A stretch of DNA of 64,000 nucleotides. It comes from a virus. The position numbers were made by a program, and so were the translations under genes. The notes below the pieces were generated by a model that saw nothing but the letters and a program-made list of their open reading frames with translations, did no database searches and was not told where the DNA came from. This document shows positions 1 to 64,000 of this stretch, in pieces. Within the stretch, counting starts at the first letter, position 1. Every line of letters begins with the position of its first letter. The stretch lies in the IMG/VR virus record IMGVR_UViG_3300009506_000003, positions 68,594-132,593 of that record; one strand, 5' to 3'.

Positions 1-1
1 C

Positions 2-1165
2 TGCATCCCGCATGGCGTAATAGACCGCATTGAAGTCAAACCGTTCAGTACCTCCTCGAGCCGCTCGGACGGGTACGTCTCCGTCAGGCCCCAACCGGTC
101 GAGGGTGAGAAGAATCTTGTCCATCTCACCGATGGCGAGGTTGAGCGCCTTGAGCGCCTTGAGCAGCGCCTTCTTGGAGCCCTCTCCAACCGTGGTGTCG
201 ACCACGTTCACCGTCCCAGCCTTTTTGCGCTCGGGCTTCTGGGTGGTCCCGCCTGGGACGTACATGGCAGACGGGTTCGGGTAGATGTTGTGGAAGATGT
301 ACCTGTTGAGGTGGTTGAGGATGTCTCGGAAAGACACAAGCGTCCCAATGGAGGTCATGCCGTTCCGAATCCACTGGTTGAACGCCTTGCTGGCGTAGAG
401 CTTCGAAGAGGTCTTGTCCGCCTGGATCGCTCCAAGCTGCCCCAACAAGTTGTACCGGAGTTCAGCAATCGAGAAGAAGTCGTTGATGCCCTTGAAGCCC
501 TTGAAGTCTTTGCTCCGGTACTTGAGCCCTCCCACCGCCTCGAGCAGATGGATGAGCCCACCAAGCAACCCTTCCGTCTCTTGGTACTCGGGAGACCTTG
601 GGCGCGTGTTGATGAGTCGAGAGATGACCCACTGATGCCCACCAAAGTTGTCGAAGAGCCCCTGCCCTGCACCAACGAAGTTGTGGTGCTTGTCTGTGAG
701 CCCGCTTCCTCCAGCGGAGTAGTCGGCAAAGAACTGGTAGCAGGTGTCCCAGTACGACGACAGGTCCATGCACTGCAGAATCAGTTGCCGCCCGGTAGGG
801 GTCTTTCGGAAGTTGAACCCGATGACCTCCCCTGTGTAGAGCAACTTGTACGCGAAGTCGGACACCTCGTACCGGTTTAGGTCCTGCTCCTCAAAGACAG
901 GCATCTTCCGCACGGAGCCCAATCCGCTGTGCTGCTCCAAGGCCGTCTTGGCTTTGGCTACCTCGTCGTCTGTCAGTGCCTCATCCAAGTAGAACAGATG
1001 AACCAGGGTCCTCGGTAGCAAGTGCATACCCATGTCTGTAGGGATGATCTGAATCGCGGCTGTGGCAGGAGTATCTGGCTGCACCGTTACCGATGCAGAG
1101 ATGACGGGGACTTCAATGCCCTCCAGAAAGAGCCGAAGCCCGAGTGGCGCAACCTTGACGCTCAT
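2..1165 (-). CDS. Baseplate hub-like virion protein (partial, runs off window)
   Basis: Manually translated ORF absent from the track (MSVKVAPLGLRLFLEGIEVPVISASVTVQPDTPATAAIQIIP...). ATG overlaps the stop of the upstream gene (ATGA). Lies downstream of the tape-measure-like gene; function inferred from context. Confidence 0.55.
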   Translation of the reverse strand, partial: MSVKVAPLGLRLFLEGIEVPVISASVTVQPDTPATAAIQIIPTDMGMHLLPRTLVHLFYLDEALTDDEVAKAKTALEQHSGLGSVRKMPVFEEQDLNRYEVSDFAYKLLYTGEVIGFNFRKTPTGRQLILQCMDLSSYWDTCYQFFADYSAGGSGLTDKHHNFVGAGQGLFDNFGGHQWVISRLINTRPRSPEYQETEGLLGGLIHLLEAVGGLKYRSKDFKGFKGINDFFSIAELRYNLLGQLGAIQADKTSSKLYASKAFNQWIRNGMTSIGTLVSFRDILNHLNRYIFHNIYPNPSAMYVPGGTTQKPERKKAGTVNVVDTTVGEGSKKALLKALKALNLAIGEMDKILLTLDRLGPDGDVPVRAARGGTERFDFNAVYYAMRDA

Positions 1166-3252
1166 ACCACTGGGTCAATCGAAGCATCCTCGTCCTCTGT
1201 GGACGTGATCCCCGACGTGTCCTCTGACTGAGACTGGGCCAAATTGCTGACGTAGGTGTTGCTGCCGTAAGCTGCCTCGAGCAGTGCGGCACGTTCTTCA
1301 TCGCTGGGCTCGGTGTTCTCGATAGTACCCTCCTGACCGTAGACCTCTTCGATAGTGGAGGGGTCATCTCGACCCTCCCCGTACGACGCGCTGTCAGTGT
1401 TGCCGTAGACCTCGTCCAAAGAGTCCTTCACTTTGTCCGCGTTGGGCTCGGTACGGTCGACGTCATCAGGCAGGTCACCTTCTGCTGCCAGCGTCTCAGC
1501 ATCTTGAGCCTCTTGGCTGTTGATGAGGTTCGTGTAGTCGTTGCTCCCGTACGCCATTTCGTAGGCGTAGCTCTCACTCATGGGAACGCCGCCGAACAGC
1601 CGAGCCTTCTGGGACTCAGGGATGTACTCGTTGCTGTTGTAGACGTCACCAATCTTGGCTTTGCCCACCGACGTGACCCCTTGAGAGAACAAGTCGTGGA
1701 CATCCTGGCTAGCTACTCGATCTTTCCATCGAGCCCAGCTATCCAATGCGTTCTTCCCAACGTACTCGCTGATACCGGGGATGAACTGGCCTTGAGCAAA
1801 ACCCTCCCCGATGTATTTGATGTTCTGCGGCGTCAGACCGAGTGCAGACGACGCCACCCCCAAAGGATTCTCCACGAAGTTCCTGGCGGTCATGATCGCG
1901 CCGTACCCTGTACGCAGCGCCTGGACCACTCCAGCAATGTCTTGCAGAATCCCGCCGGCGGCAGCGATGACATTGAAGTTCGCCAACATGGCCTTGTCCG
2001 CGTCGGCCTTCTGCTTCTTCGCCTCGAGGCGGCCCTGCAGGGCTTGCCACTGATCTTCCGTCATCAGGTCCTTGAGGCTGGCGGGCTGACGGCGAGTTGG
2101 GTACTCGTCGTAGTTCTCGTAGATCATGCCTCGAGAGGTACCAGTCACCTCAGACACCCAGGAGGGAACGAACTTGACGGGCCCCAGAACACGGAGTTTG
2201 GTTCCGGGCACCGGAACGAGAACCCCGTTGACGTCCACCTTGATGGTGGATTGTCTCTGCCCTTCTGCATTGAGGGTAGTGAGAGCTGTAGTGGTGATCG
2301 AAGATGGAGCCAGCTCTGCAGTCGAGTTCGCAGCAATGGCTGCAGCGGCTCCAATAGGCATCCTCAAAGTACGCCCACCCATCAGCCGGTTGGCGATGTC
2401 GAGTTTGTCCCCCAGCCACACCTGAGCTGAGTTCCAGTAGGAGACACCCTTCCTCATCAAGCCGAGGACGCTGTTCTCTTTCGGGATCTGCTTGGAGGTT
2501 GCAGCATTCATGTTGGCTTCCCGAACTGCTACGCCTGTCGACGTGAAGGACTTCCTTCTCTTGTCGAGCTCGTCGTTCAAGATGTCCAATGACTGAGCTT
2601 CAACCCCAGGGAATCTCATCGCTCCCACGTTGGAGTACTCATGGTAGTTGGTCATGAGCATCGTCATCGTGAAAGGCACTGTGTACGGGTCGTCCGCCGT
2701 GTCGATAGCAGTAGCGTTGATCGGGTAGCCCTCAACAACGATGGTGTCGTACGCGATGTAGCACCGCGCGTTTCTCTCCACGAGCTTGCTACCACGAAGG
2801 TACCTCTCGTAGTTGAGCCAGAACTGGGCCCGCCAGTTGAAGTCCTCCGTGTTCATCAAGAGCCCTTGGAACGTGACGAACCGCGGCTTCTCCCCAAAGA
2901 AGTAGGCGAAGGACTCACCGAACGTGGGGATGACTTGCGTCTTCTCTTCTCGGCTCTCCTCCACTCTCTGAAGGATGAAGTCGGAGTATTCAGCCACCGC
3001 CCCTTGAGCGGTGATGTTCTTCTTCGGGTCGGATGTCTGGTCTACGGCCGAGCTCGACACGAGCGGGATCGAGAACCCATCGGGGGTCCTCACAGAAATG
3101 ACGGCGTACGTGTCCTTCTTGATTTGGATGCCACGGTAGGGACGACGGATGGCTGCCCACTCCGCTCCCCGACCCGTCTGGTTTGTGAGGGTAGAGGACC
3201 CGCTCTTACGGCTCCGAGCTTCGAAGTGGTCTGACTCAAGAAAGATGAACAT
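1162..3252 (-). CDS. Putative virion (tail/baseplate) protein, 696 aa, acidic C-terminus
   Basis: Long ORF coupled to its neighbours in the structural operon. Confidence 0.55.
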   Translation of the reverse strand: MFIFLESDHFEARSRKSGSSTLTNQTGRGAEWAAIRRPYRGIQIKKDTYAVISVRTPDGFSIPLVSSSAVDQTSDPKKNITAQGAVAEYSDFILQRVEESREEKTQVIPTFGESFAYFFGEKPRFVTFQGLLMNTEDFNWRAQFWLNYERYLRGSKLVERNARCYIAYDTIVVEGYPINATAIDTADDPYTVPFTMTMLMTNYHEYSNVGAMRFPGVEAQSLDILNDELDKRRKSFTSTGVAVREANMNAATSKQIPKENSVLGLMRKGVSYWNSAQVWLGDKLDIANRLMGGRTLRMPIGAAAAIAANSTAELAPSSITTTALTTLNAEGQRQSTIKVDVNGVLVPVPGTKLRVLGPVKFVPSWVSEVTGTSRGMIYENYDEYPTRRQPASLKDLMTEDQWQALQGRLEAKKQKADADKAMLANFNVIAAAGGILQDIAGVVQALRTGYGAIMTARNFVENPLGVASSALGLTPQNIKYIGEGFAQGQFIPGISEYVGKNALDSWARWKDRVASQDVHDLFSQGVTSVGKAKIGDVYNSNEYIPESQKARLFGGVPMSESYAYEMAYGSNDYTNLINSQEAQDAETLAAEGDLPDDVDRTEPNADKVKDSLDEVYGNTDSASYGEGRDDPSTIEEVYGQEGTIENTEPSDEERAALLEAAYGSNTYVSNLAQSQSEDTSGITSTEDEDASIDPVV

Positions 3253-3485
3253 CAGCCTTGCCCCGCCGTGAACCGCTCAGTGAGCAGGAACTCCAAGAAG
3301 AGTGGCTCCACCTCTGACCCGACATCCGTGCCTGTCATCAAACGGTAGATCTCACGATTGATCAGATGCAGGAAGACGTCGTCCACGTTGATGCGGTCGA
3401 TCAGCTTCATCGTGATCTTGCCGCGCTCGTTCGTGGTGATCGAGACTTCTTGCTCGAAACGTCCGCCTTCCTCTCCGTTTGCCAT
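3252..3485 (-). CDS. Hypothetical protein, 77 aa
   Basis: AAGGAGG RBS; coupled to the next gene. Confidence 0.7.
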   Translation of the reverse strand: MANGEEGGRFEQEVSITTNERGKITMKLIDRINVDDVFLHLINREIYRLMTGTDVGSEVEPLFLEFLLTERFTAGQG

Positions 3486-3494
3486 GAGTCCTCC

Positions 3495-6400
3495 TTACGT
3501 CTCCTGAGCCACCGGGTTGCTCTGTTTGACCTTCATCGCCTCGTCTTTGATTTTGTCTCCCAGGACAGAGCCTACCGCAAACACGAACCGCTCGTTGGCG
3601 GCGGCGTACTTGGTCAACATGTCCGTCAAGCTCTGGTTCTGAGACTTCCGGGCTCCGGGACCTTCACCCAACGCGGCGCCTGATACACCACGAAGCATGT
3701 CCTTGAGCTCTCCCACGTCTCTGCCCTTGATGCCTCCCTTCAGGAGCTCGTTCAACCTCTCCTGATCCACCCCAGTGAAGAGGTCCACTCCTCCTGCGCG
3801 CATCCGCTGGCGGAACTTGCGGACACCGGCCTCGTCCATCTCCCCCATCTGCTCGATGAGGCCGAGACGACCTGCCTGCCGACCTACCTCTCCCGCGCGG
3901 CCTTGCAGAAGGAGGTCGATCTCTTTCTGGCTCAAGTCTCCGCTTTTGGCCACTTCCCCCAAGAGCTGACGACCGCCTGTGAGGTCCTCTTTGGCAAACG
4001 CCTGACGAGCTCGCTCGAGCGTGGAGCGGAGGCCTTCGTCCTTGATCCCCTGAATGCCTGTGATTGGACCCTGCGACTTCGCAACGTCCCGCATCCGGGT
4101 CTTCTTTTCCTTCCACATCTGGGCCTGCTGAACAGCACTACTCGTGCCCAGCTCTTTCGCCAAGGCATCCTTGGTGTCCTGGCTGGAGCCCTGCAGAAGC
4201 TCCATGACCCTCTTTGCGTTCGTGTCCCCTCTGTTGGCAGCCTCGGTGAATCGATTCCCCTCTGCCGCCTTGCCACTGATGTAGTCGGAAATGTCCTGAG
4301 GGGAGAACTCCTCTGATGACAGGATGCCAGCCCATTCGTCTTCCGAAATCTGCTCGCCGGCAGCCATACCTCCAGCCACACCCAACCCGAGGCCTCCGAG
4401 GATGCCACCTACGATTCCGCCGGCGACGGTACCGAGCACAGGTACCACAGAGCCGATAACGGCCCCCATGGCTGCACCGGCGACCGCCCCGCCTATCGCC
4501 CCACCTGCTGTGGAGACCATGCCCTCGCTGATGTCTGCGAGCTTGCCAAGATTCTCCTCGTGGATCTTGTCCAGGTCGCCTTCGGTCATGACGCCAACCT
4601 CGCGCGCCATCCGGTCATAGTCGACGGCCAGGTCGCTCTGCTTGTACTTGAGCTCGCCCTGGGCGACGGCCAAGACGTCCAGCTTGCCCTCCATCGTGCC
4701 CTCACCTCCAGGAGTACCCTTGGTGAGCTCACGCATTGCCGCTCGAGCCTCGCTGTCGCCCTCCAGCATGCGAAGCACTTCTCTTCCGTACTCCCGAGGG
4801 CTGGCGTCTTTAGCATTCTGCAAGCGGTCTCGAGAGTCCTTGCTGTTGAACATTTCCCTGACCCGGCGTTTGACCGTGTCCATCGCTTGGCGCTTCTTTT
4901 GAGTCTCCCCACCCAGCAGGCCGCCCATCGTGGCGTCCATGCTGCGCATCATAGTGCGACGAGAGATTCGACGAACATCCTCCGACTTGGCGCTCCTGCC
5001 TCCCCCCAGGTTGACCTCAGACGCTCCCGCCGGGCCAGCCTGTGTCTCCAACCCGGCCTCAACCAAAGACCGAGCTCGAGGCGTCATCATGGAGAGCTCG
5101 TAGCCGCTCATGCCCATCGCTCCCCCGCCCATCCAAGCCAAGGGGTCTATTCCCACGGCGCCCATCGTTGCGCCGGCGAGCCCGCCAAGAGCAGTACCCC
5201 ACGGCCCAATCATGGAGCCGGCAGCGGCACCCATCGCGCCGTATCCTGCTACGCGGCCGAGGAAACCGGCACCTTGCTCTCTCATCTGCATCGTCATGTT
5301 GCCGAGGATGCCCGGGTCTACAAAGCCCTGTCCCACGTTTGCAGCACCCAACATCTGAGGGGTGATCTCTCTGTCCATGGCACCAGCAGCAGCCATGTGC
5401 ATCTGCTGACGCATGCTGAGCTTTGGCAGTCGACGGGTACGTCCTGTCATCCACCTTCCGACCTTGTCCATTGTGGACCCGATCTCCGTGGCGAGGTTCT
5501 CCCCAAGCTCCTGCAAGGGACGCTCTACTGCTTCCTCCCACACGCTGCCAACCGCATCCTTGAATCCCGCCCAGCTCTGGTTCCTTCGCTGCTCGATGTT
5601 CCTGAAACTGTCCTCGAGCGCAGCCTCCATGCGGCGCTCGTTGTCGGCGGTGATGCGAGGCATCTCCTGAATCATCTTCTGGATGACGTCCGCTTGGCGC
5701 TGGTTCGCTCCAGTCAGGAGCTGAATGAACCTGTTCTGAATGGGCTCCGACGCAGCACCGTACCCCGCACGGTTCATGGCCTGTTGGATGCCCATCGACA
5801 TAGCCTCGACGCCACCCTGCGCGGCCATGCTCTGACCCATCTGGTCTGCACGATTGAAGAACGACACGGCCAAGGACTTGTTGCTGACTCGTTTTCGCCC
5901 CTGCGCCTGAAGCTGACCGATGGTTACCTCCCCCCTTTGGAACTTCGCAAGGAGCTCCGGGTCCATCCGTCCTGTGAATTGGCCTCCCTCGATCTCTCCT
6001 AAACCAGCCATCATGAGCCGGCCCATAGCGGTCTGACCCATTCCGGACATGACCTGCTGCAAGGAACCAGCAACCATCTGACGACCTTCAGCGCCGGTGA
6101 CACCTCCAGTGAAGTTTCGAATGTCTTCTCGACTCAAGACGCCTGTGTGAACAGCACCAGACACCTGAGTGAATAGCTCTCTGCCCAAGCGTGCCCCAGC
6201 TCGGAGCGTGCCTCCCATCGCGTGGGACATCTGCGCTCCGGTCTGCATCGCACCCATCAGGGCTGCTCCGCCTCCGGGCCCCGCAGCTTTTCCTGCTACC
6301 GCAGTACCCATGACGTCGGCCGCTGACCACAGCCCCATCTTGTTCAGGTTCTGGACGAGGGGCATCGCCTCGTCGAGGGTAGTACCAAGGATCTGAGCCA

Positions 6401-7232
6401 CGGCCTTGGTCTTCCCAACGATGTCTCTGAATCGTCGTTTGAACTGATTGACGTCACCGACACCCTCGAGCATTCCAGATTGACCAGCTCGGTCCATTAG
6501 GCGGCGCATGTCCTGCATGCTGGTCATCACGTCCTCACCTGCCATCTCGTGCAAGAATGACGTGACGTTCTTGATCATTCCTCTGCCAGGCCCGCCACCC
6601 ATTCCTGCGCCACCTTGTCCCCATTGAGGCTCGAAGTACTGCGTCGCCATGCGACCAACGTCTTTGACGTTCTGCGCACCTTGAAAGATGTTCGTCCCAA
6701 CAGTCTCGATAGCCTTGCCAGCGATGTAGTAGGGGATCGCAGCAGCGGCAGCGCCAGCCAAACCTCCAGCAAGTACACCCGCCCCCGCTCGCAGTCCTCC
6801 GGAAGCGAACGCGCGCCCAACGTTGCCGAAGCCGTGCATGAGGCCCATGCCAGACTCTCCGGCCATTACGCCCATGCGGCCTATTCCAGTGGCGGACGAT
6901 ACACCTGTACCAGCTCCGAACGCTCTACTGATCCCCGTGAATGGATCCAACAGACCGAGCGGGTTCCGGTACCCGAGCAGACCTGCCGCCATGGTGCCGC
7001 CGGCGGCGATACCTGGAAGAGCCATGCCGAGCCCGCCAGTGATGCGAGCTCCCATGTTGGGATCAAATGGCTCAGACACTCGGTAGGACGGAGAGGGGTA
7101 CGGGTTCTGCATCTGAGGGGCAGGAGCCATAGCGTAGCCGCCTCCCACTGCCTGGGAGAACGCATGCTGATTGGCGAACATCACTTGCTGTCCACCAACC
7201 AGACCTGACACCTGCTCGCTCGTAAACGGCAT
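3495..7232 (-). CDS. Tape measure-like protein (~1245 aa)
   Basis: Very long, Gly/Ala/Met-rich helical ORF with glycine-zipper hydrophobic segments; GGAGG RBS; next to tail-like genes. Confidence 0.65.
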   Translation of the reverse strand: MPFTSEQVSGLVGGQQVMFANQHAFSQAVGGGYAMAPAPQMQNPYPSPSYRVSEPFDPNMGARITGGLGMALPGIAAGGTMAAGLLGYRNPLGLLDPFTGISRAFGAGTGVSSATGIGRMGVMAGESGMGLMHGFGNVGRAFASGGLRAGAGVLAGGLAGAAAAAIPYYIAGKAIETVGTNIFQGAQNVKDVGRMATQYFEPQWGQGGAGMGGGPGRGMIKNVTSFLHEMAGEDVMTSMQDMRRLMDRAGQSGMLEGVGDVNQFKRRFRDIVGKTKAVAQILGTTLDEAMPLVQNLNKMGLWSAADVMGTAVAGKAAGPGGGAALMGAMQTGAQMSHAMGGTLRAGARLGRELFTQVSGAVHTGVLSREDIRNFTGGVTGAEGRQMVAGSLQQVMSGMGQTAMGRLMMAGLGEIEGGQFTGRMDPELLAKFQRGEVTIGQLQAQGRKRVSNKSLAVSFFNRADQMGQSMAAQGGVEAMSMGIQQAMNRAGYGAASEPIQNRFIQLLTGANQRQADVIQKMIQEMPRITADNERRMEAALEDSFRNIEQRRNQSWAGFKDAVGSVWEEAVERPLQELGENLATEIGSTMDKVGRWMTGRTRRLPKLSMRQQMHMAAAGAMDREITPQMLGAANVGQGFVDPGILGNMTMQMREQGAGFLGRVAGYGAMGAAAGSMIGPWGTALGGLAGATMGAVGIDPLAWMGGGAMGMSGYELSMMTPRARSLVEAGLETQAGPAGASEVNLGGGRSAKSEDVRRISRRTMMRSMDATMGGLLGGETQKKRQAMDTVKRRVREMFNSKDSRDRLQNAKDASPREYGREVLRMLEGDSEARAAMRELTKGTPGGEGTMEGKLDVLAVAQGELKYKQSDLAVDYDRMAREVGVMTEGDLDKIHEENLGKLADISEGMVSTAGGAIGGAVAGAAMGAVIGSVVPVLGTVAGGIVGGILGGLGLGVAGGMAAGEQISEDEWAGILSSEEFSPQDISDYISGKAAEGNRFTEAANRGDTNAKRVMELLQGSSQDTKDALAKELGTSSAVQQAQMWKEKKTRMRDVAKSQGPITGIQGIKDEGLRSTLERARQAFAKEDLTGGRQLLGEVAKSGDLSQKEIDLLLQGRAGEVGRQAGRLGLIEQMGEMDEAGVRKFRQRMRAGGVDLFTGVDQERLNELLKGGIKGRDVGELKDMLRGVSGAALGEGPGARKSQNQSLTDMLTKYAAANERFVFAVGSVLGDKIKDEAMKVKQSNPVAQET

Positions 7233-7443
7233 CAAACCTCCGACTTCGTTCCGTACCTCCTCTAGTACACCGAAATCTTTCTACAGACTACGATATAAGA
7301 GTCCTGCTGGTAAACCGTGGATGAGAGACGCGGGTCCGGTCAGTGCCACAAACACAACCAACAAGACACGCCCGAACCACGCAGAGTCCACCGCGGGCTC
7401 GGCGCCCAATGTGAAGGGGCCCCGGGAGCTGGGCATCCAGTTT

Positions 7444-7737
7444 TTACTTACCCCCGAGGAATCTCTTTTTCTCGGGCTGCTTCGGAGGGTCAATGGGGGT
7501 CACGTTGCCTTCAGGTGGAGCCACTTGATCGTCTGCTTTCTTGGCGATCCGTTCGTAGTACCCACGCACCGCGCTTCGACAGCGCTTGCAGAGGTCTTCG
7601 AACGAACAGAGCTCTCCATGGAAATTGACAGTCACCTCGAACTTCATCTCACCCTTGCGGGCAACTTCTCCGGAGTGCTGAGTTTCGACCCGACCGCAAC
7701 GGTCACAGGTCACTTCGACAACATCTCGTCGTGCCAT
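7444..7737 (-). CDS. Zn-binding protein resembling the Lsr2 dimerization domain
   Basis: MARRDVVEVTCDRCG...FEDLCKRC; two CxxC; GAGGGG RBS; Lsr2 resemblance judged by eye. Confidence 0.5.
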   Translation of the reverse strand: MARRDVVEVTCDRCGRVETQHSGEVARKGEMKFEVTVNFHGELCSFEDLCKRCRSAVRGYYERIAKKADDQVAPPEGNVTPIDPPKQPEKKRFLGGK

Positions 7738-7738
7738 C

Positions 7739-8002
7739 TTACCCCTCCTCAGGAAGGTGATTGGTCGGAGTCTTCTCATCAACGTGCCCACGCAGCTTCT
7801 GGTAGAGGTACCCCTCTACCGCAAACCGCTCTATCTTGACGAGCCCGTCTGAGTAGTCCGGGTGTCCTCTGAGACCTTCCTCGAAACGAGAGACCTCTTT
7901 TTGACATAAGGCTCGTAGAGGATCCGCGTTCCCCTTTCGGGCCTCTTGCAAGGCCGAGTTCATTTCGTCTTCTGACCAAGGCAGTGTGATCTCGATTTGC
8001 AT
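7739..8002 (-). CDS. Hypothetical protein
   Basis: ORF track; packed against the next gene. Confidence 0.6.
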   Translation of the reverse strand: MQIEITLPWSEDEMNSALQEARKGNADPLRALCQKEVSRFEEGLRGHPDYSDGLVKIERFAVEGYLYQKLRGHVDEKTPTNHLPEEG

Positions 8003-8038
8003 GGACTCAACCTACATATTTTCTATGGGGTCATCAAT

Positions 8039-8302
8039 ATGGCGCAAGAGAAAAGAAGAGCCAAGCCGAAAAAGCCTGGTCGAAGCAGGATCCCCGAGTA
8101 CCTCGTCCACTGTGGCGACGCTTGGAACCTCTTCGCGTACGGAGGAAAGTGGAAGGTCACCCACCTGACGAACAAGCTCAACGAGCTGCTCGCCAGAATC
8201 GACTTCTTGCCGGGGCTAGTGCTCCGGGATGAAGAAGGCAAGTTGCTGAAACCTGTCCTTCAGGTACACCTCGTGCCTGTGGACACACCGGAGGAAAGAT
8301 GA
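8039..8302 (+). CDS. Hypothetical protein
   Basis: First ORF of a plus-strand operon; ATGA overlap with the next gene. Confidence 0.6.
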   Translation: MAQEKRRAKPKKPGRSRIPEYLVHCGDAWNLFAYGGKWKVTHLTNKLNELLARIDFLPGLVLRDEEGKLLKPVLQVHLVPVDTPEER

Positions 8303-8640
8303 GCGTACCAAAAACTGGACCTGGCTCAGTCATAGAACCATTGGTTCTAAACGGGCCCATGATGAAGTGCCCGAAGTGTGAAGGAACCACCAACCTGTGG
8401 AGGAACGAGACAGTCCCCCGCATGATTGGTATCAAGCCCCTGCCCGAAGGTGGATTCGATTGGGACAACGAAGCCCGAGACGAGTTCATCGACGAGGCCA
8501 GCGTGAAGAGCTCAGAGGAGCCTGAGTTCTTCTGCCGCGATTGTGATGTCTACTTTGAGGCTCCAGAGATCGCTGAAATGGACGGCAATGCCGACCGGAA
8601 AGGACACGACGGACATGCGCAGGTTCATCAAGGAGCCTAA
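8299..8640 (+). CDS. Zn-ribbon protein
   Basis: CPKC...CRDC; GGAGG RBS. Confidence 0.6.
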   Translation: MSVPKTGPGSVIEPLVLNGPMMKCPKCEGTTNLWRNETVPRMIGIKPLPEGGFDWDNEARDEFIDEASVKSSEEPEFFCRDCDVYFEAPEIAEMDGNADRKGHDGHAQVHQGA

Positions 8641-10027
8641 GGGCAAGGCCGCCCAAATCTGGGAGATCGTGGTGGCAAAGAACACGGTCTCCATCATGCA
8701 CGGCCAGCTCGGCGGGAAGATGCAGGACACCTTGCAGGAGTTCGAGGGGAAGAACCTCAGCAAGAAGAACGAGAAGAGCCCAGAGCAAGTGGCTCAGGAA
8801 TGGGCGGAGAACCAGATCAAGAAGAAGGTGAAGCAGGGCTACTTCGAGGTGAACATCAGTACGGGGAAGCCCATCGGAGACAAGGCCGCCGGTGACATCC
8901 TCACGTACGTCCAGCCGCCGACCAACTTCACCATCTACAAGCCGCAGCACAGTCTCTCGAAAGCGCTCGAAAAGGCGCTGAGGGGCGGGCAAGCACTCGT
9001 CGGGAGAAAGCGGGACGGGTACATGCACTACCTGGTCACGGATGAGCACGGCTACACGAGGCTGTTCTCATCGAAGTGGGAGCCGGCCCACAACCTGGAG
9101 ATGAAGGAGATGGTCCCTTGGATGGAACGGTACCCTCACATCGAGAGGGACGTTCAGAGACTCGGCTTGCCGCCGATGTCCATCGTCGTAGGGGAACTCT
9201 GCGCATCTCCAGAGTGCGGAAGAGACTCTTCTGGGTTCACCATAGACGACTTCGAGTACGTTGGAGGGGTCATCAAGTCCCTGACCCCCAGGGCACTCGA
9301 CATGCAGCAAGAGCAAGGCCGACTCGAGTTCTGCATTTGGGACATCGCCATCTGGGGAGGGGAGCCCTACGCGAAAGAGATGACCGTCGGCGCTCGGTAT
9401 GACCACATCTACCACCTGATTGGTAGGACTGGGGTGGAGTTCATCACCATGCCTGAGCTGATCGAGCTCTACAACGACGGGTTCAAGGTCACGTCCCACC
9501 GTGCCGGCGAGCTCGAGCTCGAGTACGACCATGAGGATGTGGTCCATGACTTGCTCGAGTATGCAAAGAATCTCGGGTGGGAAGGTTACGTAGTGGTCAA
9601 TCCCCACGAGAAGTACGGGGACAAGGCGTTCAACTTCCGAGGCAAGAACGACCGTCCGGTCTGTTGCGGGAAGCTGAAGCCCGACTACGAGGCTGACTTC
9701 GTGGTCATGTGGGATCCCGACAACAAGATCGGGGAGTGGGGCACCGGAAAGAACAAGAAGGGCGTCGGGTCTGTCCAGGCGTACCTCTACGACGACAATC
9801 TCTGCGAGCTCGTCCCGGTCAGCAAGGTTGGTGGGGGCATCACCGACGAGCAGTGCAAGAAGTTCGCGGATCCAAAGCTGTACCCCATGGTGTGGCAGGT
9901 CGTGTTCAAAGGATGGACCGCCAAGGGTTCTCTCCGTCATCCGTCCTTGTTCCGAGTGCGAGATGACAAGAAGCCAGAAGAATGCAGCATTGCCCAGAAC
10001 CCAAGATGGAGAGGAGCCGAGCAATGA
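8615..10027 (+). CDS. ATP-dependent DNA ligase with WGR-like N-terminal domain
   Basis: KRDG adenylation motif, GEL, WD, EGYVV, KLKP, KVGGG and LRHP..FRVRDDK OB-fold motif; start uncertain (8588 or 8615). Confidence 0.9.
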   Translation: MRRFIKEPKGKAAQIWEIVVAKNTVSIMHGQLGGKMQDTLQEFEGKNLSKKNEKSPEQVAQEWAENQIKKKVKQGYFEVNISTGKPIGDKAAGDILTYVQPPTNFTIYKPQHSLSKALEKALRGGQALVGRKRDGYMHYLVTDEHGYTRLFSSKWEPAHNLEMKEMVPWMERYPHIERDVQRLGLPPMSIVVGELCASPECGRDSSGFTIDDFEYVGGVIKSLTPRALDMQQEQGRLEFCIWDIAIWGGEPYAKEMTVGARYDHIYHLIGRTGVEFITMPELIELYNDGFKVTSHRAGELELEYDHEDVVHDLLEYAKNLGWEGYVVVNPHEKYGDKAFNFRGKNDRPVCCGKLKPDYEADFVVMWDPDNKIGEWGTGKNKKGVGSVQAYLYDDNLCELVPVSKVGGGITDEQCKKFADPKLYPMVWQVVFKGWTAKGSLRHPSLFRVRDDKKPEECSIAQNPRWRGAEQ

Positions 10028-10293
10028 AGCAGAGACGATTCATTCTCTGGGACTGCAAGGACAACTACCGACCGATGACTGATGAGGAAGGGAACCAAAT
10101 CATCAGCGATGGGGTTCTCGGGAGGTTGTCCTTGGACAATGTCTACCTGACCACCTACGCCCGCTACCCAGGTGAGCTCCGGCCGGCTGACCTCGAGGTC
10201 GGGGAGTGCATCAAGGCTGTAGGGTTTCACCTGAGCGGGGAGCATGGGGTCTACGACATCTACCGCGTCGAGGACGCATCGGAGGCCCCATGA
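10024..10293 (+). CDS. Hypothetical protein
   Basis: ATGA overlap with the ligase stop. Confidence 0.65.
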   Translation: MKQRRFILWDCKDNYRPMTDEEGNQIISDGVLGRLSLDNVYLTTYARYPGELRPADLEVGECIKAVGFHLSGEHGVYDIYRVEDASEAP

Positions 10294-10335
10294 GCTACTG
10301 CATGCCGATGGGGCGCGGATGTCCGTGTCCAGAGT

Positions 10336-10602
10336 GTGAAGAGAGGGAGTCTGATGATTGACTACATCACTGAGTTCAAGATGAACCAGTCACGAGGACA
10401 CCAACTGAAGTACCGGGACATCAACGACCCAGACTTCTCGAAAGAGTGGGGGCGTCCTGAAGCCATCATCCCCGACAAGGAAGTGACTTTGGAGCTCCAC
10501 CTTCACCTCATCTACGACGCGGAGCACTCCCACTTGGTGAGGGACCTCACGGTGGCAGTGAGCAAAATCAACCAGGCTATCGCCCAGGAGAGAGGACAAT
10601 GA
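10336..10602 (+). CDS. Hypothetical protein
   Basis: ORF track; start may be the internal ATG after GGGAG. Confidence 0.6.
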   Translation: MKRGSLMIDYITEFKMNQSRGHQLKYRDINDPDFSKEWGRPEAIIPDKEVTLELHLHLIYDAEHSHLVRDLTVAVSKINQAIAQERGQ

Positions 10603-10964
10603 GCTACTTCGAAGACGTAGTGCGCTGGCATCGAAAAGTGGGGCACCCGGTCGCCCCCAACATTATGGCCGCGCAAGAGGCGATGCACGGCGGGCTCGGC
10701 TGGAAGTTGGTGGTGGAAGAGTTCAAGGAGCTCTGCGATGCCACCAACATCGAGGAGTACGCCGATGCTATCGGTGACCTCATCTGGGTGCTCTGCGGCG
10801 ACGCCGCACGGAAAGGAATCCCGCTGGACCGAGTCTGGGCTGAGATCCGAAGAGCCAACTTCGACAAGCTGGGCGGGCCTGTCAGAGAGGACGGCAAGAT
10901 TCTGAAACCGGAAGGATGGCGCCCGCCCGACATCACTTCCGCATTGAAGGAGGAAATAGGATGA
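10599..10964 (+). CDS. MazG-like / all-alpha NTP pyrophosphohydrolase
   Basis: EEFKEL...DAIGDL...N..K...REDGKILKPEGW pattern. Confidence 0.8.
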   Translation: MSYFEDVVRWHRKVGHPVAPNIMAAQEAMHGGLGWKLVVEEFKELCDATNIEEYADAIGDLIWVLCGDAARKGIPLDRVWAEIRRANFDKLGGPVREDGKILKPEGWRPPDITSALKEEIG

Positions 10965-11275
10965 GCAGGCCTTGGTCTGTGAACCCAGAGAACTGGGACC
11001 AGTGCATCAACTACCTGTTCCCCAAGTGGCTCAAAGAGCGTGGCGGCATCGTAGTCTACGAGAACCATATGTTCGACAGCAGCAGCTTGGGAGACAAGAC
11101 GTTCATGCCGGCCAGGTACATCGCAGAGGACAACCAGATGCACGACGCGCCAGAGGAGCACCGCCCGAACGGTGGGGTCCCCAGCATGCGTCAGCAGAAG
11201 GTAGACCACATCCGCCTCGAGGACTTCTCGACGCTGGAAGACGCGCTGGAGTGCTTCGAGAAGGAGGCCGCATGA
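10961..11275 (+). CDS. Hypothetical protein
   Basis: Coupled ORF with RBS. Confidence 0.65.
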   Translation: MSRPWSVNPENWDQCINYLFPKWLKERGGIVVYENHMFDSSSLGDKTFMPARYIAEDNQMHDAPEEHRPNGGVPSMRQQKVDHIRLEDFSTLEDALECFEKEAA

Positions 11276-11439
11276 AGCGCTGTGGGAAGTGCGAGAACTG
11301 CAAGAAGCTGGAGAGAGTAAAAGCTCGGGTCTTGGCCTGCGCCAACCCTCCCTTCAGCCATGCAGACGACGATGTCGTGAACTTGTGGAACACAGAGCTC
11401 AAACGACTTCCATGTCAGGAGAATCCCAATGCTCAATGA
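11272..11439 (+). CDS. Small Cys-containing protein
   Basis: AAGGAGG RBS; CGKCENC. Confidence 0.55.
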   Translation: MKRCGKCENCKKLERVKARVLACANPPFSHADDDVVNLWNTELKRLPCQENPNAQ

Positions 11440-11698
11440 CGCCCACCGGGCCAACTTCGAGACGCTCGAGCGGGCGTTCTCTGAGGGGGACGTATGCCTC
11501 CTCGAATGCGTAGACAAGGATACTGGAAAACCGATCCCTGTCATTTGTGCAGTTCAACCTTCCGGGGACGAGGCAGCGCCGATTGAGTTTGTGCCGTTTG
11601 CCAAGTTGTTCCTGGGCAACCCTTACGAGGAGGTAGATCCCCCTCAGGAGATGGATACACATGAGCCAAGCGATTGTGCTGTCGGGGAACCCGAGTGA
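11429..11698 (+). CDS. DUF6117-like protein
   Basis: RANFETL...LLEC.D..TG.P..VICAV...PF..L..GNPYE pattern recognised from memory. Confidence 0.6.
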   Translation: MLNDAHRANFETLERAFSEGDVCLLECVDKDTGKPIPVICAVQPSGDEAAPIEFVPFAKLFLGNPYEEVDPPQEMDTHEPSDCAVGEPE

Positions 11699-12155
11699 GG
11701 GTTTCACAGCCGTCGGCCCATTTGACGACTTTGACGAGGCCGCCGACTGGGCCGACAGCCAGGTCACCATCGGCAACACGTGGGTGATGACCGTCGTCAG
11801 CCCCGCCAACTACGAGGAGTCGGAAGTGAGTGGGATGGATGCAGTCAAGAAGCTGATCACCGACCTCGGGCTCGATGAGCCTGGGGCCCCCAATCTGGAC
11901 GGCCACACAGAAGACGACCTGCGACAGTTCGTGCAGGTGGCTTCTCGTTGTCCTGGACAGCTCGGGGCTGTTCTCTTCGGGGAGCAGGAAGACCGTGAAG
12001 CCCGCCGGCGCGCGGTTGACACGCTCTGCACCTATGCCCAACTCCGACTGCAGGCGTCGAGCCTGCGTCTGGTGGGCCGCATCGACGAGGCTATGGCTGT
12101 GGAAGCCACGATGGAGCGGCTCTACGGCATCCTGCCTGAATGGGGGCGGTGGTAG
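11661..12155 (+). CDS. Hypothetical protein
   Basis: AGGAG RBS; operon context. Confidence 0.6.
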   Translation: MSQAIVLSGNPSEGFTAVGPFDDFDEAADWADSQVTIGNTWVMTVVSPANYEESEVSGMDAVKKLITDLGLDEPGAPNLDGHTEDDLRQFVQVASRCPGQLGAVLFGEQEDREARRRAVDTLCTYAQLRLQASSLRLVGRIDEAMAVEATMERLYGILPEWGRW

Positions 12156-12229
12156 ACGACGTCTTCACCACCTCTCCGCCCGAACAACAAACACTGTGAC
12201 ACATTGATGGGTATCGAAAGGAGACACCC

Positions 12230-12484
12230 ATGGTACACCCAGATCACGCAATGCTGGCAGACTCCAAAGAGCCACTGGTCGACGCCAAGAAGCTCGCCGA
12301 GTTTCTGTCAGTCCGCAAGGAGTACATCTATGTCTTGATGCGTCAGGGGATGCCCCACTACCGCATCGGGAACCGGAAGTACGTCCGCTTCGTCAAGTCG
12401 GAAGTACTCGACTGGATCAAGACCAACCCCTTCCAAGAGGAGAACGATGCCACACCTGAAGGCGCAGATTCTCGGCCCCACTGA
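12230..12484 (+). CDS. Excisionase-like HTH DNA-binding protein
   Basis: KKLAEFLSV.KEYIY...GMPHYRIG...VRF...EVLDWI. Confidence 0.8.
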   Translation: MVHPDHAMLADSKEPLVDAKKLAEFLSVRKEYIYVLMRQGMPHYRIGNRKYVRFVKSEVLDWIKTNPFQEENDATPEGADSRPH

Positions 12485-13034
12485 TTGGTGGAAGGTCGAG
12501 ACGACAAACGGCACCTGCTGGGTGCTATGTGAGGACCTCGGCGTGCGAGAGGTCAAGGCAGAGGATCTTCTCGATCTCCTGCCGTCTGACAACTACGACA
12601 CGCAGGACATCATCCAGTGGGAGTACTACCGGGGGTACGGCGTCAGGCTGACAGAGCCGGACGAGACGCCCTGGGAGGTCTACGACTCGGAGTACGATGC
12701 CAAGATCTACTTCTCGGATGAGCACCAAGAGCTCTGCCCAATCTGTCTGACAGAGTTGGACGGGGATGGAACATGCGCAGCGTGCGTCCGAGACCTAGAC
12801 CACGAGACGTTTCTCGACGCGCTTGGTACCGTGCTTCAAGGAGTGACGGTCAACGAGATCCTGCACACTGTGCCGGGCATCTACGAGATCATCGCGGAGG
12901 AGTACAACAACGAGGCCTTGAATCAGGCCTACGAGGACATGAGGCTACGGTATGAAGCCAAAGATCCGGATGCCCAAAGGGCAGACGAGGCCCAAGCCCG
13001 AGACGGTACGGGCACAGGCCAAGCCCCAGCGTAA
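12447..13034 (+). CDS. Hypothetical protein
   Basis: GAGGAG RBS. Confidence 0.65.
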   Translation: MPHLKAQILGPTDWWKVETTNGTCWVLCEDLGVREVKAEDLLDLLPSDNYDTQDIIQWEYYRGYGVRLTEPDETPWEVYDSEYDAKIYFSDEHQELCPICLTELDGDGTCAACVRDLDHETFLDALGTVLQGVTVNEILHTVPGIYEIIAEEYNNEALNQAYEDMRLRYEAKDPDAQRADEAQARDGTGTGQAPA

Positions 13035-13194
13035 AGCCAGGGCTTCACCGAAGCGGGGAGACCCCTACATGGATAAGGTGGTCGACCTGAAAGACGCGAA
13101 CGGCAATGTCATCTTCCGAGGGACCAGAAGGGAATGTGTGGTGTACGCGCACGAGACCTTCGAGGAGCGACACTTCCGTAGAGCATCATGGTGA
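12952..13194 (+). CDS. Hypothetical basic protein
   Basis: Last plus-strand ORF before the convergent block. Confidence 0.5.
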   Translation: MKPKIRMPKGQTRPKPETVRAQAKPQRKARASPKRGDPYMDKVVDLKDANGNVIFRGTRRECVVYAHETFEERHFRRASW

Positions 13195-13377
13195 GAGTCT
13201 GCGGGATCCGTACACGGTCCCGCAGACAGGACACCTCTGAACGGTTTGCCGTGTCGCGGGGTCAACCCGCGGCACGGTCTTCCGATGGCACTTCCTGCAC
13301 ATCATGCTCTTGGCCTTCCCCGGTGTCTTCGGGGAGTTCTTCGCTAGGGACCGCGTCCCTGTGATCACTCGTGGCAT
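13186..13377 (-). CDS. Small Zn-ribbon protein
   Basis: CRKC...CPVC; AGGAGAGG RBS. Confidence 0.55.
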   Translation of the reverse strand: MPRVITGTRSLAKNSPKTPGKAKSMMCRKCHRKTVPRVDPATRQTVQRCPVCGTVYGSRRLSP

Positions 13378-13819
13378 CTGCCTCTCCTTCTTTAGCTTGG
13401 GGTTCTGGCGGTGGAGGCAGCTTGTCGAGCGCGACGCCCAGCATCCACTCCATCATGTGGTCTCGAAAGTCTGGGCGAGCTCGGAATGAGGCCCAGTCCT
13501 TGAACAGTGTCTCGATGTCGTCGGCCTCGATACGCTCGTCAGCCCCGACCTTCTCCAACAGCAAGTTGATGCCCATGACGGCCATCCTGGTGGAGACAGC
13601 AAACTGCTCGTCGAGCAAGTTCTGCGACTTGGTCAGCTCCTTCTGGTTGGCCCAGATGGTCTGGTTGGAACGCGCCATCACCTGGATGGTAGCGTCGAGC
13701 TGATTGACCCTCTTACTCAGCCGCTCCTCGAGCTGCTGGAGGGACCGCTCTAATTCCTTGTGGGTTTTTTTTCGTGGGTTTGGGCCTCGTGGCCCGCTTG
13801 CCTTTCGTGCTCTTGTCAT
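13262..13819 (-). CDS. Coiled-coil hypothetical protein
   Basis: ORF track; operon context. Confidence 0.6.
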   Translation of the reverse strand: MTRARKASGPRGPNPRKKTHKELERSLQQLEERLSKRVNQLDATIQVMARSNQTIWANQKELTKSQNLLDEQFAVSTRMAVMGINLLLEKVGADERIEADDIETLFKDWASFRARPDFRDHMMEWMLGVALDKLPPPPEPQAKEGEADATSDHRDAVPSEELPEDTGEGQEHDVQEVPSEDRAAG

Positions 13820-14093
13820 CTTTCTTGGTCTCCACTACCTCGAGATTCTCCAAGGACTCGATCTCCTCTTCGAGAGGAGCAATTTTCTCGGCCTCAATCC
13901 CTCGGACGATCTCAGTGATGATCTCCTGGCTGACGAGCTTTGCAACGCAGCCCTCAGCAGGGATCCCATGTTGTGCCTCTCGAACCTCCGTGTCCACAAA
14001 CTTGATGAGCGTGTCCACGACCTGGTGCCAAACAGCGCGATGCTGCCTACTCTCTTCGAGCTTTTGAAGTGCTTCAATGAACGAGAGCGCCAT
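13713..14093 (-). CDS. Hypothetical protein
   Basis: GGAGG RBS. Confidence 0.65.
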   Translation of the reverse strand: MALSFIEALQKLEESRQHRAVWHQVVDTLIKFVDTEVREAQHGIPAEGCVAKLVSQEIITEIVRGIEAEKIAPLEEEIESLENLEVVETKKDDKSTKGKRATRPKPTKKNPQGIRAVPPAARGAAE

Positions 14094-14250
14094 GCAAATC
14101 CTCCAACGAGCTAGGTATAAGCCCTATGTTGGCCCTCATGGCAGAGGAGTGGCTCCCTCGCCAGAGCCGGTTCGAGGAGAACCAGCCGGGGCTGCAGCGG
14201 TGCCGATTGTCGGTCGAGCGAGCAGCTCCGTTCTTTTAGCCCTCCAAGAG

Positions 14251-14979
14251 TCATGCCGTTATCATAGCAAGAAAACGTGCCTTCAGGTCAGCCCCATTGG
14301 CCAAGTCCTTTCGGATCGCTTTCAGTGTGTAGATCAACGGCTGCCTCTGTACCCTAGCCTTCTCCAGCTTGTCTATGTCTGCCGTTGTCTCGTGCAGGGC
14401 GTCGTACCGAATCTCGTATGGTGAGTACTTCAGATAGACGTCCGCGTCGCCCTCGAGTGCATACCAGGTCTTGACCAAAAGCTCTGCGAGGTTCGGAGGT
14501 GTGAGGTTCGCCAGCTTCTCCCCCACAACATACGGTAGCCTCTCCAGCCCGTCCGATCTTCGGTTCTCCTTCCGAAGGGATGAGACGTGAGCTCCTTTCG
14601 CAGCCGGGTCCAAGAACAACTCCCGTTGGCAGTGTCGGCAGACCGTGTGCATGTAGGCGAAGTCATCTGACGAGATCGGCTTCCCGCAGTCATTGTAGCC
14701 GCACCAGTACATCTTCTGGTCGCCACCACCATGCAGCCTCTTCCCCGACTCCCAGATCTGGAGCATGAGCGGTGAAGGCTTGTGAGCCAAAGACGACCGA
14801 TGTCGACTGAACATGACCTCGATCTTGTACTTGGCCTTGTCGAGCTCCCTCTGACGTACTGCCTCAAGATCCTCCTTCGTGAGCTTCACCTGGGTCTCCC
14901 CAGATATGCTCCCGCCCCGAGGACGACCTACGGCCACCTCAGCAGGAAGAGCCGTGATTTTGTCGTCTGGCAGACTCAT
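14251..14979 (-). CDS. Hypothetical protein with Zn-finger
   Basis: CGYNDC...CRHC; GAGGT RBS. Confidence 0.65.
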   Translation of the reverse strand: MSLPDDKITALPAEVAVGRPRGGSISGETQVKLTKEDLEAVRQRELDKAKYKIEVMFSRHRSSLAHKPSPLMLQIWESGKRLHGGGDQKMYWCGYNDCGKPISSDDFAYMHTVCRHCQRELFLDPAAKGAHVSSLRKENRRSDGLERLPYVVGEKLANLTPPNLAELLVKTWYALEGDADVYLKYSPYEIRYDALHETTADIDKLEKARVQRQPLIYTLKAIRKDLANGADLKARFLAMITA

Positions 14980-14982
14980 GAG

Positions 14983-15498
14983 CTACCTCACTGGCGCAGC
15001 GCCCTTGCGCCCGCCTTTGCCCTGAGACCCCATGGGAGTGCCAGGGCCGGTGAGGGGAGACTCCATCACCTCGAACTTCGGGATGGCAGGAGCGATGGCC
15101 TCACAGATTGCATGTGCGGCTGCCCGAAGGTCATTCGAGGCAAACGAGATCGTCCAAGCGAACTTCGTGCGCTTGTGCTTTCTCAAGTACTGCTTGCACA
15201 AGTGACCTTCGCAATCTTGGTGCACCTCGATGGCCTCGAGGACAGGGGTGATGATCTTGTCGACGAACGCCCCCTCGTTGTCTGCCTTCACCCTTCCGAG
15301 CAAATGTACCTGACCCGGGCTGGCCTTCACTTCTACCACCTCGAACAGCTTGGTGGCCTGGAAGGCGCCGGCGGTCTGCTGAGCGGTGTGCTCGGCATAC
15401 TCCTGAGCGGAAATGTCGGGTGCCTCAAACTCGCTGATGTCCTGGTCGGACTCATTCCTGCCGCGAGTACGGAACTCACTCTCCACTGATGCTGTCAT
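14983..15498 (-). CDS. Hypothetical protein
   Basis: GGAG RBS. Confidence 0.65.
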   Translation of the reverse strand: MTASVESEFRTRGRNESDQDISEFEAPDISAQEYAEHTAQQTAGAFQATKLFEVVEVKASPGQVHLLGRVKADNEGAFVDKIITPVLEAIEVHQDCEGHLCKQYLRKHKRTKFAWTISFASNDLRAAAHAICEAIAPAIPKFEVMESPLTGPGTPMGSQGKGGRKGAAPVR

Positions 15499-15772
15499 GT
15501 TTTTTCTCCAATGCCACGACGTTGTCCGGAAGGTCCATCTCCTCCAGGTGACGCCGGTAGTCTTCTAGTAAACCCTCACAACGAACAATCGCGATGATGA
15601 GGCCGTTGTCTACGACCTTCATTGCGGGCCAGTCCGCCAACATGCTCTGACGTTCCGGCTTGTCGTCCAACTCTCGCATGCGCGTGTAGAGGACGTCCCT
15701 CGCCACCTTGAACGCATGAAGGTCTCGCTCGACCTCGGTGACCTCAGCAATGATCTCCTCACGAGTCGGCAC
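15476..15772 (-). CDS. Hypothetical protein
   Basis: GGAGG RBS; GTG start. Confidence 0.65.
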   Translation of the reverse strand: MPTREEIIAEVTEVERDLHAFKVARDVLYTRMRELDDKPERQSMLADWPAMKVVDNGLIIAIVRCEGLLEDYRRHLEEMDLPDNVVALEKKHDSISGE

Positions 15773-16118
15773 GTGATCCTCCTACCAGGTCGTAGATGGG
15801 GCACTCGGTGCCGCACGCGGGGCAATCAACTCCGGCGGTCTTCTCCACCGTCCGGTCCTCTTCTTCCCACACCAAATGCTTGCACGGCTGACCACCAGAG
15901 ATACTCGGCATGGGAGCACCGCCGGGCTCACCACCTTCCCTTGGAGTGGCACAACAAGCTGCCACGTCGCAGGAACAGGTTCCCTCCCTCTCCCCACTCG
16001 GAAAGGTGTACGTGCACTCCGGAGGCAGGTAGTTGTCCACCTTCGGGTACTCCACGCAGACCTTCGGCTTCCGGTCGTGGATGGCGCAGCGCCCTATGAG
16101 CCTCTTCTCAGTTGTCAT
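15759..16118 (-). CDS. Cys-cluster (YkgJ-like) metal-binding protein
   Basis: CAIHDRKPKVCVEYP motif plus further Cys clusters. Confidence 0.55.
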   Translation of the reverse strand: MTTEKRLIGRCAIHDRKPKVCVEYPKVDNYLPPECTYTFPSGEREGTCSCDVAACCATPREGGEPGGAPMPSISGGQPCKHLVWEEEDRTVEKTAGVDCPACGTECPIYDLVGGSRADS

Positions 16119-16299
16119 GGCGTGTGGTCTTGAAGATGCGGGTGATGGCCCCATGCTTGCGAACCAACCCCGAGTAGTCTGGGCCCTTCACTCCCTCCCA
16201 AAACGGACGGCCGGTTCTGGTTTCACGAAAAGGGATCCCGAGAGCGACATCCTCAGCCGTGATCTCCTCGACGAACAAGCTCTTGATCCACTCGAGCAT
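16108..16299 (-). CDS. Hypothetical protein
   Basis: GGGAG RBS. Confidence 0.5.
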   Translation of the reverse strand: MLEWIKSLFVEEITAEDVALGIPFRETRTGRPFWEGVKGPDYSGLVRKHGAITRIFKTTRHDN

Positions 16300-16300
16300 C

Positions 16301-16768
16301 TCAGCTCCCTTCTGGTGATTCCACGTAGATGACCAGAGCAACCACGGAGTCACCTTCGTAGCGCTGCTCTTTCTTCACCACCTTGCGTTCCCCCACACCA
16401 TCGCGGAGGTCGACCTTGGTGAGGGTCACCCACGGCATTTCGTTCGGGACCACCAGGCGGCCGAGGCGGTCGATGAGTACGTCGTCCTCCCCGTTGAACG
16501 TCTCGTTCTCGAACTCCAGGAAGATGTTCCTGTAGCCGCCTGGATGGTCCAATTCGGTCTCCCGGATTTCGGCCATGTCGCTGGTGATGGCTTCCCCGAG
16601 CTCGCGCACGAAGTTGTCCACCTCCGCGCGATCATCCGTGTTCAGCGGGCGGCTTCCATGGGACTGTTCGTAGTCCTCTGGTAGTAAGCGCCAGTTGACC
16701 AACTGTTGAATCGCGTTCTTGGGGATGACTCCCGCTTCCACCAACATCTTTGCTGTCTGCTGAGCCAT
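16301..16768 (-). CDS. Hypothetical protein
   Basis: GAGGAG RBS. Confidence 0.65.
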   Translation of the reverse strand: MAQQTAKMLVEAGVIPKNAIQQLVNWRLLPEDYEQSHGSRPLNTDDRAEVDNFVRELGEAITSDMAEIRETELDHPGGYRNIFLEFENETFNGEDDVLIDRLGRLVVPNEMPWVTLTKVDLRDGVGERKVVKKEQRYEGDSVVALVIYVESPEGS

Positions 16769-17303
16769 GACTTCTCCTCGTCAGGTCTACCGCGGTCTTC
16801 ACCGCGAAAGAGATTTCAGATGGGTCCGCACTCGGATGCTTCGAACAACAGAGGATCAGGGTCTCCTCTGGGATGGATTTGACTCTGTGGATAGGCAGAC
16901 CCAAGAGGCTATCCACGCTTCGGACGGGCAGGCCTCTCTCCTCCACCTCAAGCCACTTCCAAATCAGGTTCTCGTTGTTGGGCCCACTGACCCAGCAAGT
17001 TGCGTTGAGCCCCTCTCCGTGAGCCAGAAGCATCATGTCTACGAGCACCTGGTACGAAGTGGCCCCGTCGCTGTAGTACTCCGCGATGTCAGGCAGGTTG
17101 CGCAAGGCACCGTCCCACGTGACCTCGTCTTCTTGAAGGCCGTCCCCCTCAACCCATCGTTGAGCCCTGACGTACGTGTCATCGTTGTCGAGCTCCACAC
17201 GCTTCACGTGACCACCATTCAAGATCTCTCGAATGAGAGAACAGATGCCGTCCACCGTTCCGGGAAGCTCGAACTTCTCCGTGCGTATGCTAGATTTGCT
17301 CAA
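16632..17303 (-). CDS. Hypothetical protein
   Basis: Probable TTG start overlapping the upstream gene end; start uncertain. Confidence 0.55.
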   Translation of the reverse strand: MSKSSIRTEKFELPGTVDGICSLIREILNGGHVKRVELDNDDTYVRAQRWVEGDGLQEDEVTWDGALRNLPDIAEYYSDGATSYQVLVDMMLLAHGEGLNATCWVSGPNNENLIWKWLEVEERGLPVRSVDSLLGLPIHRVKSIPEETLILCCSKHPSADPSEISFAVKTAVDLTRRSHGSADSKDVGGSGSHPQERDSTVGQLALTTRGLRTVPWKPPAEHG

Positions 17304-17505
17304 CGTCAGGCCCCTTTTCCCGTTCGAGAAGGTCCACGAAGTGGTCCGTAATGATCGTCGAGAGAGACTTGTGATGCCGCTTCGCATAGGCGTGCATGTC
17401 CCGCTTCAGCCGTGGCTCGATCATCAGATTGAGCCGAGCCGTGCGCAGAGGCTCTCTCCCGTTGGGCCGCTTCTTGGCCTTCTTTTTGGTCTTCGCAGTA
17501 GCCAT
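17290..17505 (-). CDS. Ribbon-helix-helix-like DNA-binding protein
   Basis: ARLNLMIEPRLKRDMHAYAKRHHKSLSTIITD fits an RHH pattern. Confidence 0.6.
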   Translation of the reverse strand: MATAKTKKKAKKRPNGREPLRTARLNLMIEPRLKRDMHAYAKRHHKSLSTIITDHFVDLLEREKGPDVEQI

Positions 17506-17508
17506 CGT

Positions 17509-17805
17509 CTACCCCACAGGCGTCTCCTCATCCGGCCTGAGATGCGAGTACCCCTCCAGGAACTCCCGAAGGCCCGGTATCGGGTACTTCTTCAGGATCA
17601 GGTTGATGACCTGCTGGTGCATCTGCTCCAGGAGCTGGTTCATTGAGGGCTCTTCCCCCTCGAGCATCGTTCCCTTGAACGCCTTGGTCATTTCCTGGTC
17701 GACGAACTTGTGAAGCTCCAAGTCTGCAGCCAAAAAGTGAGGCAGCCACATCCAGGCCACTTCCCACCGCCCGTCTTGCGCCTTCTTTTCATGGATGAGG
17801 TACAT
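17509..17805 (-). CDS. Hypothetical protein
   Basis: GGAGG RBS. Confidence 0.6.
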   Translation of the reverse strand: MYLIHEKKAQDGRWEVAWMWLPHFLAADLELHKFVDQEMTKAFKGTMLEGEEPSMNQLLEQMHQQVINLILKKYPIPGLREFLEGYSHLRPDEETPVG

Positions 17806-17837
17806 GGAGCCTCCAAGTCCGCAGTGCCAGGGTTGCG

Positions 17838-18125
17838 CTACTCTTCCACTCCGAGCAGCTCGTCTTCTTTCAGGATGAGATGCACCTCACCACCGATTTT
17901 GAGTTCGGTGCCTGAGTACTTCCCGAAGAGGACCACGTCCCCTTCCTTCACGCTGACTTTGGCGGTGTAGCCGTCCTCGAGCAGCTTCCCGTCTCCCACG
18001 GACACCACCACCCCCTTGTTGGGCTTTTCCTGAGCCCCATCTGGAATGATGATCCCTCCCTCGGTCACCGTGTCAGAGTCGACACGCTTCACGAGGACTC
18101 GGTCTTGTAGTGGTCTGAACGCCAT
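17838..18125 (-). CDS. groES: Co-chaperonin GroES
   Basis: [12 protein letters not shown]...[22 protein letters not shown]...[16 protein letters not shown]. Confidence 0.97.
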
Positions 18126-18134
18126 GTGGTCTCC

Positions 18135-18485
18135 CTAGTTGTCGTATGGGAGGGCGAGGTCGAGCTCGTCTCCCTCGTCGAGAACCCCAATGAGGTCTCG
18201 CAGGTGCATGAAGCAGTGGGCAATGCCCACCCGGTTGGCCTCTTTCAGGTGACCGCGAAAAACGACTCGATCTCCTGGGGCGATGGTTGGCTTGATGAAC
18301 TTCACCTTGCCGTTTACCTCGTCGAAGTAGCCCTTGCCGACAGACAAGACTCGACCGACGACGTGGCCCAGCCGTTCGTAGAGATTGCCGTCAGGGATGT
18401 AGAGTCCGCTGTCGGTTCTCTTCTTCGGCGTCTCGGGCTTCACCAAAACCCAAGGGCCGTTAGCCCTCACTCGTTCGGCGTCCAT
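18135..18485 (-). CDS. Divergent GroES-like co-chaperonin
   Basis: WVLVKP...TDSGLYIP...GRVLSVGKG...PGDRVVF...DLIGVL. Confidence 0.8.
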   Translation of the reverse strand: MDAERVRANGPWVLVKPETPKKRTDSGLYIPDGNLYERLGHVVGRVLSVGKGYFDEVNGKVKFIKPTIAPGDRVVFRGHLKEANRVGIAHCFMHLRDLIGVLDEGDELDLALPYDN

Positions 18486-18814
18486 CAGAGTGACTCCGCC
18501 CCGTCGTCGGCTCCCTCGCCTTCGAGGCCGAGCTTCTGGAGCTTCGCCGAGAGAGCTTTGTTGAACCAGCCGTTGCCGGCGGTGGCAACGAACGACCCCT
18601 GGATCTTCTCGTTGAGGATGAAAGCGGTCTCAGAGTCGGGCGCCTTGAACACCAGGCGGACGCTCTTTTGACCAGCCCCGTCCGTGTACTGGACCAGGTA
18701 GGTGTTGATCGGAAGGGCACCGATAACCTTGTTCGGGCCGCCCTCTTCTCCGGCCTTTCCGAAGACGAAGCCGGCGGTGTTCGGACCATGCTCTGGGGTA
18801 GGAATGCTGCTCAT
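18485..18814 (-). CDS. Hypothetical protein
   Basis: AAGGAG RBS; coupled. Confidence 0.65.
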   Translation of the reverse strand: MSSIPTPEHGPNTAGFVFGKAGEEGGPNKVIGALPINTYLVQYTDGAGQKSVRLVFKAPDSETAFILNEKIQGSFVATAGNGWFNKALSAKLQKLGLEGEGADDGAESL

Positions 18815-18815
18815 G

Positions 18816-19085
18816 TCACTCTCCTTGTGGGTTCAAAGACACAACGACGGGTTCACACCCGCACATCCGCACCGGGACCTGTGTTCCCGTCTGCGGGTCG
18901 ATCAGATTTTGGTACATCACTGGTTGCTGGCACAGCGGGCACGCCCCCTGACTCGGGACGTTCAGAGGCTGTGGCCTGGGTGGCACTGCCGCCCCGGACT
19001 GGGACGCAAGAGGCAGTACGAGCTTCAACAACTCGTCCAGCTTTTTTTCGATCCGTATCAGCGCTTTCGCCACGATGTTGTTCAT
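18816..19085 (-). CDS. Hypothetical Cys-containing protein
   Basis: GGAGG RBS; overlaps the low-complexity tail of the upstream ORF. Confidence 0.55.
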   Translation of the reverse strand: MNNIVAKALIRIEKKLDELLKLVLPLASQSGAAVPPRPQPLNVPSQGACPLCQQPVMYQNLIDPQTGTQVPVRMCGCEPVVVSLNPQGE

Positions 19086-19524
19086 CGAAAACCTCCAAGC
19101 ACGAGGGGCCGGGCTCCTCGATGTAGTAGCAACAGGCGCCCTTGCTCGAGGAGTCGAAGTGCAACCTGGTTCCGTCTTCCATGACCAGACGTTTGAGGAT
19201 GACCCTCTCAGGCTGCCCCGTCGGTTCTGCGTGAACCTCCATCACCTTCTTTGTGGTGATGAGCTCACGGAACCTGTTGACCGTGGCAGCGCTCCCGTCA
19301 GGCGCTCCAAAGCCATGAACGGCACGGTAGAACGTCTGAAGAGGTATCTCCTTCTGAGTGAATCCGCGCGCATGCCCCTTCACCTGCATGACTCGACCCT
19401 CACACAACGGGGTAGGGCAGTGTGCAGACTCTCGCTCCACGAGCTCAGACATGCTGTGGAGCTCTTCGAGCGTCCCCGCTAGCTGATACGAGGTCTTGCA
19501 GGTAGGGCAGGCGTAGAACCTCAT
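18853..19524 (-). CDS. Zn-ribbon hypothetical protein
   Basis: CPTC...CPTPLC; ATGA coupling. Confidence 0.6.
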   Translation of the reverse strand: MRFYACPTCKTSYQLAGTLEELHSMSELVERESAHCPTPLCEGRVMQVKGHARGFTQKEIPLQTFYRAVHGFGAPDGSAATVNRFRELITTKKVMEVHAEPTGQPERVILKRLVMEDGTRLHFDSSSKGACCYYIEEPGPSCLEVFDEQHRGESADTDRKKAGRVVEARTASCVPVRGGSATQATASERPESGGVPAVPATSDVPKSDRPADGNTGPGADVRV

Positions 19525-19934
19525 AGCGATGCCACCCCCGTCGCTGGGTCGTTATACTCTTCGCCAGGTTCTGCCCCTTCCTCTTCGTAGTCCCCCTCTT
19601 CAGGAAGGTCGACTACACTGGCCATTCGAGGCCCGGTCACCGGCTGTCGTTCAGGTTCGAACACCTGCTGATGAACCTGTGGCTCTGACTCCGGTACCAC
19701 TACCGGCTGTGGTTTTCCGGTACCCGGAATCGGAACCTGAGCAACCTTTGAGACTGTAGAAGCGTTACGGGTCTCTTGGGCCTCAGCCATCATGGCAATG
19801 ACTGCCATTGCGGTGTCGTCGTCGACATAGATCGGAAACTCTCGGACCCCGTTGGACAGAACCAATGCTTTGGGGATCGCATCCCCTGTTTCCAAGTCGT
19901 AGCTTTCTCCAGCTACCCGGACTACGCGAATCAT
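19521..19934 (-). CDS. Hypothetical protein
   Basis: GGAGG RBS; coupled. Confidence 0.65.
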   Translation of the reverse strand: MIRVVRVAGESYDLETGDAIPKALVLSNGVREFPIYVDDDTAMAVIAMMAEAQETRNASTVSKVAQVPIPGTGKPQPVVVPESEPQVHQQVFEPERQPVTGPRMASVVDLPEEGDYEEEGAEPGEEYNDPATGVASL

Positions 19935-20125
19935 GTGACCTCCGGTGGCGGAGCACTCACAGGGTGCCTCACCGTCATGGTTTTTCCTGTAAGCAAGTCA
20001 TGAAGTCCCGTGACGGCGGCCAACAAAGCGCACTTCGGCTTCCCACCTGCTATGTCCGGGCCACCTGAGTGAGCGATGCACTCCCCCTGACAGGTCCGGT
20101 CCTTGTCCAAAAAGCATTGTGCCAT
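19931..20125 (-). CDS. Small Cys-containing protein
   Basis: Coupled ORF. Confidence 0.55.
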   Translation of the reverse strand: MAQCFLDKDRTCQGECIAHSGGPDIAGGKPKCALLAAVTGLHDLLTGKTMTVRHPVSAPPPEVT

Positions 20126-20564
20126 CAGATCCTCATGTGCCTACGTGTCTTCCTCATCGCCTCCGCCTTGCGTGTCCGCTCTTCGCTTCTACGCAACTGC
20201 GACTGCAATCTCCGCACTCTCGAGTCGTTCGCCATCCAGAGCGGCTTGACACGGAATGCAACGTGAGAGGCCCACTGCTTGAGAGCAGCCTTGGCCAACT
20301 CGGACCTCTTGCCCTTCTCCGCCTCGAGGAAGGGGAACATCGTGTTCTTGTAGTTGAGGAGAGCTTTCTCGATGCCCTCCATATTGTCCTTCGCTGAGCC
20401 CACAACGGACGCGACGATGGCCTCCGTCTGGAACAGCTCGGCCTCCCGCCTCCGGGTAGCGATCAACAGGAAGATTGACTCCAGCAGACTTCCCGGCTCC
20501 GGAGGCGAAGTAGCCAGGTCGTAGAGCATGTGGGCTCGTGCCCATCCTGATGGAGTCTCTATCC
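20125..20564 (-). CDS. -1 frame extension of the upstream gene (GT-type tail assembly chaperone, C-terminal part)
   Basis: The -1 frame is open from the slippery A AAA AAT through KWIETPSGWARAH into the 134-aa ORF; the internal ATG has no clear RBS. Confidence 0.65.
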
Positions 20565-21749
20565 ATTTTTTAGGACATCCACCGTGAAGAGTTTGTCGAC
20601 ACGATCTTGGAACCAGATGGACTGCACCGAAAAGTCAGCCACCAACTGCACCGGGAACGACGCGATGTGGAACATCTTCTTCTCGAAGTCTTCCTTCACG
20701 ATGTCCTCGGTCATCTTCCCGACATCTTTGCGATGGTCGGGTAGGTACTTCCCGTTGATGGCCACGATACCGCACGTCAAGCGGCAGGTGTTGACGAGCT
20801 CCTGCGTGTAGAGAGCGGAACCCGGGTAGTCGTAGATGTACTTCAAGATCCAGATGTTCTCCCTCTGGTTGAAAGTACGAAGGGTGACTGAGAGCTTCCC
20901 CGGGATGATGGGGATTTCTTGCTGGATCTCTTTCTTCATGACCATGTCGGTGATGTCGAGATCCTTGAGACGCTTCTCGATTGCCTCTCGGCGCTCCTTG
21001 CTCATCAGGCCAGTACGGATGTCGGCAATGGTTGCCATGTCCATACCGTCCAACGGTGAGTCCGGCTCGAAGTCGAGCTCAGCCTCGGCGAGCTCGTCTC
21101 TTGTCTCCTCGGCCACGGACTTCTTGCTGCTGCCGGCGGTAGGGCCGGGCTCTTCCCCGCGGTTGTCCAGTGGTGGTGCTTCTTCATGCTGGGCGGCGTC
21201 AACGTTCTCTTGTGCCATTTTCAATGCCTGTACTGTCTCGGGTGAAAAGTTGGACCTCGCCTGCGCCATGTCGTTGGCCTGACGCAGGGAGATCGGACCA
21301 TTTGTCTGACCTCGAGCCATTGCCTGGTTGCCCGGGTACGCCGACCCCACGCCTGTTGGAGGTTTGGGGTTCGGTTTCGGCTTCAAGTCAGGGGGCTCAC
21401 GCATGTCCTCTGGCACGCTCTCAAAGAACTGAGGCTGTGCCATCCCTCCGTGGAGACCAGCGATGGCTTCCATCTTCTCGCTCGAGGGGGACTCCACATG
21501 GCCCAATGGGGGAGCCTTGCCTTTCAGAGCAGAGGCCTTCTTCTTGTTGGCCACCCGCTGCTGGATGCGCGCCGCGTAGGACCGCGCGCCGGGGTCCGTG
21601 ATCGGTTGGTTCACCTCAGGGTTGAACTCGTTGTCAGCTTCCATCCCCATGATCCTCTGAACGTCCGCGCTCGGGTTGAGCTCGGCGATCTCTTTCTTGG
21701 TGAGCGTCGGCTGTGTTCCAGTCCCGACTTTTGGCCTGTCTATCTTCAC
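20559..21749 (-). CDS. Putative tail assembly chaperone (G-type), 396 aa
   Basis: Ends ...VLKNG* across a canonical slippery heptamer; GAGGGG RBS. Confidence 0.6.
   Translation of the reverse strand: MKIDRPKVGTGTQPTLTKKEIAELNPSADVQRIMGMEADNEFNPEVNQPITDPGARSYAARIQQRVANKKKASALKGKAPPLGHVESPSSEKMEAIAGLHGGMAQPQFFESVPEDMREPPDLKPKPNPKPPTGVGSAYPGNQAMARGQTNGPISLRQANDMAQARSNFSPETVQALKMAQENVDAAQHEEAPPLDNRGEEPGPTAGSSKKSVAEETRDELAEAELDFEPDSPLDGMDMATIADIRTGLMSKERREAIEKRLKDLDITDMVMKKEIQQEIPIIPGKLSVTLRTFNQRENIWILKYIYDYPGSALYTQELVNTCRLTCGIVAINGKYLPDHRKDVGKMTEDIVKEDFEKKMFHIASFPVQLVADFSVQSIWFQDRVDKLFTVDVLKNG
20565..20571 (-). other. -1 ribosomal frameshift slippery site A AAA AAT
   Basis: Minus strand reads GTC CTA AAA AAT GGA TAG; X XXY YYZ in the correct phase. 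Confidence 0.75.
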
Positions 21750-21758
21750 TCGCCCCTC

Positions 21759-22103
21759 CTAGTTCCCTTCAGGTAGCTCATCGAATGCCATGTTCCAGTC
21801 TGGCTCCACGAGCGTGTGTTTGCTGAATCCTCGTGGTACCGCAGATGGAGTCTCCGGACGCAGAGGGCTGTTAGTGATTGGCCAATGAATCTTGCACGGC
21901 CCGCAGTGAACATTCACACCAAGGCGATTTGACACAACACGGCCTTCCCGCCCGCACTTCGGGCAGAGCCGAGCCTTGTCGACGTTGGCGTCCAACTTCG
22001 AGACAGCTTCGAGTGGAGTGGTAGGTATTTCTGGAAGGCTCTCAGGGCCTGTCTTCGGCTTCGGCAGCCCAGTGGGCTTTTGCTTGATGGTCGGCTTAGT
22101 CAT
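21759..22103 (-). CDS. Zn-ribbon hypothetical protein
   Basis: CPKC...CGPC. Confidence 0.6.
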   Translation of the reverse strand: MTKPTIKQKPTGLPKPKTGPESLPEIPTTPLEAVSKLDANVDKARLCPKCGREGRVVSNRLGVNVHCGPCKIHWPITNSPLRPETPSAVPRGFSKHTLVEPDWNMAFDELPEGN

Positions 22104-22554
22104 GGAGGCCCCACTGCTGCTTGGCAGAAAAGGTGAAGACTCCTTGCCCCACCTCTGCCACCTTCGTGGAGAGAGGGCCTATCAGACGTACCGTCGGTTT
22201 GTCTTTACGAAGACGCACAACCATGCCAGCCAACTCTCGGATCATGTCGTCCAAGAGTTTGGGCCAAAGAGTGTCCGTCCAGTTCTCCGCAAGGTTGAGT
22301 GTCACCGAGCTCATGACGACCCAAACCGGTAGAGCGGTGCTGTCCCCCGGGAGGAGCATCTTCACCTCCCCGCTCTCCGTGAGCAGCTTCCTGAAGGAAC
22401 GCTTCGAGCATCGGGCGAAGACGTTCTCTGCAACCTCTTTGCTGTGCTGGAGCGCCTCGAACACCTGAGAAAAGTCGTACTTGTCCTCGGTCTTTTCCGC
22501 TGCGGCCTCGTCCAGAGGGTCAGATTCGAATGTGGTGACGACCTTCGTTGTCAT
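22096..22554 (-). CDS. Hypothetical protein
   Basis: ORF preceded by TTGACA-N17-TAGACC. Confidence 0.6.
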   Translation of the reverse strand: MTTKVVTTFESDPLDEAAAEKTEDKYDFSQVFEALQHSKEVAENVFARCSKRSFRKLLTESGEVKMLLPGDSTALPVWVVMSSVTLNLAENWTDTLWPKLLDDMIRELAGMVVRLRKDKPTVRLIGPLSTKVAEVGQGVFTFSAKQQWGLHD

Positions 22555-22586
22555 AAAGGAAGGTCTACATATAAACTACATAGGTG

Positions 22587-22838
22587 TCAAGACACACCCT
22601 TCGCAGGTTTTCCGGTAGGCAATTTTTGCTTCTGGGACTGGGGTGCGGCAATCTTCCCCGCAGCGTCGAAGCGGCTCCCACAAGCAGCACACGAGAATTC
22701 GTTCCCGTCCTTGGTCACGAGCTCTGGCTCAGAGTTCATGCAGACAGGACACTGAGCTCTCCAGCCTTTCCGTCGGCACCAGTAGCATCCTTGGCCTTGG
22801 CACTTGGGGCACTTCTGTTGTCCGTCTTGCAAACGCAT
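22587..22838 (-). CDS. Cys-rich Zn-finger protein
   Basis: Four CxxC motifs. Confidence 0.55.
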   Translation of the reverse strand: MRLQDGQQKCPKCQGQGCYWCRRKGWRAQCPVCMNSEPELVTKDGNEFSCAACGSRFDAAGKIAAPQSQKQKLPTGKPAKGVS

Positions 22839-22869
22839 GGCTAAAAAGAGAGCCCGTGTGGACTCTCTT
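22839..22869 (-). terminator. Intrinsic terminator after recA-like gene
   Basis: AAGAGAGTCC-ACAC-GGGCTCTCTT followed by TTTAGCC. Confidence 0.75.
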
Positions 22870-22874
22870 GAGGC

Positions 22875-23786
22875 TTACGCCCGTTGCTGGACCTCGTCAA
22901 GGATGACTCTTGCGAGCTCCGGATTCATCTCCAAGATCGCAGTCGCTTCTCCTTCTCCTCTTCCAAGGCTCTCGTCTCCCCACATGTACCAAGGACCAGC
23001 CTGCACAATGACCCCGGCGTCACGCGCGACTCGAATGAGGTCTCGAAGAGTGTCCACTCCCGATCCTTTCACGAAGGGCAACGAGATGATCGATGCTGGC
23101 CTCGAGTAGACGTTGGCTACTACGTTCACCTGCATCGTGAACGTGTGGTCTGTGACTTCCGTTCTGCTCAGCTCCAGGCGAGTACTGAACCTGTCGATGA
23201 TCTTCCGGGCAGCGGAATCGATGTCCCCGTCCACGAAGAACTTGTCGGGCTTGATGCTTCTCCGAGTCCGAATCTGGTTCGTCATCACGATGCACGACCC
23301 ACGTCCCAAGAAAGGAAGCGCCACCTCCAAAAAGGTGTCCACCATCAAGTTCCATTCACCAAACTCGTCTTCCTTGGGCCGCATGGACGTAGCTGAATCG
23401 ATTGCCAAGATGCAAGGCACGTCCTGGTGGAGCTCCAAGAACTTGCAGGCTCCAGCGAGTACGTCCTCCCCGTAGTTCCCTGTGATGAGGAGCAGCCGAT
23501 TGAGGTCGATGTCGAAGACCCTCATGTACGGAATGTCCAAGTACTCGGTTGGGCACAAGGCCGCAGCCAACCCAGCGCGTTGAGCGGTACCGACGATCTC
23601 GTACAACAAGGACGTCTTCCCTGCTGAAGCCGGGCCGTAGATCTCAATGGCGCCGGCAGGAAGGGCCCCACCAATCTCTCTGTCCAGGCTCACGATTCCA
23701 GTAGCGGTGCTGAAGTCCAATGCTGGAGACCGCTTCACTCCCCAAGCCTTCACGACGTCCTCGATACCCTCATCAACGATGCCCAT
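22875..23786 (-). CDS. recA: RecA-like recombinase
   Basis: TGIVSLD..IGG.LP.G.IEIYGPASAGKT (Walker A), IDS (Walker B), NQIR, and G.I.QAG.WY...LGRG C-terminal motif. Confidence 0.85.
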   Translation of the reverse strand: MGIVDEGIEDVVKAWGVKRSPALDFSTATGIVSLDREIGGALPAGAIEIYGPASAGKTSLLYEIVGTAQRAGLAAALCPTEYLDIPYMRVFDIDLNRLLLITGNYGEDVLAGACKFLELHQDVPCILAIDSATSMRPKEDEFGEWNLMVDTFLEVALPFLGRGSCIVMTNQIRTRRSIKPDKFFVDGDIDSAARKIIDRFSTRLELSRTEVTDHTFTMQVNVVANVYSRPASIISLPFVKGSGVDTLRDLIRVARDAGVIVQAGPWYMWGDESLGRGEGEATAILEMNPELARVILDEVQQRA

Positions 23787-23815
23787 GGCTAATCCTCCAA
23801 GTTCGGTTCGCCACT

Positions 23816-23851
23816 CTTATGCCGAAAGACCAACGACTTTCTCGTCATAAG
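23816..23851. promoter_or_regulatory. Overlapping divergent pair of AAA-N17-19-ATAAG promoters
   Basis: Minus: AAA(23838-40)...GGCATAAG toward recA. Plus: AAA(23825-27)...GTCATAAG toward the 23909 gene. Confidence 0.6.
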
Positions 23852-23908
23852 GGTCCTGAAGGTATCCGTCTATCTTCACTAACCCTCAGGCAGAAAGAAA
23901 GGTCCCAC

Positions 23909-24460
23909 ATGGAAGCTGAGAAAATTCAAGCGTTGCTATCAGTATCACCAACCAAGCTCGAGAAGGTGGCCGAGCGAATCGAGATTCCCCTACCCCTGGC
24001 CAGGGAGATGCGTGTCCAAGCATTGAATCTGATGCTGGGGAAGTGCGTGCTGTGTGAAACGCCCACCCCGATGGGTCTTTGCACGTCCTGCAGAAGGAAC
24101 ACAGGAGGGAAGCCCATCCTGCGGACCACTCGGGAGAAGATTCTCCGCAAGCTCGACCCGAAAGCGGTCCTCATTCGACGTCCGTGCGCCACGTGCGGCA
24201 ACGAGTTCACTCAGACTGTCGACGCCATCATTCGCAACCTGCTCAACTTTGGCCGACCTCACATCGCGAAGAGCTGCAGGAAGTGCAGAGGCAAGAAGAG
24301 GAAGATGTCGGCGCTCGATCAACCGAAAGAAAGGAGGAAGAGGAAGCCCGCCGGCGACGGCCATATCGTCAATCAACCGTTCGCAGAGAGCGAAGTGCTC
24401 GCTCAGATGCGTTCCAACCTGCAGTCGCAGGAAAACCCCGGAAACAAAGCGAAAAAGTGA
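23909..24460 (+). CDS. Zn-finger protein
   Basis: Four CxxC motifs; own promoter. Confidence 0.6.
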   Translation: MEAEKIQALLSVSPTKLEKVAERIEIPLPLAREMRVQALNLMLGKCVLCETPTPMGLCTSCRRNTGGKPILRTTREKILRKLDPKAVLIRRPCATCGNEFTQTVDAIIRNLLNFGRPHIAKSCRKCRGKKRKMSALDQPKERRKRKPAGDGHIVNQPFAESEVLAQMRSNLQSQENPGNKAKK

Positions 24461-24569
24461 AAAAACACGCTCCTACCTGTGGATAAGAATTGTGGTGGAA
24501 AAGGAACGCAGGTCGGCGACCTTTGAAGCCAAGTCTCTGTCAGGCAGAAGCCAGAAAACGAGGTCTAAG

Positions 24570-24851
24570 ATGTTCACTCAGCAGCAAGTCCAGGAAGTGA
24601 TGGACAAGTACTACACCGCCAACGACGCCAAGGGGCAGGCCGAGGTCTTGAAGAACAACAAGGAGTTGCTCAAGGCCGCCAACCTCCGCGACCGCAAGCT
24701 CGGCCGCGTCGGGTTGCCGTTCTCGACCAAGCTCGACGACCGGACGGACGAGATCCCGTTCCTCGCCGGCCTCAAGAAGGCCGTGGTCTACATCGGGTCG
24801 GGTGTCGGCACCGTCCTCGGCGTGACGAAGCTCGTCCGCTGGATCTTCTAG
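24570..24851 (+). CDS. Hypothetical protein with hydrophobic C-terminus
   Basis: Strong codon bias; GAGG RBS; ATAAG promoter at 24483. Confidence 0.65.
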   Translation: MFTQQQVQEVMDKYYTANDAKGQAEVLKNNKELLKAANLRDRKLGRVGLPFSTKLDDRTDEIPFLAGLKKAVVYIGSGVGTVLGVTKLVRWIF

Positions 24852-25156
24852 GAAGACTCAACACACAGTACTGGCCGTTGGCCCTCGTCAGGCGGAAGCC
24901 TGGCGAGGCCCTTCGGGTAAAAAATCAGGTTTTTCTTTTCGGTATAAGAATCTTGGAAGCTAGGAGTACCCCTTCTCGTTCATGGCCAAAAAAAGAAGAC
25001 TGAAGAGCTACGAGAAGGAGGGACCTCATGAGCTTTCTGCCTGAGAGCGGGTAGGGTCGAGCTTCGGCTCGGCCCTACTCCAGGCAGGCACGATTGTTTT
25101 TTAGCTCCCGCGCTTCTAGTATGGGTGAAGGCCACGTACTCGAACGGGAGACTGTG

Positions 25157-25417
25157 ATGAAGATAGAGCCTACCCAGGACGCGCCGCTGGTGCTCAACAT
25201 GAATGCGGTCCAGCGCGTCTACCAGAATGTAGTGGTAGACGATGAAGTCGATGAGGACGACAACGAAGTCGTGCTCAAGATGCAAGCCACCAAGGATTTC
25301 AAGAAGAAGCTCAACGCAGTTGCACATCGGCTCCTCACCATCAGCATCCAACGAGCAGTAGAAGACGGAAGGAACACAATCTGGGTGGAAGACCTGCCCG
25401 AGATACAGGAGGTGTGA
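25157..25417 (+). CDS. Histone-fold protein (bacterial histone-like)
   Basis: MQATKDFKKKLNAVAHRLLTISIQRAVEDGRNTIWVEDL matches histone alpha2-L2-alpha3 (R-x-T-I...D); GGGAG RBS. Confidence 0.65.
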   Translation: MKIEPTQDAPLVLNMNAVQRVYQNVVVDDEVDEDDNEVVLKMQATKDFKKKLNAVAHRLLTISIQRAVEDGRNTIWVEDLPEIQEV

Positions 25418-25448
25418 CCTGAGCGAGTGGAAAGCGTGCTCGGGGACG

Positions 25449-25766
25449 ATGTCAGACGGTCGCCGGCACTGCTACTACCGCGCAGTCACACAGCTCAACG
25501 GTAGATGGTACTGCAGGAAGTGCTTCCGCCAACGGATAGCCAAACCCAAGCCGTCTCCCAAGCCAAAGAAAAAGTCAGCAGTCATCAACCCCGCCGGGCG
25601 CATTCCCGACAAAGACTTGCTGAAGCTCTACAGGAACGTTCGTCGATACCAGGAGTCCGGAGGCACCATGGATGTCTACAGCTCCAAAGTCCTCATCAAC
25701 GAAATCGTTCCTGCCCTGCTACTCGAAGTGATGCGGCTTCGAGGTATCGAACTGCCAGAGGGTTGA
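25449..25766 (+). CDS. Hypothetical protein
   Basis: ORF track. Confidence 0.55.
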   Translation: MSDGRRHCYYRAVTQLNGRWYCRKCFRQRIAKPKPSPKPKKKSAVINPAGRIPDKDLLKLYRNVRRYQESGGTMDVYSSKVLINEIVPALLLEVMRLRGIELPEG

Positions 25767-26016
25767 GGTATGCCTCTCAGGCAAGGAGTCCAACATGCCT
25801 TTTCACATTTGAGCAAACGAGATCATGGCGGTCGCCATGACACTTCCGTTCATCGGGTGGATCTTCCATTGGGTCCGTCACAAACTGAAAGGACAAAAGC
25901 CATGTTCCGATTTGGAAAACGAGGGATCGTGTTCGTTGGGTCAGTGCGAGCATTCCGAAGAGCACTCCGAGATCTACGATCCGCTCGACCCGGGATGACG
26001 CTGCTCGAGTACTGCA

Positions 26017-26355
26017 ATGAGCACACTTCCTGAAGGCTACTCTCCTGAGTCCTGCCACTGGTGCTACCAGGGAGACATGCTTGTCGGAGAGTCATCCTTC
26101 CACCGGCAGGAATGGTGTGTTCAGTGCGGTACGGTTCGCGTCTGGTTCGACAGGACAGGGTGGTCCTACCAGGTATCTGACCTGGCCCGCGCGCACCCAT
26201 GCGCCGGTGAGGGTCAGTTCCTGAGTGAGGTGCCCTCCCGAGCTCTACCTCCCCTCCGCAAGAGGAGACTTGGCAGAGGCCTCAAGGATCTGCTGCCACA
26301 TGCAGGGTCCACTGTCATTCGAGGGCTCTTCCCTATTCCAGGAAAGAAGCCCTGA
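26017..26355 (+). CDS. Hypothetical protein
   Basis: ORF track. Confidence 0.5.
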   Translation: MSTLPEGYSPESCHWCYQGDMLVGESSFHRQEWCVQCGTVRVWFDRTGWSYQVSDLARAHPCAGEGQFLSEVPSRALPPLRKRRLGRGLKDLLPHAGSTVIRGLFPIPGKKP

Positions 26356-26472
26356 CCCTCTTTTCGTCATAAGAATCATGGAGCGGGATTGGACACCCCG
26401 CGCCATAACTGTGGGGTCGGCTGCTGCTTTGGCTATGAGCAGTCGGCCCCACGCAACTCTCAGGAGAACATC

Positions 26473-26685
26473 ATGGATGCAGAAGTCCAAGCGGCAGTTG
26501 ACTCTGCCAGAAGTGCACAGAAACGCTCGTTGGAAACCACGAAGGCTCAGGTAGCAGAGGCTCTCGAAGCTCTGCCCTCGAGGATCCGAACGTACCGCTC
26601 CATCGACCTTGCCCACGAGCTCGACCGCGTGTCCGATCTTCTCAAGAAGCAACACTGGGCCAAGGAATGGCTGAGGGAGGAATAG
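26473..26685 (+). CDS. Hypothetical protein
   Basis: AGGAG RBS; ATAAG promoter at 26369 and a hairpin leader. Confidence 0.6.
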   Translation: MDAEVQAAVDSARSAQKRSLETTKAQVAEALEALPSRIRTYRSIDLAHELDRVSDLLKKQHWAKEWLREE

Positions 26686-26687
26686 CT

Positions 26688-28091
26688 GTGGAGTTCACCC
26701 ACTTCGAACGGGTCATGAAGGATACCCTGCGGTACGACCAGGAAGGTCGCGCGTTCGCTCGCAAGGCCGTCGCGGAAGGCAAGCCGTCGGAGATGTTCTA
26801 CGACTTCTTGAAGGGGCACAAGGATCGGTTGAGGGAAGCGGCCAAGTCCGAGGCCGCCCTCATCCGAACACTTTTACCCCTCAACGGTCGGGCAATGATG
26901 ATCGCCCATCACATCACCAAGGAGCTGCTCAAGCTCCAGGAGGACGAGTACTCTTTCGAGGAGCTGACCAAGCACCCCGACTACGCCACCGTGGTGGGGA
27001 TCGCCAGCGTCTCCAAGGATGAGCTCGTCATCAACTCCTCGGGCAACATGTACTTCCACATGGCCGCGCACGACAAAGCGGGCCTCAAAGTCTACGAGCC
27101 GAGCGTCGGGTTGGCAGAACAGCTTCGGCACACGGAGCTCCGAGGCCTTGAAGTCGATAACCTCGAGCTACCCCACCGAAGCATCTACCTGAAGGTCCCC
27201 TCCTCAGCAGACCTGAAGATCTGGAACGACGAGTCCGGGTGGCACTCCGTCATTGGGATATACGTGGTGGAGGAGCGCAGAGAAGGTACCCGTTCATGGA
27301 GGTTCTTGGTCTGCGGGGAGACGAAACCCATCAAGGTGGCGCAGGGTATCTACGATGACAACGACGCCCTGGTCTACTTCAACGTTCCGCTTCCAGAGGG
27401 GATGCGACTCGACGAGGCTCTCGCCACCACCCAAGAAGAGGTCATCCGAAATGTCGAGGACCTAAGAAAAAGAGGCAAGGACAGTTTCGGTCCCATGCTC
27501 GACGAGTGGCAGGACATCTTCCGGTGGGCAATGAACGTCATGCTCTACCTGACGCTGGACTCTGCAGAGGTCGAGGAGGTCATCACCAACAAGGAGGCGC
27601 GGCAGCTCCTCGAGCGCATCAAGAAGCTGGACCCAAGGTCCAAGAAGCGTCGGAACTTGAATGGGAGGCTCGGCAAGATCCGCCCGTACAAGCGCATCAT
27701 CCTGGGACGCTCCATCGCCCGCCGGGGCGGCTGGGAGCTCATGGTACGTGTCCAAGTCCGAGGGCACTGGAGAAACCAACCTCACGGTCCTGGGCGCATG
27801 TACCGGCGCCTTCAGTGGATCGAGCCGTACTGGAAAGGACCCGAAGATGGCTCATTGGCAGGAACAACTACCGAAGTGGCATCCGCTGCATCGGAGAAAG
27901 GAACAAGAGATGATCAGTCCCGGAACGGAGAGGGCTCTCCAGTCTTTGAGCGAACGGCTACCCTCCCAACTGAAGGGGTTGACCGAGGCGATCACTACGT
28001 TGTCCGAACTGGTAAAACAGGCAGCGGACAAGGCAGCTCTCGACTTCGAGACCCCAGGCGCCAAGCCAGTGGTGCTGCATCTGACGAGTGA
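26688..28091 (+). CDS. Hypothetical phage protein with VRGHWR motif
   Basis: GGAGG RBS; C-terminal VRGHWRNQPHG...WIEPYWKG. Confidence 0.7.
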   Translation: MEFTHFERVMKDTLRYDQEGRAFARKAVAEGKPSEMFYDFLKGHKDRLREAAKSEAALIRTLLPLNGRAMMIAHHITKELLKLQEDEYSFEELTKHPDYATVVGIASVSKDELVINSSGNMYFHMAAHDKAGLKVYEPSVGLAEQLRHTELRGLEVDNLELPHRSIYLKVPSSADLKIWNDESGWHSVIGIYVVEERREGTRSWRFLVCGETKPIKVAQGIYDDNDALVYFNVPLPEGMRLDEALATTQEEVIRNVEDLRKRGKDSFGPMLDEWQDIFRWAMNVMLYLTLDSAEVEEVITNKEARQLLERIKKLDPRSKKRRNLNGRLGKIRPYKRIILGRSIARRGGWELMVRVQVRGHWRNQPHGPGRMYRRLQWIEPYWKGPEDGSLAGTTTEVASAASEKGTRDDQSRNGEGSPVFERTATLPTEGVDRGDHYVVRTGKTGSGQGSSRLRDPRRQASGAASDE

Positions 28092-28266
28092 CGAGTGGAC
28101 TGAGTTGGTGGCGTCCATCGACTCCAAAGCGGCCTTGGCCGAGCGCGGGGACTACGGGGAAGAAGACCCTGAAGAAGACTTCGACCCGAAGAAGTGGTCC
28201 GAGGACCTTGAAGCCTTGAGCTCCAAGGTCCAAGAACAGCTCCACAGTCAGAACGTCAGTTTTTGA
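27910..28266 (+). CDS. Hypothetical protein
   Basis: AAGGA RBS; ends at a terminator. Confidence 0.6.
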   Translation: MISPGTERALQSLSERLPSQLKGLTEAITTLSELVKQAADKAALDFETPGAKPVVLHLTSDEWTELVASIDSKAALAERGDYGEEDPEEDFDPKKWSEDLEALSSKVQEQLHSQNVSF

Positions 28267-28272
28267 GTGAGA

Positions 28273-28306
28273 GGCCGGGGAGAGATCCCCGGCCTTCTCT
28301 TTTAGC
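28273..28306 (+). terminator. Intrinsic terminator between convergent genes
   Basis: GGCCGGGG-AGAGAT-CCCCGGCC then TTCTCTTTTAGC. Confidence 0.75.
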
Positions 28307-29183
28307 CCTTCACGTCCTTCACTGCATCCCTCAACAACTTCTTGTCCTCGTTCTCCTTCTCGATCACCCTGTCCACGAGCTCCTGGTCCGTGTGGATCTC
28401 GAGCACGTCCTCAATAATGTCTCGCAGCGCTGTCGGGGGCAGAGCATCAACCTCCCACGAGCTGTGCCCGTACTTCTCGACGAAGGCTTTCGCCCGGCTA
28501 TCTGATAGCTTCGTGGGATTGGGAGGAGGATTGTACTGCTGGACTTGGTCCATGGTCAGAGCCAGCTTCCGGACTTCAGCGTAGGAGCCGAACATGCTCA
28601 ACCTGTCCTGGATGTCCCGAACCATGTCCTCCCCAGAGGGGTCGAGGTCGCCCAGGTAGAAAATGATCGCGCACTCGGACCCATCCTCTGCCATCTCTCC
28701 TTCGATGCGCTTGGCAGACTCGTACATCGCGCTCGAGCTCGAATACCCACGGTTGACCATGAGGGTGATGTGGAACTTCCTCGCGATGGGGGCAAGCACA
28801 CCGGCGAGAGCATCTTTCTCCACCCAGAGCTCGACGTAGAACTCCTGCCCCTTCCTACGGGGTAGCCGATACGCCCCCAGGGCTCCTTCAACAAGAGTTC
28901 GGATGTTGGGAAACTGAGGCGGCATCTGAGGCTGACGCATCCGGTCTTCGATAGCGTCCCAATCGATGAGCCCAGCGAGACGCCCTTTCGAGATGATGCT
29001 GCCCAGGTTCTTGTACGACTTCTCTTCGTTTGGAATGAGAGCTTTGGACACGAACTGGTAGTAGAGCTGCCTGAGCGTCAGGCGCAAACCTTGCCGGCTG
29101 TAGCTGTAGATGATGTCGTTTGCCTCGTCGATACGAGTCTGAGACTCCGACGAGAACTTCGTCTTCTTGAAGCACTCCTTCAT
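28302..29183 (-). CDS. TOPRIM-domain protein (Topo VI-A/Spo11-like)
   Basis: LTLRQLYY, VEKDAL, RGYSS, YLGDLDPSG and WEVDAL motifs. Confidence 0.75.
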   Translation of the reverse strand: MKECFKKTKFSSESQTRIDEANDIIYSYSRQGLRLTLRQLYYQFVSKALIPNEEKSYKNLGSIISKGRLAGLIDWDAIEDRMRQPQMPPQFPNIRTLVEGALGAYRLPRRKGQEFYVELWVEKDALAGVLAPIARKFHITLMVNRGYSSSSAMYESAKRIEGEMAEDGSECAIIFYLGDLDPSGEDMVRDIQDRLSMFGSYAEVRKLALTMDQVQQYNPPPNPTKLSDSRAKAFVEKYGHSSWEVDALPPTALRDIIEDVLEIHTDQELVDRVIEKENEDKKLLRDAVKDVKG

Positions 29184-29231
29184 GACTGGTCTCCCTGTTC
29201 AAGGTGGTGGCCTCCACCCATATGTGTTGGG

Positions 29232-29840
29232 TTATGACGAAACGTGCGGCAAAGTGTAAACCGACCGGAGGAACTCAGCGTCTTTCTCCGTGATCACGTA
29301 CTGGTCAGGTACGGCTGCAGAGTACATCACGCTGTTCCGAATCCCGTCGTGAGCCAAGCCCAGGCAATGCCCGAGCTCGTGGCAGAAAGCCCTGCCAAGA
29401 ATGGAGTCCGAGTAGGACTCCCACCCAGGCATCAAGTAGATCGCGGCTCGAGCAAGAGCGCCTTCTCCGTCGAGAGCGTACCGGGTGTAGGCCACTGCGT
29501 GCTCGTGCTCATCGAAGTCCAGAGGAGCAGGCATGATGGGAATGACGTGACCATCGGCGGGTACGTCCTGAGGGCCGGCGAAGAGCTGGAGCCCACTCTT
29601 CATATTCCAATATCGGGCGCCCTCTTTCACCGCGTCCAGAATCCTCTGCTCGCCGGCAAGGAGGTCGGTGTCTACGATGAGCATGAGGGGTGGCCAGGTG
29701 ACCTTCCAAGACCTGATGTTCGGCAGGCCGAGCATGTCCAACGCATCTTTGCGTTTCTTGTCCGTGGCGATGCCGTAGATCAGGAGAACGAGGACTACCG
29801 CCCCAAAGACTGCACCCAGCACTATCCAGACGGTGTTCAT
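29232..29840 (-). CDS. Matrixin-like zinc metalloprotease, membrane-anchored
   Basis: HELGHCLGLAH plus SVMY Met-turn; N-terminal transmembrane helix. Confidence 0.85.
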   Translation of the reverse strand: MNTVWIVLGAVFGAVVLVLLIYGIATDKKRKDALDMLGLPNIRSWKVTWPPLMLIVDTDLLAGEQRILDAVKEGARYWNMKSGLQLFAGPQDVPADGHVIPIMPAPLDFDEHEHAVAYTRYALDGEGALARAAIYLMPGWESYSDSILGRAFCHELGHCLGLAHDGIRNSVMYSAAVPDQYVITEKDAEFLRSVYTLPHVSS

Positions 29841-30130
29841 TTGAGTTCCCTACTCCCAATAGACACCGAGGACATGAATTTTGATAACACCTGCCGGTGA
29901 AGATTCTCCACCTCGACGGTGTAGTCATCTGGAGGAATAGGAATGGAGAAGACCTTGCCGTCCGCTGTCATTTCCCCAGGACGGATGAGCTGGCCTTGCC
30001 GAATGACGATCTTCGTCTTTCTTCCATCCACCTTCTTCCGCTCACCGAAGGTTTCCGTGTGCCCCGCTTTGTAGGCGAGCTCGAGCTTCTTGTCGAACTG
30101 ACGCCGATTGCTACCTTTTCCATTCGCCAT
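29837..30130 (-). CDS. Hypothetical protein
   Basis: ATGA coupling to the protease gene. Confidence 0.55.
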   Translation of the reverse strand: MANGKGSNRRQFDKKLELAYKAGHTETFGERKKVDGRKTKIVIRQGQLIRPGEMTADGKVFSIPIPPDDYTVEVENLHRQVLSKFMSSVSIGSRELK

Positions 30131-30343
30131 GGGAGGTCGCCTTTCCCAAGTATTGGTGTGGCGGCGGCCGGGGGCGACCCAACAGGTTGAACCCTCACGG
30201 AGTCGAAATGACCAAGCAAGAACTGTTGGACCCGACCCCGCCACGTGAGCCGTCACCGTACAGGAGAGGGCTGACAAAAATCAACCGCTTGCATTCGGCA
30301 TAAGACCTTTGCAGGCAGAAAACTCTTTGTCCGGAGGTCTTTC

Positions 30344-30439
30344 ATGAAGCAGGTCTACTTCAAGCCAAAAGTCTTGGCGGTCATTTTCGTGTTCGTTGGT
30401 GGTATCCTCGGATTCATGTACGGCTTCTGCACCGTCTGA
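30344..30439 (+). CDS. 31-aa single-pass membrane peptide
   Basis: GGAGG RBS; MKQVYFKPKVLAVIFVFVGGILGFMYGFCTV; ATAAG promoter at 30300. Confidence 0.6.
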   Translation: MKQVYFKPKVLAVIFVFVGGILGFMYGFCTV

Positions 30440-30451
30440 TAGGAGGGAGTC

Positions 30452-30841
30452 ATGCTGGGTTCAGAGGTCCTCAACGAACTGCGCCTGAACCTCCTCGATG
30501 CCATCAAGGAGGGGAAGGTCCTTTTGCTGTTCCACTACAAGGACGGCACTCCCCTGCACGCGGCCATCAGAAGAAAGATCGCCGGCATGGAGAAGATGGT
30601 ACAGGGTGTTGAGATCATCAACGCCGGCGGTACCGCTTACGACGTGTGCGCTGCCATCGACGAGGTGATTGCGGCCATCGAAGACGTCATCAACCTCTCG
30701 CACTGCCAGAACTGCGCGGAGCCAGTCTACGCAGAGCGTGCGGCTTTCATGGGCATGAGGGCAAAGTTCCTGAAGCTCGAGGAGATGATGACGGTTGGGG
30801 AGGTACCGATGAAAGACGAGGGCGACGTTGTCCTCAACTGA
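30452..30841 (+). CDS. Hypothetical protein
   Basis: AGGAGG RBS; followed by a terminator. Confidence 0.7.
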   Translation: MLGSEVLNELRLNLLDAIKEGKVLLLFHYKDGTPLHAAIRRKIAGMEKMVQGVEIINAGGTAYDVCAAIDEVIAAIEDVINLSHCQNCAEPVYAERAAFMGMRAKFLKLEEMMTVGEVPMKDEGDVVLN

Positions 30842-30887
30842 TTTGGAGAGGCCCCGTGAGGGGCCTTTCTTTTACTCGGAGAATCGA

Positions 30888-31520
30888 ATGTCGAATGTGA
30901 AGACGGTCCAGATGGACCCGCCGTGGCCCGAGCAGGGTGCAGGCAAGATCAAGCGTGGCGCCGACAGGCACTACAAGCTCATCAAGAGGCGAGAGGACAT
31001 CTTGAAGGTCATTCTGCAGTCTGGTGTCTGGCCGGATTGGGAGAAGGACGAGAGTGCTCACCTCTACATGTGGGTCACGAACAACTACCTCGAGTGGGGA
31101 CTGTGGCTCATGGATGCCTTGGGGTTCACCTACAAGACGAACGTCGTCTGGGTGAAGACCAAAGCCGACTGGCCCGACATCATCGACGAGCTCATCGACG
31201 AGAATGGTGGGCTCACTCTGAACCCGCTGACCTGGATGAAGATCTTGGCGGCGGCCATCCGTATCGGCATCGGCCAGTACTTCCGTGGCAGCCACGAGCT
31301 CTGCCTCTTCGGGGTGCGGGGCAAGGCCATGATGCCGAAGAAGGCCCTCCCTTCTGTCTTCCATGCTCCTCGAGAGAAGGGTGAGGACGGCAAGGAGAAG
31401 CACTCCAAGAAGCCGACCCGTGCGTACGAGATCATCGAGGCTACAAGCCCAGGACCTTACCTCGAGATCTTCGCACGGTCAGAACGCAAGAACTGGGCAT
31501 CCTGGGGAAACGAAATCTGA
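30888..31520 (+). CDS. MT-A70 family adenine methyltransferase
   Basis: DPPW, LYMWVTN, WVK, GQYFRGSHELCLFG, HSKKP, LEIFAR and WGNE motifs. Confidence 0.9.
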   Translation: MSNVKTVQMDPPWPEQGAGKIKRGADRHYKLIKRREDILKVILQSGVWPDWEKDESAHLYMWVTNNYLEWGLWLMDALGFTYKTNVVWVKTKADWPDIIDELIDENGGLTLNPLTWMKILAAAIRIGIGQYFRGSHELCLFGVRGKAMMPKKALPSVFHAPREKGEDGKEKHSKKPTRAYEIIEATSPGPYLEIFARSERKNWASWGNEI

Positions 31521-31521
31521 C

Positions 31522-31815
31522 ATGAACCACAAGTGGAAAAAACTCGGGGGAAGGTCTGTCAAAGCAGAACTCGGTCGAAAGGTATGTGTGAACTGCAAAC
31601 TTCAGTGGAGGCGCATTCGTTGCGGGGGCGCGGAACCACACAAAGGATGGACTGAATCTCAGTACCGGTCGGGTAAAGGTACCTGGCAAAGGTACCCCAG
31701 CGGCAAAGTGCCTCCTTGCAACCACTGTAGGGAGTGCCCGACCTGCAACGGTACAGGTCTCATCACTAGAGAGAAGCACTTGGAGATGAAGTTGGAGGCG
31801 AAGAATGCCACGTAG
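31522..31815 (+). CDS. Cys-rich hypothetical protein
   Basis: Packed ORF. Confidence 0.5.
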   Translation: MNHKWKKLGGRSVKAELGRKVCVNCKLQWRRIRCGGAEPHKGWTESQYRSGKGTWQRYPSGKVPPCNHCRECPTCNGTGLITREKHLEMKLEAKNAT

Positions 31816-32029
31816 GCCAGCAGTCATCATCGAAGAGGCCGACTGCACCTTGTGCCGCGGCAAGAACAAGATCGTGACCGGGCGCGTCGCCGGCGACAGC
31901 GGCGGGTACCGGCTCACGGAAGGGTGCAAGGCCACCTTCGGAGTCAACTGGCGGCGTGTCACCGACCGCAAAGCTCGAGCACCCTGGGTGAAGAAGTACT
32001 GGGAGCTCGTGGAGGAAAGAGGGCAATGA
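31805..32029 (+). CDS. Hypothetical protein
   Basis: GGAGG RBS. Confidence 0.6.
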   Translation: MPRRPAVIIEEADCTLCRGKNKIVTGRVAGDSGGYRLTEGCKATFGVNWRRVTDRKARAPWVKKYWELVEERGQ

Positions 32030-32205
32030 CTCTCGAGGACATCAGAGACCGAATTGCTGACGTCATGAAGTGGAAGCGGGAAGACGTTGACAAGTTCAGC
32101 CTCCCCACGCTTCGCGCCTTCGTCAGAGGGAAAGACAAAAACTTGGACAGGATCCTGACCGACGTCATCGACTCTGGGCAGCACCTGTTCATCAAGGAGA
32201 GATGA
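32026..32205 (+). CDS. Hypothetical protein
   Basis: Coupled ORF. Confidence 0.6.
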   Translation: MTLEDIRDRIADVMKWKREDVDKFSLPTLRAFVRGKDKNLDRILTDVIDSGQHLFIKER

Positions 32206-32426
32206 TGGAGACATTCCTGACACCTGTTGAGCTCACGAGGCTCGACGCCATTCGGTACGCCAAGGAGCGCACCGAGCGCGACGGCAGAACTTTCGTTGCC
32301 CGGACTGATGGGCACAAGTTCTACGTCGTCCCTCTCTATGAGGCCGGGTCTGAAGAGCCTGGGAGGTTCCCCAAGATTGACGCTGGCTACGCAGCCATCG
32401 GAACTCTCTTGGAGGACAAGCCATGA
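32202..32426 (+). CDS. Hypothetical protein
   Basis: Coupled ORF. Confidence 0.6.
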   Translation: MMETFLTPVELTRLDAIRYAKERTERDGRTFVARTDGHKFYVVPLYEAGSEEPGRFPKIDAGYAAIGTLLEDKP

Positions 32427-32626
32427 GGCACTTCGTCGTCGCTCTGGACGAGGCTGGGAGCCCCATCCGGAACATGGACATCACCACTACAGATGGCGAG
32501 CCAAAAGACTCCACAGAGGACCACCAAGAGGCCCTCACTTTTTGTGGGATGCTGAACCACTACTACGAGCACGGCGAACTGCTGGACGGCAGAGTCGTTG
32601 GCGGGTATGAAGTGGTGTCTGAGTAG
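32423..32626 (+). CDS. Hypothetical protein
   Basis: GGAGG RBS; coupled. Confidence 0.6.
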   Translation: MRHFVVALDEAGSPIRNMDITTTDGEPKDSTEDHQEALTFCGMLNHYYEHGELLDGRVVGGYEVVSE

Positions 32627-32633
32627 TTCACAC

Positions 32634-32995
32634 GGGCCCGACAGGTTTCGACGTGGACACGGAAGGAAGTGGGAGCGTGCCGCTGATGTATCGCAACAGC
32701 GTCAAAAAGCGATGCAACCTTCAACTGCCAACGACAACGTTGAGCAGGTCGCCCAGCGCCTCGCGGCGTAACAGCGACACCGAGAGCAGACGCCTGCTAT
32801 GCTCTCGGCGCCAAAAGCAGGATGCTGTCTTCATGAGGATGTCCGTCTTCGCATGAGGGCTCAAGACCAAACGGCTGGACAAGGGGTGTCGACCTGTCGG
32901 CGGGTACGGCGCACCGATAAAGAACACCGAATACGCACGTAGAGCTCACTCTGGAAGGTTTGCGGACCCCGGTTCGATTCCGGGCGGGTCCACCA
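32634..32995 (+). ncRNA. ssrA: tmRNA
   Basis: 5' GGGCCCGACAGGTTTCGAC; 3' T-arm GGTTCGATTCC and CGGGTCCACCA with G3-U70; tag frame 32727-32771 ANDNVEQVAQRLAA*. Confidence 0.95.
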
Positions 32996-33003
32996 TTCGA
33001 AGT

Positions 33004-33330
33004 TTGCTGAGGCGCATGAGAAGTCGGGTAGCAACCGGCTCGAAATCCTGGATAACCGTTGCTCTCTAAAGACGCGGCATCCCAGGCACTCAGCAATGCT
33101 CGAGGAAGTGAGATGGGCAGGCAGCGAGGGTGAGGTTCCGACCTTCGTCACTCCCAGGGCGGGAAAAGGCCAAGACCGAGAGCGAGGTGTACCTCAACAC
33201 CGTTCGAGCTCCGACAAGTGACCAGACCACCAGAAGGCAAGCCCTGGCCTCGAGCCAATTCTATGGCCTGCCCCGAGGACATACTGGCGAGCGCAGCAGC
33301 GCTCGTTCGTCGCCAACCTCGGGGCGGGCC
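33004..33330 (+). ncRNA. Unassigned structured RNA region downstream of tmRNA
   Basis: Three consecutive closed domains: TTGCTGAG/CTCAGCAA, GCTCGAGG/CCTCGAGC and GGCCTGCCCCGAGG/CCTCGGGGCGGGCC; no convincing ORF. Confidence 0.5.
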
Positions 33331-33352
33331 ACCCTTTCATCGGAGGAATAGC

Positions 33353-33577
33353 ATGGGGGATCCCCTACCGACGGGCTGCCGTGCCCGTTACGAAGCAATC
33401 TATGAGAAGGCCAACATCCTTCTCGACCAGTTCTACTACGGCAACCGAAAGCGCGTGCAGGAGGAGCTCTCTGAGCTTCCTCCTCTCGCTGCCGCCGCAG
33501 TCGTGACAATCATGCTGCGGGCAGCTCAACCTGAAACCCAAAAGTTGCTGGAGCAGTGGCTCCGGGAGGTGGCGTGA
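33353..33577 (+). CDS. Hypothetical protein
   Basis: GGAGG RBS. Confidence 0.6.
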   Translation: MGDPLPTGCRARYEAIYEKANILLDQFYYGNRKRVQEELSELPPLAAAAVVTIMLRAAQPETQKLLEQWLREVA

Positions 33578-33771
33578 TGCCGATCTACGATGTCGTTACG
33601 TCCTTCGGCGTGATCCAGTACGAAGCTGACAACATCAAGGAAGCGCGGACATGGGCGAAGAAAGCTCACAAGGTGGGCCCAAGCTCAGTGTCTCGACAAG
33701 TCAACTACAAGCACTGCGAGCAGTGTGACTGCAAACCATGCTGCTGCCCAGAAAGGAAACCAGATGCCTAG
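33577..33771 (+). CDS. Hypothetical protein
   Basis: Coupled ORF. Confidence 0.6.
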   Translation: MPIYDVVTSFGVIQYEADNIKEARTWAKKAHKVGPSSVSRQVNYKHCEQCDCKPCCCPERKPDA

Positions 33772-33949
33772 CCCCACCACAAAGAACAGTCTCTGGCCCG
33801 AGCCCGTCGAGGAAGAACCCAGCATTGAACAGCTCCAAGAGTGGTCCTTCGATGGGATTGCAGAAGCCACCGACGGTTGCAGAGTTGAGCCCGATGGCGT
33901 TTGCGAGCACGGGTACCCCTCATGGCTCATTCATCTGGGGGTGATCTGA
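33764..33949 (+). CDS. Conserved small phage protein
   Basis: EATDGCRVEPDGVCEHGYPSWL pattern. Confidence 0.65.
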   Translation: MPSPTTKNSLWPEPVEEEPSIEQLQEWSFDGIAEATDGCRVEPDGVCEHGYPSWLIHLGVI

Positions 33950-34173
33950 TGCCGAAGATTCACGAGAGGGAAAGCCTTGTCAAAAGCGCCGAGCTGCAGC
34001 TCAGGGAAGCCATCGTCGAGATGATGAAGAGCTGGGACCTGACCACGTTCGAGACTATCCAGGTCTTCAACAAGGTCATGTCCGAGGAGATCGCGTCGGT
34101 CGTGAAGTACCAGATCCGCTTTGAACGTCACGGCAACTACGACACCCCAGGAGGGTGGGCAAAGGGGGAGTGA
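33949..34173 (+). CDS. Hypothetical protein
   Basis: Coupled ORF. Confidence 0.6.
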   Translation: MPKIHERESLVKSAELQLREAIVEMMKSWDLTTFETIQVFNKVMSEEIASVVKYQIRFERHGNYDTPGGWAKGE

Positions 34174-35123
34174 TGAGATCCATCGACAGCCTGGACGGGA
34201 CGAAGCGCCCGCATGGTACGCGCTCTCGTTACGTCTCCGGCTGCCGGTGCGGTGAGTGCAAAGAAGCCAACCGACTGGCGTACCATGAACGTCAGCAACG
34301 CGCGAAGGAGGCCGCTGCCGAAATCACCGAGACCAAAGAGGGCGCCCCTCAGCAATGGACGGACCCTCGGACTGGGAAGACCTACACGCGCATCTACAAG
34401 CGGGCGTGCCCGGGGGTGAACGGAGACCCGTGCGAGTGGGGCTCTCATCTTCGCTCGGATTCGAAAGGCAGCGTGTGTGGTCGATGTCGGCTCAAACTCA
34501 CATGGAACGGCCTCGTTCCTTCTGACCGGGCTCGGGACCACATCCATGCACTCAGTCGCCGCGGGGTAGGGTACAAGCAGGTAGCGGACGCCGCCGGCGT
34601 CGCCGAGTCCATTGTGGCCAAGATCCGTTCCGGGGAGCGAAAGAACATCCGGGCCCAAGCGGAGAAGAGGATCCTGGAGGTGGACATCGGTGCTCGAGCA
34701 GACCACGCTCTGGTACCGGCCGGTCCCTCGTGGAAGCTCCTCAACAAGCTCCTCAAGAAGTACTCCAAGGCGGAGCTCGCCCGCCGGCTCGGGTCCGAGG
34801 CCAAGAACCCAGCCCTGCAGGTGTCGAAGAAAGAAGTGACGGTCAAGAAGGCCCACCAGATTCAGAAGCTCTACAACGATTGCATGGAAGAGCAGAAGTT
34901 CATCGACACCTACGTTCCCATCTGTACTCGATGTGGCTACTCGCACAAGAAGCCGGAACGTCTGGCTCGACTCAAGAGAGCACTGCCGGCAAGGGCGCAC
35001 GACATCAGGGACTGGTGGCCGTGCACCTACGGTATCCACCCTGACCCAGTTGGGGAGAGACGGCTCTACCGAGACCTTCACGATCTCGGCGCCGTGTTGG
35101 TGAATGGCATCTGGAGGCTCTGA
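34173..35123 (+). CDS. Zn-finger/HTH DNA-binding protein
   Basis: HGT...Y..GCRC.EC; Cro/XRE-like HTH GYKQVADAAGVAESIVAKIRSG. Confidence 0.7.
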   Translation: MRSIDSLDGTKRPHGTRSRYVSGCRCGECKEANRLAYHERQQRAKEAAAEITETKEGAPQQWTDPRTGKTYTRIYKRACPGVNGDPCEWGSHLRSDSKGSVCGRCRLKLTWNGLVPSDRARDHIHALSRRGVGYKQVADAAGVAESIVAKIRSGERKNIRAQAEKRILEVDIGARADHALVPAGPSWKLLNKLLKKYSKAELARRLGSEAKNPALQVSKKEVTVKKAHQIQKLYNDCMEEQKFIDTYVPICTRCGYSHKKPERLARLKRALPARAHDIRDWWPCTYGIHPDPVGERRLYRDLHDLGAVLVNGIWRL

Positions 35124-35199
35124 AAAGGGGTAACGCTTTTTGGCATAAGGGTAATGTCGGAAAGCAATTACCTCAAAGCTCAAAGGCAGGAGAGAAGAC

Positions 35200-35748
35200 A
35201 TGTCCGAAATCACAATCACAGAGGCACTAGCCGAGATCAAAACCATCGGCAAGCGCCTCTCGAAGCGTCGCCAGTTCGTCATGGACCATCTGGTCCGAGT
35301 CGACCGGATGAAGGATCCGCACGAGGACAAAGGCGGCTCCAAGAAGGTCATCGAGCAGGAGCTCCAGGGCATCAAAGACCTGGAGGGCCGCATCGTTGGC
35401 ATTCGGTCGGCCATCAACAAGGCCAACCAGACGACCGAGCTCACCATCGGCAAGATCACCCGCAGCATCGCGGACTGGATCATCTGGCGGCGGGAGGTGT
35501 CCGCCGGCGAGAAGCAGTTCCTCAGCGTGATGCGGGAGGCCATCAACAAGACCCGGGGCCAGCGCATCGGCCTCCAGATGCCCATCCGGGCGGCGGGGTC
35601 GCCAGCCGACATCCAGGAGTCGGGGTTCGAGATCAACCTCGACGAGAAGCACCTGGCCGAGGACATCGAGGCCATCGAAGAGGTCCTGGGATCTCTGGAC
35701 GGGAAGCTGTCGCTCTTGAACGCGACAACGACCATCCAAGTGGAGTAG
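35200..35748 (+). CDS. DIP1984-like coiled-coil protein
   Basis: ITITEALAEIK...IRSAINKANQTT...SIADWI.WR...LDGKLSLLNATTTI pattern recognised from memory; own ATAAG promoter at 35145. Confidence 0.65.
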   Translation: MSEITITEALAEIKTIGKRLSKRRQFVMDHLVRVDRMKDPHEDKGGSKKVIEQELQGIKDLEGRIVGIRSAINKANQTTELTIGKITRSIADWIIWRREVSAGEKQFLSVMREAINKTRGQRIGLQMPIRAAGSPADIQESGFEINLDEKHLAEDIEAIEEVLGSLDGKLSLLNATTTIQVE

Positions 35749-35757
35749 ACTCAAGTT

Positions 35758-36041
35758 GCCTTCAACAGCGAAGCGGGAAAAGGATCGGCAACCAACAAGC
35801 AACGGACTACTAATCCGTGACGCTTGGCTTTGGAAGAGCCAAACAACATGAAAGCTCAGAGGTCATCAAGCTCAAAGCTCACCCCCGTGGAGGCGAGGTT
35901 CGCCTGCGAAGCGGGTCAAGAAAGCTCAATGCTCAGGCCTCAAAGCTACATGAAATCCGTCATCACCCTGACCCCGGCGGAGACGTCGGGGAAGCGCGTG
36001 TCGTTCAGCGTGTCCCCAGGTGGCGGCTGCTGACTGGAGGC
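35758..36041 (+). ncRNA. Candidate structured RNA with NNGCTCA heptamer repeats
   Basis: Closing helix GCCTTCA-A-CAGC / GCTG-AC-TGGAGGC; two tracts of heptamers; terminator follows. Confidence 0.55.
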
Positions 36042-36053
36042 TTCTCTTCAAGC

Positions 36054-36093
36054 ACCCGGGACTCACTTCGTGTGGGTCTCGGGTGTTTTTTTA
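36054..36093 (+). terminator. Intrinsic terminator
   Basis: CACCCGGGACTCAC ... GTGGGTCTCGGGTG followed by T7. Confidence 0.8.
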
Positions 36094-36143
36094 CCCACGC
36101 GACGGGATACGTGATTTTGAGAACCGCTACGTGGGCACTCTCG

Positions 36144-36362
36144 TTATCCTACATCCCCTTCAAGCATGTCTGCTGCCTCCTCTGAGGACAGCTCTCCGAG
36201 CTGGACCATGAGCTCGATGGTCTGGTGGGACGCCATCTGCCATCCCAGGCACCCTTCCTCTCCACACTTGCAGTGTACCGCATGGAGGCCGAGAGAGCGC
36301 AGGGTTTGGGTCGTCATTCCTGACCGCCGCGCGTAGGCTCTCTCGAACTCTTCCTTGGTCAC
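36144..36362 (-). CDS. Hypothetical protein
   Basis: GTG start coupled to the upstream stop; GGAGG RBS. Confidence 0.55.
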   Translation of the reverse strand: MTKEEFERAYARRSGMTTQTLRSLGLHAVHCKCGEEGCLGWQMASHQTIELMVQLGELSSEEAADMLEGDVG

Positions 36363-36682
36363 TGAACTTCCTCCAGGCGCTTGATCACAGCTTCCGCGGC
36401 TGACTTGTGCGCTGCATGGAGAGCGCAGCAATGCTCTTCGGTCTGGCAGGAGTGCGGGGTGTTCCTGATGATGTGCTCGAGGTCCCGGCTCAGCTCTTTG
36501 GCCAGCTCCTTCCGCGCTTCGGACTTGAGCTGGTCGAGGAAAGGTACCAGAGCGTCGAAGAGCTCTTTGGTCAGGGCTCTGGCCTTCTCATGGTCCGCCC
36601 CTCGCTCCCCTCGGATGTAGAGCTTCGAGTGGAAGGGGAACCAGTTGATGAACCTCTCTGCCCAGTGGAGCTGCACTTTCAT
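36359..36682 (-). CDS. Hypothetical protein
   Basis: Coupled ORF. Confidence 0.6.
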   Translation of the reverse strand: MKVQLHWAERFINWFPFHSKLYIRGERGADHEKARALTKELFDALVPFLDQLKSEARKELAKELSRDLEHIIRNTPHSCQTEEHCCALHAAHKSAAEAVIKRLEEVQ

Positions 36683-37026
36683 AGGACGCCCTCCAATCTC
36701 TCAGCGAGGTCTTCTGCATCGCCTTTGATGATGTACCCGTCCGCCCCCGAGTCTTGGACCGCTCGAGCGAGCTTGTCAACGGAGCTGTTCGAGAAGAGGT
36801 ACACCCTGGGCGCCGGGCGGTGCTTCTTGATGAGCTTGACGAGCTCGGAGCCATCCATGGCCGGCATGTGAAGGTCGACCAGCACGACGTCAGGCTTCTC
36901 CCGTAGGACGAGCGCAGACGTCCCGAAGGGCGTTCTGGTAGTGATCACCTCGTGCCCCATGCCTTCAATCACCATCTGGGCGCACGTCAGCATCACGTGC
37001 GAATCGTCGACGATGAGGACCTTCAT
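36679..37026 (-). CDS. Stand-alone response regulator receiver (CheY-like)
   Basis: MKVLIVDDS...PDVVLVDLHMPAMDG...LFS...GADGYIIK. Confidence 0.9.
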   Translation of the reverse strand: MKVLIVDDSHVMLTCAQMVIEGMGHEVITTRTPFGTSALVLREKPDVVLVDLHMPAMDGSELVKLIKKHRPAPRVYLFSNSSVDKLARAVQDSGADGYIIKGDAEDLAERLEGVL

Positions 37027-37217
37027 CGCTTGGCCGCGCACGCCTTGTGCGCAATCCCCTCCCGAGGGAAGAGGCAGTAGTGATGCTGCCCCGCCATCGT
37101 GCTGACCGGGCGTCCACAGATGATGCACGGCGCCGAAGACTTCGAGCGGTCAACGAGAGGCCGCCGGCGATTGCCCTCACGGCCTGGTTTCGTTCTGGGT
37201 GCCTTGGTGTCCATCAT
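37023..37217 (-). CDS. Hypothetical protein
   Basis: GGAGG RBS; coupled. Confidence 0.5.
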   Translation of the reverse strand: MMDTKAPRTKPGREGNRRRPLVDRSKSSAPCIICGRPVSTMAGQHHYCLFPREGIAHKACAAKR

Positions 37218-37543
37218 ATCCTCCGGAAGTTCCTGGTGGCCGTCGCCGTTCGCCGGCGCGTCGGCCGTTTTGCTCGAGCAACAGTTGGTACCGGCACAGG
37301 AGCTGGTGTGAGCTGGTGCAGGTTGGTGCTGAGCCACCCGACCGCCTCCAAGCTCTCCGCGCGTCGAAGCTCTCTCGTGATCGCCTTGAGCTCCTCTTCC
37401 TCATCCGGCGGGGGCGCCGGCGACCGAGGCAGTGAGGTGGTCGAGTACGTAGGGGTGCTGTTGACATAGATCGTGACCGTCGCGGTACCGTCGCCGGTCA
37501 AGTCACCGTTACCAAATGAATAGAATGGAGGGATCGCCGCCAT
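37214..37543 (-). CDS. Hypothetical protein
   Basis: ORF track. Confidence 0.45.
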   Translation of the reverse strand: MAAIPPFYSFGNGDLTGDGTATVTIYVNSTPTYSTTSLPRSPAPPPDEEEELKAITRELRRAESLEAVGWLSTNLHQLTPAPVPVPTVARAKRPTRRRTATATRNFRRI

Positions 37544-37598
37544 GGCGATCACTTTACTTGTCACAACGGGTGCGTGTCACCCATCTCAGGAGAAAGTC

Positions 37599-38003
37599 AT
37601 GAAGAAACTCATCATCCTTCGGGGTCTGCCTGGTTCCGGGAAGTCCCGTCTCGCTCTTCAACACGAAGGGGCAGTCATCTGCTCTGCCGACCACCACTTC
37701 GAGAAGGAGGACGGCACCTACGACTTCAACCCCGCCGAGCTCGGCCGCGCGCACATGCTCTGCCAGTTCAAGGCGCTCGACGCGATGTCCTCTGGGGCGC
37801 CCGTGGTGGTCATCGACAACACCAACGTGCGCCACTGGGAGTACCTCATCTACCAGAGGATGGGAGACGTCTTCGGGTACCAGCAGGAGGTCCTGCCTGT
37901 CGGCGGCCGGTCCTACGACGACGTGCGTGAGTACGCCGCTCGCAACGTCCACGGGGTCCCCGAGATGAAGATCCTCGAGATGGCCTACCGATGGGAAGAG
38001 TGA
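37599..38003 (+). CDS. P-loop kinase (AAA_33 / polynucleotide kinase-like)
   Basis: LIILRGLPGSGKS, ICSAD.HF, VIDNTN, RNVHGVP. Confidence 0.85.
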   Translation: MKKLIILRGLPGSGKSRLALQHEGAVICSADHHFEKEDGTYDFNPAELGRAHMLCQFKALDAMSSGAPVVVIDNTNVRHWEYLIYQRMGDVFGYQQEVLPVGGRSYDDVREYAARNVHGVPEMKILEMAYRWEE

Positions 38004-38109
38004 GGGGTTGCTGCCCGTCCCTCCTATTGGATGTCCGCTTTTCGACACACCCTCCTCTGTGGAGGTTGCATGCTGCTCCCCCCTTTCGGTCGCCACGCAG
38101 GATAGGAGG

Positions 38110-38478
38110 ATGACGATGACGACATGGTGCACAGACTGCCTGGCCGAAGGGGTCGAGCTCTACCCTGTCAAGGTCCGCAGGCCCAATGGGGAGATGCGCT
38201 GGAACAACATGTGCTTGGAGTGCAAGGAGAAGCGGGAGCGTGCTCGAGCACGAAAGCCTCTCACCCCGGACGAGCTCGAGGAGGAGCAGGCTCGGGATGC
38301 CCGTCTGGCCGAGCGCATGAAGAGCCGGTCGGCCATCCCCGTAGTGAAGGTAGGCCGAAATCGGACTACCTTCCACGAGTTCTCCATCACCCCTTCCATG
38401 GACACCTACCAGTACATGACGTCGAAGGGCACCCAAGGGTACCGCTTCACATTCCTGGGGTGGAAGTCGAAGGAATAA
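38110..38478 (+). CDS. Hypothetical protein
   Basis: AGGAGG RBS; two CxxC motifs. Confidence 0.6.
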   Translation: MTMTTWCTDCLAEGVELYPVKVRRPNGEMRWNNMCLECKEKRERARARKPLTPDELEEEQARDARLAERMKSRSAIPVVKVGRNRTTFHEFSITPSMDTYQYMTSKGTQGYRFTFLGWKSKE

Positions 38479-38524
38479 GGGGGCGGCCTCCCCCTATCGT
38501 ACTTGTGGTAGAGTCGGAGATGTG

Positions 38525-38790
38525 AATCCTGCCAACCAAGACGCCGTTGGGATTGCTGCTGCAAGGCATGAAATCTGGCGTCTGGCAGGGGGACGGGTGG
38601 TCCTGGCGCAGGCGGAGGGCCTGGTTTGTACCCGTTGTGAGGTCAGGGTAGCCACCAAACTCAGGGTCCCTGCGGTGTGCGTGGTAACGGACACCGTGCG
38701 CTGCGCGCCTGCAGGCGTGTGCGGCACCGCGGGCCTGGGGGGAGCGAGAGACTTTGCATGTCCATGTCGGGTCTCTCGCTCCTCCTTTCT
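38525..38790 (+). ncRNA. Candidate structured ncRNA
   Basis: Series of long GC hairpins ending in GGAGCGAGAGAC/GTCTCTCGCTCC; upstream TGGTAGAGT extended -10. Confidence 0.45.
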
Positions 38791-38908
38791 ACTCGCAAAA
38801 CCCCAATAGAGATGGGGATAAGAGATACGTAGGAAAGATGACGCCTCGCCGAGGCGATTGAGCTTTCCTGTGTCTTTCAGGCAGAAACCATCCACAAGGA
38901 GATGTCGC

Positions 38909-39478
38909 ATGTCCAACGACAACCCCAAGATCGCGGTGTTCGATACGTCGAGCATCTTCACCGTCTGCCCCGAGAACTATCCTTGGGCGCAAGACAAAAA
39001 GTGCCAGCTCCCGGACGGGACGAAGGTCCTCAGTCTGGGCAAGCTCGAGCAGGCCCTCGAAGAGGGGTACACCTGCTTCGTTGCCAGCACCAGGGAGAAG
39101 CTGGGTGACCACGACCAGTGGTGGGTCGAGCTCGTCGGAAAGGACAACGTGTTCCTCGCCGGCCAGCGCCCCGACAGCCCCTACTGGTGGGCCGACACCA
39201 ACCGCAACGAGCGAGTCAGCATGGGCTGGATCAAGCTCTTCGAGCGGCTCGGGATCGAGTACCCGCACGTGGACTACTCCGGAGTCGAGGTCGACGAGGA
39301 AGAGGAACCGGCGGAGCCCCCGTTGGAGTTCTGGACCTCGGCGCGGCACGTGCTCTACGAAGACCACGGGATCCGTGAGGGCCGCAGCTTCAAGTGCAAG
39401 CAGGAGAAGCAGCACGACGCGCACATCGCCGCGCGGCGCAAGGACTTCAAGGAACGCCTGCAGAAAGCGCAGGTGTAG
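38909..39478 (+). CDS. Hypothetical protein
   Basis: AAGGAG RBS; ATAAG promoter at 38818. Confidence 0.7.
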   Translation: MSNDNPKIAVFDTSSIFTVCPENYPWAQDKKCQLPDGTKVLSLGKLEQALEEGYTCFVASTREKLGDHDQWWVELVGKDNVFLAGQRPDSPYWWADTNRNERVSMGWIKLFERLGIEYPHVDYSGVEVDEEEEPAEPPLEFWTSARHVLYEDHGIREGRSFKCKQEKQHDAHIAARRKDFKERLQKAQV

Positions 39479-39480
39479 CC

Positions 39481-39618
39481 ATGATGTTCGACGCGCATGA
39501 TCTGGCGAAGCGGATGCTCAAGGAGGGTGCCAAGACCGTCATCATCCTTGCGCTCGTATTTGGAACCCCACTTGGCATTGGCATCCTCCTCGGGATGTGG
39601 ATGAGCTGCGGTGGCTGA
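39481..39618 (+). CDS. Small membrane protein
   Basis: Hydrophobic helix; terminator follows. Confidence 0.5.
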   Translation: MMFDAHDLAKRMLKEGAKTVIILALVFGTPLGIGILLGMWMSCGG

Positions 39619-39684
39619 CAGAGAAGCTCGGGCCGGGGTCTCCTTCGGGAGGCCCCGGTCCACCTTTTTACGATGAGGTGAATC

Positions 39685-39912
39685 ATGTCGATTGTTCGAT
39701 ACCCGAGATGGCGCCCGCGCGCTCATCCGAAGAAGCCAGCAGGGGTGGTGCCGCTCGCAAAGGCGGCCGAGCTCCTGAAGAAGTCCGCGTCTTCCGTCCG
39801 GAGGTACATCCTCAAAGGCGAACTCGTTGCTCGCCAGGACGAAGAGACTCGCAAGATCTACATCACCAGGGAAAGCATCGAGGCCCTGAAGCTGAGCTGG
39901 AAGGGGGCATGA
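39685..39912 (+). CDS. HTH DNA-binding protein
   Basis: LAKAAELLKKSASSVRRYILKGEL. Confidence 0.7.
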   Translation: MSIVRYPRWRPRAHPKKPAGVVPLAKAAELLKKSASSVRRYILKGELVARQDEETRKIYITRESIEALKLSWKGA

Positions 39913-40379
39913 TGCTGCGATACCCGTACTACAAGCCCTCCCCTCATCCAGACCCCAGAGTCCAAGCCGAGCGCGAAAAGGTCCAACAAGAGATCGATGA
40001 GCTCCGGCGCTACTCCGACAAGCTGCACGACCGAGCCGAGGGCTGGCGGCAGACACAGGAGGGCAACGCCGAGCTCGAGGACCAGCTCGCGGCCGACGAG
40101 GCGTCCAACGGTGACACTGAGCTCGATGACCTCAAAGACCTCATCGAGACGCAGTTCCCGGAGGACATGAAGCCCGAAGCCCGAGATCTCCTCCAGCGCC
40201 TGCGTGAGGCCAAAGAGATGATCGACGAGGTCGGGCCCTACCTCGAACAGCTCCACGCCGAAGATGCCGCTCGCAAGCAGGAGCTCAAGGATGAGCTGTC
40301 GGCCCGAATCCGTGCTCGAGCAGAGGGTGAGACCATCGAAGCGCAGCTCGTCGAAGACGTCGAGCTCGAGGTGCACTGA
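39909..40379 (+). CDS. Coiled-coil hypothetical protein
   Basis: Coupled ORF. Confidence 0.6.
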   Translation: MMLRYPYYKPSPHPDPRVQAEREKVQQEIDELRRYSDKLHDRAEGWRQTQEGNAELEDQLAADEASNGDTELDDLKDLIETQFPEDMKPEARDLLQRLREAKEMIDEVGPYLEQLHAEDAARKQELKDELSARIRARAEGETIEAQLVEDVELEVH

Positions 40380-40621
40380 TGTTCATCGACCACAAAGAAA
40401 CGGAGGACCACGCAATCGAAGCCTACCAAGGTCTCTGGGAGATGAGGACCGCCCTGGCAAAGATGAAGAAAGCCGGGACGGAGGAGAACATCATCCAAGA
40501 CATGGAGGCCGCGGTGAAGAGGGTTGAGGACCGAGTGAAGCTCTACGACGAGTACTTCCCCGGCGACCTCAATCGACGTGTTCACGCGGCCAGGCTTCGC
40601 ACTGGCTACAGGAGTTCGTGA
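40379..40621 (+). CDS. Hypothetical protein
   Basis: Coupled ORF. Confidence 0.6.
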   Translation: MFIDHKETEDHAIEAYQGLWEMRTALAKMKKAGTEENIIQDMEAAVKRVEDRVKLYDEYFPGDLNRRVHAARLRTGYRSS

Positions 40622-40983
40622 TGGTCAGAACAGGAGGCGACTGCTACGAGGCGGCCGGCTCTCTGTTCATGGACCTCTGCTTTCGGGGTGGGGACCCTGA
40701 CTTCTCCCGCGCCGAGCTCGTTCACGGAGTGCCGACTCTCCAGTGTGAGCCGTTCATCAAGTACGGCCACGCTTGGCTCGAGTTCGACAACCCAAAGCTC
40801 GGCGTCCGGATGGTCCGGGATCCCTCGAACGGTAGAGACGTCACGATGCCGAGGGACTACTACTACCAGCTTGGCAAAATCGATCCAGCGGAGTGCAGGC
40901 GCTACAAGTTTGGCGACCTGCGCCGCTGGGTCACAGAGACGGGCCACTGGGGTCCGTGGGAGGAAGGTGATGAAGGAGCGTGA
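40618..40983 (+). CDS. Hypothetical protein (GDCY...HAWLE, possibly transglutaminase-like)
   Basis: Cys and His motifs seen in the sequence. Confidence 0.55.
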   Translation: MMVRTGGDCYEAAGSLFMDLCFRGGDPDFSRAELVHGVPTLQCEPFIKYGHAWLEFDNPKLGVRMVRDPSNGRDVTMPRDYYYQLGKIDPAECRRYKFGDLRRWVTETGHWGPWEEGDEGA

Positions 40984-41158
40984 CATCCAAACGCTCATCG
41001 AACAGATCGTCCCGAAGGCTCATCCGCAGCAAGTCACCGAGCTCGTGGCAGCGGTGATGAGCGCCGGCCTCGGAAAACAGTGGACCTCAACCAACGGAGA
41101 TTGGAGCGATGCGGGCTGCGTGCTGCAAAGCGCGGCGGCTGGAATCAAGGACGAGTAG
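40970..41158 (+). CDS. Hypothetical protein
   Basis: GGAGG RBS. Confidence 0.55.
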   Translation: MKERDIQTLIEQIVPKAHPQQVTELVAAVMSAGLGKQWTSTNGDWSDAGCVLQSAAAGIKDE

Positions 41159-41371
41159 TTGGCGCCCACGAGGCGCCGGTTGTAGGAGAGACGCGGGGTT
41201 CCCTCCCCCCAAGACGCCCCGCGTCTCTCTTTCTCCCTGCAAAACTGGGACGCAGCCTGTGCATAAGAAACATGACGGGAAGAGAACGCCTTGTCCGGGA
41301 AGTTCTCGTCCGAGCTCTCGCAGACCGCGCCTGCTCGGGCCCGTCATCTCTCAGGCAAACAGGAGTGTCCC

Positions 41372-41713
41372 ATGTTGGCTCGCATCTACAGCATTCGTGA
41401 CGCGATCATTGATGCCATCTTCCCGCCCCCCAATCCGAGCTCGGTCCCGCCGGTCGAAGCGGTCTTCACCAAGATCGCGTGGGAGCTCAAGGGCATGACG
41501 ACGTTCAAGCGGGAGTTGGTGACCAGTACCAAGTTCCGCTTCGCTCTGCTCCTGAGCACCATCCTCACGGCCGGCGACTTCCTGGCGCTCGAGCGCTTCG
41601 AGAAAGAGGTCGGTGAGGTCGAGGCCAACAGGCGCATGTGCGAGGCCCTGTCGTCGTCCGGCTACTTCCTCTGGCACGAGGAGACCGATGAGGTCCAGGC
41701 GGTGTCGTCATGA
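41372..41713 (+). CDS. Hypothetical protein
   Basis: AGGAG RBS; ATAAG promoter at 41263. Confidence 0.65.
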   Translation: MLARIYSIRDAIIDAIFPPPNPSSVPPVEAVFTKIAWELKGMTTFKRELVTSTKFRFALLLSTILTAGDFLALERFEKEVGEVEANRRMCEALSSSGYFLWHEETDEVQAVSS

Positions 41714-42171
41714 CCGCCGCGGAGCTGAACGAAGTCCTGTCCGGTACCGTTGACCGAGGGGAGTTCAAGAAGGTCCTCCAAGAGAGGCCGAAGCTCCCGG
41801 GCGGCTTGCCGCTCGTCTTTCGGTTCATGGACGCCATCTCCGACGCTCGAGCTCGGGTCCGCAAAGCCGAGCTCGAGCAGGCCTGGGGTCAGAGGACCAA
41901 GGAAGGCCTGGAGCGGCACCGGCAGACGGCCCGGGAGCGCCGGGAACAGGTGGCGGTGGAGCGCAGGCTCCACCTGTCCATCGCCTGCCCGGTGTGCGGG
42001 GCGTTCGAAGGGCAGCTCTGCGTGACCATGGAAGGCGCCTTCCCCGGTCGGGAGTGTTACACTGCCCACGCGGGCAGGAGAAGGGCGTCCAAGGCCAAGC
42101 AGAAGGCCGAGATGGAAGCCCGGAACCTGGAAGCGGGCATCAAGGCCGTCGAGGCGGCTCAGGAGAAGTAG
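41710..42171 (+). CDS. Zn-finger hypothetical protein
   Basis: CPVCGA..G..C...H..R. Confidence 0.6.
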   Translation: MTAAELNEVLSGTVDRGEFKKVLQERPKLPGGLPLVFRFMDAISDARARVRKAELEQAWGQRTKEGLERHRQTARERREQVAVERRLHLSIACPVCGAFEGQLCVTMEGAFPGRECYTAHAGRRRASKAKQKAEMEARNLEAGIKAVEAAQEK

Positions 42172-42172
42172 C

Positions 42173-42391
42173 ATGAGCAAGATGCTCGACGAGATGTTCA
42201 AGCGGCTCCCCAAGAGGCGGCTGGCCAAAGAGCCGTCCAGGGGGTCGCTGGCGGAGAAGCGGAAGCTGTTCCCGCCGGCGATCCTGGACCCGAGGGTCAG
42301 CGAGGCGCTCAGGGGGTTGCCAGAGCAGTACCGCCGGTTCTACTGGTGGCGCTGGCCCTACCAATCCTTGAAGAAGGAGAAACAGGCCTGA
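42173..42391 (+). CDS. Hypothetical protein
   Basis: AGGAG RBS. Confidence 0.55.
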   Translation: MSKMLDEMFKRLPKRRLAKEPSRGSLAEKRKLFPPAILDPRVSEALRGLPEQYRRFYWWRWPYQSLKKEKQA

Positions 42392-42415
42392 GCTAATAGG
42401 GGCTCAGGTCGGGGA

Positions 42416-42450
42416 GGCACCAGGGTTCGTCCCTGGTGCTTTCTTTTAGC
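42416..42450 (+). terminator. Intrinsic terminator
   Basis: GGCACCAGGG-TTCGT-CCCTGGTGCT then TTCTTTTAGC. Confidence 0.8.
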
Positions 42451-42484
42451 CCGTGAGGTATGCTTCGAGCTCAGGAGGTGTCTC

Positions 42485-42679
42485 ATGCCCAACCGCTCTG
42501 TCTGCAGCCACTGCGGGGCTCCCTACGACGGCCCCAAGCCTCACGATGAAGTTGAAGGCCTCGACCACAAGGGGTGCGCCTACAACGGAGCCTACGTGGA
42601 CGAGAAGGTCTACAAGAAGCTCGACAAGGACGACATCATCGCCAGGGAAGCTGTTCAGCGCCAGCCGCCGGCGGAGTAG
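42485..42679 (+). CDS. Hypothetical protein
   Basis: AGGAGG RBS. Confidence 0.6.
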   Translation: MPNRSVCSHCGAPYDGPKPHDEVEGLDHKGCAYNGAYVDEKVYKKLDKDDIIAREAVQRQPPAE

Positions 42680-42803
42680 GTCACCCGCAGAGCTGCCAGC
42701 CGATGAGCACGTACAGGACTGCCAGCCCCATGCAGACGTAACCCCAGTTCCTGACTGCTCTCGGTGTCATTCCGGGCCCCGGAATCCCTTCGAGAACCCT
42801 CGC

Positions 42804-43196
42804 CTACCGATTCTCATCGCCTAGACCAACATCCTTGCTGGTCACGTTGAGCAAAACGAGGACCGCCACGTCATCCACGGGGCTGTAGCTGGCCTGAATA
42901 TCGGGCCACCCGATGTCAAAAGAGCCATCTGCGCAGTCTTGGACCTTCCGTGCCTCCTCGAAGTTGAGCCCATGCTGCTCGATGAGGCTCTTGAGGCGTC
43001 TGCTCTCTGAGACCATCCCTTCGGGGCGGACAAGAATGGCGACCATGGGGTGCTCAGGGGCACATGCCATCCCTTGGGCGTGGTTGGAGCCGTCCCCCGA
43101 GTCGGTAGTCTCGAAGCCGGCCTCGTTGAGCATGATGACCAGGTCTCGGATGCCGGGGCTGAGCCCGTCGATGACCTCTTGGCTGAGCGGGGTCAT
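42804..43196 (-). CDS. Hypothetical protein
   Basis: ORF track; GIRDLV..LN..GF.T.DS.DG. Confidence 0.6.
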   Translation of the reverse strand: MTPLSQEVIDGLSPGIRDLVIMLNEAGFETTDSGDGSNHAQGMACAPEHPMVAILVRPEGMVSESRRLKSLIEQHGLNFEEARKVQDCADGSFDIGWPDIQASYSPVDDVAVLVLLNVTSKDVGLGDENR

Positions 43197-43197
43197 G

Positions 43198-43524
43198 TTA
43201 GCTCACGAGGTTGGCGCTCAGGACGTTGGTCACGATGACGCGCGCCATGACTTGGGCGGGGTTCATGTAGACCTCGACGAGCGGCCTGTTGGAGTCGTTG
43301 AGGTCGTTCGAGAAGTACACCCCTTTGGACGCCAGCCGCTCGAAGATGCGGTGGTAGTGGTCCAGTAGGGTAGGCTCGTCAGTCAGTCCCACATAGGCCA
43401 CAACCATCCCGCCGTCTGCCTCTGTTGCGCTGACGAGCTGGTAGCCTTCGTTGGCGATCTCCTGCGCCACGGCCTTGATGTCCTCGTGCAGGTTGTCGAT
43501 GTCTTCTTGGGTCATGAGTTGCAT
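43198..43524 (-). CDS. Hypothetical protein
   Basis: GGAGG RBS. Confidence 0.65.
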   Translation of the reverse strand: MQLMTQEDIDNLHEDIKAVAQEIANEGYQLVSATEADGGMVVAYVGLTDEPTLLDHYHRIFERLASKGVYFSNDLNDSNRPLVEVYMNPAQVMARVIVTNVLSANLVS

Positions 43525-44254
43525 GGCTCACCTCCAGCGCCCACCATAATCTGGGTACACAAAAAAATCCACCAGTGAGATGGGGACCCGTCAGGCGTGA
43601 ACCAACATTGGGTATGAAGGAAATTACCCCAGCGAGATGGGGACCTCTGTCCATGAGCTACGGGTCCCATCCACGAGGCATCTCTCCATAGTTGTCGTGA
43701 GAGCTGTCACCTCAGTGGCGCTCAGCAATGCGTGCAACACTTGACCGCGCCCTTGACGTTGGCTCATTGAGAGCGCACGCTATCTGCGAGCGCCTCGGTG
43801 GCTCGACTGAGTATCCCTCCCCCCACAGTCGTCCCCACTGGGGCGCTCACCTCAGCGCATCCCAATGACTCATCCCCGAGGGCGGGCCTATGATGTCGGC
43901 CCTGCTCTGTGCAGACAACCCACAACGGTAACAGCCCTGAACCCAACGAAGGGTGGGAGCGGGGGCATTGTGTGTCACACCGAACACAGAGGGCTATGAG
44001 GGAGGGCCCTAAGGGAGGGGTCTGCTGTGAGACTGCCTGCATGGCCCTTGGCTCCACATGAGATTGGCCATCTGCTGAGAATCACCATACGGGGGTCTGC
44101 ACAGTGGGCACCACTCACTTGAGTGGTACTGGTACATGGTCAGGTGCTGGTGTCTCTCTATGTGGGGCTTCACCTTCCCGCTATTACTGGGCCGCGCCCG
44201 AAGGGCTCGTTGTGAGGAAAGGCTGGGTGCGAGGGTACTGCTGTGCAAAGGGCT

Positions 44255-45061
44255 TCAGCCCCTGATCTTGGCTACGTCGAGGATGAAGCTGAGCGAGGGC
44301 TCTTTGGCTCCTGTGAACAGCTCCTCTGCTCTCTGCTTGGGCAGCATAGATGGGGCGCTCTCTTGCTCGAGTCGTTTGGCCGCATCGAGGACCTTCTGGG
44401 TATTGGTCTTGGGCAACATGGCCTTCAACCTGGTGCCCGCCGCTTCGATGGCCTCACCCACGGGCATGTGCAAGACGTCTGCAGCTTGGGGCTTGAGAGA
44501 CACTCCTCCGATGACATCGGTGTGCGCTTTGAAGGCCTTGGCCAGTTCCGGTGCCCGGAAAGCGAGCTCTTCACTGAGGCCTCTGGCTGCAGCACGTGTG
44601 CGCAGAAGGCCAACGGGCCCGAGCTTTGCTCCTGCCTGGTAGCCAGCTTCGTAGAGCTTGACTGCAGAGGGGTCACCGAGGATGGCTACGATCTCTCTGA
44701 TAGGCCTGCTGATCATTGGTTGCCCGGCTGCTCCTGCTCGAGCACCGAAGCCAATCGCTCTGCGCGCTCCGGCTGCCATGAGGTCCTTGACGAGCGGGAT
44801 CTTCATCCCATGCCTCTGCAGCGCATTGAAGAGAGCCAGCTTCCCTGTGACAGCAAGCCCGGCTGCAGTCATGGGGTCCATGCCTTGCTTCTGCAGCATG
44901 GGCAGCGTGGGCACTTGCTTGGGCACCTTCGGAATGTCCTCGATCCTCATGATGGGAGCGTTGGGGTCACCCGCAAGCCTCATCCTCGAGCGCAGCAGGA
45001 TGGGAGGCATTGCTTCCTTCTGAATGGATGTGAGCTCGCTCTTGAAGGCCTGCAGGTCCAT
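44255..45061 (-). CDS. Hypothetical protein, possible internal virion protein
   Basis: 268 aa, Ala/Gly-rich; N-terminus MDLQAFKSEL. Confidence 0.6.
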   Translation of the reverse strand: MDLQAFKSELTSIQKEAMPPILLRSRMRLAGDPNAPIMRIEDIPKVPKQVPTLPMLQKQGMDPMTAAGLAVTGKLALFNALQRHGMKIPLVKDLMAAGARRAIGFGARAGAAGQPMISRPIREIVAILGDPSAVKLYEAGYQAGAKLGPVGLLRTRAAARGLSEELAFRAPELAKAFKAHTDVIGGVSLKPQAADVLHMPVGEAIEAAGTRLKAMLPKTNTQKVLDAAKRLEQESAPSMLPKQRAEELFTGAKEPSLSFILDVAKIRG

Positions 45062-45064
45062 TGA

Positions 45065-45562
45065 CTACTCCCTGGGCTGAACTGCAGGTGCATTCATCAG
45101 CCGCCGGTGGGCGAGGTATTGACCAACGCCACCGCCGAGAGCGCTGCCAGCGAGCCCGCTGCCGAGGATGCCCAGGCCGCTGGCGAGCAGGCCGAGCTTT
45201 CCTCCGCGCGGAACGACATGACGCATGAGAGCCAGGCCTCCACCGGCGCCTACTGCAGCACCACCGAGAGAGCCAATGCGTGACTCCATTTGGTGTCGGC
45301 GCAGGTTGCCACCCATCATGCGAGTGCCGGCCAGCCGTGACTGCCTGGTGGCCTGATAGAGACCGCCAGGTGTAGCTGTGGTGCCCTTGGGCGTGTAGAC
45401 CCTGAACGTGCCTGGCATCGAGCCGCTACCAATGCCGAGTACTCGGTCTTTGCCTTGACCTGGGATCCTCTCGATGAGTGGCCCACGACTCACAGGTTGA
45501 GCTGCAGGCTCTTCAGCCAGCTTCACTACTTCGTCAACAAAGGCTGCGATTGAAGCGTCCAT
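45065..45562 (-). CDS. Glycine-zipper protein, possible internal virion protein
   Basis: N-terminus MDASIAAFVDEVVKLA; two GxxxG hydrophobic helices. Confidence 0.6.
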   Translation of the reverse strand: MDASIAAFVDEVVKLAEEPAAQPVSRGPLIERIPGQGKDRVLGIGSGSMPGTFRVYTPKGTTATPGGLYQATRQSRLAGTRMMGGNLRRHQMESRIGSLGGAAVGAGGGLALMRHVVPRGGKLGLLASGLGILGSGLAGSALGGGVGQYLAHRRLMNAPAVQPRE

Positions 45563-45601
45563 GAGGTCTACCTTACCCCACTGGACACTTTGTCGGAAGA
45601 G

Positions 45602-46021
45602 CTAGTGTCCGTGGTTGAAGCCGAAGGCAAAGCGTCTGCCTGAGCGGTAGTGATGGAGCTCGAAGTCTCGAGAGCCACAGCAGCCGCTCTCACGCTGCTC
45701 CTTGTGGCGGCCAACAGCTTCCCACGCCGCCGGCGAGAAACGTTGCGGGCCAGTGGGCAGCTCGACGATGCTGAAGTTGTCCATGCAGTCTTCGACGTAG
45801 GGCTTGACGAGCTTTCCTATCCGCCGAGCGAGCCAGTTGCCCATCTCTTCCCCGAACTGCTCCACGAGCCTGTCACGCATCTCGTGCCACATCGTGCGCC
45901 GTGGCTTGAGGACCACTGCCACATAGGGTTGCTCACCGTTGCAGAGCCCGGCATGGCCTCGCTGCTTGCCACATCTGCAGCGCCCCACATGGGCAGGAAG
46001 GTTGGTTGCTCGCAGTGCCAT
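45602..46021 (-). CDS. Hypothetical protein
   Basis: ORF ending GCCGS.D...FGFNHGH. Confidence 0.55.
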   Translation of the reverse strand: MALRATNLPAHVGRCRCGKQRGHAGLCNGEQPYVAVVLKPRRTMWHEMRDRLVEQFGEEMGNWLARRIGKLVKPYVEDCMDNFSIVELPTGPQRFSPAAWEAVGRHKEQRESGCCGSRDFELHHYRSGRRFAFGFNHGH

Positions 46022-46172
46022 GGGGTCACTCTACCAGGACTTCACCCTTGTGTGAATTGCTTCTTCACGAAAGACGTGAAGAACGTTCCTCGAAGAGGCC
46101 TTCAAGTGTGAAATGCGAGCTCCACACTTGGGATAAGGAGCATGGAGGCACAACACTTTCCCTGGAGGTCGA

Positions 46173-46619
46173 ATGCAGACGTTTCTTCCCTATGAGGACT
46201 TCGAGTCATCGGCTCACGTCCTCGACTACCAGAGGTTGGGCAAGCAGCGCCTCGAAGCCAAGAGCATCTTGCGCATCAATCTCGGGGAAGCTGAAGGCGG
46301 CGCATGGAGGAATCACCCTGCTGTGGTGATGTGGAAAGGCTTCGAGCCCATGCTTGCTTTCTATGGCCTGGTCATCACGAGCGAGTGGTGCCGGCGTGGT
46401 TATCGAGACCAGCAGTACGAGTTCTTTCTGGGCACGCTCCAACAGTTGGGTTGGGGTGGGCACAACGAAGAGCCACTACCCCGTCCTTCTTGGCTTGGCC
46501 GAGAGGACTTTCATCGTTCACATCGGGCCAACCTTCTGCGCAAGGCGCCCAACCACTACGGCCGGTACTGGAGCGAAGACCCATCGCTACCGTACGTTTG
46601 GCCGTCAAAGGAGAGTTGA
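46173..46619 (+). CDS. Pyrimidine dimer DNA glycosylase/endonuclease V-like (MSMEG_6728 family)
   Basis: MQTFLPY..F..SA..LD..RLGKQRLE...W.NHPAV.MW.G...EW.RRGY.D...SHR.NLLRK. Confidence 0.85.
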   Translation: MQTFLPYEDFESSAHVLDYQRLGKQRLEAKSILRINLGEAEGGAWRNHPAVVMWKGFEPMLAFYGLVITSEWCRRGYRDQQYEFFLGTLQQLGWGGHNEEPLPRPSWLGREDFHRSHRANLLRKAPNHYGRYWSEDPSLPYVWPSKES

Positions 46620-47008
46620 TGTCCGTTCCCAATAGCATCACCTTCCACCCGCTGTGGCCTGAGCTGCAGCCATACGTGAAGGACGAGCCTGCCCCAGACG
46701 CCAAGGGGAGAAAGTCTAGGGTTCGCCTCGAGCTGGTTGGTCTCCCAGACCATTTGGCTCGCAAGGCGCTGAAGATGGAAGTCGCCTGTGTCTCTTGCGG
46801 GCAGCCCATCTTTCCAATTCGGGCTCGGAGGGGCGCTCCCAAGCGAGGAGAGGAAGAGCACGCGCCGGGCATCCCCAAGCATCTTTACATTGCCGTCGCC
46901 TGCCCCTTGCAGGTCAGCATTGGATGCAGCAGAGGCCGCGCGGCCTCGGTCGAGTACAGCCGCATCGAGAACCACATGATCGTCTACAGAGCGAAGAAAG
47001 GAGAATGA
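46619..47008 (+). CDS. Hypothetical protein
   Basis: AAGGAG RBS; coupled. Confidence 0.6.
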   Translation: MSVPNSITFHPLWPELQPYVKDEPAPDAKGRKSRVRLELVGLPDHLARKALKMEVACVSCGQPIFPIRARRGAPKRGEEEHAPGIPKHLYIAVACPLQVSIGCSRGRAASVEYSRIENHMIVYRAKKGE

Positions 47009-47009
47009 G

Positions 47010-47339
47010 ATGGAATGGATCAAGTTCAGGAACGAGTTGGCTGAGCAACGCTTCGACGAGTGCAAGGCCGTGGCCGAGAAGCACGAGCACCTGAAGCCGA
47101 GCTGGGCCCGGTGCCTTGAGGTGCTCAAGAACCTCAGCACGAACTACAAGGGCGTGGTGGAGCTCTACAATGACTTCAGCCCGCTCAGCTTCAACTGGGG
47201 GATCATTCGTGGAGACGGTACGTGTCCCTTCAATGGTGGCATGATCTTCCATGGCCCCCACGACGGCTTTGGCAGCGGTGAGGCGCCCACGTTCAGCGTG
47301 TGCCTCAACCCAGAGCACGGTTGGAGCCTGCACACATGA
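47010..47339 (+). CDS. Hypothetical protein (FNGGMIFHG...GWSLHT, DUF4120-like)
   Basis: Motif recognised from memory. Confidence 0.6.
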   Translation: MEWIKFRNELAEQRFDECKAVAEKHEHLKPSWARCLEVLKNLSTNYKGVVELYNDFSPLSFNWGIIRGDGTCPFNGGMIFHGPHDGFGSGEAPTFSVCLNPEHGWSLHT

Positions 47340-47563
47340 AGGTCGTGGTCACATTCAAGACGCCCGACGCTCTTGCCCAAGCTGTGCGTGACATCGTGGA
47401 TCAACAGCACCACGAGGACAGCCAGACCTGGGACGAGTACGAAGCTGAAGAGCGTGAGCACGAGCTCATGAAGAAGTTCGAGCGGTGGGTGGCTTGGGGC
47501 GAGGTCATCACGATAGAGTTCGACCTCGAAGCGGGTACAGCCACCGTCAAGGAGAGAGGATGA
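47336..47563 (+). CDS. Hypothetical protein
   Basis: Coupled ORF. Confidence 0.6.
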   Translation: MKVVVTFKTPDALAQAVRDIVDQQHHEDSQTWDEYEAEEREHELMKKFERWVAWGEVITIEFDLEAGTATVKERG

Positions 47564-47925
47564 GCGACGACCCAGAAAGAGGATGTCTCAAGGAGGTCTA
47601 CCGTGGGCACGAGCTCGAGGTGAAGCGTGAGCAAGCCATGGGTGGCTGGGACAACCTCTACTACTCGGCCTACCGGGTGAGAGATGGCTACGGAGCCATC
47701 GACAGCTTCACCTCTGACGAGAGCCCGCTCGCTGACTTCATGAAGGAGCTGAAGGAGATGCTCGATGAGCGCATGAAGGAGGTGAAGGAGGCCTACCCTG
47801 ATGGTCATTGCATCTGCGGGGAGACCATCCCTGAAGATGCGACCAGCGAAAGCGATTGTGAGAAATGCGGTCACGAGTTCTGCAGCTTCGCTGAAGATGC
47901 AGACGATGTTGACCTGCTAGACTGA
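47560..47925 (+). CDS. Hypothetical protein
   Basis: Coupled ORF. Confidence 0.6.
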   Translation: MSDDPERGCLKEVYRGHELEVKREQAMGGWDNLYYSAYRVRDGYGAIDSFTSDESPLADFMKELKEMLDERMKEVKEAYPDGHCICGETIPEDATSESDCEKCGHEFCSFAEDADDVDLLD

Positions 47926-47927
47926 AC

Positions 47928-47955
47928 TGAGCGACCTTCGGGTCGCTCTTTTAGC
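47928..47955 (+). terminator. Intrinsic terminator
   Basis: GAGCGACC-TTCG-GGTCGCTC then TTTTAGC. Confidence 0.85.
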
Positions 47956-47988
47956 CCTGCTGAGGTAGAAGACGTTTGGAGGTGAGCG

Positions 47989-49257
47989 ATGGCTATTGAC
48001 ACTGGTGCACTGAGGACTGCCACTGAGGCAGCTCTTGATACCAACATGCAGACCAACATGCCTGACTCGGGACCAGACCACCGGGAGGTCATGAAGAAGG
48101 TGGTTGCAGAAGCAGCCGTCCAGGCAGCTATCGCCCACAACGCTGATGCAGGTGGGGTTCCTGCACACACCCATGTTGAGGCTGACATCACAGACCTAGA
48201 CCACACCGACCCGAGCGCCATCCACAACAACGTGGCCGGGGAGATCAACGCCATCACGGAAAAGACCACTCCGGTTGGCGCTGACATCATAGCCATCGAG
48301 GACTCTGAGGCGTCCTTTGCCAAGAAGAAGCTCACCCTCACCAACTTGATGACTCTTGCTCCCGCCGGCGGCGGAGGTGGAGGCGGTACCGTCGTTGATG
48401 GCGCAGCGTCTGTGACACCTCTTTCTCAGTCCATCTCCTCCTCAGTGGCCACGTACATGCTCGACAGCTCTATGTATTCGGCATGGGTGGAGAACACGAA
48501 CTGGAAGAGGAACATCCCAGACTCAGGGGACGTGGCCTACGACGGAAGTAAGTACATCGTGGTCAGCGCCACAGGAAGGTACCGAGTCTACGGCACGGCC
48601 TACATCTACGGTGGCTCGGGCATTGCGGTACTTGACTTGCTGATCAATGGTGGCTCGGTGTGGACTGCTTCCCCCTATGTCCACGGCTCAGTCGACCCAG
48701 TAGAGCGCTCCTTCTCAGTCCTTTTGAATCTGACCGCCGGCGACACGATTGAAGTACGCATGGATGGCACGGTCAACATGGCCTGGGACGCTGGGTGCTC
48801 ACTCAACGTGGAGCGCGCGGACCCTGTCCCTGTTCTGAAGAAAGTGCTGTACGGGGCGCAGTACTCATCCACAGCGTCGAACGCTTCCAGCTATCCCTAC
48901 ACGTACTGGGTTTCGTTCTTCGACTACAGCTACTTCTACGCCAGCTCGGTTTCCTACGAAGACTGCAGGAAAGTGCCCATTCCAGGCCCCGGCAACATAG
49001 TGAAGGTGTTCGTCAAAACGGCTCAGACTTCCTACCCAAACACCAAGACTGCCCCTACTGACTTCCAACTACGGAAGAACGGGGCGGACGTGGCCGGGGC
49101 TTCATTCTCTGTGCCTGCAGGTGCCCCAGCGGACACCATCTACGAAGTCACAGGGTCTTGGCCGTACAACGACGGTGACGAGATGTGCCTCAAGGCGGAC
49201 ACAGGCTCCACTGGGAACTGCTACATCAAGACAGTGGGCTTGGTCGTAGAAGTCTGA
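47989..49257 (+). CDS. Putative fibre/receptor-binding protein with C1q/TNF-like beta domains
   Basis: HTHVEADITDL fibre repeat, poly-Gly linker, G.YRVYG and LNLTAGDTIEV C1q-like strands. Confidence 0.6.
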   Translation: MAIDTGALRTATEAALDTNMQTNMPDSGPDHREVMKKVVAEAAVQAAIAHNADAGGVPAHTHVEADITDLDHTDPSAIHNNVAGEINAITEKTTPVGADIIAIEDSEASFAKKKLTLTNLMTLAPAGGGGGGGTVVDGAASVTPLSQSISSSVATYMLDSSMYSAWVENTNWKRNIPDSGDVAYDGSKYIVVSATGRYRVYGTAYIYGGSGIAVLDLLINGGSVWTASPYVHGSVDPVERSFSVLLNLTAGDTIEVRMDGTVNMAWDAGCSLNVERADPVPVLKKVLYGAQYSSTASNASSYPYTYWVSFFDYSYFYASSVSYEDCRKVPIPGPGNIVKVFVKTAQTSYPNTKTAPTDFQLRKNGADVAGASFSVPAGAPADTIYEVTGSWPYNDGDEMCLKADTGSTGNCYIKTVGLVVEV

Positions 49258-49337
49258 TCCTCCTGCGAAAGCGCTTTCACTTCTCGTCATAAGGGTTGTG
49301 GACGGCACTTTTGCCGGCGCTTTCAGGAGGAATACCA

Positions 49338-50414
49338 ATGTCCAACGAAAAGGATGAGCTGAATCTCCAGCTCCAGATCAACCTCACCTACGACCTTGAT
49401 GGCGCAAGCCGCAAAGACATCATCAGGATGCTCGAGGGCGTGGCCGAACGGATGGCTGGCATGGGAGGCTTCACTGACGACTCCCCGGCCACCGTGCGCT
49501 GCTACGACTCCCAAGTCTTCGTGTGGGACGAAGAAGAGAAGACGCAGGATGCCTACTACGTAGAGTGCGATCAATGCGCCCGCTACGCTACGGATAAGGC
49601 CCCTGGTGACCCATGCGATCACTGCCCCGGAGAGATGTTCAAGCCGGCGGACCACATCAAGGTCCAGCCCGTCTTGCACGCTGAAGCTGAAGATGAATGC
49701 CCGAACTGCAAGTGTGGCACCTTGGGGCACGAGGGCGAGGACCTCGTGTGCAGGGGGGAATGCGGAGCTGTTTTTCCTTCCCCTATCGAAGGAGAGAAGA
49801 TGCTCTCCCGAGGTAGTGAGCTCTTGAGCACCATCGAAAACGAGCTCAACAACCAGAACGACTGGTGCTTCAATGGCGCTCGAATCGAAGTGGCGGTGGC
49901 CGAAGAGAGGACACTCTTTGTGCGCTTTGAAGACGGCTCAGGACTATCGCTTCGAGCTAGAGCCTTCCCAGAGGTCTACGAGCCTGACTGGGAGAAGCTC
50001 AACGGAAGCACATGCGATGACGGAGGTTGCCCTGGGTGGGTGATCGACGCAGAGACAAATGAGATCCAACGCTGCGACACGTGCCAGCGGTTCGACTCAG
50101 ACGACTCGGCTTTGGCCTACGTCCACAACCTGTGGACGATGGATGTTGGAAGACATCTCAAGCACAACGAGGAATCTCTTCCTCAATGGCTGAAGAGTCA
50201 CATTCAGTTCCCGAGGCTGCTGAGTGAGCTGTTGGCTCACATGGAAGTGTCGGAGGACACAGAGACAATGAACGAGCAGGGGTACATGAGCGTGAAGATC
50301 TCAGACCTCTGTGACTCAATGGACCTCGGATGGACCTTGGTGCTCGAGCTGCTGCATCGAGCCGATGCCATCTGGGAACACGAGAAGGCTTTGACCTTCA
50401 GAAGGAGGCCGTGA
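49338..50414 (+). CDS. Multi-domain hypothetical protein with Cys clusters
   Basis: AGGAGG RBS; ATAAG promoter at 49289. Confidence 0.65.
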   Translation: MSNEKDELNLQLQINLTYDLDGASRKDIIRMLEGVAERMAGMGGFTDDSPATVRCYDSQVFVWDEEEKTQDAYYVECDQCARYATDKAPGDPCDHCPGEMFKPADHIKVQPVLHAEAEDECPNCKCGTLGHEGEDLVCRGECGAVFPSPIEGEKMLSRGSELLSTIENELNNQNDWCFNGARIEVAVAEERTLFVRFEDGSGLSLRARAFPEVYEPDWEKLNGSTCDDGGCPGWVIDAETNEIQRCDTCQRFDSDDSALAYVHNLWTMDVGRHLKHNEESLPQWLKSHIQFPRLLSELLAHMEVSEDTETMNEQGYMSVKISDLCDSMDLGWTLVLELLHRADAIWEHEKALTFRRRP

Positions 50415-51340
50415 TGGCACTACCCGACTCTGCATTGAAGAACCTGTATGAGCCCGACTACGCCACCTCGGCTTTCCGCTTCATGGAAGCCAGCCGTGAG
50501 GGGCCTTGCCACTACTGTGGCGAGCACCTCAAGCGGGGATCGATGATCGCAGGGAACTATGGAATCTTGTGGGGTCACCAAGCCTGCGTCATTGCTGCCT
50601 GGCAACGCTGCGAGCTCATCCTCTCTCCCAACAACTCCGATCAGAGAGACACACAGCTTGAGGCGTGCGCCAACAGGCGCTACTGGGGAAACAAGGTGAT
50701 CGCACTCACTGATGCCGAGCTCGAGGTTCGAGGAGAAGGGGTTCTGGATTCTTTCTTGGAGGCCGCGCGTCTCTGCAAGAGAATGAGGGACGAAGGAATC
50801 ACCATCGACCATCGGTCGTTGGAGCGCAGGGTCTTCGAAGATGGAGCCCACAAATGGCCCAACCTCGCAGCGGCTGACGCAGAGGCGTTGAAGGAGCTTG
50901 CTGAGAAGATCAACGAGCCCCTCATCATCTCCCAACAGGTGCCTGAGGGTATCCCTCGGAAGTTTGCCAAGAAGGGAAGGCACCCCTTCCCAGAGTTCTC
51001 CAAGAACCCGTTGGAATACCTCGACAGGCCTCATTCCTGCGAGCACTTCCAAGCGGAGCTCATCCAGATCGTGACGATGCCGACGAGCATGCGCCCGTCC
51101 AAGCACGTCATCAAAGAGTTCGAGATGTGCCCCGAGACCTTGGAGGAAATCGTAGAGCGCATGTGGAAGGAATACTTGCAGGCGAGGTTCGCAGAGTGGA
51201 AGCGCACTCAGCGCACCCTGCCTGCTTGCCCGTTCCACAGGTGGGTTCCCAAGGTTGAGCTCGAGGTCACCGTGACCAAGCTCGACGAGTTTCCCTGGAA
51301 GCGTGCCCTGTGGTGGCGCTGTCAAGGAGGTGACGAATGA
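50414..51340 (+). CDS. Hypothetical protein
   Basis: AAGGAGG RBS. Confidence 0.65.
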   Translation: MALPDSALKNLYEPDYATSAFRFMEASREGPCHYCGEHLKRGSMIAGNYGILWGHQACVIAAWQRCELILSPNNSDQRDTQLEACANRRYWGNKVIALTDAELEVRGEGVLDSFLEAARLCKRMRDEGITIDHRSLERRVFEDGAHKWPNLAAADAEALKELAEKINEPLIISQQVPEGIPRKFAKKGRHPFPEFSKNPLEYLDRPHSCEHFQAELIQIVTMPTSMRPSKHVIKEFEMCPETLEEIVERMWKEYLQARFAEWKRTQRTLPACPFHRWVPKVELEVTVTKLDEFPWKRALWWRCQGGDE

Positions 51341-51729
51341 GCCAGTCTACCGACGCTCTCCTCTACTACGGCATCAACATCGCCCACGACGAGGAGGGGG
51401 ACTACCCTGACAAGTTCATCGCTCTCGAAGATGATGCTCCGGACTTCTTCGAATGGCTTGAGAGCCAGGTGAAAGACTTCAACAAGGAGCACAGCACCGA
51501 GTTCGAGGCGGCTTTTCACTGCTGCACGAACTGCCAGGGCTACTACATTACGCTGGGCGGAATATACCAATTCCGAGCATGGCGTGGTGAGCCCAGAAAG
51601 CTGGACGGAGTGTGGCCTGAAGTTGGGGCGACGGCTATCACGTATCTTCTCCAGCTCGCTTTGGAGATGGGAGTTGATGACCCCGCCTCCAAGATTGGCT
51701 GGTGGCTCGCTAGCTACGGAGAGATGTGA
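51337..51729 (+). CDS. Hypothetical protein
   Basis: AAGGAGG RBS. Confidence 0.65.
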   Translation: MSQSTDALLYYGINIAHDEEGDYPDKFIALEDDAPDFFEWLESQVKDFNKEHSTEFEAAFHCCTNCQGYYITLGGIYQFRAWRGEPRKLDGVWPEVGATAITYLLQLALEMGVDDPASKIGWWLASYGEM

Positions 51730-52013
51730 TGGCTTGTGCAGATCCAGGGCTCTTCTCGAAGGATGGTCGGTTCGACATCATCGAGGCTTGGTACGTTTGG
51801 CTCTGCACGCACCACAATGGTCAGGGCGCCCATCGGGGTAGCCCTGACTGGTGGTGCAGCTACTCCAATCTCTCCACCATGGAGACTCGCTTCAGGTTCC
51901 GGCCTCGGCCGAACCTGAGGTACGAAACCCTCTCCGAAAGAGGAAAGGAGATACACGACAACCTGTGCAGGCGCTGTGGATTCTGCGACTGCTTGGAGAA
52001 TGACAATGGCTGA
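51726..52013 (+). CDS. Hypothetical protein
   Basis: Coupled ORF. Confidence 0.6.
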   Translation: MMACADPGLFSKDGRFDIIEAWYVWLCTHHNGQGAHRGSPDWWCSYSNLSTMETRFRFRPRPNLRYETLSERGKEIHDNLCRRCGFCDCLENDNG

Positions 52014-52431
52014 TACAAAGAAGCTCGAAGAGCACTTCGAGAAACTCACCGAGATCCTGAAGAAGGGAATGGCTGCGCTGGAAGGCTTCGATGAAGACAA
52101 CGACGAAGCTGATGGCGTACAGGCATCCATTCAACGATTGGCTGACACCCTGCACCAACGTGTGGCCAGTATCCCCAAAGACGCTCAGTACGTGAGGCTG
52201 TCAAAGCTGAACGCATTTCTATTGGTGGAGGTCATGTGCGGGTGGGCCAAGGCGCTGGAAGGCGTGGGGGAAGAGTTCAGGAGCCTGGCCGAAGAAGCAG
52301 GCAAGGCTATCAGTGCTTTGGACGAAGCCAACGAGGAGTTTGACTCCGAGAAGGAGAAGCTCCTCGAGCTACTCGAAGAGCATGCCCCCGAGCTCGACAT
52401 CACAAGCGACCTACGGGAGGCAGAAAGGTAA
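52000..52431 (+). CDS. Helical hypothetical protein
   Basis: GGAG RBS. Confidence 0.6.
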   Translation: MTMADTKKLEEHFEKLTEILKKGMAALEGFDEDNDEADGVQASIQRLADTLHQRVASIPKDAQYVRLSKLNAFLLVEVMCGWAKALEGVGEEFRSLAEEAGKAISALDEANEEFDSEKEKLLELLEEHAPELDITSDLREAER

Positions 52432-52436
52432 CCTCA

Positions 52437-52655
52437 ATGAGGAACCATCCTCGCAGACATCGAATAGAGGCGGCCATGCGGTCCTTTGAACGGGCCAATC
52501 GGCGCCCCTACTACTTCTGCGCCTGCGGGGCTGAGTTCCTCAAAGGCGAACGGGCTCGGTACTACGCTCACAAGAGCAGGTGCGAGCCCAAGGAAGACAA
52601 CACCAAACATCAGCCCACTCAGCTCGGGCTGTTCAGAGAGGAAAAGGCATGCTGA
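52437..52655 (+). CDS. Hypothetical protein
   Basis: Packed ORF. Confidence 0.5.
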   Translation: MRNHPRRHRIEAAMRSFERANRRPYYFCACGAEFLKGERARYYAHKSRCEPKEDNTKHQPTQLGLFREEKAC

Positions 52656-52957
52656 AAGCACACGAGTTGGTGGCCCTCGAAGCAAGAGGAGCCTTCCACT
52701 CAGCAGAAGAGCTCTTGGAATGTGCCAAGCAGCTCTGCCACCTTCACTCGAACTCCTTGGAGAGGATGAACATCAACAAGGACGACGTGGAAATGATGGT
52801 GGCGACAGCAGAGACTGCTCAGCTCACGTTGGGCAGGCTGCTCCAGACCAACAGGTTCCTCCACCACGCCTACCGGAGTCTCGTGGAACGGAAGCAAGAC
52901 AACGACGGCCTGCTGACCTTGGCCTTTCCAACGGAGGACGACGATGGCGTTTCCTGA
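52649..52957 (+). CDS. Hypothetical protein
   Basis: Overlapping ORF with RBS. Confidence 0.55.
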   Translation: MLKAHELVALEARGAFHSAEELLECAKQLCHLHSNSLERMNINKDDVEMMVATAETAQLTLGRLLQTNRFLHHAYRSLVERKQDNDGLLTLAFPTEDDDGVS

Positions 52958-53333
52958 GAGGGAAGTGTGGTTCGCATGGAAGGAGTTCTCCGTCGTTGAC
53001 GGAGAGTCCACCCCCAGGCTGCTCATTCCGTGGGGCGACCCCATGGAGTACGAGCACCCTGCTGATGGCATCTTCGACACACCTGAGGAAGCTGAAGAGT
53101 GGAAGCAAGAGAACGCCCCCGATGAGGAGTGGGTTCTTTGCAGAGTGACGTACGAGCCCATCTCAGCGTGGCGGCAATGCCCCGACTGCAACGAGGTGAA
53201 GCTCTACGATGCCAACGTGTGGCGCAACTACAGCAACAAGCCGGGAAGCGGAACCCGCTATGTGTGTGGAGAGTGCTTCCGAAGGGGGAACGATGAAGGT
53301 TCGTCTGAATCTGGCAGCGCTGACCAGGCTTGA
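52944..53333 (+). CDS. Hypothetical protein
   Basis: GGAGG RBS. Confidence 0.6.
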   Translation: MAFPEREVWFAWKEFSVVDGESTPRLLIPWGDPMEYEHPADGIFDTPEEAEEWKQENAPDEEWVLCRVTYEPISAWRQCPDCNEVKLYDANVWRNYSNKPGSGTRYVCGECFRRGNDEGSSESGSADQA

Positions 53334-53517
53334 GTTCAGCAAGGAAGTCGAGGTTCCCGACAACATCACCTCTCACGAGCTCGACGACCTGGTCCGCAAG
53401 GCCTGGGACGAGAGCGACTACGAGGACTTCTCTGAAGACCACGAGTACTTCGAGAAGGGGCACTGTTGGTGGGACAAGCTCGACGAGGACGGAGAAGTCA
53501 CTTGCTCGTCATCATAG
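53293..53517 (+). CDS. Hypothetical acidic protein
   Basis: RBS; operon context. Confidence 0.6.
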   Translation: MKVRLNLAALTRLEFSKEVEVPDNITSHELDDLVRKAWDESDYEDFSEDHEYFEKGHCWWDKLDEDGEVTCSSS

Positions 53518-53879
53518 CGGGCACGCGCCACAAGATTGACCCACAGCTCCTCGAGCAGGCTATCGCTGAGAGCGGCTTCGACATCACGTGTGTGATTTCG
53601 GGTGCCGCTCAAGGCGTAGACCTGCTAGGGGAGCGTTGGGCTCAGGACCGGGGGATCTGTGTGAGGTCCTTCCCGGCTGATTGGGAGAGGTACGGCCGAG
53701 GAGCCGGACCTCGAAGGAACGAGGAGATGGCGTGCGTCGGGGAAGCTCTCATAGCCCTGCCGTGCGCTCACTCCAAAGGAACCAAGGACATGATCGAGCG
53801 GGCGCGCAGGCACCGGCTCAAGATCTTTCAGATGGAGGTACCATGTCAGAGCAAACCAAGAGTCCGGAAGAGGACCTAG
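53502..53879 (+). CDS. SLOG family (YspA/DUF2493-like) protein
   Basis: VIIAGTR...VISGAAQGVD..GERWA...FPADW..YGRGAGPRRN.EMA...SKGTKDMI. Confidence 0.8.
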   Translation: MLVIIAGTRHKIDPQLLEQAIAESGFDITCVISGAAQGVDLLGERWAQDRGICVRSFPADWERYGRGAGPRRNEEMACVGEALIALPCAHSKGTKDMIERARRHRLKIFQMEVPCQSKPRVRKRT

Positions 53880-54757
53880 ACGAGCTCGTCCACGAGGCGT
53901 GCTCGGAGATAGCTTCCAGCATCAACAACTCAGGTGAGGAGGCGCAGCGTGAGTTCCTGCGTGACGGAATCCCCCTGGTTGGTGACCGGCACGACCAGAG
54001 CAACCACCTGATGGCAGCCATGTGCCGCCTCGAGCAATGCTACGATCAAGTGGCTCATGTGTATCGAGAGCTCTCTGGGCTCAACAAGTACCCGACCAAT
54101 GTAAGTCAGGACTTGGCCCAGCTCATCTCGATGAGCCACCAACAGGCCAAGGCCAAGAAGTTCACCCCTCGGGTGCAGACCAACAGCCTGCGCAGTATTC
54201 CGGGTCGCGGTCTGGTCCTCGATTGCACCATTCTTGATGGCTCGCCGGCGGCGTCGTTCATCAATGAGAGCATCCGGTACAATGGCAAGCTCTACCGCAT
54301 CACCAGAGCGGAAGTGAGCTCGGCTGCCAAGCACCGAGTAGGCTTTCAGGTCTTCGAAGAGGCAGAGCTGCCACCACGGCACGAGCCTGTGAACTACCGG
54401 TTCCAATCCTCTGCCCCAGAGATGCAGTTCCTTCCCTCCCGGCCTGCGAGGGATGTCTTTGCCAGAGGCGTCCTGGACAAGGCGTGGGAGGAGCAGAAGA
54501 AGCGTCCCTGGACCATCCAGCACGACTACGCCGACCTCGAGCTCAGGGTGTTCGCTCTGGCGCTCAAGCAGATGGGCCTGGGCGAGTGGTACCACGAGCT
54601 CATAGAGATGGTCTGCTTCCCCGACGTCGACGATCTCAACTACATCCGTGACCAGATCAAGGAGCACCTGAACGATGAGCGAGTCCGCTTCCTCCAGGAG
54701 CCCAAAGCCCCTGGAGAAGGGGATGAGGGTGTACCTGAAGACCGTCGAGATCGGTGA
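53843..54757 (+). CDS. Hypothetical multi-domain protein
   Basis: GGAGG RBS. Confidence 0.65.
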   Translation: MSEQTKSPEEDLDELVHEACSEIASSINNSGEEAQREFLRDGIPLVGDRHDQSNHLMAAMCRLEQCYDQVAHVYRELSGLNKYPTNVSQDLAQLISMSHQQAKAKKFTPRVQTNSLRSIPGRGLVLDCTILDGSPAASFINESIRYNGKLYRITRAEVSSAAKHRVGFQVFEEAELPPRHEPVNYRFQSSAPEMQFLPSRPARDVFARGVLDKAWEEQKKRPWTIQHDYADLELRVFALALKQMGLGEWYHELIEMVCFPDVDDLNYIRDQIKEHLNDERVRFLQEPKAPGEGDEGVPEDRRDR

Positions 54758-54959
54758 GTCATTGGGCATCAAGCCCTTCAAGCAACGTGGTGGAGAGGCT
54801 GAGGTCGTCAGTATCTCTGAAGACAAGGAGGGTCAGCCTCTCTACTACGTCCGCCTGCTGAAGAATGGCAGGCAACGAATTGCCCGCCGTGAAGACCTCA
54901 CGGTGCGGCGCAAGCAACCCAAACCAAGACCTGAGAAAGGAAAGAGACATGCTACCTGA
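54723..54959 (+). CDS. Hypothetical protein
   Basis: RBS; operon context. Confidence 0.55.
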   Translation: MRVYLKTVEIGESLGIKPFKQRGGEAEVVSISEDKEGQPLYYVRLLKNGRQRIARREDLTVRRKQPKPRPEKGKRHAT

Positions 54960-55812
54960 AAGCATGCCCCACTGCCCCTGCTCATACAAAGACTGGCGAG
55001 GTGGAGGTGGTTACGTTGGACCCGGCATGGCCTACACCAACTTTACCTGCGGCCACTGTGGCAGAGGAGCAATGGAAATCAGCGCCCACTACTCCGGCCC
55101 GCTAGTGCTCATCTCGAAGGTGGACCAAGCCATCAGCGACTACGCCAACAACCATTTGATCATCCAGTGGAGGGCAAAGGAGGACGAAGCCAGGGAGTAC
55201 TACCGGAAGCACGAGAAGAAGTGGCTCACACCGCTGCCTCCTCGACTGCCTTCAGAGATTGACATCGTCTACCGGATGAATGGGAATGACGAGGAGGGCA
55301 ACCCTCTCTGGATCCCAGTCACCCACGGTGAATGCTACGACATCACTACTCCCCCAGACCCCATTCGTGTTCGCCACGACGAGCACTGGAACGGAATCTG
55401 GAAGGAGCTGCATGACGCCGGCGTCATTCCTCATGATGTGGAGATCACCGAAGCGAAGAACGGCTACTACGACGACAAGGGCAAGGAGCCTTGGTACACG
55501 TTCGTTCTTCACGACACCACATTTCGGGTCGGGCCTCGCAAGCGCGTGGTAGCCATCCAAGCCGCGAGGGATGACCCGTTCGTTGTTGGCGCCATTGCTG
55601 AGCTCGCTCGGCAGGCCAACACGACCTACTACGCTGACGGCAACTGGCAGCCCTGGACGCTGCCCGTAGCTCGTGAGATAGAGGTCCATGCTTGGAAGCG
55701 TGAGGACGTAATCCTCTATTTGACCACCATCATCAAAGACCTGTCGGGAGACCACCATGTCGGACAAGAAGCAAGAAGCGAAGAAGCCGGAAGAGAAGAA
55801 GCTCAGCCCTGA
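54949..55812 (+). CDS. Hypothetical protein
   Basis: AAGGA RBS. Confidence 0.65.
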   Translation: MLPESMPHCPCSYKDWRGGGGYVGPGMAYTNFTCGHCGRGAMEISAHYSGPLVLISKVDQAISDYANNHLIIQWRAKEDEAREYYRKHEKKWLTPLPPRLPSEIDIVYRMNGNDEEGNPLWIPVTHGECYDITTPPDPIRVRHDEHWNGIWKELHDAGVIPHDVEITEAKNGYYDDKGKEPWYTFVLHDTTFRVGPRKRVVAIQAARDDPFVVGAIAELARQANTTYYADGNWQPWTLPVAREIEVHAWKREDVILYLTTIIKDLSGDHHVGQEARSEEAGREEAQP

Positions 55813-56350
55813 GGAAACCTTGAAAGCAGCCCGGAAGGACGTCGAGGCCATCCGAGCGAAGTTCAAGTCCGACCGGGCAGAGATGGAGAATGCTCGGAAA
55901 GAAAGCCTGCGGGAATCCGTGGGAACTCGAGGCCGGGAGCTCAACAAGTTGAAGGCTGCCTCTGACACAGAGAAGGCGAAGCACAACGACGTCTACCAGC
56001 AGACGACGGCCAAGATCCAGCAGGAGTTCAAAGAGTCTTTGCAGATCTTGGAATCCGAACGGGATGACGCCATCGCCAAGGCGAAAGCCGAGAAGGAAGA
56101 AGCCTACAAAGCCATCAATGCCAAGCTCCAGAAGGACTCGGAGCCCATCAAGGAGAAGCACAAGGCCGACGTGGCTGAGACCGAAGAGAGCTTCACTCTC
56201 GAGATGGGCAAGATCGACGAAGCTGAGTCCGAGGCCATGCAAGTCCTCAATCGGGAAATCGAGGTCCTCGAGAAAAAGGTCGAGAAGCGCAAGTCGAAGA
56301 AGCCCAAACCCAAGAAGTCTGAGGCCGAGCCGGCGGGAGCTTCAGCATGA
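55757..56350 (+). CDS. Lys/Glu-rich coiled-coil protein
   Basis: GGGAG RBS. Confidence 0.65.
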   Translation: MSDKKQEAKKPEEKKLSPEETLKAARKDVEAIRAKFKSDRAEMENARKESLRESVGTRGRELNKLKAASDTEKAKHNDVYQQTTAKIQQEFKESLQILESERDDAIAKAKAEKEEAYKAINAKLQKDSEPIKEKHKADVAETEESFTLEMGKIDEAESEAMQVLNREIEVLEKKVEKRKSKKPKPKKSEAEPAGASA

Positions 56351-56601
56351 GCGACGACCGAAACGAATACGTGAGCATCGAGTTCGACAAGCTCGTCCGG
56401 CAGTCCAAGCCTGGCAGCCACAACCAGGGCGCTTTCCTCATCGAGGTCGATGGGGATGAGTTCTGGGTGGCCAAGAGTCAGGTGGACAACGTGGACGAGC
56501 TCATGGACGACCTCGAGCTCCCTGAGCATCGGCGTGAGGCTGATTCGATTGAGGTGCCAAAGTGGTTGGCTGTCGAAAATGGCTGGCTCGACGAAGACTG
56601 A
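56347..56601 (+). CDS. Hypothetical protein
   Basis: Coupled; FWVAKSQV...IEVPKWLA...G. Confidence 0.65.
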   Translation: MSDDRNEYVSIEFDKLVRQSKPGSHNQGAFLIEVDGDEFWVAKSQVDNVDELMDDLELPEHRREADSIEVPKWLAVENGWLDED

Positions 56602-57180
56602 GGCGCTTGTACGGGAGCTTGGAAGAATACCCTCCTACGCAGGTGGGACTCTCCAAGCTCCTGCATCACAACCTCCGGCTACTACATAGAGTCGAAGTTG
56701 TCACCGAAGCTCCGGGACTGGTCCGCTTCGGCCTCGTCTTCAGCTTTTGGGTGTTCTTCTTCACCTTCAACATCTACCCGTGGTGGGCGCGCAGACGTGC
56801 ACAGACGTTGCTCACGCAATACGTTGCTGTCGGGACTGTCGTCACCACTGTGATTGTCGAATGAGGAGGCGCTAGAGGGTCAAGCGGCTACCTGGACTTT
56901 TGGGAGCCGCACCCTCACTCCCCAAGCCCTCATGAGCTGGCGCATGTGCGCCCTCAGCACAGGGTCATGGGTCGTTTTGAGCCTCTCTTTCAGTTTCCTC
57001 AGGTGCTCCTTCGGAGAATCACCTGAGGAGCCGATCTCGGTCGCGTTCCAGACCATGACTTCCTCCTACACATCTTCTATGTATTTTACCACAACGTCAC
57101 ATTTTTGGTTGTTGTTTCACAAAGTTGTGGTAGGAAGATGTCTCACATTCATTTCACCCTCAGATAGGGAGACCAGAGCA

Positions 57181-57378
57181 ATGACTCAGCAAGTGACCAT
57201 CAACGAAGCCCAGAAGGCGGCTCTCAAGACCATCGTGGATGGTGGCCGTCAGTCTGCTGACACCTTCAACAAGCGGACCATCTTCGCCCTCGAGAACCGC
57301 GGTCTCGTCAAGACGACCGAGAACAAGAAGGGCATCTTCGTGGCCCCGACCGCGAAGGGGAAGAAGGCCCTCAACTAG
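57181..57378 (+). CDS. Small winged-helix-like protein
   Basis: GGGAG RBS; RTIFALENRGLV...TAKG; AT-rich upstream region with inverted repeat. Confidence 0.7.
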   Translation: MTQQVTINEAQKAALKTIVDGGRQSADTFNKRTIFALENRGLVKTTENKKGIFVAPTAKGKKALN

Positions 57379-57407
57379 CCAACCGCCACGGCTTTGGTCA
57401 TGGCGTA

Positions 57408-57449
57408 GAGCCCGGCCGCCTTCATTGGTGACCGGGCTCTTTTTTTAGC
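57408..57449 (+). terminator. Intrinsic terminator between convergent units
   Basis: AGAGCCCGGCCGCC ... GGTGACCGGGCTCT then TTTTTTAGC. Confidence 0.8.
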
Positions 57450-57452
57450 GAG

Positions 57453-57543
57453 TGGTGGGTAGGGAAGGATTCGAACCTCCAGTGGCCACTGTCGTGACTC
57501 CGGGTCTACAGCCCGGCGCGTTCAGCCATTTCGCTACCTACCC
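57453..57543 (-). tRNA. tRNA-Tyr(GTA)
   Basis: Cloverleaf, long variable arm, CT-GTA-GA loop, CCA. Confidence 0.93.
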
Positions 57544-57546
57544 ACG

Positions 57547-57620
57547 TGGAAGAGGAGCTGGGAATCGAACCCAGATGAACTGGTCCAAAGCCAGTTGCCC
57601 TGCCATTGAGCGACTCCTCC
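57547..57620 (-). tRNA. tRNA-Gln(TTG)
   Basis: ACTGG-CT-TTG-GA-CCAGT; CCA. Confidence 0.92.
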
Positions 57621-57623
57621 GTT

Positions 57624-57699
57624 TGGATGGGGAGGCGGGGGTCGAACCCACAACCTCCTGATTCAGAATCAGGCGCTCCACCAGTTGAGCTACTCCCCA
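57624..57699 (-). tRNA. tRNA-Gln(CTG)
   Basis: CCTGA-TT-CTG-AA-TCAGG; CCA. Confidence 0.92.
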
Positions 57700-57700
57700 A

Positions 57701-57774
57701 TGGAAGCCGAGACCGGATTCGAACCGGTGATGCCTGGGTTGCAGCCAGGTGCCTTTCCACTTGGCTACTCGGCT
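57701..57774 (-). tRNA. tRNA-Cys(GCA)
   Basis: CCTGG-CT-GCA-AC-CCAGG; U73; CCA. Confidence 0.93.
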
Positions 57775-57775
57775 T

Positions 57776-57849
57776 TGGGGTGACCGCGGAGAATCGAACT
57801 CCGACCATCGGGGCCACAACCCGACGCTCTACCATTGAGCTACGGCCAC
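57776..57849 (-). tRNA. tRNA-His(GTG)
   Basis: TCGGG-TT-GTG-GC-CCCGA; C73; CCA. Confidence 0.93.
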
Positions 57850-57956
57850 AAGGGGACCTCGAGCTGCCTCGGGAGCCCCTTCTGGTCGCAGACGTCAATG
57901 TCGTAGAGCTTGCGCTCATCGCAGTATCTCCAAGTTGTGGACAGAGAGATCCGCGC

Positions 57957-58007
57957 TCAGGCTTGAGCCGGATATTGATGACAGTGCTGGTAGAAGCGAC
58001 TGACCAT
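57957..58007 (-). CDS. Leader peptide MVSRFYQHCHQYPAQA of the His/Cys/Gln/Tyr tRNA cassette
   Basis: ATG 6 nt after -10 TACACT; codons TAC CAG CAC TGT CAT CAA TAT. Confidence 0.75.
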   Translation of the reverse strand: MVSRFYQHCHQYPAQA

Positions 58008-58013
58008 GAGACG

Positions 58014-58043
58014 AGTGTACGACAGGCAGGCAGGACCTGACAA
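58014..58043 (-). promoter_or_regulatory. sigma70-type promoter of the His/Cys/Gln/Tyr cassette
   Basis: TTGTCA-N18-TACACT. Confidence 0.7.
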
Positions 58044-58412
58044 CTAGATTTTCTCTATCGTGTCACCCTTGTCGCTGCAGAGGTACACCGGGAGCTGTGT
58101 GCGCCCGACCTTCCTCTCACCGTTCTGGGTGAACCAAATCAACCTGAAGATGGGGCAGTCCTGCTCATCATCGTGGACAACCACACACGGCCGCGCGGGA
58201 CCATCGAAGAGCATGTGCCTCGTGAGCCGGCCATCATTGCTGATGTCGCTCTCATCGACCTCGAAGTGGTCTCCGTCCCCGTATTCCACCTCGCTCACTT
58301 CACCAAAGACAATCCAGTGAGCTCCTGCGGGGATGGTTCTGTCATATTGGGGGTCGGGGCGCTCCGGGTTTGGAACGCGCCTGTACGCCTGCTTCTGGAA
58401 CTTCAGAATCAT
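58044..58412 (-). CDS. Hypothetical protein inside the tRNA cluster
   Basis: 122-aa ORF; purine-rich RBS region. Confidence 0.6.
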   Translation of the reverse strand: MILKFQKQAYRRVPNPERPDPQYDRTIPAGAHWIVFGEVSEVEYGDGDHFEVDESDISNDGRLTRHMLFDGPARPCVVVHDDEQDCPIFRLIWFTQNGERKVGRTQLPVYLCSDKGDTIEKI

Positions 58413-58483
58413 TTCCTACCTACCTTCCTGTCTGTCCTGCCTGCCTGTCCTCGTCGTAGCACAGGTCACGGACAGAAGGAAAG

Positions 58484-58575
58484 TGGCGGAAGGTGGAGGA
58501 ATCGAACCCCTACGCTTTTGACGCACCATGCTGGTTTTCAAGACCAGTGGCTGGACCATCCCGCCGGCACCTTCC
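58484..58575 (-). tRNA. tRNA-Ser(TGA), probably 8/4 fold
   Basis: CTGGT-CT-TGA-AA-ACCAG; acceptor GGAAGGTG/CACCTTCC; G73; long variable arm. Confidence 0.88.
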
Positions 58576-58577
58576 GT

Positions 58578-58652
58578 TGGTCGGGGTGGGCGGCTTCGAA
58601 CCGCCGACCTCTTGTCCCCCAGACAAGCGCGCTACCCCTGCGCTACACCCCG
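58578..58652 (-). tRNA. tRNA-Pro(GGG)
   Basis: CTTGT-CT-GGG-GG-ACAAG; CCA. Confidence 0.92.
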
Positions 58653-58880
58653 GACCTTGTCAAAGAGGTAGCCCAAACTGCGGCTCCCCTGCTCTTCCTC
58701 TGACATCGAGAAGCCGTAGAACGTGTCGAGGCCCGTGTGCTCCACACCGTCGTCATCGACGATGGACACTCCATTGCCGAGACCGGCCTTCTCGAAAGCC
58801 TTCTGAGCTGACTCCTTGTCTTTGAAGCGCAGCTCATCCGTGCAACATCCACAATCCAACTTCACGTACACCGTGATCAT
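58632..58880 (-). CDS. Hypothetical protein whose stop codon lies inside tRNA-Pro(GGG)
   Basis: AGGAG RBS; phage-like codon use. Confidence 0.55.
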   Translation of the reverse strand: MITVYVKLDCGCCTDELRFKDKESAQKAFEKAGLGNGVSIVDDDGVEHTGLDTFYGFSMSEEEQGSRSLGYLFDKVRGVAQG

Positions 58881-58899
58881 GACGATCTCCTGTTTCGAG

Positions 58900-58975
58900 T
58901 GGTCGGGCTGGCCAGGCTCGAACTGGCGACCTCCTGTCCCCGAGGCAGGCGCGCTACCATCTGCGCTACAGCCCG
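58900..58975 (-). tRNA. tRNA-Pro(CGG)
   Basis: CT-CGG-GG loop; CCA. Confidence 0.9.
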
Positions 58976-58976
58976 A

Positions 58977-59051
58977 TGGTCGGGGTGGTCAGGATCGAAC
59001 TGACGACATCCGGCTCCCAAAACCGGCGCGCTCCCGCTGCGCTACACCCCG
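58977..59051 (-). tRNA. tRNA-Pro(TGG)
   Basis: CCGGT-TT-TGG-GA-GCCGG; CCA. Confidence 0.92.
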
Positions 59052-59067
59052 ACAGTGCGAGAAAAGT

Positions 59068-59157
59068 TGGCGGAGCAGACAGGATTCGAACCTGCGGACG
59101 CCTCACGACGCCTACGGGTTAGCAACCCGCTGCCTTCATCCGCTCGGCCACTGCTCC
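59068..59157 (-). tRNA. tRNA-Ser(GCT)
   Basis: GCGGG-TT-GCT-AA-CCCGT; long variable arm; G73; CCA. Confidence 0.93.
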
Positions 59158-59165
59158 GCTGTGAT

Positions 59166-59279
59166 TCAGCGACTCAGTGGCGAACTGGGTGACGGGGATG
59201 GTGATGGGGAGGACGAGCTCGGGCACAGCACTGCGAGGTTGCAGTTGAGTCGTGCGCGAGTTTCGTTGAGCATCAACAT
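59166..59279 (-). CDS. Leader peptide MLMLNETRARLNCNLAVLCPSSSSPSPSPSPSSPLSR of the Ser/Pro tRNA cassette
   Basis: GAGGAGG RBS; 15 consecutive Ser/Pro codons; stop 8 nt before tRNA-Ser. Confidence 0.75.
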   Translation of the reverse strand: MLMLNETRARLNCNLAVLCPSSSSPSPSPSPSSPLSR

Positions 59280-59299
59280 GATGACGTCCTCCTCAGTCG

Positions 59300-59328
59300 A
59301 ATGTACGATAGCTGTGAGTGTTCGTCAA
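59300..59328 (-). promoter_or_regulatory. sigma70-type promoter of the Ser/Pro cassette
   Basis: TTGACG-N17-TACATT. Confidence 0.75.
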
Positions 59329-59334
59329 CAACTC

Positions 59335-59547
59335 ATGGAGTGGTCAGTCACAAGAATCGAGGGAGTGGTGCGCCACCTCGTCCCGTCCCTCACCAATGTA
59401 GAGGTCAGCTTCCCCTCTCCGGGAGTGGTGCGCGTGCTGATCACAGCCGAGAACGCATGGGGCGTGCAGAGCAGGGTCCAGTCAGTACTCGACCAAGCCC
59501 TGCCCGCCTCCATTCAGCGTGTTGAGGTGTTGGTTGTCAGAGGCTAG
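59335..59547 (+). CDS. Hypothetical protein
   Basis: Short ORF filling the gap; weak RBS. Confidence 0.4.
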   Translation: MEWSVTRIEGVVRHLVPSLTNVEVSFPSPGVVRVLITAENAWGVQSRVQSVLDQALPASIQRVEVLVVRG

Positions 59548-60005
59548 TCGTCAGATGCTTCTGCCCACGCAATGGTGACCGCCCAGTGAGACAAAACTGG
59601 GTCGAACGCTTTGAACGCGGAAGGGTTGTCGATGCCCATCGTCATCTTGCCGTAGCTGAATCCGTTCTCTCCCCAGTCGGCAGTGTATTTCCCACCACGG
59701 GTGTTGAGCTCGACGCTCCCGCTTTCCGGACCACTGTTGGTCACGGTAGTGAGGCCCCACCCGCCTTCCTCGTCCTTCACCATGTCGATGTAGTAGTAGT
59801 CCCCTGGGACGAACTCCTTGCCACCAGCGTCGAAGGACGGTCCACGGAAGTTGAGGGTCATGTCCCCAGAGGGGGTGAACTTCCAGAACTGGGAGTTCTC
59901 TTTGTTGTGCTTGCTCTGCACAACGGGGCCTAGCTCGACGACAAGCGTCTTGTCCCACTTCTTGGTAACGGAAAGGCAACGGAATTTGGCACGTACCTGG
60001 CTCAT
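59544..60005 (-). CDS. Hypothetical phage protein (VRAKFRC...EN..FWKFTPSG)
   Basis: GGAGG RBS; internal duplication pattern. Confidence 0.7.
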   Translation of the reverse strand: MSQVRAKFRCLSVTKKWDKTLVVELGPVVQSKHNKENSQFWKFTPSGDMTLNFRGPSFDAGGKEFVPGDYYYIDMVKDEEGGWGLTTVTNSGPESGSVELNTRGGKYTADWGENGFSYGKMTMGIDNPSAFKAFDPVLSHWAVTIAWAEASDD

Positions 60006-60090
60006 CTCTTCCTCCAAACGGTTGAATGTGAGCCGCGCTGTTGACCTGGATCGCGACGTGCCAGTTACCTCCACCGTAGCATGGTCAAGG

Positions 60091-60690
60091 TCAGAAGTCA
60101 GCTTCTTCGAGCAGCGTGTAGGTGAAGCCATCCCCAAACAAGGATGAGGACTTCTTGGCCAGCGAGTACAAAAACTGGTGCTGGAAGGGGTCAGCCACCA
60201 CTTGGCAGCCAGCACTCCACTTGTCCACAACCGTACTGGCCTGGCTAGACCCAGCGTGGTGGAGGTTGATGCCGAACATCCCTTCCTGGATGGAATCCGG
60301 GTCGAGGTCGAGGACCTCGTCCTTGTTGTTGTCCCGGTAGACTTTCAGAGGGCTCTTCTGCACCAGAGCTGGATACCCGCTGTGGAGCCCGAGCTTGAAA
60401 GCGCCCCGGTACTGTCCTGGGACCAGGATGGCGGTACCGTTCACGTTCATCGGGTGCTCCCGGTAGTAGACACCGGGGTCCGTGGTGGCGGGGAACATGA
60501 AGCAGTTCCATCTGTCATTGAAAAGGTACATCACGCCGATCACATCGTTGAAGGTGTTGGCGCGGTTGTCCAGGGTCCGAATGCCGAAGATGTTGAGGTC
60601 GTAGCCACCCTTCGACTGGTCACCGAAGACGAGGTAGTTCTTCGAGCGCATGACGGCTTTGATGAGCTTCGCATCGCTGAGTACAAGCAT
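60091..60690 (-). CDS. Putative peptidoglycan hydrolase/endolysin (YkuD-like H...WSAGCQV)
   Basis: LNIFGIR...FND...TTDPG...GINLH...WSAGCQV...FTYTL; AGGAGG RBS. Confidence 0.6.
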   Translation of the reverse strand: MLVLSDAKLIKAVMRSKNYLVFGDQSKGGYDLNIFGIRTLDNRANTFNDVIGVMYLFNDRWNCFMFPATTDPGVYYREHPMNVNGTAILVPGQYRGAFKLGLHSGYPALVQKSPLKVYRDNNKDEVLDLDPDSIQEGMFGINLHHAGSSQASTVVDKWSAGCQVVADPFQHQFLYSLAKKSSSLFGDGFTYTLLEEADF

Positions 60691-60722
60691 GTAGGCCTCC
60701 TATCCAGAAGAGCCTACCACGA

Positions 60723-60806
60723 TGGTGCGGCGGGAGGGAGTCGAACCCTCACCCTTTCGGCCCGGATTTTAAGTCCGGTGTGTCTACCTGATTCCACCAC
60801 CGCCGC
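60723..60806 (-). tRNA. tRNA-Leu(TAA)
   Basis: CCGGA-CT-TAA-AA-TCCGG; variable arm; A73; CCA. Confidence 0.93.
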
Positions 60807-60807
60807 G

Positions 60808-60892
60808 TGGTGCGCGGGGCGGGATTCGAACCCGCATGCCGAAGCACCGAGGTTTGAGCTCGGCGTGTCTACCTTGCTTCCACCACCCGCGC
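60808..60892 (-). tRNA. tRNA-Leu(CAA)
   Basis: CCGAG-CT-CAA-AC-CTCGG; CCA. Confidence 0.93.
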
Positions 60893-60966
60893 TCGAGCTG
60901 TGCGCCCTGGAACCCTGTCACAGCTCAATGGCGCCCTCCTATGTGCCTGACGCCACCCACTTCGAT

Positions 60967-61052
60967 TGGTGCCCGAGGAGAGATTCGAACTCTCACGCCG
61001 AAGCACGGGTTTCTGAGACCCGCGTGTCTACCAAAGATTCCACCACTCGGGC
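60967..61052 (-). tRNA. tRNA-Leu(CAG)
   Basis: CGGGT-CT-CAG-AA-ACCCG; CCA. Confidence 0.93.
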
Positions 61053-61053
61053 T

Positions 61054-61139
61054 TGGTCCGCGAGGGGAGACTCGAACTCCCACGCACAAGGCGCCGGTCC
61101 CTCAGACCGGTGCGTCTACCTGGATTCCGCCACTCGCGG
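61054..61139 (-). tRNA. tRNA-Leu(GAG)
   Basis: CCGGT-CT-GAG-GG-ACCGG; CCA. Confidence 0.93.
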
Positions 61140-61159
61140 ACGGGTTTGCTTGGGAGCTG

Positions 61160-61237
61160 CTAGCGCAACAGGGATAGCAGCCCGGTGCTAAGGTGCGGGC
61201 CGCGTAACAGGGACAGGACTCTGTGGTCGCGCTGCAT
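61160..61237 (-). CDS. Leader peptide MQRDHRVLSLLRGPHLSTGLLSLLR of the Leu tRNA cassette
   Basis: ATG 6 nt after -10 TAAGGT; 8 Leu codons (CTG x4, TTA, CTT, CTA, TTG). Confidence 0.72.
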   Translation of the reverse strand: MQRDHRVLSLLRGPHLSTGLLSLLR

Positions 61238-61243
61238 GGTCAC

Positions 61244-61273
61244 ACCTTACGCGCTCCGAAGCCTCTTCGTCAA
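61244..61273 (-). promoter_or_regulatory. sigma70-type promoter of the Leu cassette
   Basis: TTGACG-N18-TAAGGT. Confidence 0.7.
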
Positions 61274-61351
61274 GTCCTCAAAAAACCATAGCCGTTTGCG
61301 TAATAAGGTCCCTGAAGCTAACTCTGTTCACTTTTCACTGGAGGATCTCAA

Positions 61352-62419
61352 ATGCAGGTAGCAGCATCCGCCGCAGGCCCTGAAAAGACGGGTCACGGCA
61401 AACGTCCTCGCATCTCTGTCAAAGAGAAGCGGAAGCAAATGGCCATCGAGCTCTTCGCCAAAGCGGTGGAAGAGGCCGAGAAGCCGGCTCAGTCAGACTT
61501 CATCGTCCCCAAAGTCGACTTTGCAATGATTGGCCCCAAAGAAGCCAAGGAGCTTCTCCAAAAGAGCCAGGGCAACAGAAAGATCCGTGAGCTTCACGTT
61601 CGCTGGCTGGAAAAAGTCATGCGTGACGGGAAATGGGTGTTCGGACCTCCCATCATCATCGATCTCAACGGAGTCCTCATTGGTGGGCACCACAGGCTCC
61701 ACGCCGTCATAAGGTCAGGGCTCTACGTTCCCATGACCGTCATGAAGGGGGCTGACCCGCAGCTCAACGAGTGGACCAACCAACACAAGGAAGCCAAACT
61801 GGGTGACGAGATTCATCGCTACGGGATGAACAACGCCAACGCGCGTGGGGCCATAGTGAGGTTGGCCGCCGAACTCACCGCCAAGAGGAGAATCCCCGTC
61901 AACTCCTTTAGCGACTATGCTGAGTGGGCTCGGGTCTTCAAGGGAGTCGACTGGGTGGTAGAGAATCTGGTGGGCAAAGACCCCTGGAGGAAATCATCCA
62001 TCACGGGAGCTTTCGCTTACGCCTACAACACTGACCCAGATGCCGTGAAGCTCTTCTGCACGAAGATGGTCACTGGGGAAGGCCTTTCAAAAACAGACCC
62101 GGTGCTGGCGTTCCGAAATTGGTTTCTTTGGTACACTGCTACCGACAAGGACAAGAAGGATGTCCGCAAGCACGCCATTGCAGGCGGTGGGGATGAGCGG
62201 AAGCGAGTCTACACGTTCAAGGTGCTGCACTGTATCCGTGCGGCTATCGAGAAGAAGAAGCCAAGAACCTTGAAGTCCTTGAGGATGGAAGTTTCTCTCG
62301 ACGATCTTGAGTACTTCAGGCAAGCCAACGAGACCAGGGCGGCCAAAAAGATGGTCAACTACTGGTCCGAGCCGAGGATGTCTTCCGAGGAATTTCTCTC
62401 GTACCTCAAAGAGGGGTAG
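61352..62419 (+). CDS. ParB-like N-terminal domain protein
   Basis: I.P..AKELL...NRKI...M..GKW...III...G.LIGGHHRLHAV; GGAGG RBS; ATAAG promoter at 61303. Confidence 0.7.
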   Translation: MQVAASAAGPEKTGHGKRPRISVKEKRKQMAIELFAKAVEEAEKPAQSDFIVPKVDFAMIGPKEAKELLQKSQGNRKIRELHVRWLEKVMRDGKWVFGPPIIIDLNGVLIGGHHRLHAVIRSGLYVPMTVMKGADPQLNEWTNQHKEAKLGDEIHRYGMNNANARGAIVRLAAELTAKRRIPVNSFSDYAEWARVFKGVDWVVENLVGKDPWRKSSITGAFAYAYNTDPDAVKLFCTKMVTGEGLSKTDPVLAFRNWFLWYTATDKDKKDVRKHAIAGGGDERKRVYTFKVLHCIRAAIEKKKPRTLKSLRMEVSLDDLEYFRQANETRAAKKMVNYWSEPRMSSEEFLSYLKEG

Positions 62420-62431
62420 AGGAGGTGCCCC

Positions 62432-63565
62432 ATGATAATGAGATTGAACCGAAATAAGAGCCTTCCGGACCACATCAGCGGGAGTGAACTCTTCACCATG
62501 ATCGAGCCCTACAAGGTCAAGGGGCCCGGAAGCAAGAGGTTCGGGCGCAAGAAGTTCACAAGGGACATCCTCAACGAGTACACCGATGAGGTCAACTTCA
62601 CCCCAAAAGCAATCGTCTACGACAAAGGAGACGGAGGAACCAAAGAGACAAGAGGACTCAACGAGAAAGAGGTCAGAAAGATTCTGCATTTTCTGCATAG
62701 GGATGGCTACATTGGCTCAGCAACCATCACTCTCCATAAGAGGTTCGGCCTTTCCAAGGATGAGAACACTGAGGTGGTTGGAGTCATAGGTCGAAGCTCT
62801 AGCAGCGCACCTCTTGAGGAAGCAGTGTCTCCTTCTACTCACTCATCTCCGCCTGCAGGGAAAAGAGAGACGTGGGGCGAAGCCAACTCTCTCCTCGTTC
62901 GAGCGGTAAAGAAGAACGTACCCCTTTCGAACCTGATCAGCTCACTCATCTCTGCAGGTCTCAGACAAGAGCCGTTACCGGCGGAAACTGTTCTGAGGCA
63001 AATGGAGCGCCTACGTGATTCTGGAGAGATCAACAAAGAGAGCCTCATCCAGTACAAGCGCAACAACGGAATAGCCGCCAGAGGAGGATACAAAAGGCAA
63101 AGAGCAGAGCCAGAGAGGGTGACCGAAGCCAAGTCTTCTTTGAAATCCCCATGGGGGAAGCATCAAAGCACCCTGCTGTCCAAGCTCATCAATGAGGTAG
63201 ACCCTCTACCTGGTGAGACAGGAGCTACCTATTTTGAAAGAGTGGCCGGGCAATTCAACGAGTCAGGATTGCGTGTGGTCACGGGCCCATCGTGCAGGAA
63301 GCAAGCTCCAAAACTCATTGGCAAGGGAATCACGAGTGAGCGATACTCTCTTGTCAATCGAAGTAGAGAGGAGAAGCTCCCCGCTGGGAGCCCCACTCCT
63401 ATCGAGAACGAGATCCAACGAAGAAAGGAAGAATCGTTGGGCATCAATCTCGAATCGGCTCTCACGGAAGAGGCAAAAGAAAAAGCCATTGAGATGTACC
63501 TCACTCCAGAAAGAAGGAGGGAGGCATACCGAGGCTATTTCAAGTCTTTGGGAGTCAACATATGA
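62432..63565 (+). CDS. Hypothetical protein
   Basis: AGGAGG RBS; 377 aa; lower GC than its surroundings. Confidence 0.6.
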   Translation: MIMRLNRNKSLPDHISGSELFTMIEPYKVKGPGSKRFGRKKFTRDILNEYTDEVNFTPKAIVYDKGDGGTKETRGLNEKEVRKILHFLHRDGYIGSATITLHKRFGLSKDENTEVVGVIGRSSSSAPLEEAVSPSTHSSPPAGKRETWGEANSLLVRAVKKNVPLSNLISSLISAGLRQEPLPAETVLRQMERLRDSGEINKESLIQYKRNNGIAARGGYKRQRAEPERVTEAKSSLKSPWGKHQSTLLSKLINEVDPLPGETGATYFERVAGQFNESGLRVVTGPSCRKQAPKLIGKGITSERYSLVNRSREEKLPAGSPTPIENEIQRRKEESLGINLESALTEEAKEKAIEMYLTPERRREAYRGYFKSLGVNI

Positions 63566-63571
63566 AAAGGA

Positions 63572-63603
63572 GAGGGGTGCCGTCTGAGCCCCTCTTTTTT
63601 AGC
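63572..63603 (+). terminator. Intrinsic terminator
   Basis: GAGGGG...CCCCTC then TTTTTTAGC. Confidence 0.65.
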
Positions 63604-63606
63604 GTG

Positions 63607-63682
63607 TGGCGGGAGTGGAGGGAGTCGAACCCTCAGCCATCGGGTTAACGGCCCGCTGCTCTACCATCTGAGCTTCACTCCC
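63607..63682 (-). tRNA. tRNA-Asn(GTT)
   Basis: CGGG-CC-GTT-AA-CCCG; G73; CCA. Confidence 0.9.
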
Positions 63683-63777
63683 GAGTGGGGTGGCGTCAGA
63701 GGTGCATTCCCCGTGACGCCGGCCTACCGTGACGAGACAAGATGCCTCTGCTCGCTCGTGAGGGCACATCCCCATAA

Positions 63778-63851
63778 TGGTGGACCAGGTTGGTGTCGAC
63801 CCAACGTCTCGAGCTCTTCAGACTCGTGCTAAACCCCTCAGCTACTGGTCC
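63778..63851 (-). tRNA. tRNA-Phe(GAA)
   Basis: CGAGT-CT-GAA-GA-GCTCG; atypical T-loop GTCGACA; CCA. Confidence 0.85.
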
Positions 63852-63858
63852 AAGTTTT

Positions 63859-63932
63859 TGGTGGAAGTGACAGGAATCGAACCTGCATCTCTCGGGTGCA
63901 AACCGAGGGCTCTCCCGTTGAGCTACACCCCC
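63859..63932 (-). tRNA. tRNA-Ala(TGC)
   Basis: CTCGG-TT-TGC-AC-CCGAG; G3-U70; CCA. Confidence 0.92.
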
Positions 63933-63940
63933 ACGCGATC

Positions 63941-64000
63941 TGGAGCCGGTGACAGGAGTCGAACCTGCAACCCTCTGCTTACAAGGCAGACGCTCTTCCG
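63941..64000 (-). tRNA. tRNA-Thr(TGT), 5' end outside window
   Basis: TCTGC-CT-TGT-AA-GCAGA; T-arm; CCA. Confidence 0.88.

Follow-up and report, generated by a model that had tools for sequence, protein, structure and literature searches.

A phage gene for a 182-aa protein is followed closely, on the same strand, by a stretch in which seven-nucleotide repeats are gathered in two tracts. The question raised by this locus is whether the gene and the repeat-bearing stretch belong together, and what the one might do with the other. The locus lies in a window of 64,000 nucleotides (the whole stretch of DNA analyzed here, positions 68,594 to 132,593 of IMG/VR record IMGVR_UViG_3300009506_000003), which is half of the 132.6-kb phage record. 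An initial annotation, made from the letters alone, regarded the two as a candidate self-contained ribonucleoprotein module in which an oligomeric protein binds the heptamers, assembles on the RNA, and represses its own translation. We show herein that the stretch is a structured RNA with a covarying fold, and that the RNA accompanies the gene across a diverse phage family. We put the probability of the explanation proposed below as a whole, a conserved two-part phage module in which the protein probably binds the RNA, at roughly 0.55; no earlier description of such a module was found.

The locus and its parts

The features of the locus are as follows.

35172-35185, + strand: two heptad-like units CTCAAAG CTCAAAG (CTCAAAGCTCAAAG), from the sequence; a possible operator
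35189-35194, + strand: ribosome-binding site GGAGAG, 5 nt 5' of the ATG (35200), from the sequence
35200-35748, + strand: gene for the 182-aa protein, predicted DIP1984 (3kdq) fold (open reading frame list, AF2, Foldseek)
35758-36041, + strand: repeat-bearing RNA, starting 9 nt past the gene (outer bases of the closing helix)
35757-35770, + strand: closing helix P1, 5' strand (alignment columns 11-24 with 369-383)
35774-35778, + strand: pseudoknot helix P2, 5' strand (alignment columns 28-33 with 354-358)
35779-35851, + strand: variable slot (two hairpins, 35802-35818 and 35824-35842, in the window fold)
35852-35881, + strand: heptad tract 1, four units AAGCTCA GAGGTCA tc AAGCTCA AAGCTCA (sequence)
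35882-35915, + strand: hairpin between the heptad tracts (fold; an insertion in the alignment)
35922-35949, + strand: heptad tract 2, four units AAGCTCA ATGCTCA GGCCTCA AAGCTAC (sequence)
35938-36045, + strand: 3' domain (covariance model R1, 85.2 bits, E 1e-19)
35957-35961 with 36022-36026, + strand: helix P3, within the 3' domain
35972-35991, + strand: GAGA-loop hairpin within the 3' domain, followed by a second hairpin
36014-36018, + strand: P2, 3' strand, within the 3' domain
36028-36042, + strand: P1, 3' strand, within the 3' domain
36050-36092, + strand: intrinsic terminator, 17-bp hairpin and U7 (inverted repeat I1 and fold)

The positions that the initial annotation assigned to the tracts, the repeat in the 5' untranslated region (UTR), and the gene all match the sequence. 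The hairpin between the tracts is bigger in the window than in most relatives. According to model R1, the RNA is present as a single copy in the phage's entire 132.6-kb record, and its neighborhood is made up of tRNA arrays, a tmRNA (a true one, 2.8 kb upstream in the same window), and RNA-handling genes.

A search of Rfam 15 gave no match at E <= 10 within 35758-36041; at the gathering score, the whole window yielded a tmRNA and tRNAs only, and 18 related loci yielded tRNAs only. No paper on this RNA was found in the literature. In the portion available to us, PMC10690425 gives 8495 unnamed candidate RNAs from IMG/VR, among which the present RNA may be found, while PMC11662646 and bioRxiv 10.64898/2026.09.22.753630 are, in their available portions, about other systems.

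A covarying fold with a pseudoknot

Nineteen full-length RNAs were aligned with MAFFT for structure analysis. The RNAalifold consensus of this alignment contains 39 pairs, 34 of which show compensatory changes; with the pseudoknot included, compensatory changes are seen in 39 of 44 pairs, and 91.7% of 830 pair cells are paired, compared to 37.7-46.3% when the 3' partners are slid. None of 500 shuffles reached any of the five pairing measures, and the window RNA by itself folds with z = -4.46. The closing helix P1 has 13 pairs, nine with compensatory changes, and is paired in 92.7% of cells; the pseudoknot helix P2, whose 5' strand reads GGGA in the window and GAGA in most relatives, has five pairs, every one with compensatory changes, and is paired in 93.7%. 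Helices 4-8 are 86-100% paired, again with compensatory changes. Because R1 comprises the 3' domain only, the support for P1 and P2 comes from the counts in the alignment rather than from the model searches.

Two G-U pairs are invariant or nearly so (columns 24-369 in 19 of 19 RNAs and columns 16-378 in 17 of 19). As such pairs would be C-A on the opposite strand, they fix the strand and mark the region as RNA. Across the family, the RNA is ~290 nt long (range, 244-357) and is built from a long-range closing helix, the pseudoknot, a slot, two unpaired tracts, and a 3' domain with a GNRA-type (GAGA) hairpin. The "closed RNA" of the initial annotation (35758-36041) was well delimited, in that both of its ends are the outer bases of the closing helix GCCUUC...GGAGGC, which covaries across relatives. 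What had been overlooked is the elaborate covarying fold, with its pseudoknot and tRNA slot; the RNA is more than a carrier of repeats.

If the region were not an RNA gene at all, it might encode a small protein (open reading frames 35824-36033 or 35817-36185) or act as an iteron-like DNA repeat element. Frames of 69 and 122 aa are indeed present in the window, but the longest closed frame in the relatives has a median length of 36 aa and reaches at least 60 aa in only 8 of 61, codons would not give a period of 7, and the compensatory changes together with the conserved G-U pairs are marks of an RNA. Both readings were rejected on these grounds, and we consider their chance negligible. It is virtually certain that the RNA is real, is strand-specific, folds with covariation, and is co-inherited with the protein.

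Linkage of the gene and the RNA

With an E of at most 1.2e-8, R1 matched the window as well as 48 of the 51 viral loci, in every case on the strand of the gene. The viral loci without a match include one marginal case and one contig that ends 327 nt past the gene, and the locus of a divergent 159-aa homolog (L044) has no RNA within 4 kb. On genome contigs, 13 of 14 loci matched, the remaining one being cut inside the gene. Thus, a search for homologs devoid of a downstream RNA or repeats, which the initial annotation had named as the finding that would count against it, came out in favor of the module.

The same coupling is seen from the side of the RNA. Contigs were scanned with a 22-nt motif from the 5' part, which detects only RNAs with the canonical 5' motif. 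Twelve stretches were obtained from viral contigs, nine with the protein gene directly upstream of the motif and three that are coding matches from one phage; R1 was run on five new stretches (L153 and L192 matched), the other seven being on contigs already R1-positive. Metagenome contigs gave 72 stretches. The R1 domain is present in 42, and 41 of these have the gene, the 42nd having only 133 nt of upstream sequence; three more have the gene on a contig that ends before the 3' domain, and 27 have neither gene nor R1 domain. In this RNA-first search, every assessable true RNA adjoins the protein gene, although many metagenome contigs are identical to viral contigs, so that the linkage counts are not independent. 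A loose pattern for the 3' motif found two true RNAs among the 80 matches listed of at least 120 in viral contigs, and a stricter pattern gave three stretches there.

Of 48 loci, 46 have the RNA downstream of the gene and two (L034 and L045) have it upstream. In 32 of the 48, P1 begins 5-23 nt past the stop codon, a spacer too short for a promoter, for which reason the gene and the RNA are probably made as one transcript. A look through sequencing runs turned up no RNA run that contains this region. In six loci, the RNA is 300-1083 nt downstream, in some with a gap the size of an open reading frame; strict co-transcription is therefore not universal. Neighboring genes are not conserved by blastp. 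The gene and the RNA thus form one conserved unit, and the earlier term "self-contained module" is justified in this sense.

Co-inheritance would also follow if the RNA merely needs the promoter of the gene. The RNA might then act alone or with a host protein, its heptads serving as a sponge for a host RNA-binding protein or RNase or pairing with a host RNA; it would be a stable RNA, processed like the neighboring tRNAs, and its link to the protein would lie only in joint transcription or in a distinct task of the protein within one pathway. The conservation and complexity of the RNA, which go beyond the needs of a mere landing pad for a protein, agree with such a role, as do its frequent location within tRNA clusters or at their start, the ability of a tRNA to be nested in it, the variation of gene order and distance in a minority of loci, and a protein that is not basic overall. 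On the other hand, the coupling is near perfect in both directions over a family that spans 36 to 73% GC and protein identities from 71% down to ~25%. With no other conserved neighbor, promoter sharing alone is hard to accept as the cause, and we judge an RNA that acts on the host without its protein to be unlikely.

A slot that can hold a tRNA

In 15 of 61 relatives, ARAGORN calls a tRNA in the slot (RNA positions ~40-135), and Rfam tRNA matches fall inside the RNA in six loci (L003, L011, L014, L016, L019, and L025). No tRNA was called by either Rfam or ARAGORN within the window's own RNA. Where the slot holds a tRNA, RNase P and RNase Z would be expected to release it, which would turn the RNA into two pieces joined through P1 and P2.

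A nested tRNA also fits an alternative role, in which the RNA is a cis-acting 3' UTR or processing platform, that is, a stabilizer or regulator of the mRNA or a cassette for tRNA delivery by RNase P and RNase Z, with no function in trans. The short distance from the stop codon in two-thirds of the loci (32/48) and the terminator that follows the RNA in the window and in two cultured phages (see below) are in line with this idea. However, 46 of the 61 members have no recognizable tRNA, L034 and L045 have the RNA ahead of the gene, others have an ORF-sized gap between the two, and a pseudoknotted, multi-helix fold with conserved heptads far exceeds what an mRNA stabilizer needs. A purely cis-acting RNA appears quite improbable to us.

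The initial annotation had placed the gene and the RNA in one promoter-terminator unit, which was borne out in part. The terminator is evident in the window fold (the 36050-36092 hairpin was missed by a simple scanner), and equivalent terminators are found 3' of the RNA in phages pVp-1 and phiPsa315. As a family trait it was not recovered, a crude test for a hairpin and T-run 3' of the RNA being positive in 2 of 61 members vs. 8 of 610 random windows. The promoter did not hold up, since no sigma-70-like site was detected in 34000-37500; a 14-mer around the ATAAG pointed out in the initial annotation has six matches at up to three mismatches vs. 1.9 expected.

Heptad tracts in the RNA and the 5' UTR

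Two heptamer tracts had been described in the window, and the period of 7 turned out to be a family-wide feature. Throughout the family, the two tracts hold roughly three to five heptads each, with consensus AA(A/C)G(C/U)UN, and are unpaired in the RNAalifold consensus. In 61 tracts, identity at lag 7 is 0.39, compared to 0.25 in controls, and identity at lag 14 is 0.35. Spacings of exactly 7 between AAMG cores account for 85 of 232 inside the tracts and 0 of 44 outside, and related 6-mers are ~10-fold enriched downstream of the gene. AAGCTCA occurs 24 times on both strands of the window vs. 10.8 expected, a number reached in none of 100 shuffles; four copies fall within a single 77-nt stretch of this RNA, and a fifth is at 35176.

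This fifth copy belongs to the repeat noted earlier beside the gene's own ribosome-binding site, CTCAAAGCTCAAAG at 35172-35185, which indeed ends 3 nt before GGAGAG. It had been proposed that the protein represses its own translation through this site. A heptad pair (AAMG-N3-AAMG) within 60 nt of the start codon is found in 6 of 46 loci vs. 36 of 5206 control windows, a count that purine-rich ribosome-binding sites may inflate and in which L013 and L050 are near-duplicates. The pair is absent from the other 40 loci, and autorepression could at best be a habit of some phages, in which spare protein would bind the heptad pair and damp its own translation; we regard this as a rather unlikely extension of the module.

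The protein

The 182-aa protein has 903 homologs, the closest being P0002 and P0003 at 71% and 61% identity, respectively. Its AF2 model (mean pLDDT, 92.6) consists of four long helices plus a small sheet to which a hairpin and both termini contribute. In a Foldseek comparison with the PDB, 3kdq_C and 3kdq_A rank first and second (E 3.7e-4 and 5.7e-4; probability, 1.00; TM 0.46-0.59, with 0.51/0.59 for the best match), the next match being at E 0.13. As judged by these models, the protein has the DIP1984 (3kdq) fold, and 3kdq is its sole convincing fold match in the PDB. Sequence searches of the PDB did not retrieve 3kdq, whether with the single sequence (chance-level histone fusions only, E 0.007) or with a profile (nothing meaningful, best E 0.07).

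The earlier description "DIP1984-like" therefore stands for the fold, not for family membership, the likeness being remote: NCBIfam DIP1984_fam (NF038048) matches residues 8-118 with 16.7 bits (E 0.0062), below the curated cut-off of 70, and Pfam DUF6847 (PF20935; gathering score, 27 bits) gave no match to the window protein at E <= 1. Weak DUF6847 matches are found in 11 of 32 relatives, with a best E of 1.9e-5. Thus, the protein resembles the DIP1984/DUF6847 ("septicolysin") proteins in its 3kdq fold and in these weak DUF6847 and NCBIfam matches, but differs from them in lying below both curated cut-offs and in belonging to a viral clade with an RNA partner. Atlas clusters of the clade are 55-81% viruses, and no DUF6847 match was obtained in three MAGs with loci.

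Searches of the literature found no function for the DIP1984/DUF6847 family or for the viral clade; none found literature on DUF6847/PF20935 or anything related for DIP1984. In the literature as far as it was available to us, "septicolysin" is mostly an annotation label on Acinetobacter plasmids. The genes studied here match PHROG 1491 (E 2.2e-16 for the 182-aa protein), and both RefSeq and PHROG 1491 label them "tail fiber protein".

The oligomeric state ascribed to the protein in the initial annotation gains some support from modeling. Self-association scored 0.64 vs. 0.00 for the best control. In the calibration, scores this high came from 20 of 30 proteins whose structures are pairs and from 1 of 23 whose structures are single chains; the model was run with four copies, unlike the calibration, and memory of 3kdq could explain the score. 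Runs agree in at least 67% of contacts, with partner pLDDT of at least 77. Residues 1-125 carry a net charge of +8 and include invariant or near-invariant basic residues (K14, K18, R19, K22, K23, R64, R69, R97, R98, and R119). The whole protein is not basic (median pI, 6.4; net charge, ~0), its C-terminal third being acidic. Several of the conserved basic residues lie within the modeled dimer interface, and may serve self-association rather than RNA binding.

Comparison with known protein-RNA systems

HutP on the hut mRNA and TRAP on the trp leader, both of Bacillus, are ring-shaped oligomers that read evenly spaced triplets in single-stranded RNA; HutP recognizes two sets of UAG triplets separated by 4-nt spacers, which gives a period of 7 in two tracts. 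Short, evenly spaced motifs in unpaired RNA are likewise found here, with the same period and number of tracts, and the oligomeric regulator may have its equivalent in the predicted self-association of the module protein. Nonetheless, there is no relation in sequence or fold (the module protein is a helical bundle, with no Pfam match), and the module repeats sit in a dedicated folded RNA rather than in the leader of a regulated operon. In the sponge RNAs CsrB and RsmZ, GGA motifs in hairpin loops are bound by CsrA or RsmA. Here too, many copies of a short motif on one RNA could hold several copies of a protein, but the motif (AAMGYUN) is in unpaired tracts, the partner gene is adjacent and phage-borne, and there is no Rfam match.

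The initial annotation had also drawn an analogy to type III toxin-antitoxin systems, which found no support. In these systems, the antitoxin is an RNA of tandem ~30-40 nt repeats upstream of the toxin gene, and the toxin is a sequence-specific endoribonuclease of the ToxN/AbiQ type. Should the present pair work in this way, binding by the repeat RNA would neutralize a harmful protein. The combination of a protein gene and a repeat RNA in one compact, mobile phage unit whose neighbors are not conserved is what recalls ToxIN. The repeat length, position, and RNA architecture are different, however: the unit is 7 nt rather than ~36 nt, and lies inside a folded RNA, 3' of the gene in 46 of 48 loci instead of 5'. 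The protein is a helical bundle rather than nuclease-like, and no toxin of this type was matched in Pfam, PADLOC, or the PDB. Neither the antitoxin nor the toxin assignment is supported, and a toxin-antitoxin pair is highly improbable.

Two structured RNAs, tmRNA and the bacterial Y RNA (YrlA), contain a tRNA-like module and have a dedicated protein each, SmpB and Rsr, respectively. The module shares with them a closing helix that joins its two ends, pseudoknotting, a tRNA or a part resembling one, and carriage by phages, but no covariance model of theirs matches, its tRNA is internal and optional, the heptad tracts have no counterpart, and neither SmpB nor Ro is related to its protein. Phages and prophages also encode GOLLD and ROOL, large ornate RNAs that often occur near tRNAs and are reported as RNA-only assemblies; they are similar in being phage-borne structured RNAs alongside tRNA genes. 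The module RNA is far smaller (~290 nt), has no Rfam match, and is tied to one protein gene.

A proposed mode of action

We propose that a self-associating four-helix-bundle protein with the DIP1984/DUF6847 fold pairs with the same-strand RNA encoded, as a rule, 5-23 nt downstream. That the protein binds this RNA seems fairly probable. That one heptad after another is occupied by a copy of the protein, in the manner of TRAP and HutP on their evenly spaced triplets, is a tentative suggestion by analogy, to which we give slightly less than an even chance. The setting among tRNA arrays, a tmRNA, and RNA-handling genes leads to our best guess as to function, namely that the particle would intervene in translation or in the metabolism of tRNA, or serve as a sponge for a host factor that binds or cuts RNA. 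In its fullest form, the proposal is of a widespread, unrecognized phage ribonucleoprotein, a tRNA-capable scaffold with 8-10 heptads read by a DIP1984-fold oligomer, which takes over translation or tRNA supply or disarms RNA-directed defense of the host; this is speculative, and we would sooner bet against it than for it.

If true, this would be the first function for the DUF6847/DIP1984 superfamily, i.e., sequence-specific binding of single-stranded RNA; it would also correct the "tail fiber protein" annotation and open a way to the function of DIP1984/DUF6847 proteins. It is rare to find a class of structured RNA that combines strong covariation with broad distribution and a protein partner of its own, and most such classes (tmRNA, RNase P, 6S, SRP, and CRISPR RNAs) proved to be central machines. 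The combination of a nested tRNA with period-7 single-stranded repeats is an unusual design.

Spread and cultured carriers

The contigs that carry the RNA were binned with at least seven bacterial phyla, and it also occurs in cultured phages of the jumbo and T5-like kinds. Remote versions are present in Vibrio pVp-1-like, Pseudomonas phiPsa315-like, and Xanthomonas XaC1 phages. The carriers available in culture (Vibrio phages pVp-1 and Pontus, Pseudomonas phage phiPsa315, and Xanthomonas phage XaC1) make the module directly testable. Each of these four phages has a homolog of the protein at 23-30% identity followed by an unannotated gap of 365-445 nt. With filters off, R1 gave only weak matches in the expected gaps of the four loci (E 0.012, 0.014, 5.5, and 5.7, among 28 listed), and the RNAs of these phages are assigned from a closing helix recognized by eye (all four), folds (two), and the period-7 signal. 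In pVp-1 and phiPsa315, the gap folds into a structure closed by a long helix (z = -3.2 and -3.9, respectively), and lag-7 identity across the four gaps is 0.456.

Results

A structured RNA co-inherited with a protein gene

A new covarying structured RNA is shown here to be co-inherited with a DIP1984-fold protein across very diverse phages. In the window, the RNA (35758-36041) lies directly 3' of the 182-aa gene (35200-35748, +), and the phage's own record holds one copy. Fifty-one viral loci were gathered around homologs of the protein, and a shared architecture downstream of the gene was apparent on reading their sequences. R1, a covariance model built on the 3' domain (109 positions), matched the window and 48 of the 51 viral loci at E <= 1.2e-8, on the gene's strand in every case; it also matched 13 of 14 genome-contig loci (MAGs throughout, from several phyla), the 14th being truncated inside the gene. 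The initial annotation had proposed a search for the RNA downstream of homologs, and these counts bear its expectation out. L002 gave a marginal match, the contig of L024 ends 327 nt past the gene with the 5' motif present, and L044, coding for a divergent homolog of 159 aa, was without a match. By blastp, neighboring genes were not conserved across the viral loci; such "clusters" as were widely shared proved to be antisense shadows of the module gene.

One rival reading takes the RNA to be a cis-acting 3' element. Its closing helix begins 5-23 nt past the stop codon in 32 of 48 loci; six loci have the RNA 300-1083 nt downstream, and in L034 and L045 it is upstream of the gene. Another rival is that the RNA acts without the protein. 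In a scan started from the RNA, a 22-base degenerate pattern of its 5' end was run over viral and metagenome contigs. Twelve viral stretches were found, nine with the protein gene directly upstream; the remaining three are coding sequence of a single phage. R1 was tried on the five new viral stretches only and matched two (L153 and L192), the other seven being on contigs with earlier matches. L194 (1000-1240, -), L195 and L197, from one phage lineage, encode a small and very basic protein with KPSVAKREKSERARRQKARDEQKRQRAKERRNRRNK at its C-terminus, which looks like ribosomal protein bS21 and matched the pattern by chance only. Among 72 metagenome stretches, 42 had the 3' domain, and 41 of these the gene, the 42nd having only 133 nt of upstream sequence; three more had the gene and were cut before the 3' domain, and 27 had neither and look like chance matches. 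Since many metagenome contigs duplicate the viral set and the pattern sees canonical 5' ends only, this linkage is supportive, not exhaustive.

Fold of the RNA

Nineteen full-length RNAs were aligned with MAFFT, and their RNAalifold consensus had 39 pairs, with compensatory changes in 34. A pseudoknot, 5' UGAGA with 3' UCUCA (GGGA with UCCC in the window), was added by reading the sequences and covaries in 5/5 pairs. With the pseudoknot included, 91.7% of cells were paired, versus 37.7-46.3% with partners slid; 39 of 44 pairs changed on both sides, and none of 500 shuffles reached any of these measures. Which strand is transcribed follows from conserved G-U pairs. From the 5' end, the RNA runs through the closing helix P1 (in two parts) and a conserved GCGAAG-YGAGAGAA, whose GAGA forms the pseudoknot, into a variable slot and two unpaired heptad tracts with a small hairpin between them. 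AAAAYCC then leads into helix P3, a GAGA-tetraloop hairpin and a second hairpin; the pseudoknot 3' strand comes next, ahead of the strands that close P3 and P1. The median length is 290 nt (range, 244-357). A coding-region reading was rejected, as the longest closed ORF has a median of 36 aa over 61 RNAs and reaches 60 aa or more in 8.

In the window, both heptamer tracts, the upstream repeat CTCAAAGCTCAAAG and the 182-aa ORF proved exact on re-reading, and the annotated RNA ends, 35758 and 36041, coincide with the outermost bases of the closing helix. As to the promoter-terminator unit that had been proposed, the terminator stands (a 17-bp hairpin with U7, 36050-36092), whereas a scan for sigma-70-type promoters near the module was empty.

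Rfam 15 had no match to the RNA at E <= 10; when gathering scores were applied to the entire window and to 18 related loci, tmRNA and tRNAs were the only matches. Literature searches on DIP1984, septicolysin and DUF6847/PF20935, and broader ones, turned up no description of the RNA; it may be among the 8495 unnamed candidate RNAs of a 2023 catalogue drawn from IMG/VR (PMC10690425).

The variable slot and tRNAs

ARAGORN called a tRNA at a constant position in the slot in 15 of 61 RNAs, with differing anticodons and, in three, odd anticodon loops, and Rfam confirmed six of the 15; the window RNA has two hairpins there and no tRNA. Such a nested tRNA would be excised from the RNA. Nested tRNA-like elements with abnormal anticodon loops occur in L014 (4609-4683), L016 (4582-4660) and L035 (3388-3463), and one lies beside the RNA in L045 (3586-3658); ARAGORN reports these four as "tRNA-???" with 2- or 4-base anticodons, and the L038 element as Tyr(ATA). 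These elements may be tRNA mimics, not working tRNAs. The module frequently adjoins tRNA genes or arrays. Very large arrays stand within 4 kb of it in L015 (24 genes) and L025 (14), and a tRNA gene starts 3-9 nt past the RNA in L016, L033 and L048.

The protein

Pfam gave no match for the 182-aa protein. Its naming as DIP1984-like holds for the fold, as 3kdq, an uncharacterised Corynebacterium diphtheriae protein, is the sole convincing PDB neighbor of the AF2 model (E 3.7e-4, TM 0.51/0.59), but not for the family score (NCBIfam DIP1984_fam, 16.7 bits where the cut-off is 70). The model (pLDDT 92.6) has a small sheet and four long helices; its neighbors in BFVD come from large cultured phages and are uncharacterised. 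Nearly all of 903 homologs (E <= 0.001) are unnamed metagenome or virus proteins, in Atlas clusters that are 55-81% viral. A 32-member alignment conserves the N- and C-terminal strands and many basic residues. The protein is about neutral (median pI 6.4), with +8 over residues 1-125 and an acidic C-terminal third. A four-copy model (contact agreement between runs >= 67%, partner pLDDT >= 77) supports self-association, scoring 0.64 (best control, 0.00), a mark reached by 20/30 proteins solved as pairs and 1/23 solved as single chains, though this calibration differs in copy number and the model could have passed by remembering 3kdq.

The protein also matches PHROG 1491 ("tail fiber protein", E 2.2e-16), a label that probably stems from RefSeq entries for Vibrio phage homologs:
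L271, 2498-3124 (NC_055801), labelled "tail fiber protein"
L272, 2495-3118 (NC_019529), labelled "tail fiber protein"
Both the four-helix bundle predicted for the protein and the location in a tRNA region speak against this label.

By tblastn, 45 GenBank phage records carry homologs at 23-30% identity (Pseudomonas, 25; Vibrio, 18; Xanthomonas, 1; Ralstonia, 1). In all four that were examined (XaC1, Pontus, pVp-1 and phiPsa315), an unannotated gap of 365-445 nt comes after a gene of about 205 aa; the gene lies among tRNA genes in two, and close to a peptidyl-tRNA hydrolase gene in XaC1. R1 matched these gaps weakly only; closing-helix complementarity was read in 4/4, and their joint lag-7 identity was 0.456. 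The folded gaps of pVp-1 and phiPsa315 (z = -3.2 and -3.9) have a long closing helix that starts right past the stop codon and ends right before a terminator.

Heptads

The heptads, AA(A/C)G(C/U)UN, are a trait of the whole RNA family, beyond the window in which they were first noticed: over 61 tracts, identity was 0.39 at lag 7 and 0.35 at lag 14, versus 0.25 in controls. Successive AAMG cores are spaced by 7 in 85 of 232 cases, by 14 in 29 and by 15 in 21; outside tracts, a spacing of 7 occurred in 0/44. Across the viral loci, 6-mers such as AGCTCA, AAAGTT, AAAGCT and CTCAAA are enriched about 10-fold in the 300 nt past the gene (versus 1088 control windows), and the window has 24 copies of AAGCTCA (10.8 expected), four of them inside 77 nt at the module.

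As to autorepression through the upstream repeat, as first proposed, heptad pairs are enriched near the start: 6/46 loci have AAMG-N3-AAMG no more than 60 nt from it, versus 36/5206 control windows (0/500 shuffles reach the count). Two of these six loci are near-duplicates, however, and part of the signal may come from purine-rich ribosome-binding sites. The enrichment is real, but most loci lack the pair. A single YUNAAMG unit occurs in 11/46 loci versus 284/5206 control windows.

We infer that RNA and protein would assemble into a particle, with copies of the protein docked on the heptads much as in TRAP or HutP; this is an analogy and not a claim of membership. The toxin-antitoxin-like reading, also raised initially, lacks two defining features of such systems. 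For the proposed particle, the leading guesses as to purpose are translation or tRNA takeover, or sequestration of a host factor.

Phage setting

The source record (132,593 bases, the window being 68594-132593) has an estimated completeness of 69%. Features of the window are:
32634-32995, +, full-length tmRNA with tag peptide ANDNVEQVAQRLAA (Rfam, 132.7 bits), 2.8 kb ahead of the module RNA
34155-35123, +, 322-aa gene upstream of the module (function-unknown PHROG 1590, E 3.6e-18; HTH and zinc-ribbon/HNH-like signals are weak)
36679-37128, -, response-regulator receiver domain gene (PF00072, E 2.6e-19), convergent with the module
37542-38003, +, AAA_33/polynucleotide-kinase-like ATPase (PF13671, E 1.2e-8; PHROG 2071, E 6.5e-24; PHROG 505, "polynucleotide kinase", E 1.5e-7)
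57453-64000, -, tRNA arrays of at least 16-18 genes (ARAGORN, 16; Rfam, 17, one of them truncated at the window end)

The tmRNA and at least 16 tRNA genes (57.4-63.9 kb) therefore point to a large phage with translation-related RNAs of its own. The receiver-domain gene is unusual cargo among phages, and the ATPase gene could belong to a regional RNA-repair theme. The 322-aa gene is not conserved beside the module in other phages. The sequence GGCATAAGGGTAAT (35142-35155), around the initially proposed ATAAG promoter, has 6 matches at <= 3 mismatches (1.9 expected), including 23844 and 49286, with CATAAGGGT common to two, and may be a promoter motif of the phage.

Follow-up and report, generated by a model that had tools for sequence, protein, structure and literature searches.

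The window, the whole 64,000-nt stretch of DNA from an uncultured phage analysed here, contains 16 tRNA genes and one tmRNA by our count, and all tRNA genes between 57453 and 64000 lie on the minus strand. They form a cassette of tRNA-Leu genes, a Ser/Pro cassette, a cassette serving His, Cys, Gln and Tyr (H/C/Q/Y), and a fourth that begins with a partial tRNA-Thr (Table 1). The fourth tRNA-Leu (cag) scores 52.2 bits with Rfam and is also called by ARAGORN under relaxed settings, while default ARAGORN misses it; it forms a tandem duplication of 87 nt with tRNA-Leu(gag). The fourth cassette is cut by the contig end at window base 64000, which falls within tRNA-Thr, and its 5′ end lies off the contig. 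The three cassettes whose 5′ ends are visible share one layout on the minus strand: a promoter-like site, a short ORF and then the tRNAs. This is the arrangement given in the preliminary description, and it was confirmed in all three cases, with its promoters more cautiously termed promoter-like sites. The ORFs, or leaders, are 16-37 codons long and make up the 5′ part of each predicted cassette transcript, with start signals present in all three.

Table 1. Coordinates of the tRNA cassettes, their leaders and associated features in the window
Feature	Position	Strand	Details
Leu promoter-like site	61244..61273	-	-35 at 61273-61268, spacer 18 nt, -10 at 61249-61244
Leu leader ORF	61160..61237	-	25 codons + stop; ATG 61237; 8 Leu via 5 codon types; predicted leaderless
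Leu cassette	60723..61139	-	tRNA-Leu gag 61054-61139, cag 60967-61052, caa 60808-60892, taa 60723-60806
Ser/Pro promoter-like site	59300..59328	-	9/12 matches, spacer 17
Ser/Pro leader ORF	59166..59279	-	37 codons + stop; ATG 59279; 15 consecutive Ser/Pro at 59222-59178
Ser/Pro cassette	58484..59157	-	Ser gct, Pro tgg, Pro cgg, 82-codon ORF, Pro ggg, Ser tga
82-codon ORF inside Ser/Pro cassette	58632-58880	-	
H/C/Q/Y promoter-like site	58014..58043	-	9/12 matches, spacer 18
H/C/Q/Y leader ORF	57957..58007	-	16 codons + stop; ATG 58007; predicted leaderless
H/C/Q/Y structured spacer	57850..57971	-	hairpin A 57971-57951, hairpin B about 57955-57920, GC-rich hairpin about 57881-57850
H/C/Q/Y cassette	57453..57849	-	His gtg, Cys gca, Gln ctg, Gln ttg, Tyr gta
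Fourth cassette	63607..64000	-	Thr tgt (partial, 63944-64000), Ala tgc, Phe gaa, Asn gtt

By number alone the promoter-like sites are not significant (three in 7 kb versus 1.7 +/- 1.2 in shuffled sequence). A stricter scan lists two of the three (59328 and 58043), without the Leu site; a looser pattern yields 11 sites over both strands of the whole 132.6-kb contig, and three of these are the ones before the cassettes. The -10 hexamer lies 6 nt from the ATG of the Leu and H/C/Q/Y leaders, and leaderless mRNAs are therefore predicted for both. The Ser/Pro leader is preceded by a Shine-Dalgarno-like purine run at 59294-59288. An inverted repeat (58021-58036 / 58434-58449) has one arm within the spacer of the H/C/Q/Y promoter-like site.

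Each leader is enriched in the amino acids of its own cassette, as had been claimed from a first inspection, and run lengths, ranks and own-set p values bear this out. The Ser/Pro run of 15 is the longest in the six frames of the contig (next 10, 9 and 9), and so is the run of seven in the H/C/Q/Y leader (next 6 and 6), where Tyr-Gln-His-Cys-His-Gln-Tyr at 57992-57972 precedes a cassette for His, Cys, Gln, Gln and Tyr. When 954 short ATG ORFs (10-60 codons) were ranked for each leader's own amino-acid set, the H/C/Q/Y leader came 1st, the Leu leader 4th and the Ser/Pro leader 6th. Own-set binomial p values for the three leaders were 6.4e-4 (Leu), 4.2e-4 and 6.0e-5, whereas every off-diagonal value was at least 0.086. 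Blocks of tRNAs internal to the cassettes, which served as controls, showed no enrichment (Leu caa/taa, p 0.47; Pro ggg/Ser tga, 0.13; Asn, 0.27; Ala/Phe, 0.77).

At the level of synonymous codons the match does not exceed chance. All 14 tRNAs of the three cassettes find a cognate codon in their leader, and the variety of these codons had been taken to mean that nearly every isoacceptor is probed. That claim is not borne out as stated: given the peptides and the codon usage of the phage, full coverage is not beyond chance (P = 0.72, 0.81 and 0.98), and the corresponding values for synonymous-codon diversity are 0.15, 0.73 and 0.06. Two codon types, CTA (one codon) and TCC (three codons), are without a strictly cognate tRNA in their own cassette.

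Leader conservation was read in one relative, L055, a distant one whose neighbouring protein is 41% identical. Its gene order is the same, its promoter-like site (943-972) keeps the 18-nt spacer, and its leader ATG lies 6 nt after the -10, as in the window. Identity is 80% for the leader ORF (aligned columns), 81% for tRNA-His and 67% for the neighbouring gene. The first Tyr of the heptad is replaced by Gln through two base changes, and 7 of 13 leader residues belong to the set; across shared codons 7-14 the sole amino-acid change stays in the set and the others are synonymous, with three changes in the leader at synonymous third positions. Relatives had been named as the place to look for matched leaders, and here the H/C/Q/Y leader indeed keeps its frame, its start and an in-set heptad. 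Conservation with L055 at the nucleotide level also takes in a 14-16-nt inverted repeat, one arm of which is the promoter spacer. A second distant relative, L027, has one tRNA-Leu and no Leu-rich leader (best ORF, p 0.034). Degenerate patterns of the heptad gave 26, 18 and 7 chance matches in viral and genome collections, none of them beside tRNA genes; only L073 has tRNAs, more than 6 kb from its match.

Matched leaders also stand before tRNA arrays in an independent lineage of cultured Caulobacter and Brevundimonas phages (phiCbK-like, Dolichocephalovirinae), and we found no description of them in the literature searched. As in the window, a promoter-like site is followed by a short ORF rich in the array's amino acids and then by the tRNA array, and the match is specific to the leader's own array, although there is no similarity in sequence to the window. 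Gurke, Magneto and CcrPW each carry two arrays with matched leaders. Own-array p values in these three phages were 3.3e-4, 1.1e-5 and 1.1e-6 for the first leader type and 1.4e-3, 1.8e-3 and 6.7e-3 for the second, as opposed to at least 0.2 for the sets of other arrays. One leader ORF of Gurke begins 7 nt after the -10, and a 223-nt Magneto query matches 49 phage records. Unlike the leaders of the window, one of the two types has a canonical terminator after it (14 pairs and a T-run, retained by 3 of 3 sequences) and a competing segment inside the ORF (1 of 11 bases different in the comparison with the terminator 3′ arm) that would form the alternative helix. In the other type nearly all residues (35/38 to 42/44) are Pro, Lys, Leu, His, Ala, Ser or Thr, a set that corresponds to all tRNAs of the family's arrays taken together, irrespective of which of them an individual phage has retained. 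The Rogue leader keeps 9 Ser, 9 Ala, 3 His and 8 Thr, and its array tRNAs are only Pro, Lys and Leu; this leader type does not track tRNA loss.

In a scan of the minus strand from 57000 to 61400, no hairpin with a U-tract lies between any leader and its tRNAs. The folds of the leader regions contain hairpins without U-tracts, and canonical terminators occur nearby at 57407-57447 and about 63570-63600. The Leu and Ser/Pro leaders end 20 nt and 6 nt before tRNA-Leu(gag) and tRNA-Ser(gct), respectively, leaving no room for a terminator. The H/C/Q/Y leader ends 107 nt before tRNA-His, and its spacer is structured: hairpin A spans the leader stop codon and the GC-rich hairpin abuts tRNA-His. In the minimum-energy fold hairpins A and B form together, with competition over 3 base pairs only, so no clear switch is apparent; alternative pairings are visible in folds of the Leu leader. 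In L055 hairpin A is kept (16/16 cells paired, one compensatory change, two sequences), about 65 nt of the spacer are absent, and again no terminator was found before the tRNAs. The output in this phage is not a canonical intrinsic terminator.

Two other features of the leader RNAs bear on the output. When leader and first tRNA were folded jointly rather than separately, the gain was 14.0 kcal/mol for Ser/Pro and 13.7 kcal/mol for H/C/Q/Y, values reached by 0.7% and 1.3%, respectively, of 150 equal-length random genomic segments; the Leu pairing was ordinary, being equalled by 34% of controls. The pairing segment of the Ser/Pro leader is formed by the final codons of the ORF. That of the H/C/Q/Y leader depends largely on the 65-nt insert absent from L055, where the gain is 3.7 kcal/mol with 3 cross pairs. 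Base composition also stands out in the Ser/Pro leader, which has 47% C and 17% G over 78 nt, a C-over-G excess at the 99.97th percentile of the contig that is a trivial consequence of its codons; the Leu and H/C/Q/Y leaders lie at the 97.5th and 91.8th percentiles, and L055 has no such excess (C 21, G 23).

Together, these observations lead us to favour, as the probable reading of the sequence, that the leaders act in cis as ribosome-read sensors of cognate tRNA supply that feed back on the tRNA genes. Translation of the leaders, stalling upon them, the sign of the response and the output step are what we infer. Each leader would be transcribed from its own promoter at the cassette head and translated, leaderless in the Leu and H/C/Q/Y cassettes and through the Shine-Dalgarno site in Ser/Pro. 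A leader written mainly in the amino acids of its cassette would slow ribosomes only if the tRNAs for them were in short supply or uncharged. The position of the ribosome would then set the folding of the leader RNA, and hence the yield of mature tRNA, with stalling giving more tRNA and accumulated phage tRNAs giving less, a negative feedback. As to output, we rank first a refolding in which the 3′ part of the leader would pair with the first tRNA's 5′ half or with the single-stranded stretch preceding it, thereby gating tRNA folding and 5′ processing. Second is Rho-dependent termination, which ribosomes occupying a C-rich leader would gate; this is plausible for Ser/Pro only. The attenuation system originally proposed for this locus survives in part: match statistics, conservation in L055 and the cultured-phage analogue speak for its sensing logic, and the missing terminator speaks against classical attenuation in this window. 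The connection drawn at the same time to host anticodon nucleases is speculative.

The sign of the response could be the reverse. In this alternative the leaders would still be translated, yet stalling would reduce output or serve no homeostatic function, as in licensing or positive feedback. Ribosome run-through might for example keep RNA polymerase coupled or open structure before the first tRNA; run-through would then be needed, and a cassette would be expressed only while those codons are translatable. In our reading of the folds, using simple geometry, a ribosome held on the early sensor codons leaves the tRNA-adjacent hairpins intact or favoured, and with stop codons as close as 6 and 20 nt to the first tRNA a terminating ribosome would reach into that tRNA; both points fit this alternative. 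We nevertheless judge it rather improbable, given that it offers the phage no obvious benefit and that the cultured-phage analogues are built in the classical way, with an anti-terminator segment that stalling would free.

Less probable again is that the ORFs are untranslated and that what is conserved is an element acting as RNA or DNA (a promoter, operator, processing site or RNA pairing with tRNA anticodon loops), its codon content a by-product. The nucleotide-level conservation with L055, including the promoter spacer that doubles as an inverted-repeat arm, would suit such an element, as would the complementarity, in the joint fold, of the hairpin B loop to the anticodon loop of tRNA-His. 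An element of this kind would not, however, be expected to preserve frame, start and an in-set heptad through a two-base codon change and three synonymous third-position changes, nor to yield three unrelated leaders that each match their own cassette at the amino-acid level. An Rfam scan of 57000-64000 with E up to 1 gave tRNA-like matches and weak chance matches only, with no T-box or other cis-regulatory family. That the ORFs encode small Leu-rich or Ser/Pro-rich proteins with their own function, or arose by chance in low-complexity DNA, is very improbable: a 12-nt near-duplication covers part of the Ser/Pro run, the Leu ORF contains a direct repeat, and such frames are common in GC-rich DNA, with comparable ORFs elsewhere, but 1st, 4th and 6th places of 954 directly before matching cassettes would be very unlikely by chance, and no chance match of the heptad lies beside tRNA genes.

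The ribosome-read sensor that we favour has several parallels. T-box riboswitches bind the tRNA itself, by way of a specifier codon and the acceptor end, and do so independently of translation; like the proposed leaders, they are leader RNAs that read a specific tRNA and control read-through. The scan above gave no stem I/T-box match. The trp, his, leu, thr, ilv, pheA and pheST leaders are ribosome-mediated transcription attenuators of amino-acid operons, and that of ilv senses several amino acids at once, as the leaders of the window would. Both groups have a short 5′ ORF enriched in codons that report on the regulated function. The window differs in that the regulated genes are the tRNAs themselves, in having no intrinsic terminator and no clear 1:2 / 2:3 / 3:4 switch, and in that two of its leaders are predicted to be leaderless. 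The review PMC12360218 tabulates hisL as a leader and lists tnaC, speFL, cruR, mgtL, corL and mgtM as uORF-dependent Rho attenuators. In these, translation of a uORF governs read-through although no intrinsic terminator is present, and a C-rich site within or next to the uORF is hidden or uncovered by the ribosome; the site expected is a G-poor, weakly structured stretch of some 70-80 nt. None of those listed there controls tRNA genes, and in the window only the Ser/Pro leader has a clear rut-like C-over-G stretch, which L055 lacks. In mycobacteria, according to bioRxiv 10.1101/834739, leaderless short polycysteine ORFs attenuate a downstream operon. They resemble our leaders in their runs of sensor codons, and a leaderless start is predicted for two of ours and for that of L055 from the -10/ATG distance. 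The mycobacterial elements are cellular, not phage-borne; they respond to a single amino acid, and the genes under their control encode cysteine-related proteins.

We found no published account of codon-matched leaders before tRNA genes in the literature searched. A sensor with tRNA maturation as its output, in which ribosome position gates array folding and RNase P processing, is at this stage a tentative and somewhat unlikely proposal. If true, it would be a natural 'processing attenuator' through which the phage makes substitute tRNAs as they are needed, for example after depletion by host nucleases.

All three tRNA cassettes whose 5' end is visible in the window have the layout given in the preliminary description, in which a promoter-like site is followed by a short ORF (the leader) and then by the tRNAs; every tRNA gene of 57453-64000 lies on the minus strand. 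In both the Leu leader and the leader of the His/Cys/Gln/Tyr (H/C/Q/Y) cassette, the ATG follows the -10 hexamer after 6 nt, a distance that predicts leaderless mRNAs for these two, and the Ser/Pro leader is preceded by a purine-rich run resembling a ribosome-binding site. A spacer of 107 nt separates the H/C/Q/Y stop codon from tRNA-His. A loose promoter pattern of our own design matched 11 sites on both strands of the whole contig, three of which are the leader sites; a stricter promoter scan listed two of the three leader sites, and its count for the 7-kb region was not significant alone. Within the 215-nt gap that precedes the Ser/Pro promoter-like site lies an exact 13-nt direct repeat (59361-59373 and 59421-59433, 60 nt apart), which may be a regulator-binding site.

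Leader ORFs and tRNA genes of the window, with annotated ORFs ahead of Pro/Lys/Leu tRNA arrays in cultured phiCbK-like phages
Feature	Position	Strand	Description
Leu leader		minus	25 codons, 8 Leu; then four tRNA-Leu; 20 nt from stop to first tRNA
Ser/Pro leader		minus	37 codons, run of 15 Ser/Pro; 6 nt from stop to first tRNA
Ser/Pro cassette		minus	Order Ser, Pro, Pro, 82-codon ORF, Pro, Ser
H/C/Q/Y leader		minus	16 codons, heptad Tyr-Gln-His-Cys-His-Gln-Tyr; then His, Cys, Gln, Gln, Tyr
Fourth tRNA-Leu, anticodon cag	60970-61052	minus	Rfam; anticodon by relaxed ARAGORN
tRNA-Thr	63944-64000	minus	Rfam; cut by contig end
Magneto 'hypothetical protein'	L074 20736-20873		45 codons, before Pro/Lys/Leu array
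phiCbK 'hypothetical protein'	L086 745-882		45 codons, before Pro/Lys/Leu array
Rogue 'hypothetical protein'	L087 605-742		45 codons, before Pro/Lys/Leu array
BL10 'hypothetical protein'	L088 603-740		45 codons, before Pro/Lys/Leu array

Each leader is enriched in the amino acids of its own cassette, and this earlier observation exceeded chance by run length, by ORF ranking and in a leader-by-cassette matrix. No Ser/Pro run in any of the six contig frames is longer than the 15 residues of its leader (the next are 10, 9 and 9), and no H/C/Q/Y run exceeds the 7 of its leader (the next are 6 and 6). In a set of 954 ORFs of 10-60 codons that start with ATG, the three leaders ranked first, fourth and sixth for their own sets. 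The diagonal of the matrix gave own-set p values of 6.4e-4, 4.2e-4 and 6.0e-5, and all nine off-diagonal cells, including those for the amino-acid set of the fourth cassette, had p values of at least 0.086. No enrichment was found in the sequence upstream of tRNA blocks internal to the cassettes. Two finer claims, that nearly every isoacceptor is probed and that the synonymous codons are varied, lost their force when peptides were held fixed and codons drawn according to the phage's own usage: full tRNA coverage is expected anyway (P = 0.72, 0.81 and 0.98), and codon variety is ordinary (P = 0.15, 0.73 and 0.06). The signal therefore sits at the level of amino acids. TTA accounts for 0.9% and CTA for 4.2% of Leu codons; both of these rare codons occur, CTA without a cognate tRNA in the Leu cassette.

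The window, with a G+C content of 58%, is the final 64 kb of a single 132,593-nt record, and matches to PHROGs (UvsX-like recombinase, topoisomerase-like, ParB-like and endolysin-like proteins) indicate a phage. The contig terminates at window base 64000, within a tRNA-Thr gene, and no terminal overlap was found, so the head of the fourth cassette lies off the contig; contigs from public runs reach 132-236 nt past the window's end. No near DNA match was found in the phage collection, the distant matches being to tRNA genes only, and the best protein identity to a cultured phage, in a search with a conserved protein, was below 44%. Six neighbouring proteins had no match in Pfam; PHROGs contributed little. 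Within the Leu cassette, an 87-nt tandem duplication (60966-61136, 76% matches) comprises tRNA-Leu(gag) and tRNA-Leu(cag); the D-arm of the cag copy is weak, and default ARAGORN overlooks this gene. The window also carries a tmRNA (32634-32995) with a 14-residue tag, which together with the tRNA cassettes suggests heavy phage investment in sustaining translation.

Searches of the viral collection with proteins encoded near the cassettes found 26 loci for a 199-aa protein, none with a tRNA cassette, and two for a 153-aa protein, L027 (three scattered tRNAs in its record) and L028 (none in its record); 122-aa and 355-aa proteins had no match there. In L027, itself a distant relative, a -10-like hexamer at about 9215-9285 is followed after 6 nt by an ATG, as in the Leu and H/C/Q/Y leaders, but the ORF has only three codons (Met-Leu-Glu), ahead of a lone tRNA-Leu(taa). 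Degenerate patterns of the heptad hit the viral collection 26 and 18 times and the genome collection 7 times, and no hit adjoins tRNAs. Contigs 85-91% identical to the window in public runs span the H/C/Q/Y and Ser/Pro leaders. The 122-aa protein, encoded between two cassettes, has an 80%-identical homologue (P0002) in a protein search, and a metagenome scan with the 122-aa protein itself recovered a single 1,169-nt contig, L055.

This distant relative has a lower G+C content than the window and a homologue of the 122-aa protein that is 41% identical, and it retains the window's gene order: tRNA-Pro, tRNA-Ser(tga), the protein gene, a promoter-like site, an ORF, tRNA-His and the start of tRNA-Cys. 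Its leader has 14 codons, with an 18-nt spacer in the promoter-like site and the ATG 6 nt beyond. The heptad is retained, with the first Tyr replaced by Gln through two base changes and the other change synonymous; outside it, the ORF has two more synonymous third-position changes and replacements in codons 2 and 4. Over aligned columns, the leader ORF and tRNA-His are 80% and 81% identical to those of the window, and the protein gene 67%. A predicted hairpin spanning the leader's stop codon is preserved too: pairing holds in 16 of 16 cells, and of two changes one is compensatory and one is one-sided. With two sequences alone, this conservation falls short of statistical proof, as 235 of 500 shuffles match it.

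Two further features of this locus were observed. Just upstream of tRNA-Pro, the translation of L055 1-394 contains, by our reading, a Gly-Gly-Gln motif of the release-factor type, so that the product would be a putative peptidyl-tRNA hydrolase or ArfB-like protein. In the window, a perfect 16-nt inverted repeat (58021-58036 and 58434-58449) flanks the 122-aa gene, its downstream arm forming the spacer of the H/C/Q/Y leader promoter, and L055 has a 14-nt inverted repeat at equivalent places (589-602 and 949-962) with both arms co-changed; such a repeat might act as a long-range RNA stem by which the mRNA is cut out of a tRNA precursor, or as an operator pair.

Matched leaders were absent from the control tRNA regions of L073, RcXuper and S-SKS1. 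Conversely, among the phiCbK-like phages of the Dolichocephalovirinae, the cultured Gurke, Magneto and CcrPW each have two arrays preceded by short ORFs rich in the amino acids of their own array. For one leader type, own-array p values were 3.3e-4, 1.1e-5 and 1.1e-6, with the sets of other arrays at 0.9 or more; for the other type they were 1.4e-3, 1.8e-3 and 6.7e-3, with other sets at 0.2 or more. The Val/Ile/Gln-type leader begins, in Gurke, 7 nt past a -10 hexamer. Downstream of this leader lies a terminator with 14 pairs and a T-run, which is retained in all three aligned phages with one compensatory pair. An 11-nt stretch within the ORF differs by one base from the 3' arm of this terminator and is therefore able to pair with the 5' arm; in the consensus fold it pairs with upstream Val codons. 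This arrangement is the 1:2 / 2:3 / 3:4 layout of trp-type leaders. A 223-nt query spanning the Val/Ile/Gln-type leader matched 49 phage records, phiCbK included; beneath the match, these records annotate nothing, a terminator or a hypothetical protein. In the record of phiCbK itself, a 45-codon hypothetical gene and predicted terminators are marked immediately ahead of both arrays.

Leader variation follows array content in part. With RB23 and L093 (cut at its record's start) left out, Asn occurs once in all four Val/Ile/Gln-type leaders whose array lacks tRNA-Asn and 1, 3, 3, 2 and 3 times in the five whose array holds it, and Phe counts are 2, 3, 2 and 2 with tRNA-Phe versus 3, 1, 1, 1 and 1 without; these phages are related, so the comparison represents few independent events. 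In the Pro/Lys/Leu-type leaders of six phages, seven amino acids (Pro, Lys, Leu, His, Ala, Ser and Thr) make up between 35 of 38 and 42 of 44 residues; these seven are the union of the tRNAs seen across phiCbK-like arrays. This type does not track tRNA loss: the Rogue array carries no tRNAs other than those for Pro, Lys and Leu, yet its leader still has nine Ser, nine Ala, three His and eight Thr residues. Judged by their composition, the 45-codon 'hypothetical proteins' ahead of these arrays are probably leader peptides. This independent, cultured lineage combines the leader logic of the window with a classical attenuator, whereas the window leaders have no terminator.

Attenuation, as originally proposed, stands for the window in its matched sensor ORFs and fails in its canonical form: no terminator-like site was found on the tRNA strand ahead of any cassette, nor in L055. 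Every folding result reported here is a thermodynamic prediction. The leader regions fold into hairpins without U-tracts, an absence made meaningful by hairpin-plus-T-run terminators in the same region (57407-57447 and near 63570-63600), and Rfam found no known cis-regulatory family there. This leader anatomy excludes a canonical attenuator for the window phage. In the Ser/Pro leader, the ribosome-binding run base-pairs with Ser codons of the Ser/Pro run, and C exceeds G (47% versus 17%, 99.97th percentile) as a consequence of codon content. The percentile is 97.5 for the Leu leader and 91.8 for the H/C/Q/Y leader, and L055 has no excess. Folding leader and first tRNA jointly rather than separately gained 14.0 kcal/mol for Ser/Pro and 13.7 kcal/mol for H/C/Q/Y; of 150 segments drawn at random from the genome, only 0.7% and 1.3% matched this. 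The gain arises from pairing of the 3' part of the leader with the 5' half of the tRNA. The Leu leader was ordinary in this test (34%), and L055 gained only 3.7 kcal/mol. Downstream of the H/C/Q/Y ORF, the stop-codon hairpin (A) and a second one (B) recur in L055, with just three pairs in competition. The 3' arm of hairpin B is Shine-Dalgarno-like, with a start codon within the next 7-8 nt (57919 downstream, minus strand; about 1055-1068 in L055) whose frame enters tRNA-His and continues for 137 codons without a stop in the window. Hairpin B would mask this site, an arrangement that may be due to chance.

Together, the layout, the amino-acid match, the conservation of one leader and the classical analogue elsewhere, all of them shown here, lead us to favor, with some reserve, the reading that the window leaders are ribosome-read sensors of cognate tRNA supply that head each cassette and exert negative feedback. 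That ribosomes translate the leaders and stall on them, the sign of the response and its output step are all inferred. As output, the leader could pair against the tRNA and so gate folding and 5' processing of the first tRNA, a model drawn from the joint folds; for Ser/Pro only, Rho-dependent termination could serve. These two are the better-supported outputs for the window phage. The same matched leaders could instead license expression or act by positive feedback, a role that we consider unlikely. Slightly less likely still is an untranslated RNA or DNA element. Independent peptides or chance ORFs are very improbable given the match to the cassettes.

The full-text articles searched yielded no account of leader peptides ahead of tRNA genes, although an older report is possible, supplements and about 1.7 million older articles lying outside the searchable set. 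In the accessible portion of the phiCbK genome paper, Rfam detected no functional RNA element beyond tRNAs, and the strings 'attenuat' and 'leader' do not occur (PMC3556154). The uORF-dependent attenuators tabulated in the available part of a review of Rho termination include none that regulates tRNA genes (PMC12360218).

Why phages carry tRNAs, and how their timing and dose are set, is an old open question. If our reading is correct, a cis sensor would make tRNA supply demand-driven by tying every tRNA set to how fast its own codons are decoded, and would connect with current studies of host nucleases directed against tRNAs. It would also carry the logic that governs the trp and his operons over to the genes of the very molecule that is sensed, closing an autoregulatory loop. 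Phages of Caulobacter and Brevundimonas that are in culture, phiCbK included, have analogous leaders with a classical terminator, which makes the idea directly testable at the bench; the window contributes a terminator-less version that points to a second kind of read-out.

What the first reader, a model, noticed from the sequence alone, without database searches (positions are those of the whole stretch)
57850..58043. Leaderless YQHCHQY peptide precedes the His-Cys-Gln-Gln-Tyr tRNAs
The layout is TTGTCA-N18-TACACT-N6-ATG. Seven consecutive codons (TAC CAG CAC TGT CAT CAA TAT) use only the four amino acids of the cassette, with both codons of Tyr, Gln and His. A hairpin (GCTCA-AGCC-TGAGC, extendable by ATCCG/CGGAT) covers the stop codon, and another (AAGGGG...CCCCTT) abuts tRNA-His. 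This is the least likely of the three matches to be chance.
Basis: partly seen in the sequence, partly recalled or inferred. Interest (0 to 1): 0.9.

Follow-up and report, generated by a model that had tools for sequence, protein, structure and literature searches.

The report
Codon-matched leader ORF before phage tRNAs
A marine-sediment phage begins its His-Cys-Gln-Gln-Tyr tRNA gene block with a tiny reading frame spelled in those four amino acids. Two relatives keep the design, so ribosomes probably use it to gauge the supply of these tRNAs, but how the signal is passed on is not shown.

Summary
On the minus strand, TTGTCA-N18-TACACT-N6-ATG opens a 16-codon ORF (MVSRFYQHCHQYPAQA, 58007-57957), 107 nt before tRNA-His-Cys-Gln-Gln-Tyr.

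- **Chance:** the run YQHCHQY is the only run of 7 or more His/Cys/Gln/Tyr codons in six frames of the 132.6-kb contig. Only 2 of 20,000 dinucleotide shuffles reach it.
- **Conservation:** both relatives found with this cassette keep a run. A metagenome contig, whose neighbouring protein is 41% identical, has MTSWFQQHCHQYPA. A 202-kb phage (DNA polymerase 59% identical) has an otherwise unrelated leader ending QQHYCH.
- **System:** the Ser/Pro and Leu tRNA units here, and four units in the 202-kb phage, carry their own matched leaders.
- **Mechanism:** I found no U-tract terminator, no conserved ribosome-dependent RNA switch and no leader-tRNA pairing in any of the three genomes. Classical attenuation is therefore not supported, and the output step is unknown.

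My reading is a translated, codon-matched sensor of decoding capacity for the tRNA unit (confidence 0.6).

Seven full-text searches found no published account. Earlier AI notes of this scan report the same design on other phage DNA (81 notes, at least 79 genomes). I did not test those notes.

The parts
58038..58043 (-). -35-like hexamer TTGTCA. It directly follows the TAG stop of the upstream 122-aa gene.
   Evidence: One of only 2 promoter-like sites in 57300-61500; the other heads the Ser/Pro leader. Shuffles give 0.9 +/- 1.1. L028 has TTGGCA at the same place.
58014..58019 (-). -10-like hexamer TACACT, 6 nt before the ATG (leaderless geometry).
   Evidence: Identical hexamer and spacing in L028. 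L071 has TACAGT-N6-ATG.
57957..58007 (-). Leader ORF of 16 codons plus TGA, encoding MVSRFYQHCHQYPAQA*.
   Evidence: Against L028, 8 codons are identical, 3 differ synonymously and 4 differ non-synonymously.
57972..57992 (-). Regulatory-codon run TAC CAG CAC TGT CAT CAA TAT (YQHCHQY).
   Evidence: Only run of at least 7 in the contig. 2 of 20,000 shuffles reach it. Counterparts are QQHCHQY in L028 and QQHYCH in L071.
57949..57973 (-). Hairpin A (ATCCG-GCTCA-AGCC-TGAGC-G-CGGAT), which covers the stop codon.
   Evidence: L028 has the same shape, with one U-A to C-G change and one C-G to U-G change. It is absent from L071.
57921..57954 (-). Hairpin B: a CU-rich arm (UCUCU) paired to GGAGA.
   Evidence: The core is conserved in L028. 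No U-tract follows it.
57850..57881 (-). GC-rich hairpin AAGGGG...CCCCTT that abuts tRNA-His.
   Evidence: It forms whatever ribosome position is masked. It is followed by UUGUGG only. It has no counterpart in L028.
57453..57849 (-). The tRNA cassette: His(GTG), Cys(GCA), Gln(CTG), Gln(TTG), Tyr(GTA).
   Evidence: ARAGORN and Infernal at 59-68 bits. L071 has the same order. L028 shows His followed by the start of Cys.
57408..57446 (.). Hairpin with a T-run on the + strand, at the end of the convergent + strand gene and of the tRNA unit.
   Evidence: Read directly. It shows that canonical U-tract terminators occur in this genome.
59166..59279 (-). Sibling leader before tRNA-Ser-Pro-Pro: 37 codons ending ...CPSSSSPSPSPSPSSPLSR*. 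The stop lies 8 nt before tRNA-Ser.
   Evidence: L071 has a counterpart with a 28-nt identical stretch.
61160..61237 (-). Sibling leader before four tRNA-Leu genes: MQRDHRVLSLLRGPHLSTGLLSLLR*.
   Evidence: Against L071 there are 7 synonymous changes, including TCC to AGC (Ser), and 8 non-synonymous ones.

Best explanation
The 16-codon ORF is a translated, probably leaderless, leader at the 5' end of the His-Cys-Gln-Gln-Tyr tRNA transcription unit. Its seven-codon run is read only by the five tRNAs encoded behind it. The speed of a ribosome across the run therefore reports how well these four amino acids are being decoded in the infected cell. I think the time the ribosome spends on the leader sets how much of the tRNA precursor is completed or matured. 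The phage would then make this tRNA set on demand, for example when host tRNAs are scarce or have been cut.

**Shown:** the ORF, its exact codon-to-tRNA match, its rarity, its conservation in two relatives, and matched leaders on the other tRNA units.

**Inferred:** the promoter and transcription start, translation, stalling, the direction of control and the output step.

Because no intrinsic terminator or RNA switch is present, I favour a factor-dependent output over trp-type attenuation. Among such outputs I lean towards a stalled ribosome masking the C-rich run from Rho, as recalled for tnaC and mgtL. That lean is weak.
For: **Rarity**
- This is the only run of at least 7 such codons in six frames of 132.6 kb.
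- 2 of 20,000 shuffles reach it.
- 7 of 7 run codons are cognate to the cassette, and each of the 5 tRNAs has a codon in the run.

**Conservation**
- L028 keeps the promoter-like hexamers, the spacing, the ATG and FQQHCHQYPA. Its neighbouring protein is only 41% identical.
- Against L028, 3 of the 7 codon differences are synonymous third-base changes, and the Tyr to Gln change stays inside the set.
- L071, from a complete 202-kb relative, has a leader unrelated in sequence that ends in QQHYCH just before the stop. 6 of 20,000 shuffles reach that run.

**Specificity within genomes**
- In the window's leader-by-set table the diagonal dominates: 8/16, 16/37 and 8/27, against backgrounds of 0.11, 0.19 and 0.09.
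- In L071 the leader before the 18-tRNA array has 33 of 36 residues from that array's 12 amino acids, with all 12 present. The binomial P is 5.6e-6.

**Signs of translation in the sibling leaders**
- The Leu leader has a TCC to AGC serine switch.
- In a variant contig of the Ser/Pro leader, all 3 listed changes inside the Ser/Pro run are synonymous. Five of the seven changed codons before the run are non-synonymous.

**Negative control**
- I saw no matched ORF in three 183-192-nt gaps before tRNA groups of Rhodobacter phage RcXuper. That phage was picked only as the best tRNA BLAST hit.
Against: - There is no expression, transcription-start or ribosome data.
- No U-tract terminator lies between leader and tRNA in the window or in L071.
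- Masking a ribosome footprint changes no conserved downstream helix in the window, L028 or L071.
- The free fold is unremarkable: z = -1.5 for the window and -2.1 for L028.
- The region is only mildly C-rich. C/G is 1.2 in the window and 0.91 in L028, which is poor support for a Rho loading site.
- The ATG has no Shine-Dalgarno sequence, so translation depends on an unproven leaderless start.
- The promoter-like hexamers of L071 fall below the scan's threshold.
- Only two relatives carry the cassette, and they share ancestry, so conservation is not independent recurrence.
- The Glu unit of L071 has only a weak match: 2 of 12 residues, P = 0.09.
- The choice of statistic came after seeing the pattern.
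Confidence: 0.6

Rival explanations
1. The same sensor with the opposite sign. Slow decoding of the run uncouples the ribosome from RNA polymerase and lowers tRNA output. This would be a cassette-specific, stringent-like brake that stops the phage making tRNAs that cannot be charged.
For: All the evidence for a codon-matched translated leader applies. With no terminator or antiterminator to read, the sequence does not fix the direction of control.
Against: A stalled ribosome leaves only structured tRNA sequence between itself and the polymerase. By general knowledge that is a poor substrate for Rho. A phage gains little from lowering tRNA supply exactly when decoding is slow. Neither point was tested here.
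Confidence: 0.15
2. The ORF encodes a small functional peptide, for example a metal-binding one built around His-Cys-His. Its match to the tRNA set is then incidental.
For: The peptide core is conserved between the window and L028. His, Cys and His stay close together in all three versions: HCH, HCH and HYCH. From the TTG that follows the upstream stop, a 26-28-aa frame is open in both the window and L028.
Against: Apart from the run, the L071 leader shares no recognisable sequence with the window's. Upstream of the ATG, differences from L028 are spread 3/3/3 over codon positions, as expected for non-coding DNA. The idea does not explain why the Ser/Pro, Leu and 12-amino-acid leaders also mirror their own tRNA units.
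Confidence: 0.1
3. There is no coding function. The conserved stretch is promoter, processing-site or RNA-structure sequence, and the open frame with its codon content is a by-product.
For: The whole intergenic region is conserved against L028, at 74% column identity, not only the ORF. Hairpins A and B are conserved there. A 16-nt inverted repeat overlaps the promoter spacer. The Ser/Pro leaders share 28 identical nucleotides, which points to some nucleotide-level constraint.
Against: The run persists in L071 with a different order and different flanks. The synonymous changes and the within-set Tyr to Gln change fit codon-level selection. Shuffles that keep composition almost never give such runs. 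Leaders match their own unit and not the others.
Confidence: 0.1
4. Classical trp/his-type transcription attenuation. Ribosome position on the run chooses between an antiterminator and an intrinsic terminator placed before tRNA-His.
For: A short ORF carries its regulatory codons near its 3' end. Two hairpins follow, and their arms overlap by a few bases (57949-57954). A strong GC hairpin abuts the tRNA.
Against: The scan lists no terminator-like site on this strand, and none of the three hairpins read is followed by a U-tract. The GC hairpin forms under every masked ribosome position and is missing from L028. The sibling leaders end 8 and 20 nt before their tRNAs, which leaves no room for a terminator. 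No Rfam leader family matches at E up to 1.
Confidence: 0.05

Closest known systems
Leader-peptide transcription attenuators of amino-acid operons (trpL, hisL, pheL, leuL, thrL, ilvL). Textbook knowledge, recalled.
   Same: A very short ORF at the start of the transcript carries a cluster of codons for the amino acids that the downstream genes serve. The cluster sits a few codons before the stop. One leader can cover several amino acids, as in the multivalent thr and ilv leaders.
   Different: The genes behind it are tRNA genes, not biosynthetic enzymes. The element is phage-borne. It has no U-tract terminator and no antiterminator alternative. It probably starts leaderless. It matches no Rfam leader family.
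pheM leader of the pheST (phenylalanyl-tRNA synthetase) operon. Recalled.
   Same: Leader-peptide control applied to the translation apparatus itself rather than to amino-acid synthesis.
   Different: pheM works through an intrinsic terminator and controls a protein-coding operon. Here the products are the tRNAs themselves and no terminator is found.
Rho-dependent leader-peptide systems (tnaC of tnaCAB; mgtL and corL of Salmonella). Recalled.
   Same: These are terminator-less designs in which ribosome occupancy of a short ORF decides whether transcription continues.
   Different: No extended C-rich, G-poor tract is present. C/G is 1.2 here and 0.91 in L028. No Rho dependence can be tested here, and the targets differ.
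T-box riboswitches. Recalled.
   Same: They answer the same biological question, whether the supply of a particular charged tRNA is adequate, and they act in cis on translation-related genes.
   Different: T-boxes bind the uncharged tRNA directly, without a ribosome or an ORF. No T-box model matches here.
Codon-matched leader ORFs before phage tRNA arrays, noted earlier in this scan (AI notes, unpublished, untested by me).
   Same: The layout is the same: each tRNA block is headed by a mini-ORF spelled in that block's amino acids, often leaderless. Some copies are reported without an ordinary terminator.
   Different: Many of those notes report a switchable terminator. This lineage shows none in three genomes. 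I did not examine those other genomes.

Membership tests
Classical ribosome-mediated transcription attenuator (trp/his type) | Short leader ORF with clustered regulatory codons cognate to what the operon supplies | tested here: met
   A 16-codon ORF carries 7 consecutive codons that are all read by the downstream tRNAs.
Classical ribosome-mediated transcription attenuator (trp/his type) | Intrinsic terminator (GC hairpin plus U-tract) between the leader and the regulated genes | tested here: not met
   No terminator-like site lies on the minus strand in 57300-61500. None lies before the tRNA units of L071.
Classical ribosome-mediated transcription attenuator (trp/his type) | Mutually exclusive antiterminator and terminator helices selected by ribosome position | tested here: not met
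   Masked-footprint folding of the window, L028 and L071 shows no conserved switch.
Classical ribosome-mediated transcription attenuator (trp/his type) | Match to a curated leader RNA family (Rfam His, Leu, Thr, Trp or Phe leaders) | tested here: not met
   Only tRNA hits and weak chance-level hits appear at E up to 1-10.
Rho-dependent leader-peptide attenuator (tnaC / mgtL type) | Extended C-rich, G-poor unstructured tract for Rho loading next to the ORF | tested here: inconclusive
   The run itself has about three times more C than G. Over the whole leader-to-tRNA stretch C/G is 1.2, and 0.91 in L028.
Rho-dependent leader-peptide attenuator (tnaC / mgtL type) | Termination depends on Rho and is relieved by a stalled ribosome | not testable with these tools
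   This needs in-vitro or in-vivo assays with and without Rho or a Rho inhibitor.
T-box riboswitch | Specifier loop and T-box sequence that bind uncharged tRNA | tested here: not met
   No T-box model matches in 57300-61400 at E up to 1.
Codon-matched leader ORFs heading phage tRNA units (class noted by this scan, unpublished) | The ORF lies at the head of the unit, behind its own promoter-like site | tested here: met
   A promoter-like site is at 58043-58014. In L071 the leader follows a divergent intergenic region.
Codon-matched leader ORFs heading phage tRNA units (class noted by this scan, unpublished) | Each tRNA unit of the genome has a leader matched to its own amino acids and not to those of other units | tested here: met
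   All 3 units in the window whose 5' end is visible are matched. In L071, 4 of 5 are clearly matched and the Glu unit is weak.
Codon-matched leader ORFs heading phage tRNA units (class noted by this scan, unpublished) | Relatives keep the codon content while the sequence drifts | tested here: met
   Both relatives with the cassette do so: QQHCHQY in L028 and QQHYCH in L071.
Codon-matched leader ORFs heading phage tRNA units (class noted by this scan, unpublished) | The leader is translated, and its decoding speed changes tRNA output | not testable with these tools
   The sequence gives only indirect signs, namely synonymous changes and the TCC to AGC serine switch in the Leu leader.

The most novel reading that the evidence does not exclude
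This would be a terminator-less, ribosome-operated demand switch for tRNA genes. The codon run is both the gauge and the output site. While a ribosome waits on the run for scarce His, Cys, Gln or Tyr tRNA, it hides that stretch from a termination or decay factor, and the phage's own tRNAs for exactly those codons get made. When decoding is fast, the bare leader shuts the unit down. Together with the sibling leaders, the phage would monitor each group of amino acids separately. It could then answer host tRNA depletion, for instance by anticodon nucleases, cassette by cassette.
Probability: 0.3. Interest if true: 0.9.

Novelty: new variant of a known kind. Interest (0 to 1): 0.78.

Why it matters
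Leader-peptide sensing is a classic way for bacteria to match amino-acid synthesis to demand. My seven full-text searches found no account of it acting on tRNA genes or in phages.

If these leaders work as proposed, large phages do more than carry spare tRNAs. They would measure, group by group, how well the host is decoding and then top up only what is short. That bears on how phages cope with codon-usage mismatch and with host defences that cut tRNAs.

It would also yield compact, codon-specific sensors. The copies described here have no ordinary terminator, so they would point to an output mechanism not yet described for attenuators.

Tried and rejected
**Searches for relatives that gave nothing useful**
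- Megablast and blastn of the region against 50,697 phage records found no match.
- The exact 21-mer of the run and a degenerate back-translated pattern found 0 hits in IMG/VR.
- The 122-aa neighbour had no relative in IMG/VR.
- 26 IMG/VR loci encode relatives of the 199-aa endolysin-like protein. None has a tRNA array nearby; 2 of the 26 have a single tRNA call.
- A tRNA-Cys 5' pattern hit two unrelated phages only.
- The degenerate pattern hit 10 places in GTDB genomes. None lies next to a tRNA-His. The two I read lie inside long bacterial coding regions. The other eight I judged by the tRNA scan alone.
- A 21-mer of the Ser/Pro leader found only the 202-kb relative again.
- blastn of the tRNA cassette against phage records found only single-tRNA similarities in 8 records.

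The 1158-nt contig of the 80%-identical neighbour protein P0002 could therefore not be read.

**Sequencing runs**
- No RNA holder was listed.
- Read laying showed contigs about 86-91% identical that cover all three leaders. For 57850-58043 its table listed only a 1-nt deletion at 57957 in one run, and 93 rows were not shown. Variation in this leader could therefore not be read.
- For the Ser/Pro leader, 14 of 22 differences were listed.

**Mechanism ideas tested and not supported**
- An intrinsic terminator.
- A ribosome-position switch.
- A Rho loading tract.
- The leader pairing with the 5' strand of the first tRNA. In 8 of 9 units it was no better than shuffles; only the Glu unit of L071 reached 0.03.

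**Other ideas**
- The 73-nt spacer might be a relic of a tRNA-His. Its local alignment to the L028 tRNA-His is weakly above shuffles (76 of 2000), it does not align to the other two, and Infernal gives no hit at E up to 10. This is left open.
- Read-through of the upstream TAG into the in-frame leader. The frame follows from the conserved 36-nt spacing, and L071 lacks the upstream gene. I rejected this as a general explanation.
- I recalled that the E. coli tRNA-Phe genes have an attenuator-like leader. The pheV and pheU upstream regions of K-12 show only a promoter next to the tRNA. The two old papers were not held. I dropped the recollection.
- The 192-kb relative G001 has only three tRNAs (Arg, Met, Trp) and I saw no matched leader.
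- Rhodobacter phage RcXuper showed no matched ORFs by eye in three gaps. I did not quantify this.
- A sequence look-up of the L071 leader in the scan's notes found nothing.
- Supplementary files of papers were not consulted.
Full report
**Setting.** The window is the last 64 kb of a 132,593-nt IMG/VR virus contig with 58% G+C. CheckV rates it 69% complete. Public runs that hold it are labelled marine sediment metagenomes.

The contig carries a tmRNA and 17 tRNA genes called by ARAGORN. Infernal adds a fourth tRNA-Leu at 60970-61052.

From 61243 down to 57453 the minus strand holds three tRNA groups with a few small genes between them:
- four tRNA-Leu;
- Ser-Pro-Pro, then an 82-aa gene, then Pro-Ser;
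- a 122-aa gene, then His-Cys-Gln-Gln-Tyr.

This stretch ends at a hairpin with a T-run that it shares with a convergent gene.

**The observation.** On the minus strand the TAG stop of the 122-aa gene is followed at once by the layout below.

| Element | Coordinates |
|---|---|
| TTGTCA | 58043-58038 |
| spacer | 18 nt |
| TACACT | 58019-58014 |
| spacer | 6 nt |
| ATG | 58007 |

- The ORF reads MVSRFYQHCHQYPAQA and stops at TGA 57959-57957, 107 nt before tRNA-His.
- Codons 6-12 are TAC CAG CAC TGT CAT CAA TAT.
- All seven are read by the five tRNAs behind them, and each of the five tRNAs has at least one codon in the run (anticodons).
- The promoter scan lists only two promoter-like sites in 57300-61500. 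One is this site and the other heads the Ser/Pro leader. Shuffles give 0.9 +/- 1.1.
The fold as a whole is not unusual: z = -1.5, with 13 of 200 shuffles as good.

**Is it chance?** I do not think so.
- Six-frame translation of the whole contig holds 8 runs of at least five His/Cys/Gln/Tyr codons, 3 of at least six and 1 of at least seven, which is this one.
- 2 of 20,000 dinucleotide-preserving shuffles of 57850-58043 reach seven.
- The sibling leaders behave alike. The run PSSSSPSPSPSPSSP is the only Ser/Pro run of at least 15 in the contig, and there are 2 of at least 10. It ends 20 nt before tRNA-Ser, and the leader's stop codon lies 8 nt before that tRNA. None of 20,000 shuffles reaches it.
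- The Leu leader is weaker. It has 8 Leu in 17 codons, and 32 such stop-free stretches exist in the contig.
- Each leader is rich in its own set and not in the others.

| Leader | His/Cys/Gln/Tyr | Ser/Pro | Leu |
|---|---|---|---|
| His unit | 8/16 | 2/16 | 0/16 |
| Ser/Pro unit | 2/37 | 16/37 | 6/37 |
| Leu unit | 3/27 | 4/27 | 8/27 |
| six-frame background | 0.11 | 0.19 | 0.09 |

I chose these statistics after seeing the pattern, so the P values are rough guides.

**Relatives.** No cultured phage is close. The best DNA polymerase matches are under 35% identical, and the region has no DNA match among phage records.

*L028.* The 122-aa neighbour has two relatives in the large protein collection, at 80% and 41% identity. 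The contig of the 41% one was found in a metagenome (L028, 1169 nt, 48% G+C).
- It is colinear with the window. After the TAG stop it reads TTGGCA, 18 nt, TACACT, 6 nt, ATG.
- Its leader is MTSWFQQHCHQYPA. After 42 nt come tRNA-His and the start of tRNA-Cys.
- Over the 15 codons compared, 8 are identical, 3 differ synonymously (Ser, His, Ala) and 4 differ otherwise. One of those four is Tyr to Gln, which stays inside the set. Another is the earlier stop.
- Upstream of the ATG the differences fall 3/3/3 on the codon positions, as non-coding DNA would. Inside the ORF they fall 4/1/5.

*L071.* Through the DNA polymerase I found five IMG/VR contigs at 59-66% identity.
- Two are complete genomes, and 2 of the 5 have tRNAs.
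- The 202-kb one (G002, locus L071) has 35 tRNA calls. They include the same Leu, Ser-Pro-Pro-Ser and His-Cys-Gln-Gln-Tyr cassettes.
- Its His unit follows a divergent intergenic region, with no 122-aa gene. It starts TTGAAG, 17 nt, TACAGT, 6 nt, ATG, with the leader MSRASKARDLLMAPLRGQQHYCH.
- That leader is unrelated to the window's except for the run, which again holds all four amino acids and both Gln and both His codons. 6 of 20,000 shuffles reach it.

**The system in the 202-kb relative**
- Ser/Pro leader: ...CPSSSSPSPSQPPSPRS.
- Leu leader: MNAMARILSRLRGPHLCAGLLSLLR.
- A 37-codon leader, MQRDHRVLSLLRGPHLSTGLLSLLR's counterpart aside, stands before the long array Asp, Arg, Arg, Met, Ile, Val, Gly, Ile, Arg, Lys, Lys, Trp, Gly, Thr x3, Ala, Phe, Asn. 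It reads MQLRTTIARAAAKARAGRTAIITVKGWNRTFRDPIAM.
- After the start codon, 33 of its 36 residues belong to that array's 12 amino acids, and all 12 are present. The background is 0.57, so the binomial P is 5.6e-6.
- The Glu-Glu unit has only a weak candidate: 2 Glu in 12, one of each codon, P = 0.09.
- The window's Ala-Phe-Asn genes at 63607-63932 are the tail of the corresponding array. Its head lies beyond the contig end.

**Signs of translation in the sibling leaders**
- Window versus L071, Leu leader: 11 identical codons, 7 synonymous differences and 8 non-synonymous. One synonymous difference is TCC to AGC, a change between the two serine codon families.
- In contigs of other runs about 86% identical over the Ser/Pro leader, the three listed changes inside the Ser/Pro run are all synonymous. 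Before the run, five of the seven changed codons are non-synonymous. Only 14 of 22 differences were listed.
- The two Ser/Pro leaders also share 28 identical nucleotides, so some nucleotide-level constraint exists as well.

**Negative control.** Rhodobacter phage RcXuper was chosen only because it was the best BLAST hit of the tRNA cassette. I saw no matched ORF in three 183-192-nt gaps before its tRNA groups. This was by eye and not quantified. Matched leaders are therefore not an automatic by-product of tRNA arrays.

**Mechanism: what the sequence does not show**
- No terminator-like site lies between any leader and its tRNAs, in the window or in L071. Yet a canonical U-tract terminator closes the unit at 57408-57446.
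- The sibling leaders stop 8 and 20 nt before their tRNAs, which leaves no room for a terminator.
- Hairpin A, which covers the stop codon, and hairpin B (UCUCU paired to GGAGA) recur in L028. There, one U-A pair has become C-G and one C-G has become U-G. They are absent from L071.
- Folding with a 30-nt ribosome footprint masked at the run or at the stop codon changes no conserved downstream helix in any of the three.
- Pairing of the leader with the 5' strand of the first tRNA is no better than shuffles in 8 of 9 units.
- The stretch from the ATG to the tRNA is only mildly C-rich: C/G is 1.2, and 0.91 in L028.
- No Rfam family other than tRNA fits.

**What I conclude.**
- *Well supported by comparison:* the sensor half of the idea. 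A translated ORF whose decoding needs exactly the tRNAs that follow, kept by selection on codon content.
- *Not visible:* the output half.
- *My commitment:* a ribosome-occupancy model in which dwell time on the run controls completion or maturation of the tRNA precursor.
- *My lean:* a factor-dependent stop, in which the run is masked by the waiting ribosome, and output rises when decoding is slow. This last part is inference only.
- *Rivals:* the reverse sign, a functional micropeptide, and a purely nucleotide-level element are scored in their own section.

**Comparison with what is known.** It works like a leader-peptide attenuator, but it fails two defining tests of that family, the terminator and the antiterminator. 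I therefore do not file it as a member.

Seven full-text searches found no description of leader peptides before tRNA genes. For these papers I saw search listings and abstracts. The only text I read was one passage of PMC3082878, which was irrelevant.

Earlier AI notes of this scan describe the same design in other phages: 81 notes in at least 79 genomes. Some copies are reported with terminators and some without. I did not test those genomes, and they do not count as independent support.

Noticed in passing
window 58021-58036 and 58434-58449; L028 589-602 and 949-962: A perfect 16-nt inverted repeat (GACAGGCAGGCAGGAC and its complement) brackets the 122-aa gene. Its downstream arm fills the spacer of the leader's promoter-like site. 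L028 keeps it (14 nt, 93%) with one matching double change. It could be a long-range RNA stem used as a processing site, or a paired operator.
   Followed up: partly
window 60970-61052 (-): A fourth tRNA-Leu, with anticodon CAG by my reading of the sequence. ARAGORN missed it and Infernal found it at 52 bits.
   Followed up: partly
window 58484-58575 (-): The tRNA-Ser(TGA) scores best against the Rfam selenocysteine-tRNA model (44.9 bits, cut-off 47) rather than the general tRNA model.
   Followed up: no
window 57850-57926 (-): The extra spacer between hairpin B and tRNA-His has no counterpart in L028. It aligns weakly with the L028 tRNA-His (76 of 2000 shuffles as good), with the anticodon loop missing. 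It may be a decayed tRNA-His copy. Infernal does not see it.
   Followed up: partly
L028 1050-1071; L071 17050-17071; window 57919-57935: A GGAG-type Shine-Dalgarno-like motif sits 6-8 nt before the GTG that begins tRNA-His in L028 and L071. In the window it sits before an ATG at 57919. Its meaning is unknown.
   Followed up: no
L028 3-395 (+): The relative carries an RF-1 domain (GGQ) protein gene directly before tRNA-Pro and tRNA-Ser (Pfam E = 6.9e-26). tblastn finds no counterpart in the window's partial contig.
   Followed up: partly
L071 10500-11082 (-): A gene that looked like an HNH endonuclease by eye lies inside the long tRNA array, between tRNA-Asp and tRNA-Arg. I did not search it against families.
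   Followed up: no
L029 1267-1430; L030 1003-1170: Two unrelated IMG/VR phages carry a tRNA-like gene whose first 26 nt equal the window's tRNA-Cys. It is interrupted by about 110 nt that ARAGORN calls a tRNA with a four-base anticodon.
   Followed up: no
window 61160-61237 (-) and L071 12274-12351: The Leu leaders keep LRGPHL..GLLSLLR at the amino-acid level, beyond the Leu codons themselves. Some peptide-level constraint may therefore also act.
   Followed up: no
whole contig: CAGGCAG occurs 41 times on both strands, against about 24 expected from composition. Several copies lie just upstream of start codons.
   Followed up: no
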